A stretch of 60,798 nucleotides of DNA from Alphaproteobacteria bacterium (GCA_045565415.1 JBJLFK010000001.1:1-60798), one strand, 5' to 3'; positions 1 through 60,798 are shown, counted from the stretch's first letter. Translations and numbers: made by a program. The notes: a model not told the origin generated them from the sequence alone.

Positions 1-43
1 CTGATAAAAAATTTCAATAAACTATTTAACGCGAAATTAAAAC

Positions 44-2017
44 TTAGGAAAACTCCAGAATAACTTCATCAGAAGCTAAACTATCGCCTCCCTTACAATA
101 AATTTTTTTAATTGTTCCAGATACTTCAGATCTAATCACATTTTCCATTTTCATTGCTTCGATCGTACAAAGTTTATCACCTATATCTATTTCTTGACCC
201 TTATTAACATCGATTGAGACTACTAATCCAGGCATAGGACATTTAACAATTTTTTCATTTGAACGAACATCCTTTGCTATCATGTGTTTTGATAACTCAT
301 AGGCTCTTTTAGATAAAATTTTGATATCTGAAGAAAAACCATAACTACTGATATTGTAACCATTTATAATTTTTTCAACTTTAAAATTATATTCTTCGCC
401 ATTAATGGAAATAGACGCTAATGGTTTTCCTGGTTCATAAGAAGAATCAATTGTAATTACTTCATCGTTATATTCTATTATAAGATTATCTTGTCTATCA
501 TATGTCTTGAATTCAAAAACAGAGTCCTCAATAACAGCAACTAAAGATTTTTCAAAAAATAGATTATTTTTATTCTGATTTCTCGATCTGAATTGATCTA
601 TGGTATGAAGATAAGTTCCGGAAATGGCAAATAATAGAGCAAATTTATCATTATTTACAAAAGGTCTATAACCTTCGGGATACTCAACATCAATAAATCC
701 AGTATTGATATCGCCGCTAATAAAGTTCTTATTCCTGATGATTGCCGTTAAGAAATTTATATTATTTCTTATTCCATTGATATAATGATGATTTAATGCA
801 ATTTCCATCTTTGAAAGAGCCTCATTTCTATCTTTTCCGTAAGAGCAAAGCTTGGAAATCATTGGGTCATAATAGATTGATATTTCACCTCCTTCATAAA
901 CTCCGGTATCATTCCTTATGTCATCCATATCAATAGGCGTAATGTATGAATTTAATCTACCTGTTGAAGGCATAAAATTTCTCTCCGGATCTTCTGCATA
1001 AATTCTAGACTCTATTGCCCATCCATCAAATTTTATATCATCTTGTCTTAATTTTAATTCTTCTCCAGAAGCTATTTTTATCATTTCTTCAACTAAATCA
1101 ATTCCAGTAACCAATTCTGTAACTGGATGCTCAACCTGTAACCTTGTATTCATCTCTAAAAAGTAAAACTTTTTATCTTGGTCTACTATAAACTCAACCG
1201 TTCCTGCACTTGCATAATTAATTGTTGATGCTAATCTTTTTGCTTGTTCTCCCATTTCATTTCTAAGCTTTTCATCAACAAATGGACTTGGCGACTCTTC
1301 TATAATTTTTTGATTTCTCCTTTGAATTGAGCATTCTCTTTCACCCAAATGGATAACATTTCCATAATTATCAGCTAATATTTGAATCTCTATATGCCTA
1401 GGTTTTTCAATAAATTTTTCTATAAATATTCTATCATCACCAAAACTTGATTTTGCCTCATTAACAGATGAATTGAATGCATCTTCAACATCTTCTTCAG
1501 ATTTAGCAATTCTCATACCTTTTCCACCGCCACCTGCCGAAGCTTTTATCATAACCGGGAAACCGATTTTTTTTGAAATTTCAAGAGCTTCTTCAGAATC
1601 TTTAATAATTTCTTGATGGCCTGGAATGATATTTACATTTGATTTTTCAGCAAAAATCTTTGACTCAATTTTATCACCCATTACTCTTATTGGTTCTGGT
1701 GGAGGACCTATAAATGTAATTCCTTCCCTTTCAAGCTGATTAACAAAAGAAGCGTTTTCTGAGAGAAAGCCATATCCAGGATGAACTGCGTCTGCGCCAG
1801 TTTTTTTACAGGCGTTTATTATTTTTTCAATGACCAAATATGATTCAGATGATGGGGCTAAACCAATATTAACAGACTCTTTAGCTTTCATAACATGTAA
1901 AGCTCTGCTATCAGCATCACTATAAACGGCTACGGTATCTATACCTAGTTTATTGCATGTATCTATTACTCTGCATGCAATTTCGCCTCTATTAGCAATT
2001 AAAATCTTTTTAAACAT
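44..2017 (-). CDS. pccA: Propionyl-CoA carboxylase alpha subunit (biotin carboxylase + biotin carrier)
   Basis: 657 aa; N-terminal ILIANRGEIA, HPGYGFLSEN, EMNTRLQVEHPVTE; C-terminal EAMKM biotinylation motif; adjacent to carboxyltransferase gene. Confidence 0.9.
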   Translation of the reverse strand: MFKKILIANRGEIACRVIDTCNKLGIDTVAVYSDADSRALHVMKAKESVNIGLAPSSESYLVIEKIINACKKTGADAVHPGYGFLSENASFVNQLEREGITFIGPPPEPIRVMGDKIESKIFAEKSNVNIIPGHQEIIKDSEEALEISKKIGFPVMIKASAGGGGKGMRIAKSEEDVEDAFNSSVNEAKSSFGDDRIFIEKFIEKPRHIEIQILADNYGNVIHLGERECSIQRRNQKIIEESPSPFVDEKLRNEMGEQAKRLASTINYASAGTVEFIVDQDKKFYFLEMNTRLQVEHPVTELVTGIDLVEEMIKIASGEELKLRQDDIKFDGWAIESRIYAEDPERNFMPSTGRLNSYITPIDMDDIRNDTGVYEGGEISIYYDPMISKLCSYGKDRNEALSKMEIALNHHYINGIRNNINFLTAIIRNKNFISGDINTGFIDVEYPEGYRPFVNNDKFALLFAISGTYLHTIDQFRSRNQNKNNLFFEKSLVAVIEDSVFEFKTYDRQDNLIIEYNDEVITIDSSYEPGKPLASISINGEEYNFKVEKIINGYNISSYGFSSDIKILSKRAYELSKHMIAKDVRSNEKIVKCPMPGLVVSIDVNKGQEIDIGDKLCTIEAMKMENVIRSEVSGTIKKIYCKGGDSLASDEVILEFS

Positions 2018-2024
2018 AATCTTC

Positions 2025-3557
2025 TCATAAAGGTAAATTATCGTGTTTCTTCCAAGGATTTGATAATTTTTTATTTCTTAAAAGTTTTAAAGCTTTTGCA
2101 ATTCTTGGTCTAACATTTCTTGGCATAATCACATCATCAATATAACCCCTCTCCGCAGCAACAAAAGGATTAAGAAATCTCTCCTCATATTCACTTGTAT
2201 GTTTGTTAATTTTGTCTTCATCACCAATATCTTTTCTATATAGTATTTCAACAGCTCCTTTTGCTCCCATAACAGCAATTTCAGCGCTAGGAAGAGCATA
2301 ATTAATGTCACCCCTCAAATGCTTTGGAGCCATAACACAATAAGCCCCGCCATATGCTTTTCTAGTTATGATTGTTACTTTTGGAACCGTTGCTTCGGCA
2401 TAGGCATATAAAAGTTTGGCGCCATTCTTGATTAAGCCACCATATTCTTGATCAGTTCCGGGAAGAAACCCTGGAACATCTACAAATGTTACAATCGGAA
2501 TGGAAAAAGAGTCACAAAATCGAACAAATCTTGCAGCTTTTCTACTTGCGTCAGAGTCTAACACACCCGCTAAATTCATAGGCTGATTACCTACAAAACC
2601 TACCGTGTACCCATCAATTCTTCCAAAACCAACAACAATATTTTTAGCAAAATTAGATTGTATTTCAAAAAAATCACCTTCATCAATAGCTTTGATTATT
2701 AACTCCTTTATATCATATGGAGTATTTGAATTTTCAGGTATAAGATGATCTAAACTGACTTCTGATCTAGAAACCTTATCAGAAGTTTCCTTTGTTGGTG
2801 CAGACTGAATATTACTTGAAGGAAGAAAATCAATAAATCTTCTAATATCTGAAAGCATATCAATATCGTTATTATAGGCGCCATCAGCAACTGACGATTT
2901 TGTTGTATGAACATCTGCACCACCTAATTCATCAGCTGTAACCTCTTCATTGGTTACTGTTTTAACTACATCTGGACCAGTTACAAACATATAGGATGTA
3001 TCTCTGACCATAAAAATAAAGTCAGTTAATGCTGGAGAATAAACATCGCCTCCTGCACAAGGACCCATAATTAATGAAATTTGCGGAATTACACCAGAAG
3101 CAAGAACATTTCTTTGAAAAACCTCAGAATACCCTCCTAAGGAATCTATACCTTCTTGAATTCTTGCTCCCCCTGCATCAAGAACACCAATTAATGGCGC
3201 ATTATTTTTCAAAGCCATATCTTGTATTTTGTTGATTTTTTTTGAATGAGCCAAGGATAAAGAGCCGCCGAAAACTGTAAAATCCTTAACATATAAAAAT
3301 ATTGATCTTCCGTTAATTTGACCAGACCCAATAACTACCCCATCGCCAGGTATTTTATTCTTTTCCATACCAAAATCTGTACTGCTATGCTCAACAAACA
3401 TATCGTACTCTTCGAATGATCCTTCATCTAAGAGAAGATCAATTCTCTCTCGTGCAGTAAGTTTTCCTTTTGAATGTTGAGCATTTATTCGGTCTTGCCC
3501 ACCACCAAGCTTTGCTTGCTCTCTTCTTTTTTCAAGCTCTTTTATAATATCTTCCAT
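2025..3557 (-). CDS. pccB: Propionyl-CoA carboxylase beta subunit (carboxyltransferase)
   Basis: 510 aa; [32 protein letters not shown]-terminal KKHDNLPL. Confidence 0.92.
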
Positions 3558-3576
3558 ATGGTTCCCTCAATAAAAT

Positions 3577-4470
3577 TTAAATATTAACTTCATATGGAAG
3601 ATCATATTTTTTCCATTTTTCTCTCATATGCTTTGGAAGCTCAGCCTCGAAAAACATCTTATTCCCGTTTGGATGATAGAACTCGACACTTCGACTATGA
3701 AGGTGTAATTTCTCACTATCTTCCACATTACCGTACCTTTTATCACCTAAAATTGGAATGCCCAATTCTTTCGAATGTATGCGAATTTGGTGATTTCTGC
3801 CAGTAATAGGTTTAAAAATAATAAAATTCAAATTATTATTTATTTTCATATAGTTATTGTATTCTGTTAAAGCTTCATAATAAGTTTTAGAGTTTTTCTT
3901 TTTAATTTCTTTATTGATAGTTCCTTTACCTATTTTTAATTTACCAACATTTAATGCCCAATAATTTTTGGTTATTTCTTTTTCACGAAATAAATAAGAC
4001 ATATGATCAGCAATTTGTCTGTTTAGGGCAATTATTAATATCCCTGAAGTATCTTTATCAAGTCTATGTACCAACCTAGTTTTTAAAGATTTGAATGAAG
4101 ATTTTAATAAAGTATCGATACTTTTCTTAATTTTCGTACCTCCTTGAACAGCAATACCAGGTGGCTTATTCAATATTAGAAGCTCATCATCTTGGTAAAT
4201 GATCATTTCATCAATTTCTTTTTTTGAATTGCGATTAAAATGATATTTTTTTTCTTTTTTTAAGTTTCTATATTCGCTGCTAATAGAAATTTGATCATCA
4301 ATTTGAATTCGATGGTTTGATTTTATTTTTTTTTCATTAACTTTTATCTTTTTTTTTCTCAACGCAATTTCAATATCATTCTGACGAAAAGCTGAGTAAG
4401 TTATTTTAATCCACTTATCTAAACGAACATTAGAATATTCATCTGAAACATTATAAACATCAAAATTCAT
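3577..4470 (-). CDS. rluC: RluA-family (RluC-like) 23S rRNA pseudouridine synthase
   Basis: N-terminal S4-like RLDKW; NKPPGIAVQGG; catalytic HRLDKDTSG; TGRNHQIR. Confidence 0.85.
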   Translation of the reverse strand: MNFDVYNVSDEYSNVRLDKWIKITYSAFRQNDIEIALRKKKIKVNEKKIKSNHRIQIDDQISISSEYRNLKKEKKYHFNRNSKKEIDEMIIYQDDELLILNKPPGIAVQGGTKIKKSIDTLLKSSFKSLKTRLVHRLDKDTSGILIIALNRQIADHMSYLFREKEITKNYWALNVGKLKIGKGTINKEIKKKNSKTYYEALTEYNNYMKINNNLNFIIFKPITGRNHQIRIHSKELGIPILGDKRYGNVEDSEKLHLHSRSVEFYHPNGNKMFFEAELPKHMREKWKKYDLPYEVNI

Positions 4471-4838
4471 GATAAACTGGCTATTTTAGTAAAACAAAAT
4501 CCTAAATAAACAGATAGTAAAGAAGTTACAATAGAGCCAAATATATAAATCAAAGAAATAAGATGCTGATCTTTTTGAAATAAATCTAAAGCCTCAATTG
4601 AAAAGGTAGAAAAAGTTGTAAAACCTCCTAAAAAACCAATCATTAAGAAAGATTTTAAAAATTCATTATTTGAATCTTTTAATAAAAAAAAGAATATACC
4701 AATTAAAAAAGACCCAGTTGCATTTATTATAAGCGTAGACAATGGAAAACTTGAGTTAGAAATAAAGTTTACTGTCCCTATGTAGTATCTTAGTAATGAG
4801 CCCATTGCCCCACCGATTGCAATACTTAATACAATCAA
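4467..4838 (-). CDS. crcB: Fluoride efflux channel CrcB/FluC
   Basis: 123 aa hydrophobic; GGAMGSLLRY and GFLGGFTTFSTF signatures; TTG start with AAGGAG RBS. Confidence 0.93.
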   Translation of the reverse strand: MIVLSIAIGGAMGSLLRYYIGTVNFISNSSFPLSTLIINATGSFLIGIFFFLLKDSNNEFLKSFLMIGFLGGFTTFSTFSIEALDLFQKDQHLISLIYIFGSIVTSLLSVYLGFCFTKIASLS

Positions 4839-4907
4839 ATTATTCTCCTTTAATTTTATTACTATAAATAATAATTATATTAATATTATATAAAATTAAA
4901 ATTTAAT

Positions 4908-5438
4908 ATGACTAATCATTTAATAAATACAACTGTAACCTGGCTTAAATATAATGGAAAAATTATTAATAATGATTTATTGGAAGATAATAAATTAAAT
5001 ATAGTTCGAAAAATAAAAATAACAGTTAGAGAATATAAAAAAATATACAAAGAAGTTGGTTATAAATACAACTGGATTGGAAGACTAAAAATAAAAGAAA
5101 CTGAATTAAAGGAAATAATTCATAGTAGTTTTGTTGAAATTTATTTGATGAAAAAAAATAATAAAATAATTGGATTTCTTGAAATGGATTACAGGTCATC
5201 AAAAGAAATCAAAATCGTTCACCTAGGCTTAATAGAGAGCTATATTGGAAAAGGTTATGGAAAAACATTATTAAAATTTGCAATAAAAAGAGCTAAAGAA
5301 TTAAGAATTCAACCTTTAATCTTACAAACTAATTCTTTAGATCATCCAAATGCATTGCTTTTTTATCAAAAAAATGGTTTTCAAGTATATTCTAGAAGAA
5401 ATGCAAAAGTCATTATGGATAATATTTATGAAAAATAA
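4908..5438 (+). CDS. GNAT-family N-acetyltransferase
   Basis: 176 aa; acetyl-CoA motif A (YIGKGYGKTLL) and LDHPNALLFYQKNGF. Confidence 0.8.
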   Translation: MTNHLINTTVTWLKYNGKIINNDLLEDNKLNIVRKIKITVREYKKIYKEVGYKYNWIGRLKIKETELKEIIHSSFVEIYLMKKNNKIIGFLEMDYRSSKEIKIVHLGLIESYIGKGYGKTLLKFAIKRAKELRIQPLILQTNSLDHPNALLFYQKNGFQVYSRRNAKVIMDNIYEK

Positions 5439-7011
5439 GATTAATATATTTGTTATTTTATCATTCTTTTTTTTATTGCCTCTAGATATTTTTGCTTCAG
5501 AAAAAACTCTTCACAGAGGAAATGGAGCAGAACCAGATACACTTGATCCTCATTTAGCAACTGGTCATTGGGAGGGAAGCGTTATAAATGATATTTTTGT
5601 TGGTCTATTTACAAAAGGCCTAGATGGATCATCGATAAAAGGTTCAGTTAAAAATTATACAAAAAGTGAGGATGGTCTTATTTATACTTTCACTCTAAGG
5701 CAAGATCATTTTTGGTCTGATGGTATAAATGTAACTGCAGAAGATTATGTTAATGGTTTTAGAAGAGTTTTAGATCCTTTAACAGCTTCTCAATATGGAT
5801 CCTTGTTGTATTTAATTAAAAATGGTTTTGAAGTAAATTCAGGATCGCTATCTCCAGAAAATTTAGGTGTAAAAAAAATTGATAAATATACACTTGAAAT
5901 AACGCTTAATTATCCTGCACCTTATTTTGAAGAGTTACTAACTCATTACACAACCTACCCTATTCCAAGTCATATTATTGAGAAGCACGGCAAAGGTTGG
6001 ATTAAGCCAAAAAATATAGTTACAAATGGACCGTATAAACTTTCTGTTTGGAGGGCTCACGATCATATTTTATTAAAAAGAAATAACTTTTTTTATGATA
6101 ATAATAATGTTTGGTATGATGAAGTAAAATATTATCCTACTGAAGATAATGAAGCCGCTTTAAGACGATTTAGAGCAGGAGAGTTAGATATAAACAGCGG
6201 GTTTCCTGAAAATAAAACATCTTGGCTTAAAAAAAATATGCCTAATAACATTAGACTTGATAATATCTTGGTTGTTACATATTTGATTTTTAATACCCAA
6301 AAAAAGCCATTTGATAACCCAAATGTTAGAAGAGCTGTTTCTTTATCAATAGATAGAGATGTAATAGTAAACAAAATAAGAGGTTTTAACGAGACTATAG
6401 CTTGGTCGTTAGTGCCCAAAGGAATTAAAAACTATAAATATGAAGAACTAGTAGATGAAAGAAAATTAACTCAACAAGAGAGATATTTGGTTGCTAGAAA
6501 TCTACTCAAAGAAAGCGGTTATACCAAAGACTCACCTCTCACATTCACTCTTAAATATAGACAAGGAGGAGATCAAAAAAAACATATGGTTGCTATTCAG
6601 TCTATGCTGAGGAATTCTGGTATAAAGGTTGAGCTCGAAGGATCTGAACCAAAAGTATTATATAGCTATCTTAGGACGGGTGATTTTCAAGTAGGTGATG
6701 CAGGATGGATAGCGGATTTCAATGATGCGTCAAATTTTCTATTCTTATTTCAACAATCATCTGGTCCTTTAAATTATGGAAATTACAATAATCCAGTTTT
6801 TGATAATATGATTGATAAAGCTTTATCTGAATTAGATATCAAAAAGAGAGCTAAAATATTAAAAGAGGCTGAAGTTGTTCTTTTAAATGATATGCCATTT
6901 GCACCAATTCTATTTGGAATAAGTAGATGGCTAGTAAAAGAGAATATTGATGGTTGGCAAACAAATTATGCTGCATACCACCCAACAAGATTCTTAAAAC
7001 CTAGAGAATAA
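5428..7011 (+). CDS. oppA: Peptide ABC transporter substrate-binding protein (OppA family)
   Basis: Start reassigned to ATG 5428 (MKNKINIF... signal peptide); RGNGAEPDTLDP, WSDG, NGPY, GWIADFND motifs of family-5 SBPs. Confidence 0.88.
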   Translation: MKNKINIFVILSFFFLLPLDIFASEKTLHRGNGAEPDTLDPHLATGHWEGSVINDIFVGLFTKGLDGSSIKGSVKNYTKSEDGLIYTFTLRQDHFWSDGINVTAEDYVNGFRRVLDPLTASQYGSLLYLIKNGFEVNSGSLSPENLGVKKIDKYTLEITLNYPAPYFEELLTHYTTYPIPSHIIEKHGKGWIKPKNIVTNGPYKLSVWRAHDHILLKRNNFFYDNNNVWYDEVKYYPTEDNEAALRRFRAGELDINSGFPENKTSWLKKNMPNNIRLDNILVVTYLIFNTQKKPFDNPNVRRAVSLSIDRDVIVNKIRGFNETIAWSLVPKGIKNYKYEELVDERKLTQQERYLVARNLLKESGYTKDSPLTFTLKYRQGGDQKKHMVAIQSMLRNSGIKVELEGSEPKVLYSYLRTGDFQVGDAGWIADFNDASNFLFLFQQSSGPLNYGNYNNPVFDNMIDKALSELDIKKRAKILKEAEVVLLNDMPFAPILFGISRWLVKENIDGWQTNYAAYHPTRFLKPRE

Positions 7012-7015
7012 ATTT

Positions 7016-7045
7016 AAGGCTTAACCAATAAAATGATTAAGCCTT
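7016..7045. terminator. Probable bidirectional hairpin terminator between convergent oppA and TonB receptor
   Basis: AAGGCTTAA (7016-7024) / TTAAGCCTT (7037-7045) inverted repeat in the 41-bp gap between the two stop codons; U-tracts are weak. Confidence 0.6.
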
Positions 7046-7052
7046 TAATTAA

Positions 7053-9869
7053 TTAAAACTGAGAAGCAATCCTTACATACCAGAATTGTGATCCCCAAGT
7101 TCTATAAGAAGGATCGAAATCATTAGCAAATGAATCTGGGAAATAAGGTGGATCTTCATCCAAGATATTATCTACTCCAACTGTTAATGTAGAGTTGATA
7201 CTTTCAAATATATAGGAGGCTTGTGTATCCCAATACCAGGTATCACCTAAAGTTCTAATTTCATCGCCAGCTAAATATGAGCCATCTGCAGATGTTCTTG
7301 GAACTTGTCCCGCTACGCCATCAACTTCACCATGATATTGTCCTGATAATGAAACTGTTAAAGCGTCACTATTCCACACAAGACCTAAATTGGCTTTGAT
7401 TTCTTTGAATTGATTTCTTCCATTGCCAGTTACATAACCAGCATAATGTTCTACAGATCCATCAGCCTTAGTAACATCATATGTATCAAGAACAGCTATT
7501 TCACTTGATACCCTCCAATTGCCGAGGCTATCTGACCAATCATAAGTGGCTGCTATTTCAAAACCAGAGGTTTCAACCATACCAATATTATTAGTAGTAT
7601 TTCTAAGATCTTTAACGAAACCAGTAGGAAGCCTTTCAATTAGAGCACAATATGCTTGATTATTCTCACTATAACAACCATTCATAATAAGTTGGGAGCC
7701 AATTGCTGAAATAGTATTTGTAATTTCTATTTCATAATAATCAGCATACAACTTAAGACCTTCAACAGGTGCTAATATTATTCCTAAATTAATACCCTCA
7801 GATTCCTCTGGCTGAACATCTGGATTTCCGCCAACAGTAACTCTTATTTGAGTATTAGGTTGAGTAAATCCTGCAGGTACTCCGTCTGTTAAGCATTGTC
7901 CTGATTGCGTACCATCATCATTCCCAGTAAAGTTTGAAGCATTCACATCACATGGATCTTTAATTTCAGGATAGCTATCATTATTACCACTATATAAATT
8001 TCCAATTGAAGGAGCTCTAAACCCTTCAGCAAAGGTTGCTCTGAAAGTAACAATATCATTTGGTGAGTAAGTTAAACCATACTTAGCATTTGTTGTTTCA
8101 CCAAAAGATGAGTAATCAGAATATCTTACTGAAGCACTTAAATCTAAGCCATCAGCAATAGGAATTGCTAATTCTAAATAAGTTTCATCAACCTCAAACT
8201 CACCCTTTACTGGACTAGCAGCATTACCTGATGATAATCCTGCTGCAATAAATGCATCAGGTTCAAAACTACCCTCTTCTTTTCTATGCTCATAACCAAA
8301 AGCAACGCCAACTGGTCCAGCAGGCAATTGAGCAATCTCCCCTGATACATCAAAACCAAAATTCTTCATTTCATTTTCGCCAGTATCATGTGCTAAGAAA
8401 GTAATATAATCCACCATTTCTGCGGTAATAGAACCTGATCCTGTCCATAAACCATCTCCTATATATTGGCTGTCTGAGCCTTGACCGCCAAAGAGATTTA
8501 ACGCAACACAACTTCCAGAACATGCATCACCACTTAAAGCTTTTTTAATGTTTCCTGTATTTAAAAGACCTGCAGTAGTTGTAACATTTTTATTCTGAGC
8601 CCAGATAAAATATGCGGATACATCCCAATCAGCTATTTTTGTTTCAAGACCCATAGAAAGTCTATATGTCTCAGTATCTTGAATATAGTTTCTATTCCCA
8701 GCCTCAAGTAATCTTCTGCCTAACCAACCTACAGCGTATCCGCCAGGATAGTTTGCATCATTACAAGCTTTACCTTCAACTGAAAGACCAGTTAAATCAC
8801 AAAACTCTAGTCCAAAAGGATTATAAGGGTTATTTCTTGAAATACCTTCACTTCCACCAAAATCACCAAATCCATAAAATAATGGCATTGGAGCCAATAA
8901 CTGATCTGAAACCCTATTTTGATAAACACCAAATAAAGTTACTGAAGTATCTTCTGCTATTTCAAATGTTCCTTTAGCGAAAAAGTTTTTTCTCTCATTT
9001 GGGGTTTCTACATAATTATATGGATTATAATTAAAACGATCATCGGGGCTTGTCCAACATCTAAAATCACTAGGGGAAGACCCTGATGTGCCTTCATTTG
9101 GTTGAAAATTACTACAACCTGGTACAACGCCTCCATATGCTAATCTACCTTGTGGGGTTCCTGAAGAACCACCAAAACTAGGTCTTGCAGCTGTTTCTTC
9201 TCTTTCCCAATTACCTAATTCATGAACATCAACATATGAAGCACCCATAATAAATGATCCACCATCAAATGTTGATCCCATACTAATTGAAAAATTATCA
9301 GCTACTCCACCGCCATCAAAATATTCTCCTCTTTGGAAAGAAACATCTAATCCATCATATGAATCTTTGGTAACTATATTAATAACCGCACCAATAGCAT
9401 CTGAACCATAAATCGATGCTGCGCCATCTTTAAGAACTTCAACTCTCTCTACTGCAGCAGTTGGAATAGTATTAATATCAACGGAACCATTTGCTCCTTG
9501 GCCACTATTAACCCACCTTCTTCCATCAACAAGAACAAGGGTTCTTTGCGAGCCAAGATTTCTGAAATCTATTCTAACGGAACCATCTCCACCATTATTA
9601 TAATTTCTATTTAAGCCTGATCCTTGCCCAGGTAGCTCTAATAGAACTTCACCAATAGAGATTTTACCCGATAAAAGAATATCTTCTTGGTCAACTATAG
9701 AAACAGGAGAAAAGCTATCTGTTGCCGTAGTCTTAATTCTAGAACCTGTAACAATAATTTCCTCAACTGCATCAACTTCATCTTGAGCGAATAATTCAAA
9801 GGAAAGTGAAATTAGAATAGCAAAAACTAAAGTATAAATTACTTTATTAAGTTTTTTAAAATATATCAT
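7053..9869 (-). CDS. TonB-dependent outer membrane receptor, Cys-rich loops, substrate unknown
   Basis: 938 aa; signal peptide, TonB box EEIIVTGSR, plug motifs RTLVLVDGRR and VERVEVLKDGAASIYGSDA, FRAPS, terminal Phe. Confidence 0.93.
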   Translation of the reverse strand: MIYFKKLNKVIYTLVFAILISLSFELFAQDEVDAVEEIIVTGSRIKTTATDSFSPVSIVDQEDILLSGKISIGEVLLELPGQGSGLNRNYNNGGDGSVRIDFRNLGSQRTLVLVDGRRWVNSGQGANGSVDINTIPTAAVERVEVLKDGAASIYGSDAIGAVINIVTKDSYDGLDVSFQRGEYFDGGGVADNFSISMGSTFDGGSFIMGASYVDVHELGNWEREETAARPSFGGSSGTPQGRLAYGGVVPGCSNFQPNEGTSGSSPSDFRCWTSPDDRFNYNPYNYVETPNERKNFFAKGTFEIAEDTSVTLFGVYQNRVSDQLLAPMPLFYGFGDFGGSEGISRNNPYNPFGLEFCDLTGLSVEGKACNDANYPGGYAVGWLGRRLLEAGNRNYIQDTETYRLSMGLETKIADWDVSAYFIWAQNKNVTTTAGLLNTGNIKKALSGDACSGSCVALNLFGGQGSDSQYIGDGLWTGSGSITAEMVDYITFLAHDTGENEMKNFGFDVSGEIAQLPAGPVGVAFGYEHRKEEGSFEPDAFIAAGLSSGNAASPVKGEFEVDETYLELAIPIADGLDLSASVRYSDYSSFGETTNAKYGLTYSPNDIVTFRATFAEGFRAPSIGNLYSGNNDSYPEIKDPCDVNASNFTGNDDGTQSGQCLTDGVPAGFTQPNTQIRVTVGGNPDVQPEESEGINLGIILAPVEGLKLYADYYEIEITNTISAIGSQLIMNGCYSENNQAYCALIERLPTGFVKDLRNTTNNIGMVETSGFEIAATYDWSDSLGNWRVSSEIAVLDTYDVTKADGSVEHYAGYVTGNGRNQFKEIKANLGLVWNSDALTVSLSGQYHGEVDGVAGQVPRTSADGSYLAGDEIRTLGDTWYWDTQASYIFESINSTLTVGVDNILDEDPPYFPDSFANDFDPSYRTWGSQFWYVRIASQF

Positions 9870-9905
9870 ATGACCCCCATCATTTTTTCATTTTAAATCA
9901 ATTAG

Positions 9906-9935
9906 ATAATAGCATTTATATATATTTTATGTCAA
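9906..9935 (-). promoter_or_regulatory. Putative sigma70 promoter of the TonB receptor
   Basis: Minus strand TTGACA (9935-9930), 18 nt, then (GC)TATTAT (9911-9906), ~36 nt upstream of the ATG. Confidence 0.55.
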
Positions 9936-10015
9936 TTTTATGAAAAAAAAATTATACAATAATAAGATTAAATTAAGGTATAATTAACCAAATATTAAAA
10001 TAAATAAGGTTAATT

Positions 10016-10831
10016 ATGGTTAAAATAAATAAAAATACGGGTGAATCTTTTGTAAAAATTCTTGAAATTATGTCTGCTTTAAGGGATCCAAAAACTGGAT
10101 GCGATTGGGATAAAGATCAAGATTCTAACAGTATAAAAAGTTACTGTATTGAAGAGGCTTACGAAGTTGTTGAAGCAATAGAAAATGATGATAATAGCGC
10201 TTTATGTGAGGAATTAGGGGATTTATTATTTCAGGTTATTTTTCATACTGAAATTCATAATGAAAAAGGTAATTTCAATATTATAGATGTAATTGATAAT
10301 TTATCCGAAAAATTGATAAGAAGACATCCGCATGTATTTGAAAAAGATTCTTATACAAACTCAAAAAAACAAATTGAAAAAAATTGGGCAAATATAAAGC
10401 GACAAGAAAGAATAGATAAAGGTAATACTGGAATGCTTGATGATATACCGAAAAATTTTCCAGCAATGCTTAGATCATTAAAGTTACAAAAGAGAGCCTC
10501 CGAAAATGGTTTTGATTGGAAAAACCCCAATGAAACCTTTAAAAAAATAGAGGAAGAGAAACAAGAACTTGAAATTGCATTAATTGAGCAAGAAAATGAA
10601 GAAATAGAAGAAGAAATTGGTGATTTAATTTTCTCGGTTATAAATTTATCACGTAAACTAAAAATTGACCCTGAAAATGCATTGAGAAAAGCAAATAATA
10701 AATTCTCGGTAAGAATAAATTACATTGAAAAAGAACTTCAAAAAGAAAATAAAAAATTCAATCAAAGTAATTTAATTGAATTAGAAAGATTATGGAATCA
10801 AGCAAAAATAGATGTTAAACAGGTAAAATAG
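10016..10831 (+). CDS. mazG: Nucleoside triphosphate pyrophosphohydrolase MazG
   Basis: LRDPKTGCDWD, EEAYEV, EELGDLL, IRRHPHVF, second EEEIGDL domain. Confidence 0.95.
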   Translation: MVKINKNTGESFVKILEIMSALRDPKTGCDWDKDQDSNSIKSYCIEEAYEVVEAIENDDNSALCEELGDLLFQVIFHTEIHNEKGNFNIIDVIDNLSEKLIRRHPHVFEKDSYTNSKKQIEKNWANIKRQERIDKGNTGMLDDIPKNFPAMLRSLKLQKRASENGFDWKNPNETFKKIEEEKQELEIALIEQENEEIEEEIGDLIFSVINLSRKLKIDPENALRKANNKFSVRINYIEKELQKENKKFNQSNLIELERLWNQAKIDVKQVK

Positions 10832-11033
10832 TTGAAACTGCGTGCTTATAGACTAACTGGATATTATTTGAACCTTTTAATGTTAGAGTATTAGCATCGG
10901 AAGAACTGATGGTGCCTTCAAGTTTGATACCGCTAATTAGAAAAATTGTAACCAACTTATTATGAGATATTAAATCCTTGATGAAGCTTTCTTCATCTAA
11001 TTCTGTCATGTGTTCTTTAGTAGTGTCCAACAT
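10815..11033 (-). CDS. hfq: Hfq/Sm-fold protein, divergent
   Basis: 72 aa; VTIFLISGIKLEG (Sm1) and QLVYKHAVSTILP (Sm2); canonical position after trkA; start may be 11009. Confidence 0.88.
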   Translation of the reverse strand: MLDTTKEHMTELDEESFIKDLISHNKLVTIFLISGIKLEGTISSSDANTLTLKGSNNIQLVYKHAVSTILPV

Positions 11034-11106
11034 AAATAATATATACCTTGAGCTAATATTTTTATAAAATTAATAATATAAATTAAAATTATTTATATCT
11101 TAAATA

Positions 11107-12483
11107 TTAATAATAACTGGCACTTACTCTAAATAACTGTTCAACTTCGTGAATTTTCTCAGGAATAGAAAAAATTGTCACATAATCACCTTCTTTTATT
11201 TTTGTGTCACCTCTTGGCATAATTATTTTTTTATCTCTTAAAATTCCGCCAATTCTTAAACCATTTTCCAAATGAAGCTCCTCTATTGTAGGGCCAACTA
11301 ATTCGGATGATGATGAAACCTCACCTTCAATTACCTCTGCGGACCCATCTGATAAAGTATATATATTTCTGATATGCCCCCTTCTAACATGCCTTAAAAT
11401 AGACGATACAGTTATAGCTTTAGGATCTAAAAAATCACCTATATCTACTGATCTTATAAGACCTTGAAAATCCTTATTATTTAGAAGTGCTATAACCCTA
11501 TTACAGCCATCACTTTTTGCAAATGCAGCAGAAATAAAGTTGGTTTCATCGCTGTTTGTTAAGCTTATTAAAATGTCTGCATTCGATATTTCAGCTTCAT
11601 TTAAAATATCTTTATCCATTCCCGACCCAAGTATAACAAAGCTTTTATTAAATTTATCTGATAGATCTTCTGCAATTTTTTTATCTTGTTCAATTATACG
11701 AAGAGATATGTTATCAATTTTATTTTCTATTAATTTTCCAACTTCTTTACCAATTGAACCACCGCCAACTAAAACTATCCTTCTTGCTTGTTCAACTTTA
11801 TAACCAAAAATTGATAGAGTCCTAGCAGCAAAATCACTTGGACAAATTAGATATGCTAGATCATTTTCCAATAATTTATCGTTAAATTTTGGAGTAATTA
11901 TATAGTCATTTCTTCTTAGGCCAACTATGACTGTATTTAAGTCAGGAAATAATTCAGTTAATGAACCTATCTCAGTATTTTTTATTGGACAATCCTCATT
12001 TATCTTTACACCTAAAAATCTTAAATTATTATCTCCAAATGGAACATTTTCAAAGGCTCCTGGTAACTCAAATCTTCTAAAAACCGATTTAGCAACTTCT
12101 TTTTCAGGAGATATTATTATATTCACTGGTAAATTAGAGCTTGTAAATAAATCTTGATAAGAAGGATTCAAATAAGACTTATCCCTTACTCTTGCTATTC
12201 TTTTAGGAACCTCAAATAGAGAATGTGCAACTTGACAAGCCATCATATTTATTTCATCAGAAGGAGTTACTGAAATTAACATTTCAGCTTCTGAAGCTCC
12301 AGCTTCACCTAAAATATCTGGATGAGCCCCATGACCTACAATTCCTCTAATATCAAGTTTGTTACCAAGCTTTTCAATTAATCTTTTTGAAGAGTCAATA
12401 ATAGTTACTTCATTGCCAATTTGAGATAATTTTTCAGCAATAGCCCTTCCACTTAACCCAGCACCACAAATAATGATCTTCAT
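11107..12483 (-). CDS. trkA: Trk potassium uptake regulatory subunit TrkA
   Basis: 458 aa; two RCK-N Rossmann motifs (IIICGAGLSG, VLVGGGSIG), DEINMMACQVAHSLF. Confidence 0.93.
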   Translation of the reverse strand: MKIIICGAGLSGRAIAEKLSQIGNEVTIIDSSKRLIEKLGNKLDIRGIVGHGAHPDILGEAGASEAEMLISVTPSDEINMMACQVAHSLFEVPKRIARVRDKSYLNPSYQDLFTSSNLPVNIIISPEKEVAKSVFRRFELPGAFENVPFGDNNLRFLGVKINEDCPIKNTEIGSLTELFPDLNTVIVGLRRNDYIITPKFNDKLLENDLAYLICPSDFAARTLSIFGYKVEQARRIVLVGGGSIGKEVGKLIENKIDNISLRIIEQDKKIAEDLSDKFNKSFVILGSGMDKDILNEAEISNADILISLTNSDETNFISAAFAKSDGCNRVIALLNNKDFQGLIRSVDIGDFLDPKAITVSSILRHVRRGHIRNIYTLSDGSAEVIEGEVSSSSELVGPTIEELHLENGLRIGGILRDKKIIMPRGDTKIKEGDYVTIFSIPEKIHEVEQLFRVSASYY

Positions 12484-12505
12484 TTATTTTCCAATTATGT
12501 GTTTA

Positions 12506-12721
12506 TTATTTACTAATTAAACTTTGCAATTTTTTCTTAGGCCCAATATTTAGATCATTTAACTTTCTATGCAATGCTGATCTATCCATACCTATAAATT
12601 TAGCTGTTTTACTTATATTTCCATTAAAATTATTAATTTGAGCTGTTAAATATTTTTTTTCAAAATCAGCTCTTGCAGATCTTAAATCCATTTCTAAATC
12701 TATAACAAGGAATTTATCCAA
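12506..12721 (-). CDS. Stand-alone Fis-type HTH protein corresponding to the NtrX C-terminal DNA-binding domain
   Basis: 71 aa; [42 protein letters not shown] matches the NtrX C-terminus; TTG start preceded by AAGGAGAGG; in-frame stops upstream; lies where ntrX normally precedes trkA. Confidence 0.8.
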
Positions 12722-12786
12722 AATACCTCTCCTTAAGAATATGTTGCTTCAATACAACAAAAATTAATAGTTGTCACTAATTTCAT

Positions 12787-14319
12787 TTATGAATCAATTT
12801 TAGGAAAAATAATTTGAGGTTCCTTAATCTCCAATCCTGATTTAAGAGCAAAACTAGGGTTTAAGTTATTAAAAGATCTTTCTTTTGAATCAACATTAAG
12901 AAAATCTAAAAGCTTATTAGAGCCTTCAACAATAACGGGTTGTAATAATATTGAAGTAACGCGAAGTATCTCACAAGTAACCCATAAAACAGTATGCATT
13001 CTATCGGTATTATCTTTCTCAAGTTCCCACGGTTTTTGATTGCTAAAATATTTATTTGTTGAGGAAATAATATCAAAAATAGAACTTAAATAAGCATGAA
13101 TCTGATAATCATCCATACTTTTAAGAGATTTTTGGTACAGGCTATATGCATTATCCAATAAAGATAAATCAATGTTATTAAGATCACCTTTATTAGGTAT
13201 TTTTGCATTGCATTTTGAAAATATCATCTTAAGGCATCTTTGAGACAAGTTCCCTAAATCATTTGATAGCAATGCATTGGAATGATTCGTGATAAGTTCA
13301 TGACTATAATTACCATCATTACCAAATGGTGTAGCTGAAAGTAGGTAAAATCTTAATTGATCAACCCCATATAGATCTAATAATTCGATAGGATCAACAG
13401 TATTTCCAACACTTTTAGATATTTTCTCACCCTTATTAAGAAGAAAACCATGAGAAAAAATCATTTTAGGAACTTCAAGCCCAGCTGAAAAAAGAAATGC
13501 AGGCCAATATACTGCATGAAATCTAGTAATGTCTTTTCCAATAAGGTGAATATCAGCAGGCCAATATCTATCAAAAGGTTTACTTCCTTCACACCAATCA
13601 AGCGCAGAAATATAATTAGTTAACGCATCAAGCCATACATAAATGGAGTGTTCATTATTCTCTTCAACTGGAATTCCCCAAGAAATATTTTTTCTTGAAA
13701 TAGAAATATCCTTAAGACCGGATTGAACAAAATTTTTTATTTCATTCATTCTCGAATTTGGAAGTATAAAACTCTTATTTCTTTCATAAAGATCTAATAA
13801 TTGTTTTTCATATTTGGATAATTTAAAAAAATAACTCTCTTCATCAATCCACTCAACAGGATTACCATTAGGTGACAAATATGAATCATTATCAGACTTT
13901 AGCAATTCTTCTTCGTTATAAAATGCCTCATCCCTTATTGAATACCATCCAGAATATTGATCGAGATAAATATCCCCTTTATCAGAAAGATTCTTCCAAA
14001 TTGAATGGACATTTTTTTTATGTCTATCATCAGTTGTTCTTATAAAATCATTATTTGAACAATTTAAAGATTTAGCTAATTCAATAAATTCTTTTGATAC
14101 TTTATCAACATAGTCTTTAGGGTTAATACCTAATTCTTTTGCCTTTTGTTGAACCTTTAGACCATGTTCATCGGTTCCAGTTAAAAAGAAGACATCATAA
14201 CCATCCAATCTTTTAAACCTTGCAATTGCATCAGCGGCTATTACCTCATAAGCATGACCTATGTGAGGAGAGCCATTAGTATAAGATATTGCAGTGCTAA
14301 TATAGAATGAATCAGTCAT
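12787..14319 (-). CDS. metG: Methionyl-tRNA synthetase (short form)
   Basis: YTNGSPHIGHAY (HIGH), TGTDEHG, YVWLDAL, KISKS. Confidence 0.96.
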   Translation of the reverse strand: MTDSFYISTAISYTNGSPHIGHAYEVIAADAIARFKRLDGYDVFFLTGTDEHGLKVQQKAKELGINPKDYVDKVSKEFIELAKSLNCSNNDFIRTTDDRHKKNVHSIWKNLSDKGDIYLDQYSGWYSIRDEAFYNEEELLKSDNDSYLSPNGNPVEWIDEESYFFKLSKYEKQLLDLYERNKSFILPNSRMNEIKNFVQSGLKDISISRKNISWGIPVEENNEHSIYVWLDALTNYISALDWCEGSKPFDRYWPADIHLIGKDITRFHAVYWPAFLFSAGLEVPKMIFSHGFLLNKGEKISKSVGNTVDPIELLDLYGVDQLRFYLLSATPFGNDGNYSHELITNHSNALLSNDLGNLSQRCLKMIFSKCNAKIPNKGDLNNIDLSLLDNAYSLYQKSLKSMDDYQIHAYLSSIFDIISSTNKYFSNQKPWELEKDNTDRMHTVLWVTCEILRVTSILLQPVIVEGSNKLLDFLNVDSKERSFNNLNPSFALKSGLEIKEPQIIFPKIDS

Positions 14320-14328
14320 CAGTCTTTC

Positions 14329-15300
14329 TCAAATATATAGTGATTTCTTAATTAATAAAATTAAGTCTAAAATAATATGATTATTTAAATTATTATATTT
14401 TTTACCATCATAATAAATTTTTTGAATCTTTTCTCTAATATAAAAAAATTTATCTATTTTTTTATTTTCGTAGTTATGCTCTTTGAGAGCAAATTCTTTA
14501 ATTAATTTATCGATCTTTATAATTGATAACTCAAAAAACAAATCTAATTTATTTGACCTTCTAAGGAAACTCTCCAATTCATATAAATCTTCATCAGAGT
14601 ATTCAGCAAATAGTTTTCTTATCTTTAAATTTATTTCTTGTGAATCTTCCTTTATTAACTCTAAAGCTCTTCCAAAACTGCCATTAGATAAATCTATTAT
14701 TTCGTTTAGATCATATACTTCATCAATTGAAATTTTTGTTTTAAGAAAACTTTCGATTTCATCATTCGAAAATTTTTTAAATTGAAGATTTAGACACCTT
14801 GATTTTATTGTTGGAATTATTGAATCTCTATTATGAGAAATAATAAAAAAAAGACTATTTTGTGGAGGTTCCTCAAGTATTTTTAGAAGTGCATTTGTAG
14901 AATTTATGTTCATTTCATCAAGAGAGTCTATAATGCAAATCTTATAGCCCCCCAATAATGGAGTATGATTAAAAAAATTGATACAATCTCTTACTTGATC
15001 GATCTCTATTAATGATTTTTCATTTTCGATATCTTTTTTAAGAACTATAAAATCCGGATGGCTGTCACTTTCAATTAACTTAGAAACTTTTTCAGAATTA
15101 TCTACATTCATATTTTTCTTTAAAGTATCTAACAGAATGTATTTTGCGCACCTATAAGCAAAAGTTGCTTTGCCTAGACCTTTTATTCCGCTTAGAAGAT
15201 AAGCATGATGTAATTTATTGGCATTTATTGAATTAAGCATAAATTCTTCAATATTATTATTTCCAATAAAATTAGATGTTTCTTTTACGGGGTTATCCAA
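14329..15300 (-). CDS. holB: DNA polymerase III delta-prime subunit
   Basis: LHHAYLLSGIKGLGKAT, HPDF, NALLKILEEPP, TIKSRC; between tmk and metG. Confidence 0.9.
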   Translation of the reverse strand: MDNPVKETSNFIGNNNIEEFMLNSINANKLHHAYLLSGIKGLGKATFAYRCAKYILLDTLKKNMNVDNSEKVSKLIESDSHPDFIVLKKDIENEKSLIEIDQVRDCINFFNHTPLLGGYKICIIDSLDEMNINSTNALLKILEEPPQNSLFFIISHNRDSIIPTIKSRCLNLQFKKFSNDEIESFLKTKISIDEVYDLNEIIDLSNGSFGRALELIKEDSQEINLKIRKLFAEYSDEDLYELESFLRRSNKLDLFFELSIIKIDKLIKEFALKEHNYENKKIDKFFYIREKIQKIYYDGKKYNNLNNHIILDLILLIKKSLYI

Positions 15301-15305
15301 TTTAG

Positions 15306-15944
15306 TTATTCCTCTTGTTTATCAGTTATAAGATTATCAATTACAGTTATAATTAAATTATTAATTTCTTGTTCATTAAGTGAAGCATCAATAACAACAC
15401 AACGATTTTTATTTTTTTTGGCTATTTCCAAAAATGCACTCCTAATTTTATTATGAAAATCAATATTATAACTTTCAAATCTATTCTCTTGATTAGATCT
15501 ATCAAGAGATCTTTTAAGTCCTACTTTAGGATCAATATCTAAGACAAAAGTTACATCAGGTTCAATGTCTCCAATTATTATTTTTTTTAATTTCTCCATC
15601 TTATCAATACCTAAATTATGGGCTACTCCTTGATAAGCGTAAGTTGAGTCATAAAATCTATCACAAATTACATTCTTTCCTGAATTAAGAGCGGGTTCAA
15701 TGACTTGAATTAAATGCTCATATCTTGAGGCCCACATTAATAAAGCTTCAGACATAGGAGTCCATTTTTCTACCTCTCCAGTAGTAAGTAAATCTCTTAG
15801 AATTTCAGCAGAAGGAGTTCCTCCAGGTTCTCGCGTTTTAATTGTTTCAAAATTTAAATTGTCTAAATAGTCTTTTAATAAATTAACTTGAGTTGATTTA
15901 CCTGAGCCATCCCCTCCCTCAAAAGTTATAAATAAATTATTCAT
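15306..15944 (-). CDS. tmk: Thymidylate kinase
   Basis: Start reassigned to ATG 15944; FITFEGGDGSGKST, TREPGGT, CDRFYDSTYAYQG. Confidence 0.96.
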   Translation of the reverse strand: MNNLFITFEGGDGSGKSTQVNLLKDYLDNLNFETIKTREPGGTPSAEILRDLLTTGEVEKWTPMSEALLMWASRYEHLIQVIEPALNSGKNVICDRFYDSTYAYQGVAHNLGIDKMEKLKKIIIGDIEPDVTFVLDIDPKVGLKRSLDRSNQENRFESYNIDFHNKIRSAFLEIAKKNKNRCVVIDASLNEQEINNLIITVIDNLITDKQEE

Positions 15945-17067
15945 CTTTATACAAAAAATAATCAAAAGATTTTATAAAACCAGAAAAAAAATTAACTTTA
16001 TTAATATTTTCTCCAGCAAGTAAATTTATTTCAATATTCTTTCTTCCCGGGATAATAATCTCAATAGAACCGACAATATCACCTTTGGTTATAGGAGCAT
16101 ATAAAGGTTCAGAATATTTATATTCAACTCTAATGCCTCTTCTTCCAGGTATATCAAGGAATAAATCTAAGTCATTAGCTACAATTAATGGTAAATTATC
16201 TGTTTTTCCCTTCCAAACTTTTGCATAGTCAATTATTTGGTTATATTTAAAGATAGAATAGCCTTTAAATCCTCTATATCCGTAATTAATTAATCTAGTT
16301 ATTTCAGTAGTTCTTTCATCAACATTATCTAAACCTATAACTACGCCAATTAACCTTCTATCATTTTTTTTTGAAGACACAATGATGCCAAAACCTGACT
16401 CACTTGTATAACCAGTTTTTAGTCCATCAACCCCAAGATCAAATTTTAATATATTATTTCTGTTATATTGAGTGATATTATTCCATGTAAAAGATCTATC
16501 AGCGAAAAAACTATAATATTCCGGAAAATCAGTAATAATAAATTTAGCAAGCCTTACTAGATCTTCTGCTGTAGTGTAATGATCAATATCATGAAGCCCG
16601 GATGAATTTTTAAAATTAGAATCATTCAAACCCATTTCCAAGGCGTAATAATTCATCTGCTGAGCAAAGCTTTCTTCCGAACCAGAAAGCGCCTCTGCAA
16701 CTATAACGCAAGCATCATTACCTGAAGATACAACAATTCCTTTTATTAAATTCTCAACAGATATTTCTGTTTCTAGCTCTGCATAAATTGTAGAGCCTTC
16801 TTTTTGGTATGCATTTCTGGATACAGAGAATTTATCTTCCAATGAGACTATACCTTTATCTAATGAGTCAAATAAGATGTATAATGTCATTAATTTTGAC
16901 ATTGATGCAGGGTAAATTTTTTTATCTTCATGTTTTGAAAATAGAACTTGATTTGTATCAAAATCCATCAAAAGCACATTTTTTGCTGAAGTGTCAAACG
17001 AGAGTAAAGTCTGACAATTAAAAGCAAACAATAAAAATATTAAAGATAAATTTAGTTTAGTTTTCAT
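15937..17067 (-). CDS. dacA: D-alanyl-D-alanine carboxypeptidase (PBP5/6 family)
   Basis: SxxK (PASMSKLM), SxN (SGNDA), KTG motifs; signal peptide. Confidence 0.92.
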   Translation of the reverse strand: MKTKLNLSLIFLLFAFNCQTLLSFDTSAKNVLLMDFDTNQVLFSKHEDKKIYPASMSKLMTLYILFDSLDKGIVSLEDKFSVSRNAYQKEGSTIYAELETEISVENLIKGIVVSSGNDACVIVAEALSGSEESFAQQMNYYALEMGLNDSNFKNSSGLHDIDHYTTAEDLVRLAKFIITDFPEYYSFFADRSFTWNNITQYNRNNILKFDLGVDGLKTGYTSESGFGIIVSSKKNDRRLIGVVIGLDNVDERTTEITRLINYGYRGFKGYSIFKYNQIIDYAKVWKGKTDNLPLIVANDLDLFLDIPGRRGIRVEYKYSEPLYAPITKGDIVGSIEIIIPGRKNIEINLLAGENINKVNFFSGFIKSFDYFLYKDE

Positions 17068-17845
17068 TTTTCACTATTTTAGCATCCTTAATGCCAATAA
17101 AATTAATGGTCTCTTGAAGCTTAATAACATATTCCTTTCGATAATAAGGTCCAATAGACAATTTATAAAAGCGATTATTATTTATTTCTTTTTTCTCAAT
17201 ATTTAGTTTAGTAAAACTTTTTAAACTTTGTTTAAGTTTATTCACATTTTCAATATCGGTGAAGCTTCCAATAGCTAATGAATATGTTTCTTTTTTATTT
17301 GAATATTTGTTTACATTAGATTGATTAATATATCTCTTTTTCGAAATTACATTTCCAGATTGATCATAAATATTAGCCATAGCAAAATATTGCACCCTTA
17401 CTCTTTGTGTACCTTTTTCTTTAAAGCCTAACAACTCAGCAGCCTTCATCGATAAATCAATAATCCTTTCTTTTGCAAATGGACCACGATCATTAACCCT
17501 CATTATCAATGATTTATTGTTATCCAGGTTTGTAACTTTAACTTGAGATGGTAAAGGCAGAGTTTTATGAGCAGCACTAACTTTATACATATTAAAAGTC
17601 TCTCCATTAGCGGTGGGTTTTCCATGGAATTTTTTTCCATACCAAGATGCTATCCCTATTTCATCGTATGCATTTTCTTCTTTTGGATAATAGACCTTAT
17701 TATCAATCAAGTAAGGATCGCCAATTTTGTAAATCCCTCCATAGAATGGATTATTGTTGCTTTTATATTTTTGATTAGAATTATTTGATGTACAACTAAC
17801 TAATATAAAAATTAGAGCAAATGTTATGAATCTGAAAAAAAACAT
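17057..17845 (-). CDS. rlpA: Septal ring lytic transglycosylase RlpA (lipoprotein, SPOR domain)
   Basis: Lipobox LVSC; GIASWYG, AAHKTLPLPS, RVNDRGPF, RIIDLS. Confidence 0.93.
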   Translation of the reverse strand: MFFFRFITFALIFILVSCTSNNSNQKYKSNNNPFYGGIYKIGDPYLIDNKVYYPKEENAYDEIGIASWYGKKFHGKPTANGETFNMYKVSAAHKTLPLPSQVKVTNLDNNKSLIMRVNDRGPFAKERIIDLSMKAAELLGFKEKGTQRVRVQYFAMANIYDQSGNVISKKRYINQSNVNKYSNKKETYSLAIGSFTDIENVNKLKQSLKSFTKLNIEKKEINNNRFYKLSIGPYYRKEYVIKLQETINFIGIKDAKIVKNEN

Positions 17846-17901
17846 ATATTTAGAATTATTATCAGGATTCGTTATTTAAAATATTGAGATATTTGAAAGT
17901 T

Positions 17902-18912
17902 ATGCAATTTAAACAAATAAAAATTCCTACAAACAATATAAATATTAATACTGTGATTGAAGGCTCTGGTACGCCTTTATTTTTTATTCACGGTTGGCCT
18001 GAAAGTTTTTATAGCTGGAGACATCAAATAAAATTTTTTTCTAAGATTGGATACAAAGTTATTGTTCCCGATGTACGTGGGTATGGTAGTTCTGATAAGC
18101 CAGAAAATATATCTGATTATTCTATGAAGAAAATAACAACTGATTTAATTGGAATACTCGACTATCTGGGTGAAAATAAAGCACACATAGTTGGACATGA
18201 TTGGGGGGCGCCAATCTCATGGTATACAAGCTTATTATATCCTGAAAGAATTTTATCAGTTTCTGGACTTTCAGTTCCACACTCATTCCTTGGTAGTGAC
18301 ATTAAACCAACAGAAATGCTTAAAGAGATATATAAAAAGAATTTCTTTTACATATTGTATTTTCAAGAAGAGGGCATTGCTGAAAAGGAGTTTGAAAAGA
18401 ATATGAAAAACTCTCTAAGGCTAATTTTTTCAAATTCAGATTATCAGGGAATGCTAAAAAATATCGAAACAATGATTAATCATAAAAAGTTCAAAGGAGA
18501 AGGTTTTTTAGATGGAATGAAAAAATTTGAAACTTTACCAAAGTGGTTGAAGGAAAATGATTTAATATTTTATACCGATCAATTTTTAAGAAGCGGCATG
18601 CGAGGCCCATTAAATAGATATAGATGTATAGATTTAGATTGGGTAGAATTAAATCACCTTTCAAATGAAAAAATTTCTAGACCTTCTTGTTTTATTACTG
18701 GTGATCTCGATCCAGTAAACTTTATGTTATTAAACGGCTTAAAATCGTCAGAACAAGATAAGTCCGATGACGAGCTATTTAAGGATCACATCAATAAAAA
18801 TTATTCTGATTTAAGAGAATTACAAATAATTAAAGAATGTGGTCATTGGACCCAACAAGAAAAACCTAATGAGGTAAACAAGATTTTGATGGACTTTTTA
18901 GATAAAATATAA
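17902..18912 (+). CDS. Alpha/beta-fold epoxide hydrolase (EphA/B-like)
   Basis: HGWPE oxyanion motif, GYGSSD, nucleophile GHDWGA, lid tyrosines (FFYILYF, LNRYR), GHWTQQE; ATG 17902 preferred to TTG 17884. Confidence 0.85.
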   Translation: MQFKQIKIPTNNININTVIEGSGTPLFFIHGWPESFYSWRHQIKFFSKIGYKVIVPDVRGYGSSDKPENISDYSMKKITTDLIGILDYLGENKAHIVGHDWGAPISWYTSLLYPERILSVSGLSVPHSFLGSDIKPTEMLKEIYKKNFFYILYFQEEGIAEKEFEKNMKNSLRLIFSNSDYQGMLKNIETMINHKKFKGEGFLDGMKKFETLPKWLKENDLIFYTDQFLRSGMRGPLNRYRCIDLDWVELNHLSNEKISRPSCFITGDLDPVNFMLLNGLKSSEQDKSDDELFKDHINKNYSDLRELQIIKECGHWTQQEKPNEVNKILMDFLDKI

Positions 18913-18931
18913 TCATTAATTAAATACCTGC

Positions 18932-19021
18932 GGAGGGGTGGCCGAGTGGTTGAAGGCACTGGTCTTGAAAACCAGCAGGCGGGCAACCGTCTCGGGGGTT
19001 CGAATCCCTCCCCCTCCGCCA
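18932..19021 (+). tRNA. tRNA-Ser (anticodon TGA), class II with long variable arm, CCA encoded
   Basis: GGAGGGG/CCCCTCC acceptor stem, D-loop GAGTGG, anticodon stem CTGGT/ACCAG with loop CTTGAAA (TGA 18966-18968), GGTTCGAATCC, 3' GCCA. Confidence 0.97.
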
Positions 19022-19028
19022 TAATAAA

Positions 19029-20717
19029 ATGAAAAAAGAAATAGAAGATATAGTAAAAGAACTTTGTTCACCTAGTGGTGAATTTCCAACAAAAATTATT
19101 GAACTAAATGGATATGAGCATTTAGCATTTGATTGGGGGCCAAAAACTCTTTTTGAATATTTTAATCTTTATAGAGATCATAAAGATAAAGAAATGATTG
19201 TTTATGAAGATGAAAGATGGACATATGAGGAGGCTTATAAATTCTCATCTGCTTTTGCTAATTCTTTGATCAATGATTTTAATGTAAAAAAAGGAAATAG
19301 AATTGCCATAGCGTCAAGAAATTACCCAGAATGGATTTTTAGTTTCATAGCAATAACTAGTATTGGAGCTGTTGCTGTTCCAATGAATAGTTGGTGGACA
19401 TCTAAAGAACTTGAATATGGTATTGAAGATAGTGACTCTAAGATACTGATAGTTGATGAAGAAAGATTAAATAGAATTAGCAGTCTCTCTAAAAAAAATA
19501 ATCTTAAGATTATTGTTATTAGACCTAACAACAAAAATCATAAAAATAATTGGCTATCATATTCGAGAAAATATCTTTCTGAAAAAATGCCAATATTTGA
19601 TATTAATCCTGTTGATGACGCGACAATCTTATATACTTCTGGATCAACAGGACACCCAAAGGGAGTATGCTCATCACATAGATCTATTATTTCTACTTTA
19701 CTTCAATGGATGGTAGTTGCTACGGCAAGAAATATTAAAGATAGTATAATCGCTAATGAAGACATTCAGCCTTCATGTCTTTTAACTGTACCCTTATTTC
19801 ATGTCACTGGAAGCCATGCACAGTTTATGCTTTCATTTCTATCCGGGAGGAAGATGGTCATAATGTATAAATGGGACTCAGAAAAAGCATTATCTTTAAT
19901 AGAAAAAGAAAAAATAACCACACTTAATGGTGTTCCAACTATGACATTAGAAGTTATGCGTGATGAAAGTAGAAAAAAATATAATTTATCATCATTAAAG
20001 GAGCTTTCTGGAGGAGGAGCAGCAAGACCCTCTTCTCATGTAAAAGAATTAAAAAATGAATTTCCAAATGCTTCTCCTGGTTTAGGCTATGGATTGACAG
20101 AAACCAATGCAGCCGGAGCTGTAATATCTGGGGATGATTATCTTAATAGACCTGGCTCTACTGGAAAGCCCACACCACCATTAACTAAAATTAAGATTGT
20201 TGATAGCAATAACAAAGAATGCAATGAAAATGAAGTCGGCGAAGTATGGATAAAATCAATTACTAATTTTAGTAAATATTGGAAAAATGAAAAAGCAACA
20301 AATGAGGCATTTTTTAATGATTGGTTCAGATCAGGTGATTTAGGTTATCTGGACGAGGACAATTTTTTGTATATTGTTGATAGAGCTAAAGATATAGTTA
20401 TTAGAGGTGGAGAAAATATTTCGTGCCTGGAAGTAGAAGATGTAATTAATAAACACCCTAATATCATTGAAGCAAGCGTCTATGGCATTCCTGATGAAAG
20501 ATTAGGAGAAAAGCTCTGCTGTTCAATTTCTTTAAAAGAATTAAATAACTTTGATGAAAGCGCATTCAATAGATATCTTAAAGATTACATCGCTAATTTT
20601 AAAATACCTGAATATTATGATTTACACCAAGATAAACTTCCAAGAACAGCTTCGGGTAAAATTTATAAATTAAGATTAAGAGATGAAACCAAAGCAAAAT
20701 TAAATATTACTGACTAA
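19029..20717 (+). CDS. Long-chain acyl-CoA synthetase / AMP-binding ligase
   Basis: YTSGSTGHPKG AMP-binding loop, GYGLTET, RSGDLG, DRAKDIVIRGGENI, LPRTASGKI. Confidence 0.9.
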   Translation: MKKEIEDIVKELCSPSGEFPTKIIELNGYEHLAFDWGPKTLFEYFNLYRDHKDKEMIVYEDERWTYEEAYKFSSAFANSLINDFNVKKGNRIAIASRNYPEWIFSFIAITSIGAVAVPMNSWWTSKELEYGIEDSDSKILIVDEERLNRISSLSKKNNLKIIVIRPNNKNHKNNWLSYSRKYLSEKMPIFDINPVDDATILYTSGSTGHPKGVCSSHRSIISTLLQWMVVATARNIKDSIIANEDIQPSCLLTVPLFHVTGSHAQFMLSFLSGRKMVIMYKWDSEKALSLIEKEKITTLNGVPTMTLEVMRDESRKKYNLSSLKELSGGGAARPSSHVKELKNEFPNASPGLGYGLTETNAAGAVISGDDYLNRPGSTGKPTPPLTKIKIVDSNNKECNENEVGEVWIKSITNFSKYWKNEKATNEAFFNDWFRSGDLGYLDEDNFLYIVDRAKDIVIRGGENISCLEVEDVINKHPNIIEASVYGIPDERLGEKLCCSISLKELNNFDESAFNRYLKDYIANFKIPEYYDLHQDKLPRTASGKIYKLRLRDETKAKLNITD

Positions 20718-21087
20718 ATATCCGAAAAGTTGCAGATGCGGCAGCTACTTCCTCTTTATTTTCATTACGTAAAATTGACTCTGCAAATCCGATCGATTTA
20801 CCAATTTTAATGACATTACCTTCTCCATAAAAAAGTCCAGGAGATGCAGAAGCTAAAAAAATTGTTTTAAGTTCAATTGTTGCATGTTTGTTATCATGCA
20901 TTGTGTGAAGCGCATGACCACATAACATATCTAAAGCAGTGGATAGAATACCGCCTGTTATAACATTATTTCTATTGGCAAAGCGATTATCTAATTTATA
21001 TTTGTGAATTACGTGGCCTTTTTCTATTTTTATATGCTCTCTCTCCAGTAATTCTCCAATAGGCGGTATTATAGTTAAGTCCTTCAT
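20707..21087 (-). CDS. PaaI-family hotdog thioesterase
   Basis: 126 aa; NRNNVITGGILSTALD, TIELKTIFL, GKSIGFAE. Confidence 0.75.
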   Translation of the reverse strand: MKDLTIIPPIGELLEREHIKIEKGHVIHKYKLDNRFANRNNVITGGILSTALDMLCGHALHTMHDNKHATIELKTIFLASASPGLFYGEGNVIKIGKSIGFAESILRNENKEEVAAASATFRIFSQ

Positions 21088-21199
21088 ATCAAATTCCTTT
21101 TTTTTGATATTAATAAGATAATTTGTTTTTTTAAAAAAGAAGATATTTGCTCCTTTTAGTAAGTTGATGTATGTCTAAGAAATTAAACTGAGAGAAAAA

Positions 21200-22252
21200 A
21201 TGACTATTGGAAGAAAATTTTATGAACCATTAGCTGATGGCGCTCCAAGACCTATATCAGAAATAAATAATGATTTAGAAAGAGTAATTCATTTCTTTCC
21301 TCCACATTTAAAAAAAGTTACAGACAAGTTAGATAAAATTTCAAAAAAATCAGATGTTATACTTGGTAATCTAGAAGATGGAATTTCTCCTAGAGATAAA
21401 ATTAGAGCAAGAAAAGAGTTTGTTAAAAAATCAAAAAAAATAAATCTCAGAAATACAGGCTTATGGACTAGAGTAAACGCTATATCAAGCAAGTGGTTTT
21501 TAGACGATATATCTTTTCTTATAAAAGAATTGGGCAATACTCTAGATGTTATTATGCTACCAATGATAAATACTCCTGAAGAAATTCTATTTGCTGATAG
21601 AGTTATCGCTCTTAACGAGGCTCAAAATAAGTTAAAAAAACCAATTAAAATCCATATAATTCTTGAGACAGCGGAAGGTGTGATGAATGTAGAATCTTTA
21701 GCTGCGTGCAGCCCTAGGCTTCATGGATTTAGTTTAGGCCCGGCGGATCTTGCTGCATCAAGAGGCATGAAAACCGTTAGAGTTGGCGGAAGTCATCCTG
21801 ATTATGGTATTTTATCTGATCCAAAAGATAAAATAACCAAAAGAAAATTTATTCAACAAGATCTTTGGCACTATTCCCTATCTAAAATGATAGATGCTTG
21901 TGCATCGAATAATATAAAAGCTTTTTTTGGTCCTTATGGAGATTTTGACGATGCTGAAGGATGTGAAATACAATTTAGAAATGCTTTTATTCTTGGGTGT
22001 CATGGAGCGTGGTCTCTTCATCCATCACAAATTGATATCGCAAAAAAAGTTTTTTGTCCCAGTGATGATGAGGTCGAAAAAGCAGCAAAAATTATTAAAG
22101 CGATGGGTGATGGAACTGGAGCAGTAAAAGTTGATGGTAAAATGCAAGATGAGGCGACTGTAAAACAAGCTAATGTAATTATTGAATTAGCCAAAAAAAT
22201 TAGAAAAAAGGACCCTAAATTATCAAAGAATTTTTCTAGGTATTTAACTTGA
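21200..22252 (+). CDS. mcl: Malyl-CoA/beta-methylmalyl-CoA lyase (CitE superfamily, Chloroflexus Mcl-like type)
   Basis: FYEPLADGAP, ERVIHFFPPH, GNLEDG, LWTRVN, GFSLGPADLAASRGMK, QQDLWHY, DGKMQD. Confidence 0.8.
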   Translation: MTIGRKFYEPLADGAPRPISEINNDLERVIHFFPPHLKKVTDKLDKISKKSDVILGNLEDGISPRDKIRARKEFVKKSKKINLRNTGLWTRVNAISSKWFLDDISFLIKELGNTLDVIMLPMINTPEEILFADRVIALNEAQNKLKKPIKIHIILETAEGVMNVESLAACSPRLHGFSLGPADLAASRGMKTVRVGGSHPDYGILSDPKDKITKRKFIQQDLWHYSLSKMIDACASNNIKAFFGPYGDFDDAEGCEIQFRNAFILGCHGAWSLHPSQIDIAKKVFCPSDDEVEKAAKIIKAMGDGTGAVKVDGKMQDEATVKQANVIIELAKKIRKKDPKLSKNFSRYLT

Positions 22253-22343
22253 TAGGTTAGTTAATTTAGGAATAATAATACTTACAAATTATGAGAAAGA
22301 GATTATGGTAGAACATATCTTATTAGATATTCTGGAGAATATT

Positions 22344-22670
22344 ATGGAAAGAGATGCTAAGTTTAAAATAGGTGAAATAGTTAAACATAGATTTTTATCA
22401 TTTAGAGGTGTAATTTTCGATGTTGATCCAACATTTAATAATACAGAAGAATGGTGGTTATCTATTCCTGAGGATATGAGACCAAAAAAAGATCAACCTT
22501 TTTATCATCTATTAGCAGAGAATGAAGTAACAGAATATGTCGCATATGTATCTGAACAAAATTTACTTTTTGATGAAACTGGTGAACCAGTTAGACACCC
22601 TCAAGTCAATGAGATTTTTGGTACTTTTAAGAATGGTTGTTACGAAATTCAATCCAGCAAAATGCACTAA
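22344..22670 (+). CDS. hspQ: Heat shock protein HspQ (YccV-like)
   Basis: AKFKIGEIVKHR, FRGVIFDVDP, RPKKDQPFYHLLAEN, AYVSEQNL; ATG 22344 preceded by GGAG. Confidence 0.92.
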   Translation: MERDAKFKIGEIVKHRFLSFRGVIFDVDPTFNNTEEWWLSIPEDMRPKKDQPFYHLLAENEVTEYVAYVSEQNLLFDETGEPVRHPQVNEIFGTFKNGCYEIQSSKMH

Positions 22671-22684
22671 AGGGTTTTTTAATT

Positions 22685-23404
22685 TTGATAAAAGATAGAA
22701 GACCTTACTTTATAAGAAATTTAATAGAAAATTATTATAAATTTTGGACTTATTATTTTATTAAACCCCAATTTAGATCTGTAGGTAAAAACCTTGATAT
22801 CAATAAACCTTGGAATTTAGATATATATGGAGATGATATTTTTGTAGGAAATAATGTTCATTTTAGAACTACAAAATATATTGTAACTCAAATTTGTTCA
22901 TGGAATAGAAATGATACTAATGCAAAAATACTAATTGGTGATAATGTTTTAATATCTCCCGGAGTGAGAATATTAGCAGCAGAAGAAATCTCAATCGGTA
23001 ATAATGTAATGCTAGCAAGTAATGTTTATATAAGTGACTCAGATTGGCATAATGTTTATGATAGAATTAAAACGCCAGGTAAAAGTAAAAAAATTATAAT
23101 AAAAGAAAATGCTTGGATAGGTGAAGGATCAAAAATTTCTAAAGGAGTAACAATTGGAGCTAATTCAATTATTGGTTTAGGATCAATAGTGACATCGGAT
23201 ATTCCAGATAATAAAATATACGCTGGCAATCCCGCAAAAGAAATTAAATCAATTGATATTGATAAGGAAATAAGAAAAAGAGAAGATCTTTTTATTTCTG
23301 ATGACTACAACAAATTAATGAAATATTTACTTAAAGAAGATCTAAAAAATAATTCCTTTTTAGGTTGGATTAGAGCTCTAATATTTCCAAAAAGAGGTGA
23401 TTAA
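22685..23404 (+). CDS. Hexapeptide-repeat (left-handed beta-helix) acyltransferase
   Basis: IGDNVLI / IGNNVML / IKENAWIG / IGANSIIG repeats, DSDWH, AGNPAK; start uncertain (TTG 22685 or 22637). Confidence 0.8.
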   Translation: MIKDRRPYFIRNLIENYYKFWTYYFIKPQFRSVGKNLDINKPWNLDIYGDDIFVGNNVHFRTTKYIVTQICSWNRNDTNAKILIGDNVLISPGVRILAAEEISIGNNVMLASNVYISDSDWHNVYDRIKTPGKSKKIIIKENAWIGEGSKISKGVTIGANSIIGLGSIVTSDIPDNKIYAGNPAKEIKSIDIDKEIRKREDLFISDDYNKLMKYLLKEDLKNNSFLGWIRALIFPKRGD

Positions 23405-24510
23405 AAAATAGATTTAGCCCTTTCTTCACTTATCCCCCAATCCATTAAGGCAGTTTCATTGTGCTCACCGTTTATAACTGACGGACCATTAATTTTTGAC
23501 TCCGTTCTTGAGAATCTTGGAGCAACATTTGGCTGGATAACTCCATCAATTTCTACAAATGTTTTCCTATCAATGTTGTGTTGGTGATTTGGCGCTTCAT
23601 TTATTGAAAGGACAGGACTAAAACATACATCAGTTCCTTCCATCAAATTACACCATTCATCTCTTGTTTTTGTCTTAAAAATATCTTCAATTTTATCTTT
23701 CAAAAGAGGCCATTTTTCACGGTTCATTTGATCATCAAAGTCAGGATCCTGAATACTGGCTTTTTCTAATAATAATGCATAAAATTGCGGTTCAATTGAT
23801 CCAATAGAAACATATTTTTTATCCTTAGTTTCGTAAACATCGTAAAAGTGGGCACCTGTATCTAATAAATTAGAACCACGTTTGTTTTGCCAAATTTTTG
23901 AACTTGTAAAACCATAAAACATAGACATTAATGAAGCTACACCATCAGTCATAGCACAATCAACAACTTGACCCTCACCAGAGCTATTAGCCTCATGTAG
24001 AGCTGCTAACATTCCCATAGCTAGATAAAGCGCTCCCCCGCCAAAATCACCAACAAGGTTTAAAGGTGGAATAGGTTTTTCTCCTTTTCTTCCTATAGCA
24101 TCCAATGCTCCGGTAAGAGAAATATAATTAATATCATGACCTGCAGCTTGGGAAAGACTTCCATTTTGACCCCATCCGGTCATTCTCCCATAAACTAATT
24201 TCTTGTTAACTTTAAAGCAATCTTCAGGTCCAAGACCTAGGCTTTCCATTTTACCGGGTCGCATTCCCTCTTGAAGAATATCCGCCTTCGAGACAAGGTC
24301 GAGGCAAATATCTAGATGAAGGGGATCTTTTAGATTAAGCACGACGGATTTTTTTCCTCGCCCTTCTATTATGTGTTTTGATCCTCCTTTTGGAGATCTA
24401 TCTATTCTTAACACTTCAGCACCCATATCAGCCAAAAGCATACCGCAAAAAGGGCCTGGCCCTATTCCAGCAAATTCAAGTACTTTTATATTATTCAATG
24501 GTCCACTCAT
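23401..24510 (-). CDS. CoA-transferase family III, alpha-methylacyl-CoA racemase-like
   Basis: AGIGPGPFCGMLLADMGA, GHDINY and GDFGGG motifs typical of AMACR/Mcr. Confidence 0.85.
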   Translation of the reverse strand: MSGPLNNIKVLEFAGIGPGPFCGMLLADMGAEVLRIDRSPKGGSKHIIEGRGKKSVVLNLKDPLHLDICLDLVSKADILQEGMRPGKMESLGLGPEDCFKVNKKLVYGRMTGWGQNGSLSQAAGHDINYISLTGALDAIGRKGEKPIPPLNLVGDFGGGALYLAMGMLAALHEANSSGEGQVVDCAMTDGVASLMSMFYGFTSSKIWQNKRGSNLLDTGAHFYDVYETKDKKYVSIGSIEPQFYALLLEKASIQDPDFDDQMNREKWPLLKDKIEDIFKTKTRDEWCNLMEGTDVCFSPVLSINEAPNHQHNIDRKTFVEIDGVIQPNVAPRFSRTESKINGPSVINGEHNETALMDWGISEERAKSIF

Positions 24511-24520
24511 ATTTTCTCCC

Positions 24521-25957
24521 CTAGTTGCTTTCTTGATCTATGTTAATATTAAGTTCAGTAATTTTTTTTCTCAATGTATTTCTATTTAAACCTAATAACT
24601 CAGATGCTTTCAATTGATTTCCATTCTTATTTTTTAGAACCTCCAAAAGTAAAACCTTTTCAAGCTCAGTAACAAAATAGTTATATACATCGCCCTGATA
24701 CTCTTTGTTAATTTTATTTATATTTCTTGAAAGATAATTTTCTAAAATTTTAGAAAATTGATTTTCACTATCTAACATTTGCTGATCAATCTTTTGAAGA
24801 TTTTTTATCTCTTCGGTGAGATCTTCATTCATTATACTTTCATCTGTATAAAGAGCACATAATTTTAGAATAAAATTTTCAAGCTCTCTAACATTACCGG
24901 GCCATTGATATTTCTCTAAAATTTGAAAAGATTCAGTAGTAAATTTTTTTGGCTCAAGTTTAAGATCCTTTGCTTTATCTAAAAAATGATTAACTAATTC
25001 TGGAATATCTTCTTTTCTCTCTCTGAGCGGAGGTATGCTAATTGGAACTACATTGAGTCTATAAAATAAATCTTCTCTAAATTCACCTTTCTCAATAAGA
25101 TTGGAAAGATTCTTATGAGTTGCAGCTATAATTCTTGTATCTGCTTGAATTTTTTCTTTCCCTCCAATTGGTGTAAACTCACCCTCCTGCAAAACCCTTA
25201 ACAGCCTCGTTTGAGCATCTATAGGCATATCACCAATTTCATCTAAAAATAGCGTTCCTTTTTCGGCTAATTTAAATTTACCATCACTTTTTTGATGAGC
25301 ACCTGTAAAAGATCCTTTTTCATGTCCAAAAAGTTCACTTTCAATCAAATCATTAGGAATGGCAGCCATGTTGAGAGCTATGAAAGGCTTTTCTGATCTT
25401 GTGCTATATTTATGCAAGGCTTTAGCTACCAATTCCTTTCCTGTTCCACTCTCGCCATAAATCATAACAGTAAGATCATTTTGTGATAATCTTGCTATAG
25501 ATTTGTATAAATCTTGCATAGCAGTTGATCTGCCAACAATAAGCTGTTTTTCAGACTTATTTTTTATTTTTGTTTTGTTTTTAAAATTTTTTTTACTTTC
25601 TAGTGCTTTCTTGATCAGCTTTTGAAGCTCATCCAAATCAAATGGTTTAGGCAAGTATTCATAAGCTCCTTGCTTTGTTGCAGAAATTGCTGTTTGTAAA
25701 TTATTTTTCGCACTAACCACAATTACAGGTAGGTTTTCTCTATATTCTACTATTTGAGGTAAAATATCAAAAAGCTCGCCATCAGGAAGCATCACATCAG
25801 TAATCAGGACATCCCCCTTATTACTTTCGATTAATTTCCATAACTCTTTAAGGTTAGATGCCATAAAAATCTCATAGCCCAAGTCTTGAAGGTATCTAGA
25901 AGTGACCAATCTAATAGACTCGTCATCCTCAGCTATTATTAAAGTTTTGTTACTCAT
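24521..25957 (-). CDS. ntrC: Nitrogen regulation protein NtrC
   Basis: Receiver (EDD, TDVMLP, KPFD), AAA+ GESGTGKE, ESELFGHEKGSFTGA, WPGNVRELEN, HTH LGLNRNTLRKK. Confidence 0.95.
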   Translation of the reverse strand: MSNKTLIIAEDDESIRLVTSRYLQDLGYEIFMASNLKELWKLIESNKGDVLITDVMLPDGELFDILPQIVEYRENLPVIVVSAKNNLQTAISATKQGAYEYLPKPFDLDELQKLIKKALESKKNFKNKTKIKNKSEKQLIVGRSTAMQDLYKSIARLSQNDLTVMIYGESGTGKELVAKALHKYSTRSEKPFIALNMAAIPNDLIESELFGHEKGSFTGAHQKSDGKFKLAEKGTLFLDEIGDMPIDAQTRLLRVLQEGEFTPIGGKEKIQADTRIIAATHKNLSNLIEKGEFREDLFYRLNVVPISIPPLRERKEDIPELVNHFLDKAKDLKLEPKKFTTESFQILEKYQWPGNVRELENFILKLCALYTDESIMNEDLTEEIKNLQKIDQQMLDSENQFSKILENYLSRNINKINKEYQGDVYNYFVTELEKVLLLEVLKNKNGNQLKASELLGLNRNTLRKKITELNINIDQESN

Positions 25958-25958
25958 A

Positions 25959-27044
25959 TTATAACTCCGACATTAATCTAATAATAAATTTTGTTCCTTG
26001 ATCAGTTAAATCAAGCTCAATAGATCCATTATGATCGCTAACAATTTTAGAAACTATTGATAACCCAAGCCCTCCTTGACCAATTTTCTTAGTGCTTACA
26101 AATGGTTGAAAAATTTCTTGTGATATTGAGGCTGGAATACCAGGCCCATTATCCATCACAGAAATTTTAATTGGTAATTTTACTTTTTCTTCACTTAATT
26201 TTTCTTTAACAATGAATCCATGCTCATAATTAGTTGATAAGATAATTTCATTATCAGAATCTGATTCATTGCTAAATGCCTCTATTGAGTTTTTAATAAG
26301 ATTAATAAATACTTGAATCAATTGATCTTCATTACCAATAACATCTGGAATTGAAGGATCAAATGCTTCTGTTATTTTTATTTTCTTTTCACTTGAATTA
26401 ATCATAACATCTTTAACATGTCGTAAAATTGAATGAATATTAATTGGCTTTAAATCGATAGGAATTGATGCATCAAAAACTTGAAGGTTATCTACCAGTC
26501 TTTTAATTCTATCTACTTCATTTATTATAAGATCAGTCATAACAATTTCATTATTTTCAATATTCTTCTCTAAAATCTGTGCAGCTCCCCTAATACCAGC
26601 CAGAGGGTTTTTAACTTCATGCGCAAGAATTTGAGACATATTTGACATTGCTATTTTATTTTTCTGATTTTCATTTTGAAATATTAATTTTTTTTCATTA
26701 AAACCCTCTATTAAAATAATTTGATAGTAGTTATCTGACCCTATTACTGGAGTCACCTCAACATCTACATCCTTATGAGAGCCAGAAATTGGAGTTGATA
26801 AATCAATTCTATATTCTTTAAAAGTTGAGTCTGTATTAAGAGCATTATCTATCAAAGATAAAATTGGAGATGAAAAAGGAAGAATACTTTCGATCGATTT
26901 TTCTAACAGCACTTTAGAGCTTAAATTAAAAAAGTCTTCGGCAGCTGAATTAATCATATTTATAATCTTATTTTTATTAATTATAATAATTGGAAAGGTA
27001 ATTGAATTTATGACTTGCTTATGTATATTAGTATCGTTAATCAT
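25959..27044 (-). CDS. ntrB: Nitrogen regulation sensor kinase NtrB
   Basis: PAS-like N-terminus, LAHEVKNPLAGIRGAAQ H-box, DNGPGIP, GLGL. Confidence 0.93.
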   Translation of the reverse strand: MINDTNIHKQVINSITFPIIIINKNKIINMINSAAEDFFNLSSKVLLEKSIESILPFSSPILSLIDNALNTDSTFKEYRIDLSTPISGSHKDVDVEVTPVIGSDNYYQIILIEGFNEKKLIFQNENQKNKIAMSNMSQILAHEVKNPLAGIRGAAQILEKNIENNEIVMTDLIINEVDRIKRLVDNLQVFDASIPIDLKPINIHSILRHVKDVMINSSEKKIKITEAFDPSIPDVIGNEDQLIQVFINLIKNSIEAFSNESDSDNEIILSTNYEHGFIVKEKLSEEKVKLPIKISVMDNGPGIPASISQEIFQPFVSTKKIGQGGLGLSIVSKIVSDHNGSIELDLTDQGTKFIIRLMSEL

Positions 27045-27050
27045 TATAAT

Positions 27051-27095
27051 TGCCTAATTTTTAAGCATTTATATATTATGCCTAATAATTAGGCA
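27051..27095. promoter_or_regulatory. Two tandem NtrC-type boxes (TGC-N11-GCA)
   Basis: TGCCTAATTTTTAAGCA (27051-27067) and palindromic TGCCTAATAATTAGGCA (27079-27095) immediately upstream of ntrB. Confidence 0.75.
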
Positions 27096-27118
27096 AATTA
27101 TGTTTCTAAAAAAAGTAT

Positions 27119-28282
27119 ATGATACATTTTATTATATTAGCTGCAGGAAAAAGCGAACGTTTCAAAAAGAAAAAGAGTAAATTTTCTAAACAATTTTTCA
27201 AAGTTAATGGAATTTCACCTCTAGAGCATTTGATGACATCAGTCTCAAATAACCCCTTAATAAACTCAATTACTTTGGTTGTAAATAAGGATGATAAATC
27301 AGAAATAGCGGGCTTTAAAAAAAAATACCATAAGTTGAATAGTATCATTAACGGCGGCATCACTCGTCAACAATCAGCTTTCATAGCCCTTAAAAGTATT
27401 CGTAAAAAAAGAGAAAAAACTAAAAATGATATAGTCTTAATTCATGATGCTGCTAGGCCATTTTTAGAAAATCAAATTATTAAAAATTGTATTTCTCAGT
27501 TAAAAAAATATGATGGAGTTTTTCCTGCTTTGAATATGGATGATACTCTTAGAAACAATAAAAACTTAAATACTTATGATAGAAACACTATTATTAGCTC
27601 ACAAACACCTCAAGCATTCAAATTTGATAAAATTTATATGGCTTATCAGAAAATTAAAGGAAACTATTCTGATGATGTTGCTATTGCAAGTGAGTTTGGA
27701 TTAAGAATAAAAAAAATCGAAGGACAAAAGTTGAATTTTAAGATAACAAATCCTTCAGACATTGAAATATATGAAAAGCTAATAGATCAATATTATAGAA
27801 ACAGAATCGGAAATGGGTTTGATTTTCATAAATTTAAAAAAGGAAAATCAATCAAAATTGGTGGTTTAAAAATTAAAAGTAAGTTTTCGTTAGAAGCTAA
27901 TTCTGACGGAGATCCTATTTTGCACTCGATTACTGATGCTATCCTAGGGGCATTGAATGAAAAAGATATTGGTTTTCACTTTGAACCAGATAATAAGAGT
28001 TATAAAAATGCAAATTCAATTATTTTTATCAATAGGGCTCTTCTACTGCTTATGGACAAAAAAGGTGAAATTATTAATTTGGACTTAAATATTATATGTG
28101 ATTATCCAAAAATTAACCCAATTAGAAATAAGATTAGAAAAAATCTCTCAAAAATTCTGAAAATTAATGAAGATATTATTAATATTAAGGCCTCCTCAAC
28201 TGAGGATGAAGGGTTTGTTAATACAAAAAAAGGAATAGCTTGCCAAACCGTTATTTCACTCAGGGTATTTAATTATGATTAA
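27119..28282 (+). CDS. ispDF: Bifunctional IspD/IspF (MEP pathway)
   Basis: LAAGKSERF, TRQQS, IHDAARPF, QTPQAF, NFKIT then RIGNGFDFH, SDGD..LHSITDAILGA..DIG. Confidence 0.93.
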   Translation: MIHFIILAAGKSERFKKKKSKFSKQFFKVNGISPLEHLMTSVSNNPLINSITLVVNKDDKSEIAGFKKKYHKLNSIINGGITRQQSAFIALKSIRKKREKTKNDIVLIHDAARPFLENQIIKNCISQLKKYDGVFPALNMDDTLRNNKNLNTYDRNTIISSQTPQAFKFDKIYMAYQKIKGNYSDDVAIASEFGLRIKKIEGQKLNFKITNPSDIEIYEKLIDQYYRNRIGNGFDFHKFKKGKSIKIGGLKIKSKFSLEANSDGDPILHSITDAILGALNEKDIGFHFEPDNKSYKNANSIIFINRALLLLMDKKGEIINLDLNIICDYPKINPIRNKIRKNLSKILKINEDIINIKASSTEDEGFVNTKKGIACQTVISLRVFNYD

Positions 28283-28736
28283 TAAATTAATAGTTAATTT
28301 TTGCACTCTCTTCAATTTGGGTTTTATAAAATTTATGCCGGGAACTATTGGTTCATTAGTTTCGCTCCCTATAGGGTACATAACTTTAAAATTACTTGGT
28401 TTTTGGACATTTATTCTCATAATCATTCTTCTACTTTTAATTAGCTATTTTGCTATATCAAAATACTTGATATCAAATAAATCAAAAGACCCAAAAGAAG
28501 TTATTATTGATGAGTTTATTGGTCAGTTTATTGCTTTGATTTTTATTCCAAATAGTGTTTTAGGATTATTGTTAAGTTTTTTATTGTTTAGGTTTTTTGA
28601 TATTACTAAACTTTATCCCGTTAACAAGGCAGAAAAAATACCAGGAGCAATAGGGGTTTTAGCAGATGATATTGTGGCAGGATTAATGACTGCTGGTATA
28701 ATAGTATTTTTAAATATCTTTGGTATTAATTTATGA
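28275..28736 (+). CDS. pgpA: Phosphatidylglycerophosphatase A
   Basis: PGTIGS, DPKEVIIDEFIGQ, LFRFFDI, DDIVAG. Confidence 0.93.
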   Translation: MINKLIVNFCTLFNLGFIKFMPGTIGSLVSLPIGYITLKLLGFWTFILIIILLLLISYFAISKYLISNKSKDPKEVIIDEFIGQFIALIFIPNSVLGLLLSFLLFRFFDITKLYPVNKAEKIPGAIGVLADDIVAGLMTAGIIVFLNIFGINL

Positions 28737-29224
28737 ATAAAGTCAAAATTGATAAACTGACTCAAAAAGTCGTCAAAGAGTGTGAGAAACAAAAAAGAAT
28801 ATTGGCTGTAGCTGAAAGCTGTACAGGCGGAATGTTAAGCAGTTACATAACCTCTATTTCGGGCTCCTCCAATATCTTTGATAGAGGTTTTATTACTTAC
28901 TCCAATAACGCAAAAATTGATTTAATAAATGTAAAAAAGAAAACAATAGAAAAATTTGGTGCAGTTTCTAAAGAAACAGCTATAGAAATGGCTGAAGGAA
29001 CTATAAAAAATTCCTCCGCCTCATTAGCCATCGCAATAACTGGAGTAGCTGGGCCAGGTGGAGGCACATCAGTTAATCCAGTTGGAAATGTATATATTGC
29101 AATAATGATCGATGATAGAAACGATGTAAAAAAATTTAATTTTCCAAATAAAGGCAGAGAATTTATAAGGAAGGCATCTGTTTATGAAGCATTACAATTG
29201 TTACATAATAAGCTTAAGAAGTAG
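28733..29224 (+). CDS. cinA: CinA C-terminal domain protein (NMN deamidase, PncC-like)
   Basis: AESCTGG, SGSS, TYSNNAK, GAVS, ITGVAGPGGG. Confidence 0.9.
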   Translation: MNKVKIDKLTQKVVKECEKQKRILAVAESCTGGMLSSYITSISGSSNIFDRGFITYSNNAKIDLINVKKKTIEKFGAVSKETAIEMAEGTIKNSSASLAIAITGVAGPGGGTSVNPVGNVYIAIMIDDRNDVKKFNFPNKGREFIRKASVYEALQLLHNKLKK

Positions 29225-29642
29225 ATAGCAATCTTTTCTCGAAAGATGAAATTGTTTCTTTTATTAGAATCTCTGATGCGGTATCAATAGCTTTTTCTAA
29301 AATATTATTATTCAAATCTAGCTCTAAATTAACCGAAACTAGAGTTCCTTCATCATATTCATCAAAAACCCAATTTGCTTCTAAATAACGAAAAGAACCT
29401 TTTACTCCTAATGCATTAATCTTTCTTTCATAATCATAAAGTATAACTTTGCTTACAAATGAACCTGAAAAAAGAAGATACTTCATATTTAGCTTAGCAA
29501 AAAAATAATCATGGACTCTTCTTTCAATAATTGATTTTTCACACCAAGGTATAAATTCAGAATAAGATTCAACATCAGAAACTAAACCATAGAGGTTTTC
29601 AGCCGATGAATTTGAATAAACCTTTTTTTCAATTTTTATCAA
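29214..29642 (-). CDS. ratA: START-domain Coq10/RatA-family protein
   Basis: LVSDVESYSEFIPWC, GSFRYLEANWVF, FEKR; follows lipA. Confidence 0.8.
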   Translation of the reverse strand: MIKIEKKVYSNSSAENLYGLVSDVESYSEFIPWCEKSIIERRVHDYFFAKLNMKYLLFSGSFVSKVILYDYERKINALGVKGSFRYLEANWVFDEYDEGTLVSVNLELDLNNNILEKAIDTASEILIKETISSFEKRLLSTS

Positions 29643-30569
29643 TTAACTTATTTTTTTAATTCTATTTTGTTTAAGAATTTTAAAATCCTCTTCTGCATGA
29701 TGAGAGGAGCGCGTTAAGGGGCTAGATGAGACCATTAGGAATCCCTTTGATTCAGCTATTATTTTATAATTATTAAATTCATCTGGAGTGACATATTTAT
29801 CAACTGGGGCATGCTTTTTTGTTGGCTGTAAGTATTGACCCAAAGTTAAAAAATCAACCTTTGCAGCCCTTAAATCATCCATAACCTGCATAATTTCATT
29901 TTTTTCTTCTCCAAGTCCTAACATTAATCCTGATTTAGTAAATATATTAGGATTTTTGTCCTTAACCTCATTTAACAACCTTAGAGAGTTAAAGTATCTT
30001 GCTCCAGGTCTAATAGATAAATAGAGACGCGGAACAGTTTCAAGATTATGATTAAATACATCAGGACAATCTTTCAGTATTTTTTCTAGCGCATCTTCTT
30101 TTTTCAAAAAATCTGGAGTTAATATCTCTATAGTAGTTTCAGGGGATGTTTTTCTGATAGAATTTATAGTTTTAGCAAAATGCTCTGCTCCGCCATCATC
30201 AAGATCATCTCTATCAACCGAGGTAATTACTACATGACTTAAGTTCATTTTTTTTACAGCTTGTGATATTTTATATGGTTCAAATACATCTAGTTTATCA
30301 GGCAGTCCTGTTTTAACATTACAAAATGCACATGCTCTAGTGCATGTATCTCCCATAATCATAAAAGTAGCATGATTTTTTTGCCAACATTCTGAAATAT
30401 TAGGACAATTAGCTTCTTCACAAACAGTTACAATCTTAGACTCAGAAAGTATTTTTTTTGTTTCAAGAAATTTCTCTGATCCAGAAACTCTTACTCTTAG
30501 CCAATCTGGTTTTCTAATTTGAGATGTCTCTTTATTATTTCTTTTCTCAGGGTGACGAATGGAAGACAC
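29643..30569 (-). CDS. lipA: Lipoyl synthase
   Basis: [20 protein letters not shown] radical-SAM motif, RSSHHA; GTG start. Confidence 0.97.
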
Positions 30570-30637
30570 TTTTATAAATCCTTAAAATTATGTGATAATT
30601 TATCAAAAAAATTAAATATAAGCAATTTAGTGTTTAG

Positions 30638-30991
30638 TTAGTTTAATTTAATTATATAATCATCTTCCTGAGCATAACCTAAATATTCCCTTATAGTCTG
30701 ATCCACAAGGTCAGAATCTTTAAATTCAACTATATTCTTTATTTTTATTTCCATTGTAGCGTTATCAATTTTAATTTTTTGTAATTCTTTTGTGTTAAAG
30801 GTTATTTCATGATTAAGGTTATTTAATGACAGCATGCCTCTTGAGGAATAAATTAAATTAGTTAATGCAAAAAAATTTATAAATAAAAAGAAAATTACCA
30901 GAGATGAACTAATCAATAGTTCTTTATAATTTGCTTTAAATAGCAAGCTTCGAAGATATCTAAAAAAACGAATCATTAACCAAAGAATCAT
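30638..30991 (-). CDS. ftsB: Septum formation initiator FtsB/DivIC
   Basis: Single TM helix, coiled coil, DLVDQTIREYLGY; directly after eno. Confidence 0.75.
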   Translation of the reverse strand: MILWLMIRFFRYLRSLLFKANYKELLISSSLVIFFLFINFFALTNLIYSSRGMLSLNNLNHEITFNTKELQKIKIDNATMEIKIKNIVEFKDSDLVDQTIREYLGYAQEDDYIIKLN

Positions 30992-31020
30992 AAAAGACTA
31001 TGATTGGTCAATAGTTAAAA

Positions 31021-32295
31021 TTAATTCTTCTTTAAAATTGATTTACCTGCATATCTAGAATTATTCTTAAGATTGCTCTCAATCCTAATTAACTGATTGT
31101 ATTTTGCAACTCTATCAGACCTAGTCATTGACCCTGTTTTGATTTGACCAGAATTTGTTGCTACAGATAAATCCGCTATAAATGTATCTTCTGTTTCCCC
31201 AGAACGATGAGAAATAACACATGAATATTTATTATTTTTAGCAATATCAATTGTTTCTAATGTTTCAGTGATAGTGCCTATTTGGTTAACCTTAATAAGT
31301 ATTGAATTAGCTGCATTCTTTTCTATTCCCATTTTTAATCTTTCTGGATTAGTTACAAAAAGATCATCACCTACAATCTGGATTCTTTTTCCAACTCTTT
31401 CATTCAGACTTACCCATCCATTCCAATCATCTTCATGCAAAGGGTCTTCAATTGAAAAAATAGGATATTTATTTGTTAGCTCTTCCCACATATTAATTAA
31501 ATCATCACTGCTAGATGCATTATCATTAGATAAAAAATATTGGCCGTCTTTATATAGTTCTGATGCAGCAATATCTAAAGCAAAGACTATATCCTCTTCA
31601 AGCCTATAGCCTGCTTTTTCAATGGCTTTACATAGATAAGATAACGCGTCTTCACTTGTTTTTAAATCTGGCGCTACACCGCCCTCATCTCCAACATTAG
31701 TGCTAAATCCATCGTTCTCCAATAAATTTTTAAGAGAATGAAAAATTTCAGAACCTGTTATAATTGCATGATTAAATGTTTCTGCAGATATTGGCATAAT
31801 CATAAATTCTTGAATAAATAATGAATTATTAGAATGTGCCCCACCATTAATCAAATTCATCATAGGGACAGGCAAAATATATGAGTCTGATGAGTTTAAA
31901 TATTCATATAAAGGCTTTCCCTCTGAATTAGCTTGAGCCCTTGATAATGCAAGTGAAACGCCCAATATTGCATTTGCTCCTAATCGAGATTTATTGTTTG
32001 TTGAGTCTAGGTCAATCATTTTATTGTCGATTTCTTCTTGCTCAGATGCTTCCATACCACAAAGAGCATTACTTATCTCAGTGTTAATACCTTCAACGGC
32101 TTTTAATACTGTTTTTCCTGATAAAGTTTGTTCTTTATCTCTAAGCTCATATGCTTCATATGCGCCTGTAGAAGCTCCTGAAGGAACTGATGCCCTTCCG
32201 AAACTGCCATCTTCAAGAGTAATATCAACTTCAATAGTAGGATTACCTCTACTATCGAAAATCTGCCTTCCTTTAATTTTTTTAATTTTTGACAT
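31021..32295 (-). CDS. eno: Enolase
   Basis: DSRGNPT, VPSGASTG, GDEGG, SHRSGETED, QIKTGS. Confidence 0.98.
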   Translation of the reverse strand: MSKIKKIKGRQIFDSRGNPTIEVDITLEDGSFGRASVPSGASTGAYEAYELRDKEQTLSGKTVLKAVEGINTEISNALCGMEASEQEEIDNKMIDLDSTNNKSRLGANAILGVSLALSRAQANSEGKPLYEYLNSSDSYILPVPMMNLINGGAHSNNSLFIQEFMIMPISAETFNHAIITGSEIFHSLKNLLENDGFSTNVGDEGGVAPDLKTSEDALSYLCKAIEKAGYRLEEDIVFALDIAASELYKDGQYFLSNDNASSSDDLINMWEELTNKYPIFSIEDPLHEDDWNGWVSLNERVGKRIQIVGDDLFVTNPERLKMGIEKNAANSILIKVNQIGTITETLETIDIAKNNKYSCVISHRSGETEDTFIADLSVATNSGQIKTGSMTRSDRVAKYNQLIRIESNLKNNSRYAGKSILKKN

Positions 32296-32393
32296 TGAAA
32301 AATTTATTACTACATCCTATTCATTATTACTATTAAATAACAATTTACCGCCATATAGGCTACTATATAAATATTTAGATTTAGAAGATAATT

Positions 32394-32831
32394 ATGAAAC
32401 ACCTAGGAAAAGAAAATAAAAAATTTACCGAACCATCGGTTAAAATATTAGACAAAGTAGAAAATAAACGAAAAGAAAACTTTCTTGTGAGGTTTTCTCA
32501 ACCAGAATTTACAAGTATTTGCCCTATCACTTCTCAACCAGATTTTGCTCATATAGTTATTGATTATGTCCCAAGTAAATGGATTGTTGAGTCAAAATCT
32601 TTGAAGTTGTATTTTCAGAGTTTCAGGAACCATCAATCTTTTCATGAAGATGTAACAATGCTAATTGCAAAAGATATAACTAAATTATTAAAACCCAAAT
32701 GGTTTCGGATAGGATCTTATTGGTACCCAAGAGGTGGTATGCCCATTGATGTATTTTGGCAATCTTCGGAGCCTCCAAAAAATTTATGGATACCTGATCA
32801 AGGTGTAGGCAATTATCGAGGAAGAGGATAA
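32394..32831 (+). CDS. queF: PreQ0 reductase QueF (type I)
   Basis: [31 protein letters not shown]. Confidence 0.95.
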
Positions 32832-32834
32832 AGA

Positions 32835-33662
32835 TTAAAATTTTTCTGATTTAACAAGATCATCTATCTTTTTTATTTTTGTTATTATATTTTCAAAATC
32901 TTCAAGTTTTGTGGCTGAAGGTCCATCACAAAGGGCTTTATCCGGATTTGGATGAACCTCAATAAATAGTCCTGAAATTTTTAATGCTATTGCAGCTCTA
33001 GCTAGATCTTCTGCTTGATGGGATCTTCCTCCAGCAGAATTGCCTTTTCCTCCTGGAAGCTGAAGAGAATGGGTGACATCAAGAATTATTGGATAATTAA
33101 AGGATTTTTGTTCTGATATTCCTAGAAAATCCACAATAAGGTTATCATAGCCAAAAGATGACCCTCTCTCACAAAGAATAATATTATCATTTCCAAATGA
33201 ATTACATTTTTCAATTATATTTTTCATTTGATAGGGAGATAAAAATTGTCCTTTTTTGATATTGAGAGGAAGTTCAGTTTTGCATGCCGCACTAATTAGA
33301 TCTGTTTGTCTGCAGAGGAAAGCAGGTATTTGCAGTATATCAACCACTTGAGAGATTTCCTCAATTTGACCCTCTTCATGAATATCGGTTATTATTGGCA
33401 CATCAATATTTTTTTTAATTGATTCAAAAATTTTTTTACCACCTTCAAGTCCAGGACCCCTATAAGAGTCGATAGATGATCGATTAGCTTTATCGAAAGA
33501 AGCTTTAAAAATAAAAGGAATATTATGTTTAATTGTAATTTCTTTGAGTTTTTCAGCTACATTAAGAGCCATAACCTCATCCTCTAATACATTTAATCCC
33601 GCAATAATTGTCATGGGTGAGTTATTGGATAATTTTATTTCTTTTATTTTAATTTCTTTCAT
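32835..33662 (-). CDS. kdsA: KDO8P synthase
   Basis: [38 protein letters not shown]. Confidence 0.96.
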
Positions 33663-35302
33663 TTTTTGACTTTACCAGAAATTTTAGATTTTTTAACAGA
33701 AGCTTTTATAAAAGATGAAAATAAGGGATGAGGATTAAAAGGTCTTGATTTTAATTCAGGATGGAATTGAACGCCTATAAACCAAGGATGATTTTTTAAC
33801 TCAACTATTTCAGGCAATAATCCGTCTGGAGACATGCCAACAAATTTTAACCCTACCCTTTCAAGGTCGTCAACAAACGACATGTTAACCTCATATCTAT
33901 GTCTATGTCTTTCATTGATTTTTTTAGAACCATAAATATTCCTTACTTTTGAGCCTTTTTTTAATATTGCAGGATATGAACCCAATCTCATTGTTCCGCC
34001 ATATTCACTTTCAAAGTCTCTTTTTTGAATTTCTTCATCTTTTAACCACTCAGTAAGTAATCCAATTACAGGGGTATCTGTTTTACCAAATTCACTCGAA
34101 CTAGCAGATTTATATTCTAATAAATTTCTTGAGACATCAACAACTGCCATTTGCATACCAAAACAAATTCCAAAAAAAGGTATCTTATTTTCTCTTGCAT
34201 ACTTTGATGCAAAAATTTTTCCTTCTGACCCTCTTTTACCAAATCCACCAGGAACTAGTAATCCATTTACGCCATTAAAAAGAGTTTTATTTTTATTTTT
34301 TTCTAATTTATCCGTATCAATATTTTTAATTTTTACTTTAACATTATTTGATACACCTCCATGTGTAAGAGCCTCAAATAAGGATTTATATGCATCATTT
34401 AATTCTAGATATTTTCCAACAACACCAATTGTAACTTCTCCAGTTGGTTTACGAATTCTATCAACTACTTTATTCCATTTTCTCAAATTTGATTTTGGAA
34501 AAGTACTTTTTCCTAACGCATTTAAAACAGCAACATCCAAACCATTGATCTTTAAATCCTTAGGAACTGCATAAATGGTATCTACATCAATTGCTTGAAT
34601 TACAGAATCTTCATCGACATTACAGAAAACTGAAATTTTTCTTATATCAGATTTTGAAATTTCCCTATCACACCTACAAACGAGTATATCAGGTTGAATA
34701 CCAATTGATCTTAATTCTTTAACAGAGTGCTGAGTAGGTTTCGTTTTAACTTCACCAGCAGCACTAATATATGGGACAAGAGTTAAATGAAGGAAACAAG
34801 TCATATTTTTTTTTAAATCATTACTTAACTGTCTTATCGCTTCAAAAAAAGGCAACCCCTCAATATCACCAACTGTTCCACCAATTTCACATAAACAAAA
34901 ATCTATATTTTCATTATTGGAAAGTATAAATTCTTTTATTTCATCAGTAACATGAGGAATAATTTGAACTGTTCTTCCTAGATAATCGCCTTTTCTTTCC
35001 TTACTAATAATTCTTTTGTAAATTTGACCAGTTGTAATGTTATCGTTAATTGATGCGGGAACATTAGTAAATCTCTCATAATGCCCTAAATCAAGGTCAG
35101 TTTCTGCACCATCATCTGTAACAAAAACTTCACCATGTTGGAATGGATTCATTGTACCTGGATCAACATTAAGATATGGATCAAGTTTTTTAATTTTTAC
35201 ATTAAAACCCCTTGATTGCAGAAGAGCGCCTAGTGCAGCTGATGTGAGTCCTTTTCCTAATGAAGATGCCACGCCACCAGTTATAAAAATATACTGTGTC
35301 AT
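33659..35302 (-). CDS. pyrG: CTP synthase
   Basis: [44 protein letters not shown]. Confidence 0.98.
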
Positions 35303-35351
35303 GGAAGTAAATTATAACAAATAGAAAAGAAATTACAAAGATAAAGATATA

Positions 35352-35669
35352 TTAATTTAGATCAGGCAATTCATTAGTATCTTCATCTAAATCAAGATCA
35401 ATTTGAGGGAGATTATCAGAGGCGATATTATCAACAATTGATGAGCTTTGATTTGAACTTGATAATAAGGCAAGAGATAGACTAGTAATAAAAAAAATAG
35501 TAGCAAATATGGCAGTTAATCTTGATAATACATTTCCAGCAGCTCTTCCAGACATAAAGTCTCCTGAACCACCAATTCCAAGACCGCCACCCTCAGATCT
35601 TTGTAAAAGTACTAAAACTATCAAAACGATAGCAATAATAAGATGAATAACTAAAATAAAACTCAACAT
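35352..35669 (-). CDS. secG: Preprotein translocase subunit SecG
   Basis: Two TM helices with LLQRSEGGGLG linker, LSRLTAI. Confidence 0.93.
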   Translation of the reverse strand: MLSFILVIHLIIAIVLIVLVLLQRSEGGGLGIGGSGDFMSGRAAGNVLSRLTAIFATIFFITSLSLALLSSSNQSSSIVDNIASDNLPQIDLDLDEDTNELPDLN

Positions 35670-35712
35670 AATATGTATGCTTTTAAACGATGATTAAAAA
35701 TATTTCAAATCA

Positions 35713-36465
35713 TTAAATAAATTGCTTAAGAATTGATTTCATATCTTTTATTTTCAAGCTAGCTCCACCGATCAATGCTCCGTTAACATTATTCAAAGAT
35801 AATATTGAAAAAACATTTTTTGCGTTAACTGAACCTCCATAAATAATTCTTATTTTTTTTGATCTTTTTCCATATAAGTCTTCGAGTTTTCTAGAAATAT
35901 AATCATGAACCTCCTCAATATCAGAATATTCTGGAACCAAACCAGTTCCAATAGCCCAAATTGGTTCGTAAGCAATCTCTAACAGATTTGGATTGATGTT
36001 ATTTTTTAAAGCTCCCTTTAATTGATTTCCTAAAACTCTTAATGTCTTTGATTTTTTCCTATCTGATAAGCTTTCGCCAATGCATAAAATTGCCTTAATA
36101 TTATTTTTTTGAATATTTAATATTTTTTTGTTCAAAAGATTATTGTTTTCATTATGGTAAAATCTTCTTTCTGAATGACCAATAATGCAATAGGAAGCTT
36201 TTAAATCACTCAACATACTTGCAGAAACTTCACCTGTATAAGCACCAATTTCGTATTCACTACAATCTTGAGCGCCAATTTCAATTTTGGACCTTTGGGT
36301 AAGTTGGCAAAATTTATCTATTAATGTAAATGGAGGGCAAATAAGAATATCAACATTATTAATTAATTTTTTAGAATTAAATTTCAATAAATTTTTAATA
36401 AAAGAAATATCTTTTTTATCACCATTTAATTTCCAATTTCCTGCTATTAGTAATTTTTTCGACAT
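35713..36465 (-). CDS. tpiA: Triosephosphate isomerase
   Basis: AGNWKLN, GHSERR, AYEPIWAIGTG, YGGSV, LIGGASL. Confidence 0.97.
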   Translation of the reverse strand: MSKKLLIAGNWKLNGDKKDISFIKNLLKFNSKKLINNVDILICPPFTLIDKFCQLTQRSKIEIGAQDCSEYEIGAYTGEVSASMLSDLKASYCIIGHSERRFYHNENNNLLNKKILNIQKNNIKAILCIGESLSDRKKSKTLRVLGNQLKGALKNNINPNLLEIAYEPIWAIGTGLVPEYSDIEEVHDYISRKLEDLYGKRSKKIRIIYGGSVNAKNVFSILSLNNVNGALIGGASLKIKDMKSILKQFI

Positions 36466-36577
36466 TATTTTTTATCCTACATTATTTAATTATAATATAA
36501 GCTATTTCTTGCGTTTTTGTTAACAGAAGATACATTAAGCAAAAATTAGTTTTACAAATAACTGAAGGTAAAGATTT

Positions 36578-38485
36578 ATGTTAGATTTATTAAGAAGAAA
36601 TGCTTCTGGGCCATTTGGACTTACGCTAATAATATTGCTTGTTCTTGCATTTTCAGTCTGGGGTATTGGAGATATTTTTAGAAATTACGATGTAGGAACT
36701 TTAGCCCGAATAGGAGATAGAGAAGTAGACTCACAAGAGTTTTTATTTCGTTACAATAGAGAAATCAATAGATTATCAAATGAATTAGAAAGATTTGTTT
36801 CTAATGAAGAAGCTAGAGATTCTGGAATAGACATTCAAATTTTATCAAATCTGTTAGTTGAAAAAACTCTTAATTCTTCAGCAGACAGAATGAAATTAAG
36901 ACCTTCAGATAATTCTCTTACAGAGAGATTAAAGAATACTAACTCTTTTAGAAATGCATTTAACCAGTTTGATAAAAACGTATTTAATCAAGTTTTAAGG
37001 CAAAATGGAATTACAGAGGATCTTTTTTTTACCATGGAAAGAGATTCTATTGCTCAAACTCAAATATATAGAGCATTATTTGAAAATTTAACTATATCGA
37101 AAGAATTTAGTAACTTAATTTATAGATTTCAGAATGAAGATAGAAATGTCGAGTATTTGGTGCTCAATACAAATACAGAAAATGTTAATACATATGAAAT
37201 CAATAATGAAGAATTACTTAATTACTATAATAAAAATAAAGATAGTTACAAATCAGAATCTAAAAGAGATTTTACCTTAATATCACTTTTAAAATCAGAG
37301 TTAAGCTCACTTATTGAAGTTGAAGAAGACATTATTAAAGAGATATATGAAAACAATTTAAGTAATTATGAAACTCCAGAAAAAAGAACATACTATGTTA
37401 TACCTTTTAATTCTTCTGAAGAAGTTAATTTAGCTTTAAATAATTTCGAAGAAAACACTGATATTAATAATATTATAGTTTCAAGAGGGCTTTCAGTAGA
37501 AGATGTTCTACAATCATCACTTTCATTGGAAGAAGGTTTAAATAATGCTATTTCTAATAAAGCTTTTGAAGTAGATAAAAATATTTTAACCGGTCCAGTC
37601 CCTGGTCCTTTTGGTCCAACTTTAGTTTATGTTACAGAGATTGAGTCATCCTTTAAAAAAACTTTTTTAGAGGTAAAAGAAAAAATAGCGCAAGATTATA
37701 AATCTGAAGAAACTCAAGATAAGATATATGAAATTTATAATGTCATTGAGGATCAAAGAGCTGAAGGTTTAACTTTTGAGGAAATAGCTACGGAAAATAA
37801 TTTAAAACTCTCTCAATATTCATCTGTTAATAATAATGGAGATAACTTCAGCAACTCAAATATAGACTTAACTTTAAGAAATTCAATTATTGAGACCCTA
37901 ATATTTGAATCAGATATAGGCCTTGAGATGGACCCTCTTGAAGATCAAAATGGCAATATTATTTTCATAAGGATAGATAATGTTGATGAAGAAAGATTTC
38001 TTAATTTTGATAGCGTTCAAAATAAAGTTAGATCAGATATTATTAATCAACGTCAAAAGAGGGAATTAGAAGATAAATCATTACAATATTTAAATGACAT
38101 AAATAATAAAAATAATGATTTAGAGCAGATCGCAGATAATCTTAATGTTGCAATACTAACAAGAGAAAGTCTAAGTAGGTACTCTTTTGATGAAGTATTC
38201 TCTAGGTCGGCAATACAAGAAATATTTAAAACCAATGTAAATAAACCATTTAAAGCAAATGTTGGTATTGGCGATAGTATAATTATTGGCCTGGTAACAA
38301 AAATTTCAATACGGGAAGAGAAAGAAGTTGATACTGAGACTTTAAATCAACAGAATGAAGATAATCTAAAAAACGAACTTTTATTTACTCTAACTGAGGA
38401 ATTACAAAAAGAATTATCAAGTGAAGTTTATCCTGAAAGATTAGATTTTTTATTTGAAACTATAAATGCTCAAGGATCATTTTAA
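36578..38485 (+). CDS. ppiD: PpiD/SurA-N domain periplasmic chaperone
   Basis: N-terminal anchor LAFSVWGIGD, SurA-like N domain, degenerate parvulin region; position between tpiA and trpE. Confidence 0.82.
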   Translation: MLDLLRRNASGPFGLTLIILLVLAFSVWGIGDIFRNYDVGTLARIGDREVDSQEFLFRYNREINRLSNELERFVSNEEARDSGIDIQILSNLLVEKTLNSSADRMKLRPSDNSLTERLKNTNSFRNAFNQFDKNVFNQVLRQNGITEDLFFTMERDSIAQTQIYRALFENLTISKEFSNLIYRFQNEDRNVEYLVLNTNTENVNTYEINNEELLNYYNKNKDSYKSESKRDFTLISLLKSELSSLIEVEEDIIKEIYENNLSNYETPEKRTYYVIPFNSSEEVNLALNNFEENTDINNIIVSRGLSVEDVLQSSLSLEEGLNNAISNKAFEVDKNILTGPVPGPFGPTLVYVTEIESSFKKTFLEVKEKIAQDYKSEETQDKIYEIYNVIEDQRAEGLTFEEIATENNLKLSQYSSVNNNGDNFSNSNIDLTLRNSIIETLIFESDIGLEMDPLEDQNGNIIFIRIDNVDEERFLNFDSVQNKVRSDIINQRQKRELEDKSLQYLNDINNKNNDLEQIADNLNVAILTRESLSRYSFDEVFSRSAIQEIFKTNVNKPFKANVGIGDSIIIGLVTKISIREEKEVDTETLNQQNEDNLKNELLFTLTEELQKELSSEVYPERLDFLFETINAQGSF

Positions 38486-38488
38486 AAA

Positions 38489-39976
38489 ATGGAAAAAAAA
38501 CTTTCCATTAATCATAAAGATTTTAAGAAAAATTATAATTCAAAAGAACCTCAATTAATCGTTTTAAAATTTAGTTCAGATTTTATGGACCCCGTTAACA
38601 GCTTTATGAAGATATCTGATGATATGGATAATAGCTTTCTTTTTGAATCATTAAAAGATGGTGATTTAAGCGGTAGATATTCTGTTATTGGTATAAAACC
38701 AGATAAAATTTTAAAAATCACAAGTAAAACATCTAAAATATATTTAGATAATAATATTGAAGAAGTTATTGATAATAACCCAATTGAAGCAATTAGATAT
38801 TTTATCAACAATAGCTTAATAAAAAAGAATGATGATATTCCTTCGATAGCATCAGGTATATTTGGCTATATTGGTTATGATTTTGTAGCAAATATTGAAG
38901 ACCTCCCTAAAGAAAAAATTGATGAGTTTGGTGTTCCTGATAGTATTTTACTAAGGCCTTCAATAACAGTTGTCTTTGATAAAGAATTAAAAGAAATCCT
39001 TATATGTAAAGCAGTTTGGTATGCCGATAATATTGATGCAGATAATGCATATAATTTTGCTCTTGATGAATTAAATAAAATTAAGGATAAAATTAAATCT
39101 GATAAAATTATTAAATTAAAAAAAGAGCAAAAAGATCTAAAAGAAATCAAATCTAATTTTACTAAAGAACAATATTTTGAAAATGTTAGAAAAGCTCGCG
39201 AGTATATCAAAGCCGGCGATATATTTCAGGTTGTGCCTAGTCAAAGACTATCTGTTGAATTTAAAGCACATCCATTTTTACTATATGAATCATTAAGAAG
39301 AATTAATCCCTCTCCTTACATGTACTATATAAAGTTTAAAGACTTTTATATTGTAGGATCTAGCCCTGAAACCCTAGTAAAAGTTGAAAAAAATAAAGTT
39401 ATAGTTAAGCCAATTGCAGGAACAAGGCTAAAAGAAAAAGGAAAGGAAAACGAAATAAAAGAGTCTTTATTGTCTGACCCTAAAGAATTAGCAGAACATT
39501 TAATGTTGCTTGATCTAGGAAGGAATGATATTGGGAGAGTTTCAAAAATTGGCTCGATAAATGTAAAAGACTCATTTCAAATCCAAGAAACATCGCATTT
39601 ATATCACATCTATTCTACCGTTGAAGGTGAATTAAACCCTAAAGAAGATAGAGTAACAGCTTTATGCGCAGGTTTCCCAGCTGGAACAGTTACAGGGGCT
39701 CCTAAAATTCGGGCCATGGAAATAATTAATGAAATTGAAGATAGAAAAAGAGGTATATATTCTGGAGCAGTAGGTTATTTTTCATCCTTTGGTGATATGG
39801 ACACAGCTATTGCCCTAAGAACAGCAATTATAAAAGATAATAAAATGTATGTTCAAGCTGGAGGGGGAGTTGTTTATGACTCTGATGAAGAGTATGAATT
39901 CAATGAAACATTGAATAAAGCTCAAGCATTATTCTCAGCTGCAAGGGATGTTTTTAATGAAAAGAGTAATAAATGA
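38489..39976 (+). CDS. trpE: Anthranilate synthase component I
   Basis: FLFES, GDIFQVVPSQR, NPSPYMY, SSPE, PIAGTR, EHLMLLDLGRND, GAPKIRAM. Confidence 0.95.
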   Translation: MEKKLSINHKDFKKNYNSKEPQLIVLKFSSDFMDPVNSFMKISDDMDNSFLFESLKDGDLSGRYSVIGIKPDKILKITSKTSKIYLDNNIEEVIDNNPIEAIRYFINNSLIKKNDDIPSIASGIFGYIGYDFVANIEDLPKEKIDEFGVPDSILLRPSITVVFDKELKEILICKAVWYADNIDADNAYNFALDELNKIKDKIKSDKIIKLKKEQKDLKEIKSNFTKEQYFENVRKAREYIKAGDIFQVVPSQRLSVEFKAHPFLLYESLRRINPSPYMYYIKFKDFYIVGSSPETLVKVEKNKVIVKPIAGTRLKEKGKENEIKESLLSDPKELAEHLMLLDLGRNDIGRVSKIGSINVKDSFQIQETSHLYHIYSTVEGELNPKEDRVTALCAGFPAGTVTGAPKIRAMEIINEIEDRKRGIYSGAVGYFSSFGDMDTAIALRTAIIKDNKMYVQAGGGVVYDSDEEYEFNETLNKAQALFSAARDVFNEKSNK

Positions 39977-40545
39977 TTATTCTAATTGATAATTATGATA
40001 GCTTTACATGGAATTTATATCATTTCCTTGGTGATTTAGGACAGGATGTTAAAGTTATTAGAAATGATAAAGCGTGTATTAATGAACTAATAGATCTAGG
40101 TCCAAAAGGATTTGTAATCTCTCCGGGGCCTGGAGAGCCCAGCAGCGCTGGAATAAGTGTTGAATTAGTTAATGAGTGCATTAAATCTAGTATTCCTTTA
40201 CTCGGAGTTTGTCTTGGTCATCAAGCAATTGCATACGCGCTTAAGGGCAGTATTATTAGAGCAAAAAATATATTTCATGGTAAAATTTGTGAAATCATTA
40301 CAGATGAAAAAGGTATATTTACTAATTTACCTAAAAACTTTAACGCAACAAGGTATCATTCTTTGGTTGTTGAAGAAGACTCCCTTCCTAAAGACCTTAG
40401 TGTGTCTGCTAGAACTGAACAAGGAACAATAATGGGAATCCGTCACAAAAATAATATTATTGAAGGAATTCAATTTCATCCAGAGAGTATTGCGACAGAA
40501 TTTGGTCATAAGATACTTAATAATTTCTTAGGTCTAATTAAATGA
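39973..40545 (+). CDS. trpG: Anthranilate synthase component II (glutamine amidotransferase)
   Basis: IDNYDSFTWN, SPGPG, GVCLGHQ, RYHSL, QFHPES. Confidence 0.95.
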   Translation: MIILIDNYDSFTWNLYHFLGDLGQDVKVIRNDKACINELIDLGPKGFVISPGPGEPSSAGISVELVNECIKSSIPLLGVCLGHQAIAYALKGSIIRAKNIFHGKICEIITDEKGIFTNLPKNFNATRYHSLVVEEDSLPKDLSVSARTEQGTIMGIRHKNNIIEGIQFHPESIATEFGHKILNNFLGLIK

Positions 40546-41558
40546 ACGAATTCTCAGATATTTTAATTAAAATTCAAAAATCTGAATATTTAAGCAGGGA
40601 AGATATAAAATTTGCTTATAACTTTATTTTAGATGGAAGAGCTAATGATATTGAAATAGAAGATTTTTTAATTGGATTGAATAACAAAGGAATAACGATA
40701 GATGATATTATTTCTGGCGTTGAAGTTCTAAGAGAAAAATCATTTAAAGTAGAAGTGCCAGTTGATGCAATAGATACATGCGGAACAGGAGGAGATAATT
40801 CTGGAACATTTAATATCTCTACAGCCGTAACTTTTGTTACTGCTGGGGCAGGTGCTATTGTTGCAAAACATGGAAATAGAGCCCTATCATCAAAATCAGG
40901 ATCTTCTCAAGTTTTAGAAGAATTAGGGATCAATATAAACATTAAACCAAATAAAATATCGGATTGTATAAATAAATCTAATATTGGATTTATGTTTGCT
41001 CCAAACCATCATTCTGCAATGAAATATGTTGGCCCTATAAGACAAAAATTGAAAGTTAGGACAATATTTAATCTTTTAGGGCCGCTAATTAATCCAGGGA
41101 GTGTTAAAAAACAATTATTAGGAGTATACAATAAAAAATGGTTAAACCCTCTAATAGAAACATTACAAGAATTAGGTTCAACTGATGTTATGTTGGTTTG
41201 TGGCTCGGATGGACTAGATGAAATTACTACTACTTCAGAGACTTACATTGCTGAATTAAAGAATAACGAAATTACTAATTATACAATTAAACCTGAAGAT
41301 TTTGGTATTAATAGAGCCAATCCCGATGAATTAATTGGCAATACACCCAAAGTAAATGCACAAAAAATTTTAAAACTTTTAGATGGAGAAGAAGGTGCCT
41401 TTAGAGATATCGTTGTTATAAACTCGGCAGCAGCAATTTATATTTCTGGTATTGCAGAGAGCATTGAACATGGATTAAAGTTTGCAAATAATTCAATTGA
41501 TAATGGTAATGCCAAAACATCACTTGAAAAACTTGTTAAGGCCTCAAATGAAAACTAA
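40542..41558 (+). CDS. trpD: Anthranilate phosphoribosyltransferase
   Basis: DTCGTGGD, NIST, KHGNR, RTIFNLLGPL, DGLDE. Confidence 0.96.
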   Translation: MNEFSDILIKIQKSEYLSREDIKFAYNFILDGRANDIEIEDFLIGLNNKGITIDDIISGVEVLREKSFKVEVPVDAIDTCGTGGDNSGTFNISTAVTFVTAGAGAIVAKHGNRALSSKSGSSQVLEELGININIKPNKISDCINKSNIGFMFAPNHHSAMKYVGPIRQKLKVRTIFNLLGPLINPGSVKKQLLGVYNKKWLNPLIETLQELGSTDVMLVCGSDGLDEITTTSETYIAELKNNEITNYTIKPEDFGINRANPDELIGNTPKVNAQKILKLLDGEEGAFRDIVVINSAAAIYISGIAESIEHGLKFANNSIDNGNAKTSLEKLVKASNEN

Positions 41559-42348
41559 TATTCTTGATAAGATCCGAGATTACAAAATTAATGAAGTTAA
41601 AGAGAGAAAAATAAATTTTCCTCAAAATGATATAATTGATTTGATTAAAGACGATAAAAAAACACTTGGGTTTCAAGATAAGCTTATCGAGAAAAACGAT
41701 AAAGGTTTCCCCGGAATTATTGCGGAAGTAAAAAAGGCAAGTCCTTCAAAAGGTATTATTAGACAAAATTTCAATCATATTGATATTGCTAAAGATTATG
41801 AATCTGGAAATGCAGCATGTATATCTGTATTAACAGACTTTCCATCTTTTCAAGGAAAACTAGAGTTTTTAAAAGATATAAGAGATAATGTTAATCTACC
41901 TTTACTTAGAAAAGATTTTATGATTGATCCCTATCAAGTTTATGAAGCGAAACTTTACGGCGCTGATTGCATATTAATAATTATGAAAATGGTTGGGCAG
42001 GATAAAGCCAATGAAATTTATAAAACAGCAAAAGAAATCGATATGGATGTAATTTTTGAGATAAATAATGAAAGTGAATTAAATAACGCTCTTGATTTAG
42101 AGCCCAAAATTATAGGAATTAATAATAGAGATCTAAGAACTTTTAAAACAAACATTAATAATAGTGTTAATCTTTCCAAAAAAATTAATAAAGAAATTAC
42201 ATTAATAAGTGAGTCAGGAATATCTAGAAGAGAAGAAATTGAATTGCTTGTTGAAAATGATATAAAAAATTTTCTCATTGGAGAAAGCATTATGAAATCA
42301 TCTAATATAATTAATGAATTAGAATACTTAACTGGAAAATTTTCATGA
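41548..42348 (+). CDS. trpC: Indole-3-glycerol phosphate synthase
   Basis: Start reassigned to ATG 41548; IIAEVKKASPSKG, LRKDF, GINNRDL, SESGI. Confidence 0.95.
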   Translation: MKTNILDKIRDYKINEVKERKINFPQNDIIDLIKDDKKTLGFQDKLIEKNDKGFPGIIAEVKKASPSKGIIRQNFNHIDIAKDYESGNAACISVLTDFPSFQGKLEFLKDIRDNVNLPLLRKDFMIDPYQVYEAKLYGADCILIIMKMVGQDKANEIYKTAKEIDMDVIFEINNESELNNALDLEPKIIGINNRDLRTFKTNINNSVNLSKKINKEITLISESGISRREEIELLVENDIKNFLIGESIMKSSNIINELEYLTGKFS

Positions 42349-42815
42349 GAAAGTTAAGCCATATAAATGATAAGGGCGAAGCAAATATGGTTGATATCAA
42401 TAACAAAAAAGAATCTAAAAGAGAGGCAACCGCAACAGGATCTATAATCCTAAGTAAAAATGCTCTAAATGAAATTAAAAAAGGAAAAACCTCTAAAGGA
42501 AATGTTTTAAATACCGCAAGAATAGCTGGTATTATGGCTGCTAAAAAAACATCAGATTTAATTCCTCTTTGTCACCCTATTCCTATTGAAGCTATAAAAA
42601 TTGATTTTGATATTGAAGATAATAATATCAATGTATTAGCAATAGTTTCTACAACAAATAAAACTGGAGTAGAAATGGAAGCTTTAATGGCGGTAAATAT
42701 AGCTTGTTTAACCATATACGACATGGTCAAAAGCATAGATAAACATGCGAAAATTAATTCTGTTAAGCTTATAAGTAAAAGCGGAGGCAAATCAGGAGAT
42801 TGGAAAAGAAACTAA
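42345..42815 (+). CDS. moaC: Cyclic pyranopterin monophosphate synthase MoaC
   Basis: ANMVDI, AGIMAAKKT, LIPLCHP, TGVEMEAL, KSGGKSG. Confidence 0.96.
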   Translation: MRKLSHINDKGEANMVDINNKKESKREATATGSIILSKNALNEIKKGKTSKGNVLNTARIAGIMAAKKTSDLIPLCHPIPIEAIKIDFDIEDNNINVLAIVSTTNKTGVEMEALMAVNIACLTIYDMVKSIDKHAKINSVKLISKSGGKSGDWKRN

Positions 42816-44014
42816 AACTTTTAGATGTTGAAAAAGCTGAAAAAATAATTCTTAGAAAAGTTAAACCATTAAAAGGTAAAGAAAAAATTGATATTAAAGA
42901 CTCTTTTGGAAGAGTTTTAATATCTAATTTAAACTCAAAAAGAAACCAGCCTGAGTTAGATTTATCAGCTATGGATGGCTATGCAGTCAGAAAAAGCGAT
43001 TTATCAAGTTTACCAAAAAAATTTGAATTAGTTGGAGAAATAAAAGCTGGTGATAAGATTAGCAAAGCCGTTAAAAAAAACCAAACTTTCAGAATATTCA
43101 CCGGAGCCCCAATACCTAATGGCGCCAATAAAGTTGTAATACAAGAAAATTGTCTAGAAGATGGAAAAGAGGTTTTAATTAAAAGCGAAAATGAAGAAAC
43201 TTATATTAGGAAGAAATCTCATGATATTAGTAAAAAATTCACTCTAAAAGCACCTAGGCTCATTAGCACAAGAGATATTGCCTTATTAGGCGCTATGAAT
43301 CATAAAAAAATAAATGTTTATAGAAAACCTAAAGTAGGAATATTAGCAACTGGTGATGAAATTATAGAAGTAGGAGATAAGACCAATAACTTCAATCAGC
43401 CTGCATCATCTAAACCTTCCATTATCTCTCTTATAAAAAACTGGGGCGGAGAACCAATTGATATTGGAATAGCTAGAGATAATTCTGAAGACTTAATTAA
43501 AAATATAAAAAAAGGAAGAAAATTTGATCTTTTTGTTACGATTGGAGGCGCTTCCGTTGGAAAGTATGATTTGATTCAGAAGAGCTTATCAAATCAAGGC
43601 TTTACATTGGATTTTTGGAAATTAGCTATGCAACCTGGCAAGCCTCTAATGTTTGGGACAAATAAGAATACATCGATAATCGGACTACCGGGAAACCCTG
43701 TTTCAGCATTAGTTTGCAGTGAAATATTTTTGAAGAAAGCAGTTTATGCTCTCCAAGGAATAAAGTACAAAGACACAATCTTGATAGCAACTCTTGATAA
43801 TGACTTAAATAAGAATGGTTCAAGAAGACATTACTTAAGAGGAAAATTATATTTCGATCATAAGAAAAATGAAATGATAGTAAAATCATTAAATAATCAA
43901 GATAGCGCTTCACTTCTTCCTTATTCAGAAGCAAATTCTCTAATAATATTAGAGCCAAATGAAAAAAAACTGAGAAAAGGCTCTAAAGTTAAGGTTTTTT
44001 TACTAAATAATTAA
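42800..44014 (+). CDS. moeA: Molybdopterin molybdotransferase MoeA
   Basis: SAMDGYAV, IFTGAPIP, TGDE, GGASVGKYD, QPGKP, LPGNPVS. Confidence 0.95.
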   Translation: MEKKLKLLDVEKAEKIILRKVKPLKGKEKIDIKDSFGRVLISNLNSKRNQPELDLSAMDGYAVRKSDLSSLPKKFELVGEIKAGDKISKAVKKNQTFRIFTGAPIPNGANKVVIQENCLEDGKEVLIKSENEETYIRKKSHDISKKFTLKAPRLISTRDIALLGAMNHKKINVYRKPKVGILATGDEIIEVGDKTNNFNQPASSKPSIISLIKNWGGEPIDIGIARDNSEDLIKNIKKGRKFDLFVTIGGASVGKYDLIQKSLSNQGFTLDFWKLAMQPGKPLMFGTNKNTSIIGLPGNPVSALVCSEIFLKKAVYALQGIKYKDTILIATLDNDLNKNGSRRHYLRGKLYFDHKKNEMIVKSLNNQDSASLLPYSEANSLIILEPNEKKLRKGSKVKVFLLNN

Positions 44015-44032
44015 ATTATTGACCTTTAAAAA

Positions 44033-44065
44033 GAACAAAAGTAAAACAATGTTCTACTTAAGTTC
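44033..44065. promoter_or_regulatory. Alphaproteobacterial LexA (SOS) boxes upstream of lexA
   Basis: Perfect GTTC-TACTTAA-GTTC (44051-44065) and one-mismatch GAAC-AAAAGTA-AAAC (44033-44047); TTGACC at 44019-44024; GGAGG RBS at 44078-44082. Confidence 0.85.
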
Positions 44066-44089
44066 TATTTTTACTTTGGAGGTTATGTA

Positions 44090-44770
44090 ATGCTAACAAA
44101 AAAACAAAATGAATTATTGATATATATACATCAAAATTTAAGAGAAACTGGAGTTGCTCCTTCTTATGAAGAAATGAAGGATGCCCTAGATTTAAGATCT
44201 AAATCTGGAATACACAGATTAATAAATGCTCTTGAAGAAAGAGGATTTATAAGAAGATTAGCTCATAGAGCTAGAGCTATTGAAATTATCAAATTACCTA
44301 CTTCAAGCACTATAAACCCAAAAGGCAATTTTCAGCCTGAAGTAATTGAAGGCAATAAAGAAAAAGATCTTTTTAGCCTAGATGAAGAGTCAATAGAGGT
44401 TAGGATGATGGGTAAAATAGCAGCAGGAACTCCAATTGCAGCAATTGAGTATGAAAAAAATAAAATATCTGTTCCGGGAAGTATGATTGGTACTGGAGAT
44501 CATTATGCACTAGAAATTGAAGGTGACTCAATGATTGGAGCAGGTATTCTTGATAAGGATAAAGCCATTATAAAAAAGGTTGATGATGCCTTATCAGGTC
44601 AAATAGTTGTGGCACTAGTTGATGGAGAGGAAGCTACATTAAAAAGACTTAGAAAAAAAGGAAACACTATTGCTCTTGAGCCTGCTAATTCTGCATACGA
44701 AACGAAAATTTATGGTCCTGAAAGAATTCAAATTCAAGGCATTCTGGTTGGCATACTAAGATCTTATTAG
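44090..44770 (+). CDS. lexA: SOS repressor LexA
   Basis: [22 protein letters not shown], Ala-Gly cleavage site IAAGTP, GDSM, TLKRL. Confidence 0.97.
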
Positions 44771-44794
44771 TTGAAGCGAATTGTAGTGATTTTC

Positions 44795-44822
44795 TTTGTG
44801 AATTGATATATCAATTCACAAA
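44795..44822. repeat. Perfect 28-bp palindrome between lexA and gltX
   Basis: TTTGTGAATTGATATATCAATTCACAAA equals its own reverse complement. Confidence 0.9.
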
Positions 44823-44844
44823 TGAATAAATTTGTTCTTAAAAA

Positions 44845-46155
44845 ATGATTATTACAAGATTTGCACCATCCCCCACTGGTTTTTTGCATATTGGCGGAGT
44901 AAGAACTGCGTTATTTAATTGGCTTTATGCAAAAAATAATTCAGGAAAATTTTTATTAAGAATAGAAGACACCGACAGAGAAAGATCTAGCAATGAAGCA
45001 ATTGAAAAAATTATCGATGGTTTAAAATGGCTAGGCTTGGAAAATGATGAAGAAATAGTTTATCAACATAAAAATGAGAAAAGACATATTGAAGTTGCAC
45101 ATATGTTGTTAGAATCTGGTTTTGCTTATAGAGATTGGGAGCTAGAAGATGATTTTGGTAATCTAGAAAAAGCGCATGCCATTAGATTCAGAATACCTAA
45201 TGATGGAGAAACTATTGTAAATGACAAAGTTCAAGGAGATGTTGTAATTCAAAATAAAGAAATTGAGGATTTTGTTTTATTAAGATCGAATGGAACACCA
45301 ACATATATGTTGTCAGTAGTGGTTGATGATTATGATATGAATATAAGTGACATTATACGGGGTGATGATCATCTCACAAATGCGGCGAAACAAAAATTGA
45401 TATATAATTCTCTTAAATGGGATTGTCCAACTTTTAGTCATATACCTTTAATTCATGGGCAAGATGGATCAAAATTGTCTAAAAGACATGGTTCTCTAGG
45501 TATCGAATATTATAAAGAAGAAGGTTATTTACCTGAAGCAATAGTTAATTATCTTCTTAGGTTAGGCTGGAGCCATGGAGATCAAGAAATTTTCAGTGTA
45601 GAGGAAATGATAAATTATTTTTCAATTGATAAAATAAGGAAATCACCATCTAAATTCGATATTGAAAAACTAAATGATATTAATTCAATCTATTTAAAAA
45701 ATTCCTCCCTTGAATCTCTGATAACTAGAATCGACAGTTCATATACCAATCTTAATAAAGATAGAATTAAATCTATAAGTATTGTTATGCCTGAAGTTTT
45801 AAAGCGTTGTAAAAATTTAAAAGATATTAAGAAAAATATTAGTTTTATAACAAATGAAAGGCCTATTAAAATTGATGGTGATGCAACAAACTTAATAAAT
45901 GATGAATCAATAAGCTCTTTAGAAAAACTATCAAAAATATTGAAAAAACTTGATAAATGGGATGCTAATGAGATAGAACAGACTATTAAAAAATTTTTGA
46001 AAGATGAAGAACTTAACTTTAAGGATATTGGGTTACCTTTGAGAGTAGTTTTGGTAGGTTTTTTATCTCCAATCGGAATAAACACAATTATCGAGTCTCT
46101 TGGGAAGGATGAAGTGTTGGGTAGAATAGAGGATATAATTAAACAATATAAATGA
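44845..46155 (+). CDS. gltX: Glutamyl-tRNA synthetase
   Basis: [33 protein letters not shown]; shortened acceptor-binding insert. Confidence 0.95.
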
Positions 46156-47450
46156 CTGATAAAATTAAAGAAAAAGCTGATTTAAAATTAAATGGTGACC
46201 TTTATAACTTTGATGTTCACGAAGGTACAATTGGTCCTGATGTTCTAGATATATCAAAATTATACGCTCAATCAGGAAAATTTACTTATGATCCAGGTTT
46301 TACATCCACAGCAAATTGCAAGTCAACAATAACTTATATTGATGGCGAAGAAGGGACGCTTCTTTACAGAGGTTATCCTATCGATCAACTTGCTGAACAA
46401 GGTAATTATCTTGAGACATGCTATCTTCTGTTAAATGGTGAGCTCCCAAATCAAGATGAATATACTAAATTTGAAGAAACAATTAATGAATACACATTAG
46501 TTAACGAACAATTAAATAGGTTTTTTACTGGTTTTAGGCCAGATGCACATCCAATGGCAATAATGTGTGGAGTTGTTGGCGCCCTCTCAGCTTTTTATCA
46601 TGACTCTCTTGATATAAACGATCCTGAACAAAGAAGAATAGCTTGTCATAGATTGATTGCTAAAATGCCAACGCTAGCTGCAATGGCTTATAAACATTCT
46701 TTAGGACAACCTTTTATGTACCCAAAAAATGATCTTGATTATGCAGCAAATTTTCTAAATATGTGCTTTGGTTTACCTACCGAAGATAAAAATATAGATA
46801 GCACATTAGCAAAAGCTATGGATAAAATTTTAATTCTACATGCTGATCATGAGCAAAATGCATCTACCTCAACCGTAAGGTTAGCTGGATCTTCTGGAGC
46901 AAACCCTTTTGCTTGTATTGCCTCAGGAATTGCTTGTTTATGGGGGCCAGCACATGGAGGTGCAAATGAAGCATGCATAAGAATGCTAGAGGAAATTAAT
47001 AGCGTTGATAATATTCCTGAATATGTAAAAAAGGCTAAAGATAAAAATGACCCATTCAGATTAATGGGCTTTGGCCATAGGGTTTATAAGAATTTTGACC
47101 CTAGAGCTAAAGTAATGCAAAAAATATGTCATGAAGTTTTAGATCATTTAGGAATAAAAGATGATCCGTTATTGGCTATAGCAGTTGAACTCGAAAAAAT
47201 TGCGCTAGAAGATGATTATTTTGTAGAAAAGAAACTTTATCCAAATATAGATTTTTATTCAGGCATTGTTATGAAATCTTTAGGTTTTCCAATGGATATG
47301 TTTACGGTTTTGTTTGCAGTTGGAAGAACTGTTGGATGGGTTTCTCAATGGAATGAAATGATAGAGGATACAAGTCAAAGAATTGGAAGGCCTCGTCAAT
47401 TATATGTTGGAAGTGAACATAGACAATATATTGGTATGCATAAAAGATAA
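46152..47450 (+). CDS. gltA: Citrate synthase (type II)
   Basis: [42 protein letters not shown]. Confidence 0.98.
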
Positions 47451-48596
47451 TTAATTTTTCAGTATTTTCTTTATAATTCTAGTTGCATTTTCACTCGGGT
47501 CATTAATATCTTTTTTCATAATAGAGTTAAATTCTTTTAAATCTTCAATCTGTTTTTTCTGAATTTTTTCATTTAATAACAAATTATTTAATTCATAAAT
47601 CAAATTTTCTTTTGTATATCTATCTTGCAATAGCTCTTTTGAAGACTCTTTTCCTAAAATGAGATTCACTAACGAAACAAATTGTACCTTGACCATTTTT
47701 GATACAAAAAACCATGTAAATTTATCCATCTTGTAAATAACAATAGTTGGGGTAACAGTTAAACCTAATTCTAAAACAACTGTTCCAGAAGCAGCACACG
47801 CAAAATCTGCATTTTTAAATAATGAATATTTTTCATTATCATTTGTAATTATTTCAATATCAGGAAAATAAACCTTCATTTGATTTAATTGTTTTTGCCC
47901 TGCTGCAATTAGAATGTTTAGTTTAAAATCTTGTTCTTTCAAATATTTTATTGTTTGAGACATTATCGGGGAATGTCTATCAATCTCACCCTTACGACTT
48001 CCTGGTAAAAAAATAATAGTTTTACTATCATGTGAATTATATTTTTTCTTAAAATTTGTGTCATCTATTTTTTTAATCGTTTCAATGAACGGATGCCCAA
48101 TATAAGTAGTTTTCAATCCATATTTTTTGAAAAAATCAACCTCGAAAGGAATAACTGACAATAGATGATCAAAGTATTTTGACATTTTCTTTGCCCTGCT
48201 TTGCCGCCAAGCCCATACAGTTGGAGCAACATAACAAACTATAGGAACATCAGGTAAATGTCTTTTTACCTTTTTTGCAACTCTATGATTAAAGTCGGGA
48301 CTATCAATAAGAATTATGATGTTAGGTTTTTTTTGAATGATATCATTTACAACATCATTAATTTTATGAATTAAGAAAAATAATTTTTTTAAAACAGGAA
48401 AAATACCAAAAATAGAAATATCACTCATTTCAAACAGTGAAATAAAGTTATTTGATTGCATTTTTTCTCCCCCAACACCATTAAATATCGGAGAATTAAG
48501 TTTTTTTTGTAATGCTTTAATTAGCTTGTCACCCAATATATCCCCGGATGGCTCACCAGCAACTATATAAATTTTTTGGCTATTAAGTTTTTCCAT
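47451..48596 (-). CDS. lpxB: Lipid-A-disaccharide synthase
   Basis: AGEPSGD, IDSPDF, YVAPTVWAWR, PFE, GHP, LPGSR, SGT. Confidence 0.95.
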   Translation of the reverse strand: MEKLNSQKIYIVAGEPSGDILGDKLIKALQKKLNSPIFNGVGGEKMQSNNFISLFEMSDISIFGIFPVLKKLFFLIHKINDVVNDIIQKKPNIIILIDSPDFNHRVAKKVKRHLPDVPIVCYVAPTVWAWRQSRAKKMSKYFDHLLSVIPFEVDFFKKYGLKTTYIGHPFIETIKKIDDTNFKKKYNSHDSKTIIFLPGSRKGEIDRHSPIMSQTIKYLKEQDFKLNILIAAGQKQLNQMKVYFPDIEIITNDNEKYSLFKNADFACAASGTVVLELGLTVTPTIVIYKMDKFTWFFVSKMVKVQFVSLVNLILGKESSKELLQDRYTKENLIYELNNLLLNEKIQKKQIEDLKEFNSIMKKDINDPSENATRIIKKILKN

Positions 48597-49413
48597 TACT
48601 TATTCCAAAGATAAAAATATTATTCTCATTAGCAAATTCAATAACTTTTTCTTTTTCTGATATAAAGGAAGACTTTTCCTCAAGCGCTATTCCGGAAAGT
48701 CCTATTTCCTTTATAAGCTCAATAGTTTTCATTCCTATTGCTGGTAAATCAACCCTTCTATCTTGAATAGGTTTGGCTAATTTTACAAGAACACCTTCAT
48801 TTTTAAATCTTATTTTTCTTAAAATTATATCTTTTAACATCTTATCGGTCCCTAAAACATCTTCAGAGGCTATAATTTTTCCATTTGCTACAACGCAAGC
48901 TTGACCGATATCCTTAGAACCGATGTTTTTACATCTTTCAATCGCTATATTTATATCGTTTCTTGTTTTATCCTCTATTTTTTGACCAGCAAGCAAGCCT
49001 TCAGCCATAAGTAAATGCGATATATATTTATCTGCTCCAATAATTTTAAAATTATTATCAATTTCAAGAAAATTAATAAGAGTTTTTAAAATAGAAGCAT
49101 CCCCTTTGACTGGCAGCATAAGAAGTTTGATAAAAAGTTTTAAACCACCAAAATCAGGATTCAAAAACCAGACATTGGGTTTTTTAACTCCCCCAATTAT
49201 TATTAATTCTTCACAATGATTTTCTTTTAAGACTTTAATTGCCTTACCTATTTGACCTATTCTTATCCACAAATGAGGATATTGCTCAATATCTTTAGAA
49301 GCAGAGCCTTTCAAGCCAATAATAAATACTTTTTTTTCTTGTTGATAAATAGATTTGGCTACTTCAAGAGGAAAATTTCCATCTCCTGCTATCAATCCAA
49401 CTTTTATAGACAT
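48583..49413 (-). CDS. lpxI: UDP-2,3-diacylglucosamine pyrophosphatase LpxI
   Basis: GLIAGDGNFP, DIGQA, GTD, KPIQDRRVDLPAIG; between lpxA and lpxB. Confidence 0.92.
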   Translation of the reverse strand: MSIKVGLIAGDGNFPLEVAKSIYQQEKKVFIIGLKGSASKDIEQYPHLWIRIGQIGKAIKVLKENHCEELIIIGGVKKPNVWFLNPDFGGLKLFIKLLMLPVKGDASILKTLINFLEIDNNFKIIGADKYISHLLMAEGLLAGQKIEDKTRNDINIAIERCKNIGSKDIGQACVVANGKIIASEDVLGTDKMLKDIILRKIRFKNEGVLVKLAKPIQDRRVDLPAIGMKTIELIKEIGLSGIALEEKSSFISEKEKVIEFANENNIFIFGISNGKT

Positions 49414-49416
49414 ATT

Positions 49417-50211
49417 CTATATCTCGGCTGGCGAAACATAGGCTCTGCTCGTTTCAACAGTAACAAAATTAGTAATTATTTTAGCTGGATTAGATGAAAA
49501 TTTTTCGTCTTTAAGTTTATTTATTTTATTTTTAAACTCAAGATCGTTGGCATTAAATAAAATTGAATATACTTTTTTAACTTCATCTATTTCACTTTTT
49601 GAAAAATTTCTTCTACGCATTCCAACAAGATTTATACCTTCAAGATTTGCTCTATTACCTACAGCCATACCAAATGGTAATAAATCACGGGTTACTGCGG
49701 CTAATCCTCCAATAAATGAATGACAACCTATTCGACTCCATTGATGGACTGCCGCTAAACCACCCAAAATTGCCCAATCACCAACTTCAACATGTCCAGC
49801 TAATGTAGCATTATTAGCGAAAACACAATTATTTCCAACTTTACAGTCGTGAGCAATATGGGCGCCCACCATGAATAAATTGTTTTCACCGATCTCGGTA
49901 AGCATTCCCCCTTCTTTTGTTCCAGAATGCATTGTTACATGTTCACGAATTTTATTATTAGCGCCTATTATAAGCTTACCCTCCTCACTGTCATATTTTA
50001 AATCTTGAGGTTCAGATCCTATAACAGAAAAAGGCCATATTTTTGTGTTTGCACCAATAGTGGTTGATCCTGAAATACTTATGTGAGATATAAGAGTGAC
50101 ATTATCATTAATGGTTATATCGCCATCTATATTGCAATAGGGCCCTATTGAGACATTATCTCCAATTTTTACATTAGCGCTGATAATTGCTGTATCATGA
50201 ATATTTGTCAT
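49417..50211 (-). CDS. lpxA: UDP-N-acetylglucosamine acyltransferase
   Basis: Hexapeptide repeats, PQDLKY, IRE, HIAHDC, LAGHV, VHQ. Confidence 0.96.
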   Translation of the reverse strand: MTNIHDTAIISANVKIGDNVSIGPYCNIDGDITINDNVTLISHISISGSTTIGANTKIWPFSVIGSEPQDLKYDSEEGKLIIGANNKIREHVTMHSGTKEGGMLTEIGENNLFMVGAHIAHDCKVGNNCVFANNATLAGHVEVGDWAILGGLAAVHQWSRIGCHSFIGGLAAVTRDLLPFGMAVGNRANLEGINLVGMRRRNFSKSEIDEVKKVYSILFNANDLEFKNKINKLKDEKFSSNPAKIITNFVTVETSRAYVSPAEI

Positions 50212-50675
50212 TTTTTATCATCATCCAATCTTACAACCATAGCGGCAAAACTTGATTCACAAGCTAGTTGATCTTCAACAAAAGATTTTCCATAAAATTG
50301 CCAAACATCTCCTCTACTTTTTTCTTTTTGTACTTCAATTCTAATTTGATCACCTGGAGTTATAGGTTTTCTAAATCTTGCTTTATCAATTTTCATAAGA
50401 AAAACTGATAAATTTTCTGAATCTTTATTCTCATTTTCCAAAACAACAAGGCAACTGGCAGCTTGTGCCATAGCTTCGACAATTAAAACTCCTGGCATTA
50501 TTGGTCTATCAGTAAAATGACCTTGAAAAAAAGGTTCATTAATTGAAACACTCTTAATTGCAACCAAGCTATCTGAATCGTAACTCAGAATTCTATCTAC
50601 AAGTAAAAATGGGTATCTATGAGGAATTAACTTCATTACCTCTTGAGCTTTTTTTAATGGATCATCAATATTCAT
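50208..50675 (-). CDS. fabZ: 3-hydroxyacyl-ACP dehydratase
   Basis: PHRYPFLLVD, FQGHF, PGVLIVEAMAQ. Confidence 0.97.
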   Translation of the reverse strand: MNIDDPLKKAQEVMKLIPHRYPFLLVDRILSYDSDSLVAIKSVSINEPFFQGHFTDRPIMPGVLIVEAMAQAASCLVVLENENKDSENLSVFLMKIDKARFRKPITPGDQIRIEVQKEKSRGDVWQFYGKSFVEDQLACESSFAAMVVRLDDDKK

Positions 50676-50683
50676 TTTTTAAC

Positions 50684-51712
50684 CTATTTTTTAATAATTT
50701 TTTTTAAAGCAATTAACTCTTTTTTCCACACATCCATTCTTTTAACTGGCCATCCAGCCCATTTCTGCCCAGGAGGTAAATCTTTAGTGACACCTGTTTT
50801 AGCTGCAATTTGTGAACCCTTTCCAATAGTTAAATGGCCAACAGCTCCTGATTTAGCTCCCATAACTACAAAATCCTCTAAAACGGTTGAACCAGCTAAA
50901 CCAACCATTCCTGTAAGTATACAGTTTTTTCCAATTCTACAATTATGTGCTATATGAACTAAATTATCTAATTTTGTTCCTTCTCCAATAATAGTATTCT
51001 CTGAAGTACCTCTATCAATAGTGCAGTTAGCGCCTATTTCAACATCATCATGAATTTCAACTAAGCCCAATTGTGGAATTTTTTGGTGACCCGATGAAGA
51101 CATAGCAAAACCAAAACCATCTTGTCCAATGCTAGTACCGTTATGAATCTTAACATTGTCACCAATATATGAATGAGTGATTGAAACATTAGAACCAATA
51201 TAGCAATCTTTTCCTATTTTAACATTGGCTCCAATAACAGAGTTTGAGCCAATAAAAGTGTTATCACCAATTACTGCATTTTTACCAACTACAGCTCCAA
51301 ACTCAATTATAACATCTCTACCTAAAATAATGTCATCAGGAGTATCATTAGTAATATTATTTTTTTGTCCTGTAAGAAGATTAACATTTAATTCTTTTGG
51401 ATAAAATTTTTGTGATATTAAAGCAAATCCCATATATGGATCATCACATAATATTAAAGGCATATCTTTTGGAGCAAAATCAACATTAAGTTCACTTATT
51501 ACACAAGCTCCAGCTGAAGAGTTTTTTAACTCTTCCTTTAAGGCAAGGTTAGAAAAAAAAGTTATTTCGCTGTCCTTTGCATTATTTAATGATGAAATAT
51601 CGTCTATTAGAATTTCAGAATTCTCTATAGAATTTAATTTACCATTAATATGATCTGATAAAATTTTTAGCTTATAAGGGCCAGTTTTTTCAAAAAAACT
51701 CTTTTCACTCAT
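50684..51712 (-). CDS. lpxD: UDP-3-O-acylglucosamine N-acyltransferase
   Basis: Hexapeptide repeats, [27 protein letters not shown]. Confidence 0.96.
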
Positions 51713-51723
51713 AAGTAATAGTT

Positions 51724-52263
51724 TTAATCCTGATCAACAGTAACATCTATCTTTGGAAGTCTTTTATTTAATTTTTTAATAACTTCTGCAGATACATCTA
51801 ATTTAGGGTCAGCGAATAATAAGGATTGCCTCTCAAGAAGCATTTTAGCGCCCTTTTCATTAACAATTTCAGTTAAAATTGGACTAATTACTGAGTCAAT
51901 AGAATTTGAGGCCCTTTGAATGGCTTGCTGAATTTTTTGAAGCCTAACATTTAATTCATTTTGTTTTTCTTCGGCTTCTTTTCTTAATTCATCAGCCCTT
52001 TCCTGAAATACATCTGGAGACAGAAGAGTTCTTTCATCTTCAAGCTTTTTTCCTTTATCTTGAAGAGATTTAGTTATTTCATCTCTAAGCTTAATAATCT
52101 CACTATTTAGCTCTTCACTTTGTTCTCTAAGAGAGGAACCCGCTTTAGATTGCCCAACAATATACTGTAGATTAATAAAAAGTATATCTTCTGAAGCTGA
52201 TAGTTTTTCACTAAAACTCAATAAGAATACTGCTGATAAAGCTATAATAAAATATTTTTTCAT
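51724..52263 (-). CDS. skp: Periplasmic chaperone Skp/OmpH
   Basis: Signal peptide, long coiled coil, [11 protein letters not shown]; between bamA and lpxD; GGAGGAG RBS. Confidence 0.88.
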
Positions 52264-52377
52264 AATGTCTCCTCCAGATAATTACGAATTGCAAGATAAC
52301 TATAGAATTTCCTTAAATCAATCATTAAAAATATTCAAATGAATATATGTTACAACAAGTTACTATTCTAAATATTA

Positions 52378-54844
52378 TTAGAATCTTGTTCCACCGCTAA
52401 ATCTAAAGAATTTAGCATCATCATAGTCTTCACTAACTACAGCTCTTCCAATATCAAAACGAATAGGTCCAAAAGGTGAATTCCAGTTAAGTGTTACACC
52501 AACGGTAGCTCTGAAAGTTGCATCATCAACAAATCTAGTACATAAAGTCCCGTAAATTTCATTTAAACCTGCGCTATCATTTCTACATGCTGCATCAACA
52601 GCAGAATAATTTTGGTTAAGTAATTCCGATAGATTATAAAATGGACTACTAATATCTCCCATCAACTCTTGGGCTCTATAGGTATTTAAAACTCTATCCT
52701 CATCATCGTTTTTTCCTATGATACCAAAATCAGTAAATAGAGCAGTTCTAAGACCAAACTCATCAGGTAAACCCAATGGAACTGTCACCTCAAGTGTACC
52801 AATAGCAAAAAACTCTGCTCCTCTAGGGCGATCAGTAATCTTCTCTTTTGGGCCTACTCCAGCTCTATCAAATCCTCTAAAAGTATTTCCACCTTTAAAA
52901 AATCTGTCGTTAATTCTTAAATCATTACTACCATAATTATATATATAACCTGCATTTGCTCCTGCGCTTAAAACCCAATCACGAGCTATTTCATAATAAT
53001 ATCTTCCTCCAAGGCTTGATCTAATGTATTCAGAATCACCACCTAGGCCTGCAATATCTTGGCCAAAAGAAAATGTCCATCCACGAGTTGTATCAATTGG
53101 ATCATCTCTTGTATCAATAACATAACTATATCCAATTTCCGATTTGTTGGCATTATAGTCATCAGCTAAATTATAACCACTTTGGAAAAAATAACTTGAG
53201 ATCTCCTCTTTTAAGTATCTATAAAATACCGAAAGACTTGCATATTCAGCCATAGGCCAAACAGCTCTTATTGATGCACCTGATTGAGTAGACCGATAAG
53301 ATGAATATCTTCTGTAATCATTATCAATATGAAAAATATCAAAACCAGCAGTTAGTCTTCTGCCTAAAAAATAAGGTTGAGTAAAACCTATTTCAAATTG
53401 TTTTCTTCTTTCTGATGTAGATATGTTCAAACGAACTGACTGACCTCTGCCCAATAAATTTCTTTCTGAAATTCCTATTTCTAATAATAAGCTTTCGGCT
53501 GAGGAAAAGCCTGCTCCTAGACTTAACTCACCTGTAGGTTGTTCTTCAACCTCAAAATCAACAATCATCCTGTCTTCTTCAGTACCAGGCCTGATGGATG
53601 TTTCAACCTCTCTAAAATAACCTAGGGATTTTATCTTAGTTTCTGATCTATCAATTAAAACTTTATTATATGAATCTCCTTCAGAAACCCTTAACTCACG
53701 TCTTATCACCTCGTCCCTAGTTCTTGTGTTTTCATTGATATTAATCTTTTCAATATAAACTCTTGGCCCTTCATCAATAGAGTAGACAATGTCAACAATG
53801 CCTTCTTCTCTCTTTCTTCTAACTCTAGGCCTTACCTCAGCAGAAGCATAACCCTCTTCTCCAACAGCTAAAGTTAATGCATCTACTGTAATATCAATAT
53901 CTGTAGCTTTGTACTGATTACCTTTTCTATGCTCAATAAGATACAACAGTTCATCTGTATCCATATTTTCAAGAGAACTCTCAATAGAAGATTCTCCGAA
54001 TTCATAAACCTGACCTTCATCTAAAACAAATGTTATTACAAAGTTATTGCCATCTTTAGTTAACTCAGCAACAGCAGATACAACTTGAAAGTCAGCATAA
54101 CCCTCATCTAAATAAAATTTTCTAATTTGCTCTCTATCATAAGCTAATTTATCTGGATCATATGAATCATCTGAAGAGAAAAAAACGCCACCATTTTGAC
54201 TCTTTTGTTACTAATTGACTTTTTAATTTTCTGTCACGGAAACTTCTATTTCCTAGAAAGTTAATTGAAGAAACGCCTGTAGTTGGACCTTCAATTATTT
54301 CAAAAATAAGATCAATCCTATTTTGAGGTTGCCTAATAACCTTAGGCTCAATAAAGGCAGAAAATCTTCCTGATCTTCTATATAGCTCTATTAATCTTTG
54401 AACATCAGCTTGTACCTTTGATCTGGTATAAACAGATCTTGGGCCTAATTCAATCTCCTCTTCAAATTTATCATCTTTAAGGGCGCTATTCCCCTCAAAA
54501 TCAATACGATTAATTATTGGATTCTCAATAACAAAAACTATTAAACCTGAATTCTCATATCTGATAGCAACATCAGCAAATAATCCTGTGTTGAAAAGAA
54601 TCTTTAAAGATCTATCTACCTCCGCATCATCATAAAGGTCACCAGGTTTCACGGTCATATAGGACTTTATTGTATCTGATTCAATTCTTTGAGATCCTCT
54701 GACCTCAATAAACATAATTCTCTCATATATTTGTGATGATTGAATGGATTGATTATTAGTCGTTTCCTGAGCGTATATTATTGATGAAAATACAGAAAAC
54801 AAAAGTAAAGATTTTATAAATACTGCCAGATTGTATTTAAACAT
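52378..54844 (-). CDS. bamA: Outer membrane protein assembly factor BamA, interrupted by a 1-nt frameshift (ORFs 54167-54868 and 52378-53964 are its halves)
   Basis: POTRA motifs (GSQRIE, LFNTGLF, ENPIIN, RRELR), barrel FRGF, SPFGP, terminal Phe; removing one base from the A7 run at 54179-54185 gives ...KWWRFFSSDDSYDPDKL... and an ~821-aa ORF. Confidence 0.93.
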
Positions 54845-54873
54845 ATCGATCCTTCTTTTCTTATACAAAAATT

Positions 54874-55998
54874 TTATAATCGACTTATATCAAGAAAAGT
54901 AACAAATATCATCAAAGCAATTAAAAGACTCATTCCAATTTGCATGCCTATTTCTTGTGTTTTCTGACTAAGAGGCTTTCCTCTCAGAACTTCAAAGGAA
55001 TAATAGAGTAAATGCCCTCCATCTAATACCGGGATAGGTAAAAGATTAATTATTCCTAAATTTACTGAAATAGCTGCAATTAAGGCTAATAATGGTATAA
55101 TGCCATAATTAGATATTTCACCAGAAATTTGTATAATTTTTATTGGCCCGCCCATTTGATCAATGGATTCTCTACCTGCAATTAACTTTCCTAGATAACT
55201 TAAAATTTTTGTAGAAAGATTGTATGTCTCATATGTTCCACGATAAATAGAGGAAATAAAGCCATATTTTTTTAACTCAATGTGCTCAGGTTTTTGGCTA
55301 CCAATTACTCCAATTCTAGCGCTTGAATAGTTATTCCCAAATCTATCCTTAGCAGAAATAACCTCGGGCGTTAAAAATATTTTTTTCTCTATTCCATCTC
55401 TTAAAATTGTTAATTCGATTTCATTTTTAGGATTTTCAAGCACATAATCTCTTAAGTTATTAAAATATAAAATTTCTTTATTATCGGCATAAATAATTTC
55501 ATCGCCTGCTTCCAATCCTGAGTTATAAGCTGGAGATTCATCAACAATTTGACCTACATATGGCTGAACAAGGCTCTCACCTCGAAAAAAGAAAATAATT
55601 GAAAAAATAAAAATTGCTAAAATAAAGTTAAATAATGGTCCTGCAGCAGTAGTTGCAATTTTTTTCCAAACTGATTTATTGTGAAAATTCATATCATCTT
55701 TGATATTTTCAGATACTTCTGATTTTTTTCCGGAGGGGTCTTCGTCACCGCAAAATTTTACATAACCACCAATTGGAAGAATAGCTATTCTCCATAGAGT
55801 TCCAGATTTATCTTTTTTTCCCCAAACCTGTTTTCCCATTCCAATTGAAAATGTTTCAACACCAATACCACACCATCTTCCAACAGAGTAATGACCTAAT
55901 TCATGAATAAAAACGACAACAGTTATTAATAGCGCAAAAGCCAAAAAATACTGTATGGCGGTTGGTAAGTAATTAATTATTAATTGAATTATATCCAT
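54874..55998 (-). CDS. rseP: Site-2 protease RseP
   Basis: HELGH zinc motif, PIGGYVK, AAGP, PDZ domain, NLLPIPVLDGGH. Confidence 0.96.
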   Translation of the reverse strand: MDIIQLIINYLPTAIQYFLAFALLITVVVFIHELGHYSVGRWCGIGVETFSIGMGKQVWGKKDKSGTLWRIAILPIGGYVKFCGDEDPSGKKSEVSENIKDDMNFHNKSVWKKIATTAAGPLFNFILAIFIFSIIFFFRGESLVQPYVGQIVDESPAYNSGLEAGDEIIYADNKEILYFNNLRDYVLENPKNEIELTILRDGIEKKIFLTPEVISAKDRFGNNYSSARIGVIGSQKPEHIELKKYGFISSIYRGTYETYNLSTKILSYLGKLIAGRESIDQMGGPIKIIQISGEISNYGIIPLLALIAAISVNLGIINLLPIPVLDGGHLLYYSFEVLRGKPLSQKTQEIGMQIGMSLLIALMIFVTFLDISRL

Positions 55999-57180
55999 TT
56001 AAATTCTTAATTTAATAAGTTCCTCTGTTTTTTGTCTTGTTAGGCTGTCTAAATATAAAATATTATCAATATTATCTCTATAATTTATAGCTTCATTTCC
56101 TAATAGTTTCGAAACATATTCTATAGATTCTTCAACTACAACCAAAATATCTATGAATCTAATCTTTTTATCAAGAAAAGCTTTTACAGCAACTTCATTG
56201 GAAGAATTAAGAATTATACATTTTTCTTTATCATCACCTTTTAAAACTGATCTAACAAGCTTTAAAGCTTGGTATTCTTCTTCATTAACTGCTTCAAATG
56301 ATAGGTTGTTTAGTGATTCAACATTCATTTTTTGACTTTTATTATTATAGTTATTTGGATAGAAAATACCGTATTTTAGAGGATGAGTCATATCTGGATA
56401 TCCAAAAGCAGCCAAAAAAGTGTTATCTTCAAATGAAACTATTCCGTGAGCTATTGACTGTCTATGAATAACAACTTTGATTTTATTTTCATCTAAATTA
56501 AACAAATGTTTTGCTTCAATTATTTCTAAGCCTTTATTCATTAAAGTAGCTGAATCTACTGATATTTTCTTTCCCATGACCCAATTTGGATTTTTAATAG
56601 CATCATCAACTTTAACTTTTAAAAGCTCATCATTAGAATACTTATAAAAAGGACCTCCCGAAGCTGTAAGATATATATCCTTTACAACATTATTCGTATT
56701 TTCAAGAATTTGAAAAATAGCGCTATGTTCGCTATCTAAAGGTAAAATTTGAGTTTTATATTTATTTGCTTCATTCATTATTAAAGTTCCGGCTGAAACA
56801 AAGCACTCTTTATTTGCAATACAAACTTTTTTAGAGCTTTTAATAGACTCAAGTAAAGGAGGAAGACCTGCTAACCCCACTATTCCTGCTATAACTATAT
56901 CTACGCTAACTTTTGCACATTCTAGTAGACCATCATCACCAATATAGTATTCTACTTCATCATAATTAATTTTGTTTTTCACTTGTTCTAAATCAGACTC
57001 ATTGGCAAAACATATAGCTTCAGCATTAAATTCATTTGCCAATGAAGCAAGATCATCAATATTTTTATATCCTGTTAAAATTTTTACATCAAATATTTCT
57101 TTATTTTCTCTTAAAATATTAAGAGTTGTCATGCCAACTGATCCTGTAGAGCCAAATATAGATATTGTTTTTTTTGTCAT
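55999..57180 (-). CDS. dxr: 1-deoxy-D-xylulose 5-phosphate reductoisomerase
   Basis: GSTGSVG, ANKE, DSEHSA, TASGGPF, WVMGKKISVDSATLMNKGLE. Confidence 0.96.
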   Translation of the reverse strand: MTKKTISIFGSTGSVGMTTLNILRENKEIFDVKILTGYKNIDDLASLANEFNAEAICFANESDLEQVKNKINYDEVEYYIGDDGLLECAKVSVDIVIAGIVGLAGLPPLLESIKSSKKVCIANKECFVSAGTLIMNEANKYKTQILPLDSEHSAIFQILENTNNVVKDIYLTASGGPFYKYSNDELLKVKVDDAIKNPNWVMGKKISVDSATLMNKGLEIIEAKHLFNLDENKIKVVIHRQSIAHGIVSFEDNTFLAAFGYPDMTHPLKYGIFYPNNYNNKSQKMNVESLNNLSFEAVNEEEYQALKLVRSVLKGDDKEKCIILNSSNEVAVKAFLDKKIRFIDILVVVEESIEYVSKLLGNEAINYRDNIDNILYLDSLTRQKTEELIKLRI

Positions 57181-57184
57181 AATA

Positions 57185-57991
57185 TTATCCTAAAATAATT
57201 TTGATAGGATTATCTAATTGACCCATTACGATTGTCATAGGCAATAGAATAAAGAAAACACTTATAATGCTATCTGCTCTGTCAAAAAGTCCTCCATGAC
57301 CAGGTAAAATAACTCCTGAATCTTTAAGGTTTGTTTTTCTTTTAAGATAAGAAATTAATAGATCACCGGTAACTGAAAAAACTACGATAATTAGACCAAT
57401 TAAAATGAAAGTAATTGGCTGATGAAGTGAATAAATCAGAGATAGCATTGAAAACCATAGGGTGCCTAAAGTTATTGATGCAATAAAACCAGAATAAGTT
57501 TTTTTGGGAGATATCTTTTTGAAAATTTTTGGTCCAGAAAAATATTTCCCAAATACATAACCAGAAGTATCAGAAATCATAATAGTTGAAATAATTAATA
57601 GTATCATAAGTAATCCATTTTCAAAATTCCTTATATATTCTAAAAAACAGAAGCTAGTTAAGACATATATGAAACCGAAGCAAGACCAAAAAGCAGAAAT
57701 ACTAAAGTAAGCAGAAAAAGATGAAATTATTATTGATCCAGATATTATAAATAATAAATCTAAAGCCGAATAACCATCAGTAAAATAAACAAAAGATGAA
57801 AAAACTAAAGCAATAAGGCCTCTAATAATCCACTGAGCTTGAGAGATAATTCTCATCCATTCGAAGAAAAGAATAGCCGAAAGAAAAAAAATAAATATTT
57901 TTAAATGAAAATGACCAAGATAAAGCGCTAGAAAGCTAAAAAAAGCTAATCCAGCTGCTGTAAAAGACCTTATTTTAAAATCTGAAAACAT
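57185..57991 (-). CDS. cdsA: Phosphatidate cytidylyltransferase
   Basis: Polytopic membrane protein; SDTSGY, ISPKKT, GDL..SYLKR..KDSG..LPGHGGLFDRADS. Confidence 0.93.
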   Translation of the reverse strand: MFSDFKIRSFTAAGLAFFSFLALYLGHFHLKIFIFFLSAILFFEWMRIISQAQWIIRGLIALVFSSFVYFTDGYSALDLLFIISGSIIISSFSAYFSISAFWSCFGFIYVLTSFCFLEYIRNFENGLLMILLIISTIMISDTSGYVFGKYFSGPKIFKKISPKKTYSGFIASITLGTLWFSMLSLIYSLHQPITFILIGLIIVVFSVTGDLLISYLKRKTNLKDSGVILPGHGGLFDRADSIISVFFILLPMTIVMGQLDNPIKIILG

Positions 57992-58735
57992 TTATCTATA
58001 CTCATTAAGGACATTTCCAAATCTTCTTGATCTACTTTTATAATCACTAATTGCAATATCTAACTTATTTTTATCAAAATCTGGCCATAAACATTCTTCG
58101 AAATAGACTTCTGAATAAGATAATTGCCATAATAGGAAGTTAGATATTCTTTTTTCTGAACCAGTTCTAATAATTAAATCTGGGTCAGGCACACCCGCAG
58201 AATATAAATTGTTCTCAAAAATTTTATTGTCAATCTTATTTGGATCGATCTCACCTTTAGAGGAAGCAATAGCAATTTTTTTTGTAGCATTTATAATTTC
58301 TTGTCTCCCACTATAATTAAAAGCTATCTGAAGATACAAACCAGTATTATTAACAGTAAGTGATTCCGCTCCCTTAATTAGATCAACAATATCTTTCGGA
58401 ATCTCACTTCTACTTCCTATTACTCTTATTCTAACATTATTATTATGTAATTCAGATAGATCATTTGAAATGAACTTTCTTAATAACTGCATTAATTTTG
58501 ATGTTTCTTCTTTCGGCCTCTTCCAATTATCAATTGAAAAAGTAAATAAGGTTAAATAATCTAATTTTGAATATTTCAGATCACGAAGTAATTTTCTTAG
58601 TGTTCTTAATCCCTGAGCATGGCCCTCGTATCTAGGCAATCCTCGAGATTTAGCCCACCTTCCATTACCATCCATGATTAAAGCAATATGTGTAATTTGT
58701 TTTTCTATTTCATTTTTAGAGGAATGATTTATCAT
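57992..58735 (-). CDS. uppS: Undecaprenyl diphosphate synthase
   Basis: HIALIMDGNGRWA, FSIDNWKRP, DPDLIIRTGSEKRISNFLLWQ. Confidence 0.96.
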   Translation of the reverse strand: MINHSSKNEIEKQITHIALIMDGNGRWAKSRGLPRYEGHAQGLRTLRKLLRDLKYSKLDYLTLFTFSIDNWKRPKEETSKLMQLLRKFISNDLSELHNNNVRIRVIGSRSEIPKDIVDLIKGAESLTVNNTGLYLQIAFNYSGRQEIINATKKIAIASSKGEIDPNKIDNKIFENNLYSAGVPDPDLIIRTGSEKRISNFLLWQLSYSEVYFEECLWPDFDKNKLDIAISDYKSRSRRFGNVLNEYR

Positions 58736-58740
58736 AAAAC

Positions 58741-59298
58741 TTAAACTTGTCGAATTTCATTTTCTTTTTGAGACAACATTTCATCTATTTTCTTTATATA
58801 GTCATCTGTAAGTTCTTGGACCTCAATAGATAAATCAACAGCTCTATCTTTTCCTATAGTTCCATCTTTTTCAATTTTTTTTATTTCATCCATTCCATCT
58901 CTTCTAACATTTCGTATTGCTACACGAGATTGCTCTGCATATTTACCCGCAATCTTAGAGAGCTCTTCTCTCCTTTCTTCGTTAAGTTCGGGTATTGGGA
59001 TCCTTATTAATTCTCCATCAGTCTGTGGATTTAATCCTAGACCAGATTCATGAATAGCTTTTTCAACTGCTATGACTAATCCTTTATCCCAAACTTGAAC
59101 TGATATCATTCTTGCTTCTGGTACAGAAATACTACCTACTTGATCAATGGGCATTTTTTGTCCATACGCATCAACTAAAATACCATCAACCATATTAGTT
59201 GATGCTCTTCCAGTTCTTAAGCCAGCTAAATCGCCATTAAATGAATTAATGGCACCATCCATTCTTTTAACTAGATCATCTTTATTTATTTCGTTCAT
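58741..59298 (-). CDS. frr: Ribosome recycling factor
   Basis: [28 protein letters not shown]. Confidence 0.97.
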
Positions 59299-59300
59299 TA

Positions 59301-60017
59301 CTACCCCTCAACTACTGAACAACTACCTTTACCTTTTAAGATATTCAAAAAACCATTATTTTCTTTAATGGAAAAAACTATTATCGGTATATTATTCTCC
59401 CTTGCAAGAGAAACAGCTGAAGAGTCCAATACTCGCAAATTTTTTGATAAAACCTCACCGTAAGTTATTTTTTTAAATTTAATTGCTTCACTGTATTTAA
59501 TGGGGTCTTTATTATATATGCCATCAACCTTTGTTCCTTTGAAAATTGCATCACACTCCATTTCGCTAGCTCTAAGTGCAGCAGCTGTATCTGTTGTAAA
59601 ATATGGATTTCCTGTACCTGCAGCAAATATAACAATTCTATTCTTTTCCATATGCCTAATGGCTCTTCTTCTTGTATAAGTTTCGCAAACTTCAGTCATT
59701 GAAATCGCTGATTGAATCCTTGTTTGAAAACCTAACCTTTCAAGAGAGTTCTGCATTGCTAATGAATTCATTACAGTGGCTAACATACCCATATAGTCAG
59801 CGCTAGTTCTATCCATTCCAGCTGCAGCTCCGGATAACCCTCTAAAAATATTACCAGCTCCAATGACTAGGCAGACTTCTATTCCTAACTTACAAACTTG
59901 TGAAATTTCTTTAGCTACTCTATCTACGGTAGAAACATCTATCCCATATGAACCAACACCCATTAAAGATTCTCCAGATATCTTTAGAAGAACTCTTTTT
60001 AATTTAGTTGCATTCAT
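59301..60017 (-). CDS. pyrH: UMP kinase
   Basis: [36 protein letters not shown]. Confidence 0.97.
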
Positions 60018-60041
60018 TAAGACTCCATTTTATTTGTCAAA

Positions 60042-60798
60042 CTATGATATAAGTGAATCGACTTCATTTGCAAAATCTTCACTCTTTTTTTCAATTCCTT
60101 CGCCAAGGCCCATTCTAACAAACTCAGCAATTTTAACAGGTTTATCTAGAGAATTAAGAATATCTGAAATTTTACTCTCGCCATCAACAACAAAAATTTG
60201 CTCAAGAAGAACACTTTCCTGATAATATTTTTTTAATCTTCCCTCAGTCATTTTTTCAATTATTTCTTCAGGTTTACCAGTTGATCTAGCTTCTTCTGCT
60301 AAAATATTTTTTTCTCTCTCAAGTAAATCTAAAGGTATGTCCTCAACACTAATTGAAATTGGATTTGTTGCAGCAATATGCATAGCTATTTTTTTTCCTA
60401 AATCTTCTAAATGATTATTATCTGCTTCAGACTCTAGAGCAACTAAAACGCCAATTTTTCCCATACCTTCTGTAACCTGATTATGAATATATGATGAGAT
60501 TACTCCATTTGTAACAGAAATTTTATCAATTCTTCTTAAATTAATATTTTCACCAATAGACGCAATCATCTCCGTTATATAATCTTTTACCTTAATATCT
60601 TTATCTTCTAATTCTTTTTCTAGAAGATCTTCAAGATTATTACTTTTTGTCGATAAAATAGATAACTTCTTCACTATATTTTGGAAATCTTCATTCATAG
60701 CAACAAAATCCGTTTCGGAATTAACTTCAATTATTGAAGCAATATTATCAATTTTTTCAACTGCTATTAATCCTTCAGAAGCTATACGACCCTCTTTC
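60042..60798 (-). CDS. tsf: Elongation factor Ts (5' end outside the window)
   Basis: Frame stays open to the window edge: GRIASEGL...EVNSETDFVA, then IGENINLRR, AMHIAA. Confidence 0.96.
   Translation of the reverse strand, partial: KEGRIASEGLIAVEKIDNIASIIEVNSETDFVAMNEDFQNIVKKLSILSTKSNNLEDLLEKELEDKDIKVKDYITEMIASIGENINLRRIDKISVTNGVISSYIHNQVTEGMGKIGVLVALESEADNNHLEDLGKKIAMHIAATNPISISVEDIPLDLLEREKNILAEEARSTGKPEEIIEKMTEGRLKKYYQESVLLEQIFVVDGESKISDILNSLDKPVKIAEFVRMGLGEGIEKKSEDFANEVDSLIS

Follow-up and report, generated by a model that had tools for sequence, protein, structure and literature searches.

Between metG and trkA in the DNA analysed here, which comes from a marine alphaproteobacterium with a small genome (a single stretch of 60,798 nucleotides, referred to as the window), lies a short open reading frame whose product resembles the DNA-binding end of the regulator NtrX. 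The locus raises the question of whether this gene, named mini-ntrX, still encodes a working protein, how it was derived from ntrX, and at which DNA site its product might act.

The mini-ntrX gene and its neighbourhood

The mini-ntrX coding sequence occupies positions 12506..12721 on the minus strand and encodes 71 aa, beginning with TTG, within an open frame of 80 codons. The sequence-only reading had described a 71-aa product holding only the dimerisation helices and the helix-turn-helix of NtrX, and the open frame, an HTH_8 match and an NtrX-model match were all recovered. The HTH_8 domain (PF02954) is matched by residues 17–55 with 43.7 bits (Pfam; threshold 22). Among the NCBIfam models the top match is the NtrX equivalog NF051870, covered at positions 404–451 of 452 (E 8.5e-20), while the runner-up family has an E value of 4.9e-05; the protein thus carries an NtrX-type C-terminal HTH_8 domain far ahead of other families. 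The score of 71 bits lies below the 600-bit cut-off of that model, with only its last 48 positions aligned. Of the solved structures, Brucella abortus NtrX (5m7n, residues 405–453, E 1.9e-15) matches best, and the recognition helix, RSALHRKL, is the same in both proteins. The Pfam scan of the 71 residues gives no Response_reg match for a receiver domain and no AAA+ or Sigma54_activat match for a central domain. Judged by the model scores, mini-NtrX belongs to the HTH_8 domain proteins and descends from NtrX.

The product can be divided into an invariant N-terminal segment (residues 1–14, a possible remnant of β1/α1 of a receiver), a long helix (residues ~13–31), the helix-turn-helix (residues 36–43 and 47–56) and a variable tail (residues 60–71). 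The basic tail, which had been put forward as a feature of the protein, is not a conserved one, because the C-terminal tail is variable among 26 aligned homologues and differs between genera. Compared with NtrX (~455 aa), mini-NtrX has no receiver beyond ~13 residues, no AAA+ domain and no ntrY partner, but the C-terminal 48 residues of the two are ~65–70% identical, with the same recognition helix, and both genes take the same genomic place, directly before trkA.

The upstream neighbour, standing in place of ntrY, is metG (12787..14319, minus strand; Pfam tRNA-synt_1g, 357.8 bits). Its stop codon is 65 nt from the mini-ntrX start and, going upstream, the first in-frame stop is reached at the 10th codon, both as originally read. 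The Shine-Dalgarno-like element AAGGAGAGG (12726..12734, minus strand) lies 4 nt ahead of the TTG; the strong ribosome-binding site that had been claimed is therefore present here, but such an AGGAG-like form occurs only in part of the genus (g1), with GGGGA or AAGAGG in genus g2 and weak versions elsewhere. Downstream on the same strand follow trkA (11107..12483; NCBIfam TrkA, 568 bits), 22 nt from the mini-ntrX stop, and, after a further 73 nt, hfq (10815..11033; Pfam Hfq, 59.3 bits; 58.7 bits with TIGR02383, slightly below its cut-off of 61.7). The ntrB (25959–27044) and ntrC (24521–25957, 478 aa, with GSFTGA) genes are intact, as read from their Pfam domains, and lie on the same strand ~11.8 kb upstream of mini-ntrX, with equal spacing in relatives. 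They form the other half of an ancestral ntrBC-ntrYX cluster, with other genes filling the interval.

The mini-ntrX and trkA genes are probably transcribed jointly. An operon of all three genes is plausible, considering the 22-nt gap, a scan of 10700–13000 that found no terminator-like site, and one RNA-library contig bridging mini-ntrX and trkA. Contigs from two studies overlap the mini-ntrX frame (X3, 12571–12724 and 12368–12596, the latter spanning the junction; X7, 12574–12724). All four RNA runs consist of contigs (shares of words ≤0.29 in the run search), which carry no level, strand, reliable ends or single transcript and may include DNA, and their support for transcription is weak. Positions 12725–12807 are uncovered in both X3 and X7, a gap from which absence cannot be concluded in contigs of this kind. 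In a separate observation, the two read-length contigs, although from different studies, both stop at 12724, 3 nt ahead of the start codon; such a common end could mark where an RNA begins, or a strain-variable position at which the assembly broke off.

Conservation of the short form and loss of NtrY and full NtrX

The short form was searched for in 41 related genomes. The order of the source genome (one family, three genera, 25 genomes) is, going by record titles, the OCS116/PS1 clade, the matching public contigs being titled OCS116 cluster, PS1 clade, Rhodobiaceae MAG or MED-G09. The short form is present in 22 of these 25 genomes (E ≤ 1e-8) within open frames of 72–97 aa, and the three genomes in which it was not detected (G007, G018 and G024) are 82, 83 and 61% complete. 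The 16 other families of the class have their best match at the end of a frame of 455–581 aa, i.e. in a full NtrX. The conserved ~70-aa form ahead of trkA that had been proposed as a check was thus found: trkA follows the short gene in 20 of 20 loci, and metG precedes it in 19, the 20th being at a contig end. The start codon position is constant in all 20 loci (TTG in two genera, ATG in the third), while the distance to the nearest in-frame stop before it varies between 1 and 26 codons. In a search of 1.84 billion proteins, short matches starting in the middle of the query resemble fragments of full NtrX, and none of them begins with DKFLVIDL.

Selection was estimated by the Nei-Gojobori method over codons 2–67. 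The median dN/dS is 0.064 in g1 (55 pairs), 0.029 in g2 (21 pairs) and 0.119 in g3 (1 pair), which corresponds to purifying selection across the order. Residues D2–L9 and most helix-turn-helix residues are invariant in the alignment of 26 database homologues. The fear that the fragment might be unique, or neutrally evolving beside a full-length ntrX in close relatives, was not borne out, since the short form is found order-wide and no genome of the 25 has an NtrX over the cut-off.

One could still regard the frame as a decaying relic, kept only as a trkA promoter or for translational coupling, its protein having no role; the 22-nt spacing to trkA, and the adjacency of ntrX and trkA kept in other alphaproteobacteria, would fit such a view. 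It is hardly credible in the face of the low dN/dS (0.03–0.12), with synonymous sites almost saturated in comparisons of species, the absence of frameshifts and internal stops in 20 loci, the invariant N-terminus and helix-turn-helix, and an identity to the window's protein (64–100% across the 20 loci) comparable to that of trkA (63–97%) and metG (60–93%). Because it is intact across the whole order, mini-NtrX is probably a still-working small regulator without signal input, and we are confident that it is a functional stand-alone protein derived from NtrX.

The genome-wide search for full-length ntrX and ntrY that the sequence-only reading had called for gave nothing over the cut-off in the own genome or in the order, apart from an NtrY_N match on one contig. 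In the own genome (G000, 80% complete), the best match of the NtrX model is the NtrC-like gene at 24521–25957 (350 bits vs 600), and NtrY_N has no match. None of the 25 genomes has a match above 600 bits, those of 324–356 bits being the NtrC gene. The NtrY_N domain occurs in one of them, on contig G022:C34, with a 541-bit NtrX alongside. This contig has 26.5% G+C, its own trkA is just 41% identical to that of the window, and it is collinear with Pelagibacteraceae loci at ~68% nucleotide identity. G022, rated 3% contaminated, carries the short form as well, on a different contig, and G022:C34 is probably a mis-binned, SAR11-like sequence. The rpoN gene is present in all three genomes checked.

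Origin of the short form and its predicted dimer

Seventeen outgroup loci were compared. An ntrY-like kinase gene stands directly before ntrX in 16 of them, trkA is the next gene after ntrX in 11, and several show the full order dusB-ntrB-ntrC-ntrY-ntrX-trkA. Given this ntrX-trkA adjacency, the short gene occupies the place of the ntrX 3' end. The proposed collapse of NtrYX to a stand-alone C-terminal domain agrees with these data, the short form being at the ntrX site and the partners absent. The accompanying statement that there is no remnant of ntrY, receiver or AAA+ domain holds for ntrY and AAA+ but is doubtful for the receiver, as residues 2–14 resemble the N-terminus of NtrX. In a HMMER alignment, residues 4–16 pair with Brucella NtrX 6–18, which is the first receiver strand, a match that alone is not significant. 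A 13-column PSSM built from outgroup NtrX N-termini (xDILIVDDExDIR) gives 12.1–12.3 bits on residues 2–14 and ranks mini-NtrX 1 of 1993 ORF N-termini in the genome, with 9.6 and 0.4 bits for true response regulators and −3.0 for NtrC. Against 200,000 random 13-mers of the proteome, p is 5e-6, and 2.5e-5 after removal of the two anchor columns (L/I-R), which are common to the N-terminus and the C-terminal domain. A PSSM made from the same proteins for the 13 linker residues before the C-terminal helix yields p = 0.07, or 0.59 without the anchor. The reading of a receiver remnant rests on 13 residues; Leu stands where the DD pair has its second Asp, and the likeness is weaker with SAR11-dominated models and, at −4 to −5 bits, decayed in genus g3.

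The resemblance of the N-terminus to the first strand of the NtrX receiver suggests an in-frame internal deletion of roughly codons 15–404 with the native start kept, a route we regard as fairly probable. In the ancestor of the OCS116/PS1 order, ntrY would have been lost and ntrX would have shrunk, in place before trkA, to 70–72 aa. The deletion would have brought the first ~14 codons of ntrX (β1 and the start of α1, ...VDDExD(I/L)R) directly in front of the helix that opens the C-terminal domain (...(L)R(E/S)AR...). The loss of ntrY may have been a separate event or part of the same rearrangement, under this route and under the alternative one, a 5' truncation with a new start in the linker and a receiver likeness due to chance or convergence. 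For such a truncation, linkers of the SAR11 type (e.g. ...DKFSITDNLSVPLREAR) fit the N-terminus of mini-NtrX with one gap, the best 1-gap linker score without the anchor being 1.8–4.5 bits (p = 0.005–0.014), and tblastn alignments with Pelagibacteraceae reach query residue 2. The linker is, however, highly variable between lineages, ungapped linker models reach overall only p = 0.07–0.17 (0.3–0.7 without the anchor) vs 5e-6 for the receiver, and the Met of mini-NtrX stands at the usual 2–3 residues ahead of the strand, like in true NtrX. The truncation is therefore rather unlikely in our judgement.

The AlphaFold2 model of mini-NtrX (26-row alignment) has a mean pLDDT of 80.2, with a long helix drawn over residues 2–31, just 61 for residues 1–10 and a poorly defined tail. 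Foldseek matches it to NtrX, then to the NtrC4 DNA-binding domain (including the DNA complex), and then to E. coli Fis. The superposition on NtrX has an rmsd of 0.5 Å over 45 residues (71% identity), and that on Fis (1ety and others) 1.2 Å over 48 residues (21–26% identity). As a homodimer the protein is modelled with an ipSAE of 0.57, the best control being 0.00; among proteins of known structure, 20 of 30 solved as one-chain pairs attained the mark used, compared with 1 of 23 solved as single chains. All contacts (100%) are shared between the runs, with a partner pLDDT of at least 77. Since dimers of Fis and of the NtrC4 domain are already solved, this result may reflect memory or likeness. 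The modelled interface comprises residues 2–10, 12–14, 16–17, 20, 24, 27–28, 31 and 42–45; it includes the N-terminal segment, which is a possible reason for the invariance of the latter. The prediction corresponds to the Fis fold, with a long helix, a helix-turn-helix and an intertwined homodimer.

The possible independent origin of a Fis-like protein, as proposed from the sequence, is largely borne out, in the fold and in the manner of origin but not in the family, and the conservation across the order strengthens it. Fis of gamma- and betaproteobacteria is likewise a small homodimer with a long helix and an HTH_8 domain. The Fis models NF001659 and NF002517 give only 17.0 and 17.9 bits on mini-NtrX, below their cut-offs of 99 and 122, and metG is found upstream of the gene instead of the dusB of the dusB-fis operon; membership of the Fis family was rejected on these grounds. 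Fis also has N-terminal β-hairpin arms that activate invertases and is an abundant nucleoid protein; the N-terminus of mini-NtrX is modelled at low pLDDT. The C-terminal domain of an NtrC-type regulator is reportedly the source of Fis, a proposal ascribed to Morett and Bork (1998), so that the parents would differ, NtrX for mini-NtrX and NtrC for Fis. The domain of Aquifex NtrC4 (3E7L/4FTH) forms the same three-helix dimer and was solved with DNA (35% identity, E 1.5e-06), but the Aquifex domains are laboratory fragments of full-length activators while mini-NtrX is a natural gene. In mechanism, the nearest counterparts of mini-NtrX are Fis and, in isolated form, the DNA-binding domains of NtrC-type activators. 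Four other small alphaproteobacterial genomes (G026, G029, G036 and G039) offer a parallel, a collapse of NtrB/NtrC: next to ntrY-ntrX they carry dusB-linked Fis-like genes encoding HTH_8 proteins of 97–109 aa, with 52–70 bits in the Fis models and 46–53 bits for the NtrC C-terminus. These proteins derive from, or are related to, NtrC/Fis and not NtrX, and their genomes retain the full ntrY-ntrX pair, unlike the mini-ntrX order.

Candidate operator, regulon and role

The 65-nt spacer between metG and mini-ntrX is not conserved overall, but all 20 loci share two unvarying blocks, TGACA and, 13 nt on, GTTGTA-N3-AAGCAAC. The second block belongs to an imperfect palindrome, GTTGTATTGAAGCAAC, at 12743..12758 (candidate operator; consensus GTTGTA-N4-WRCAAC), whose flanks covary, being T...A in g1 and g3 and A...T in g2. 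Promoter-like elements extend over 12749..12777 on the minus strand, with GTGACA (12777–12772) and TATTGA (12754–12749) separated by a 17-nt spacer, and the −10-like hexamer TATTGA sits within the palindrome. This promoter-like pair, assigned to mini-ntrX by eye, was not called in the consensus promoter scan, because TATTGA lacks the T that the scan requires at the sixth position of the −10 element. The overlap of the palindrome with the −10-like element of mini-ntrX suggests autorepression; mini-NtrX bound there would repress the mini-ntrX-trkA(-hfq) unit. According to PMC9223101, NtrX sites are short palindromes, CAA-N3-5-TTG in Brucella, CAA-N2-5-TTG in Sinorhizobium (e.g. CAAC...GTTG) and GCA-N9-TGC in Rhodobacter, ntrY is repressed by NtrX where the site overlaps the start site, and NtrX represses its own operon through sites of this kind. 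The candidate palindrome has the same tetranucleotides as the published sites, but its half-sites are reversed in order and wider apart, and because of this difference we only infer its link to mini-NtrX. That the 16-bp palindrome GTTGTA-N4-TACAAC is the target site of mini-NtrX has, on the motif evidence, close to an even chance.

In G000, GTTG-N8-CAAC by itself is found at 9 sites, like other spacings, and the over-representation is confined to the extended motif, which is shared by the three intergenic sites (one of them the perfect palindrome GTTGTATTAATACAAC). The pattern GTTGTAWWNAWRCAAC occurs in all 25 genomes of the order, at 58 distinct sites vs 8 hits of the reversed control, and the figures for five low-GC outgroup genomes are 3 hits vs 2 of the control. 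At mini-ntrX there are 22 of the 58 sites, one for each genome with the gene (22/22). A gene for a TonB-dependent receptor lies within 330 nt of 24 of the remaining 36 sites (with a divergent P450 gene at 6 of them), and gltB, encoding the glutamate synthase large subunit, within the same distance of 7; a PII-like ORF is near 3 of the 36. The 5 sites with neither a TonB receptor nor gltB include two with a PII-like ORF alone, the rest being unassigned or at contig ends. The better copies of the palindrome are found 40–260 nt upstream of genes for TonB-dependent receptors, gltB and P450. At 5 of the 7 gltB sites, TTGCAW comes 6 nt after the palindrome, with a TATATA-like hexamer further on; abutting a −35-like hexamer in this way, the palindrome would be in an activator-like position.

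Two kinds of binder were considered for the palindrome and rejected. A GntR-type regulator has no candidate gene in the three genomes checked, and a sigma-54/NtrC-type architecture is not indicated, as a sigma-54-type promoter within 300 nt was found at 0 of 36 sites. Promoters of that type do occur elsewhere in G000, ahead of a PII gene, of an amt operon and of another receptor gene, with no copy of the palindrome in the 200 nt upstream of any of the three.

The lack of a receiver and an AAA+ domain means that mini-NtrX is not switchable by phosphorylation. It would then act as a constitutive homodimeric DNA-binding regulator at sigma-70-type promoters. NtrX itself is described as having no GAFTGA loop and as sigma-54-independent. 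Alternatively, mini-NtrX may be a specific regulator that has kept CAA-Nx-TTG targets, with the palindrome bound by another factor or acting as a transcript hairpin. The order and spacing of the published NtrX half-sites would be consistent with this, any regulator beyond the two rejected types could be the binder, and the motif is also present in the three genomes without a detected mini gene, which may be assembly gaps only. The palindrome can fold as a hairpin of 5–6 bp and lies just after a stop codon at three G000 sites, but the stem is short and AT-rich. Set against a separate binder are the presence of the motif at the mini-ntrX promoter in every genome with the gene, including the compensatory change of its flanks, the lack of enrichment in the five low-GC outgroups, which have full NtrX, and the missing GntR-family gene and nearby sigma-54 promoters. 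We consider this alternative doubtful, though not negligible.

The job of mini-NtrX might also be a different one, that of an abundant, global, DNA-bending nucleoid-associated protein of low specificity, like Fis, with the palindrome belonging to another regulator or to an RNA element. Its small size, its Fis-like fold, the predicted dimer and the strong Shine-Dalgarno in part of the genus are compatible with such a role. Fis is autorepressed at its own promoter, as given in PMC7482072, and the Caulobacter NtrC motif is said to resemble the Fis motif in a preprint (bioRxiv 10.1101/2023.06.06.543975). However, contig depth cannot rank expression and hence lends no support to abundance, the Fis models score just 17–18 bits, the recognition helix is that of the site-specific NtrX, and each of the 22 genomes that carry the gene has a precise, conserved palindrome at the mini-ntrX promoter. 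A nucleoid protein of this kind is improbable. The picture favoured here, of a functional minimised ntrX descendant that arose by deletion, forms a dimer and regulates through the palindrome, is moderately probable as a whole. A more far-reaching joint reading, with the birth of Fis replayed independently and datably, the receiver strand turned into a dimer arm, a new dimer geometry that retargets the unchanged recognition helix from CAA-Nx-TTG to GTTGTA-N4-TACAAC, and clade-wide control of gltB, TonB-dependent uptake and trkA-hfq, is unlikely to hold in all its parts.

A literature search, with subscription journals and supplements outside its scope, turned up no publication that deals with a truncated NtrX or with regulation in OCS116/PS1. 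New here are the candidate receiver remnant, the predicted N-terminal dimer interface and the palindrome with its candidate regulon. In PMC3870248, SAR11 is described as having kept NtrY/NtrX, with NtrB/NtrC and PII absent. The OCS116/PS1 clade is the reverse, with NtrB/NtrC, PII and sigma-54 kept, NtrY dropped and NtrX cut to its DNA-binding end. For the biology of this marine bacterioplankton clade, a small regulon comprising gltB, TonB receptors, P450 and trkA-hfq is a testable prediction. In general, mini-NtrX can be seen as a natural experiment in regulator minimisation under genome shrinkage, and, as a second and independent example, it would illustrate the path by which Fis is proposed to have arisen, with the parent gene, the site and perhaps even the junction still recognisable.

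NtrX-type sequences outside the window

Among the 25 genomes of the order (the OCS116/PS1 clade by record titles), ntrY-ntrX-trkA is found only on one contig of G022, C34 (loci L051 and L161). Its G+C content is 26.5%, and it shares gene order with loci of Pelagibacteraceae, to which its nucleotide identity is about 68%. The G022 genome also carries mini-ntrX, the short form with the C-terminal HTH of NtrX (71 aa in the window). The contig is probably mis-binned. In the protein database, an 87-aa protein (P0078) contains two tandem NtrX-type C-terminal HTH units; they may stem from a true duplication or from chimeric assembly.

A possible 5' end near the mini-ntrX start, and the hfq gene

Read-length contigs of RNA libraries from two studies share an end at position 12724 of the window, which lies 3 nt before the TTG start codon of mini-ntrX. 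This end could be the 5' end of an RNA, either primary or processed; alternatively, the assembly may have broken there at a base that varies among strains. The hfq gene (10815-11033) encodes a 72-aa protein scoring 58.7 bits with TIGR02383, slightly below the cut-off of 61.7, and 54.4 with the PRK00395 model (cut-off 95); by these scores, it is a somewhat divergent Hfq.

The ntrB-ntrC pair and candidate regulatory sites

In the region 24521-28282 of the window, the ntrB-ntrC pair is intact. A 75-nt spacer separates it from ispDF, which is transcribed divergently, and dusB is absent between the two. The encoded NtrC has GSFTGA in place of GAFTGA. Sigma-54-type promoters (TGGCAT-N5-TTGCT) are present in the same genome (G000) at C8:7737, C23:34775 and C34:5209, all outside the window; the genes behind them are a PII gene, an ammonium-transporter operon and a TonB-dependent receptor gene. 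The TTACACA-like repeats upstream of these promoters may be the NtrC sites of the mini-ntrX clade.

The palindrome GTTGTA-N4-TACAAC, a candidate site for mini-NtrX, lies in six genomes between two divergently transcribed genes, one for a cytochrome P450 of 424-425 aa and the other for a TonB-dependent receptor (loci L063, L065, L073, L079, L080 and L173), which suggests that the two genes form a co-regulated uptake-and-oxidation pair.

Fis-like genes in other ntr clusters

In four other small alphaproteobacterial genomes, an HTH_8 gene of 97-109 aa stands in place of ntrB-ntrC, directly upstream of ntrY-ntrX (L037:2361-3637 in G029, L047:2224-3556 in G036, L044:7611-7907 in G039 and L049:4964-5293 in G026). 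The preceding gene was confirmed as dusB in L037 and L047 (Dus, about 345-350 bits). The HTH_8 proteins score 52-70 bits with Fis models, below the cut-off, and 46-53 bits with the NtrC C-terminus. This is a dusB-fis-like arrangement within the alphaproteobacterial ntr cluster, which may have arisen by truncation in situ or by acquisition of dusB-fis. Such an arrangement is relevant to the proposed origin of Fis from NtrC.
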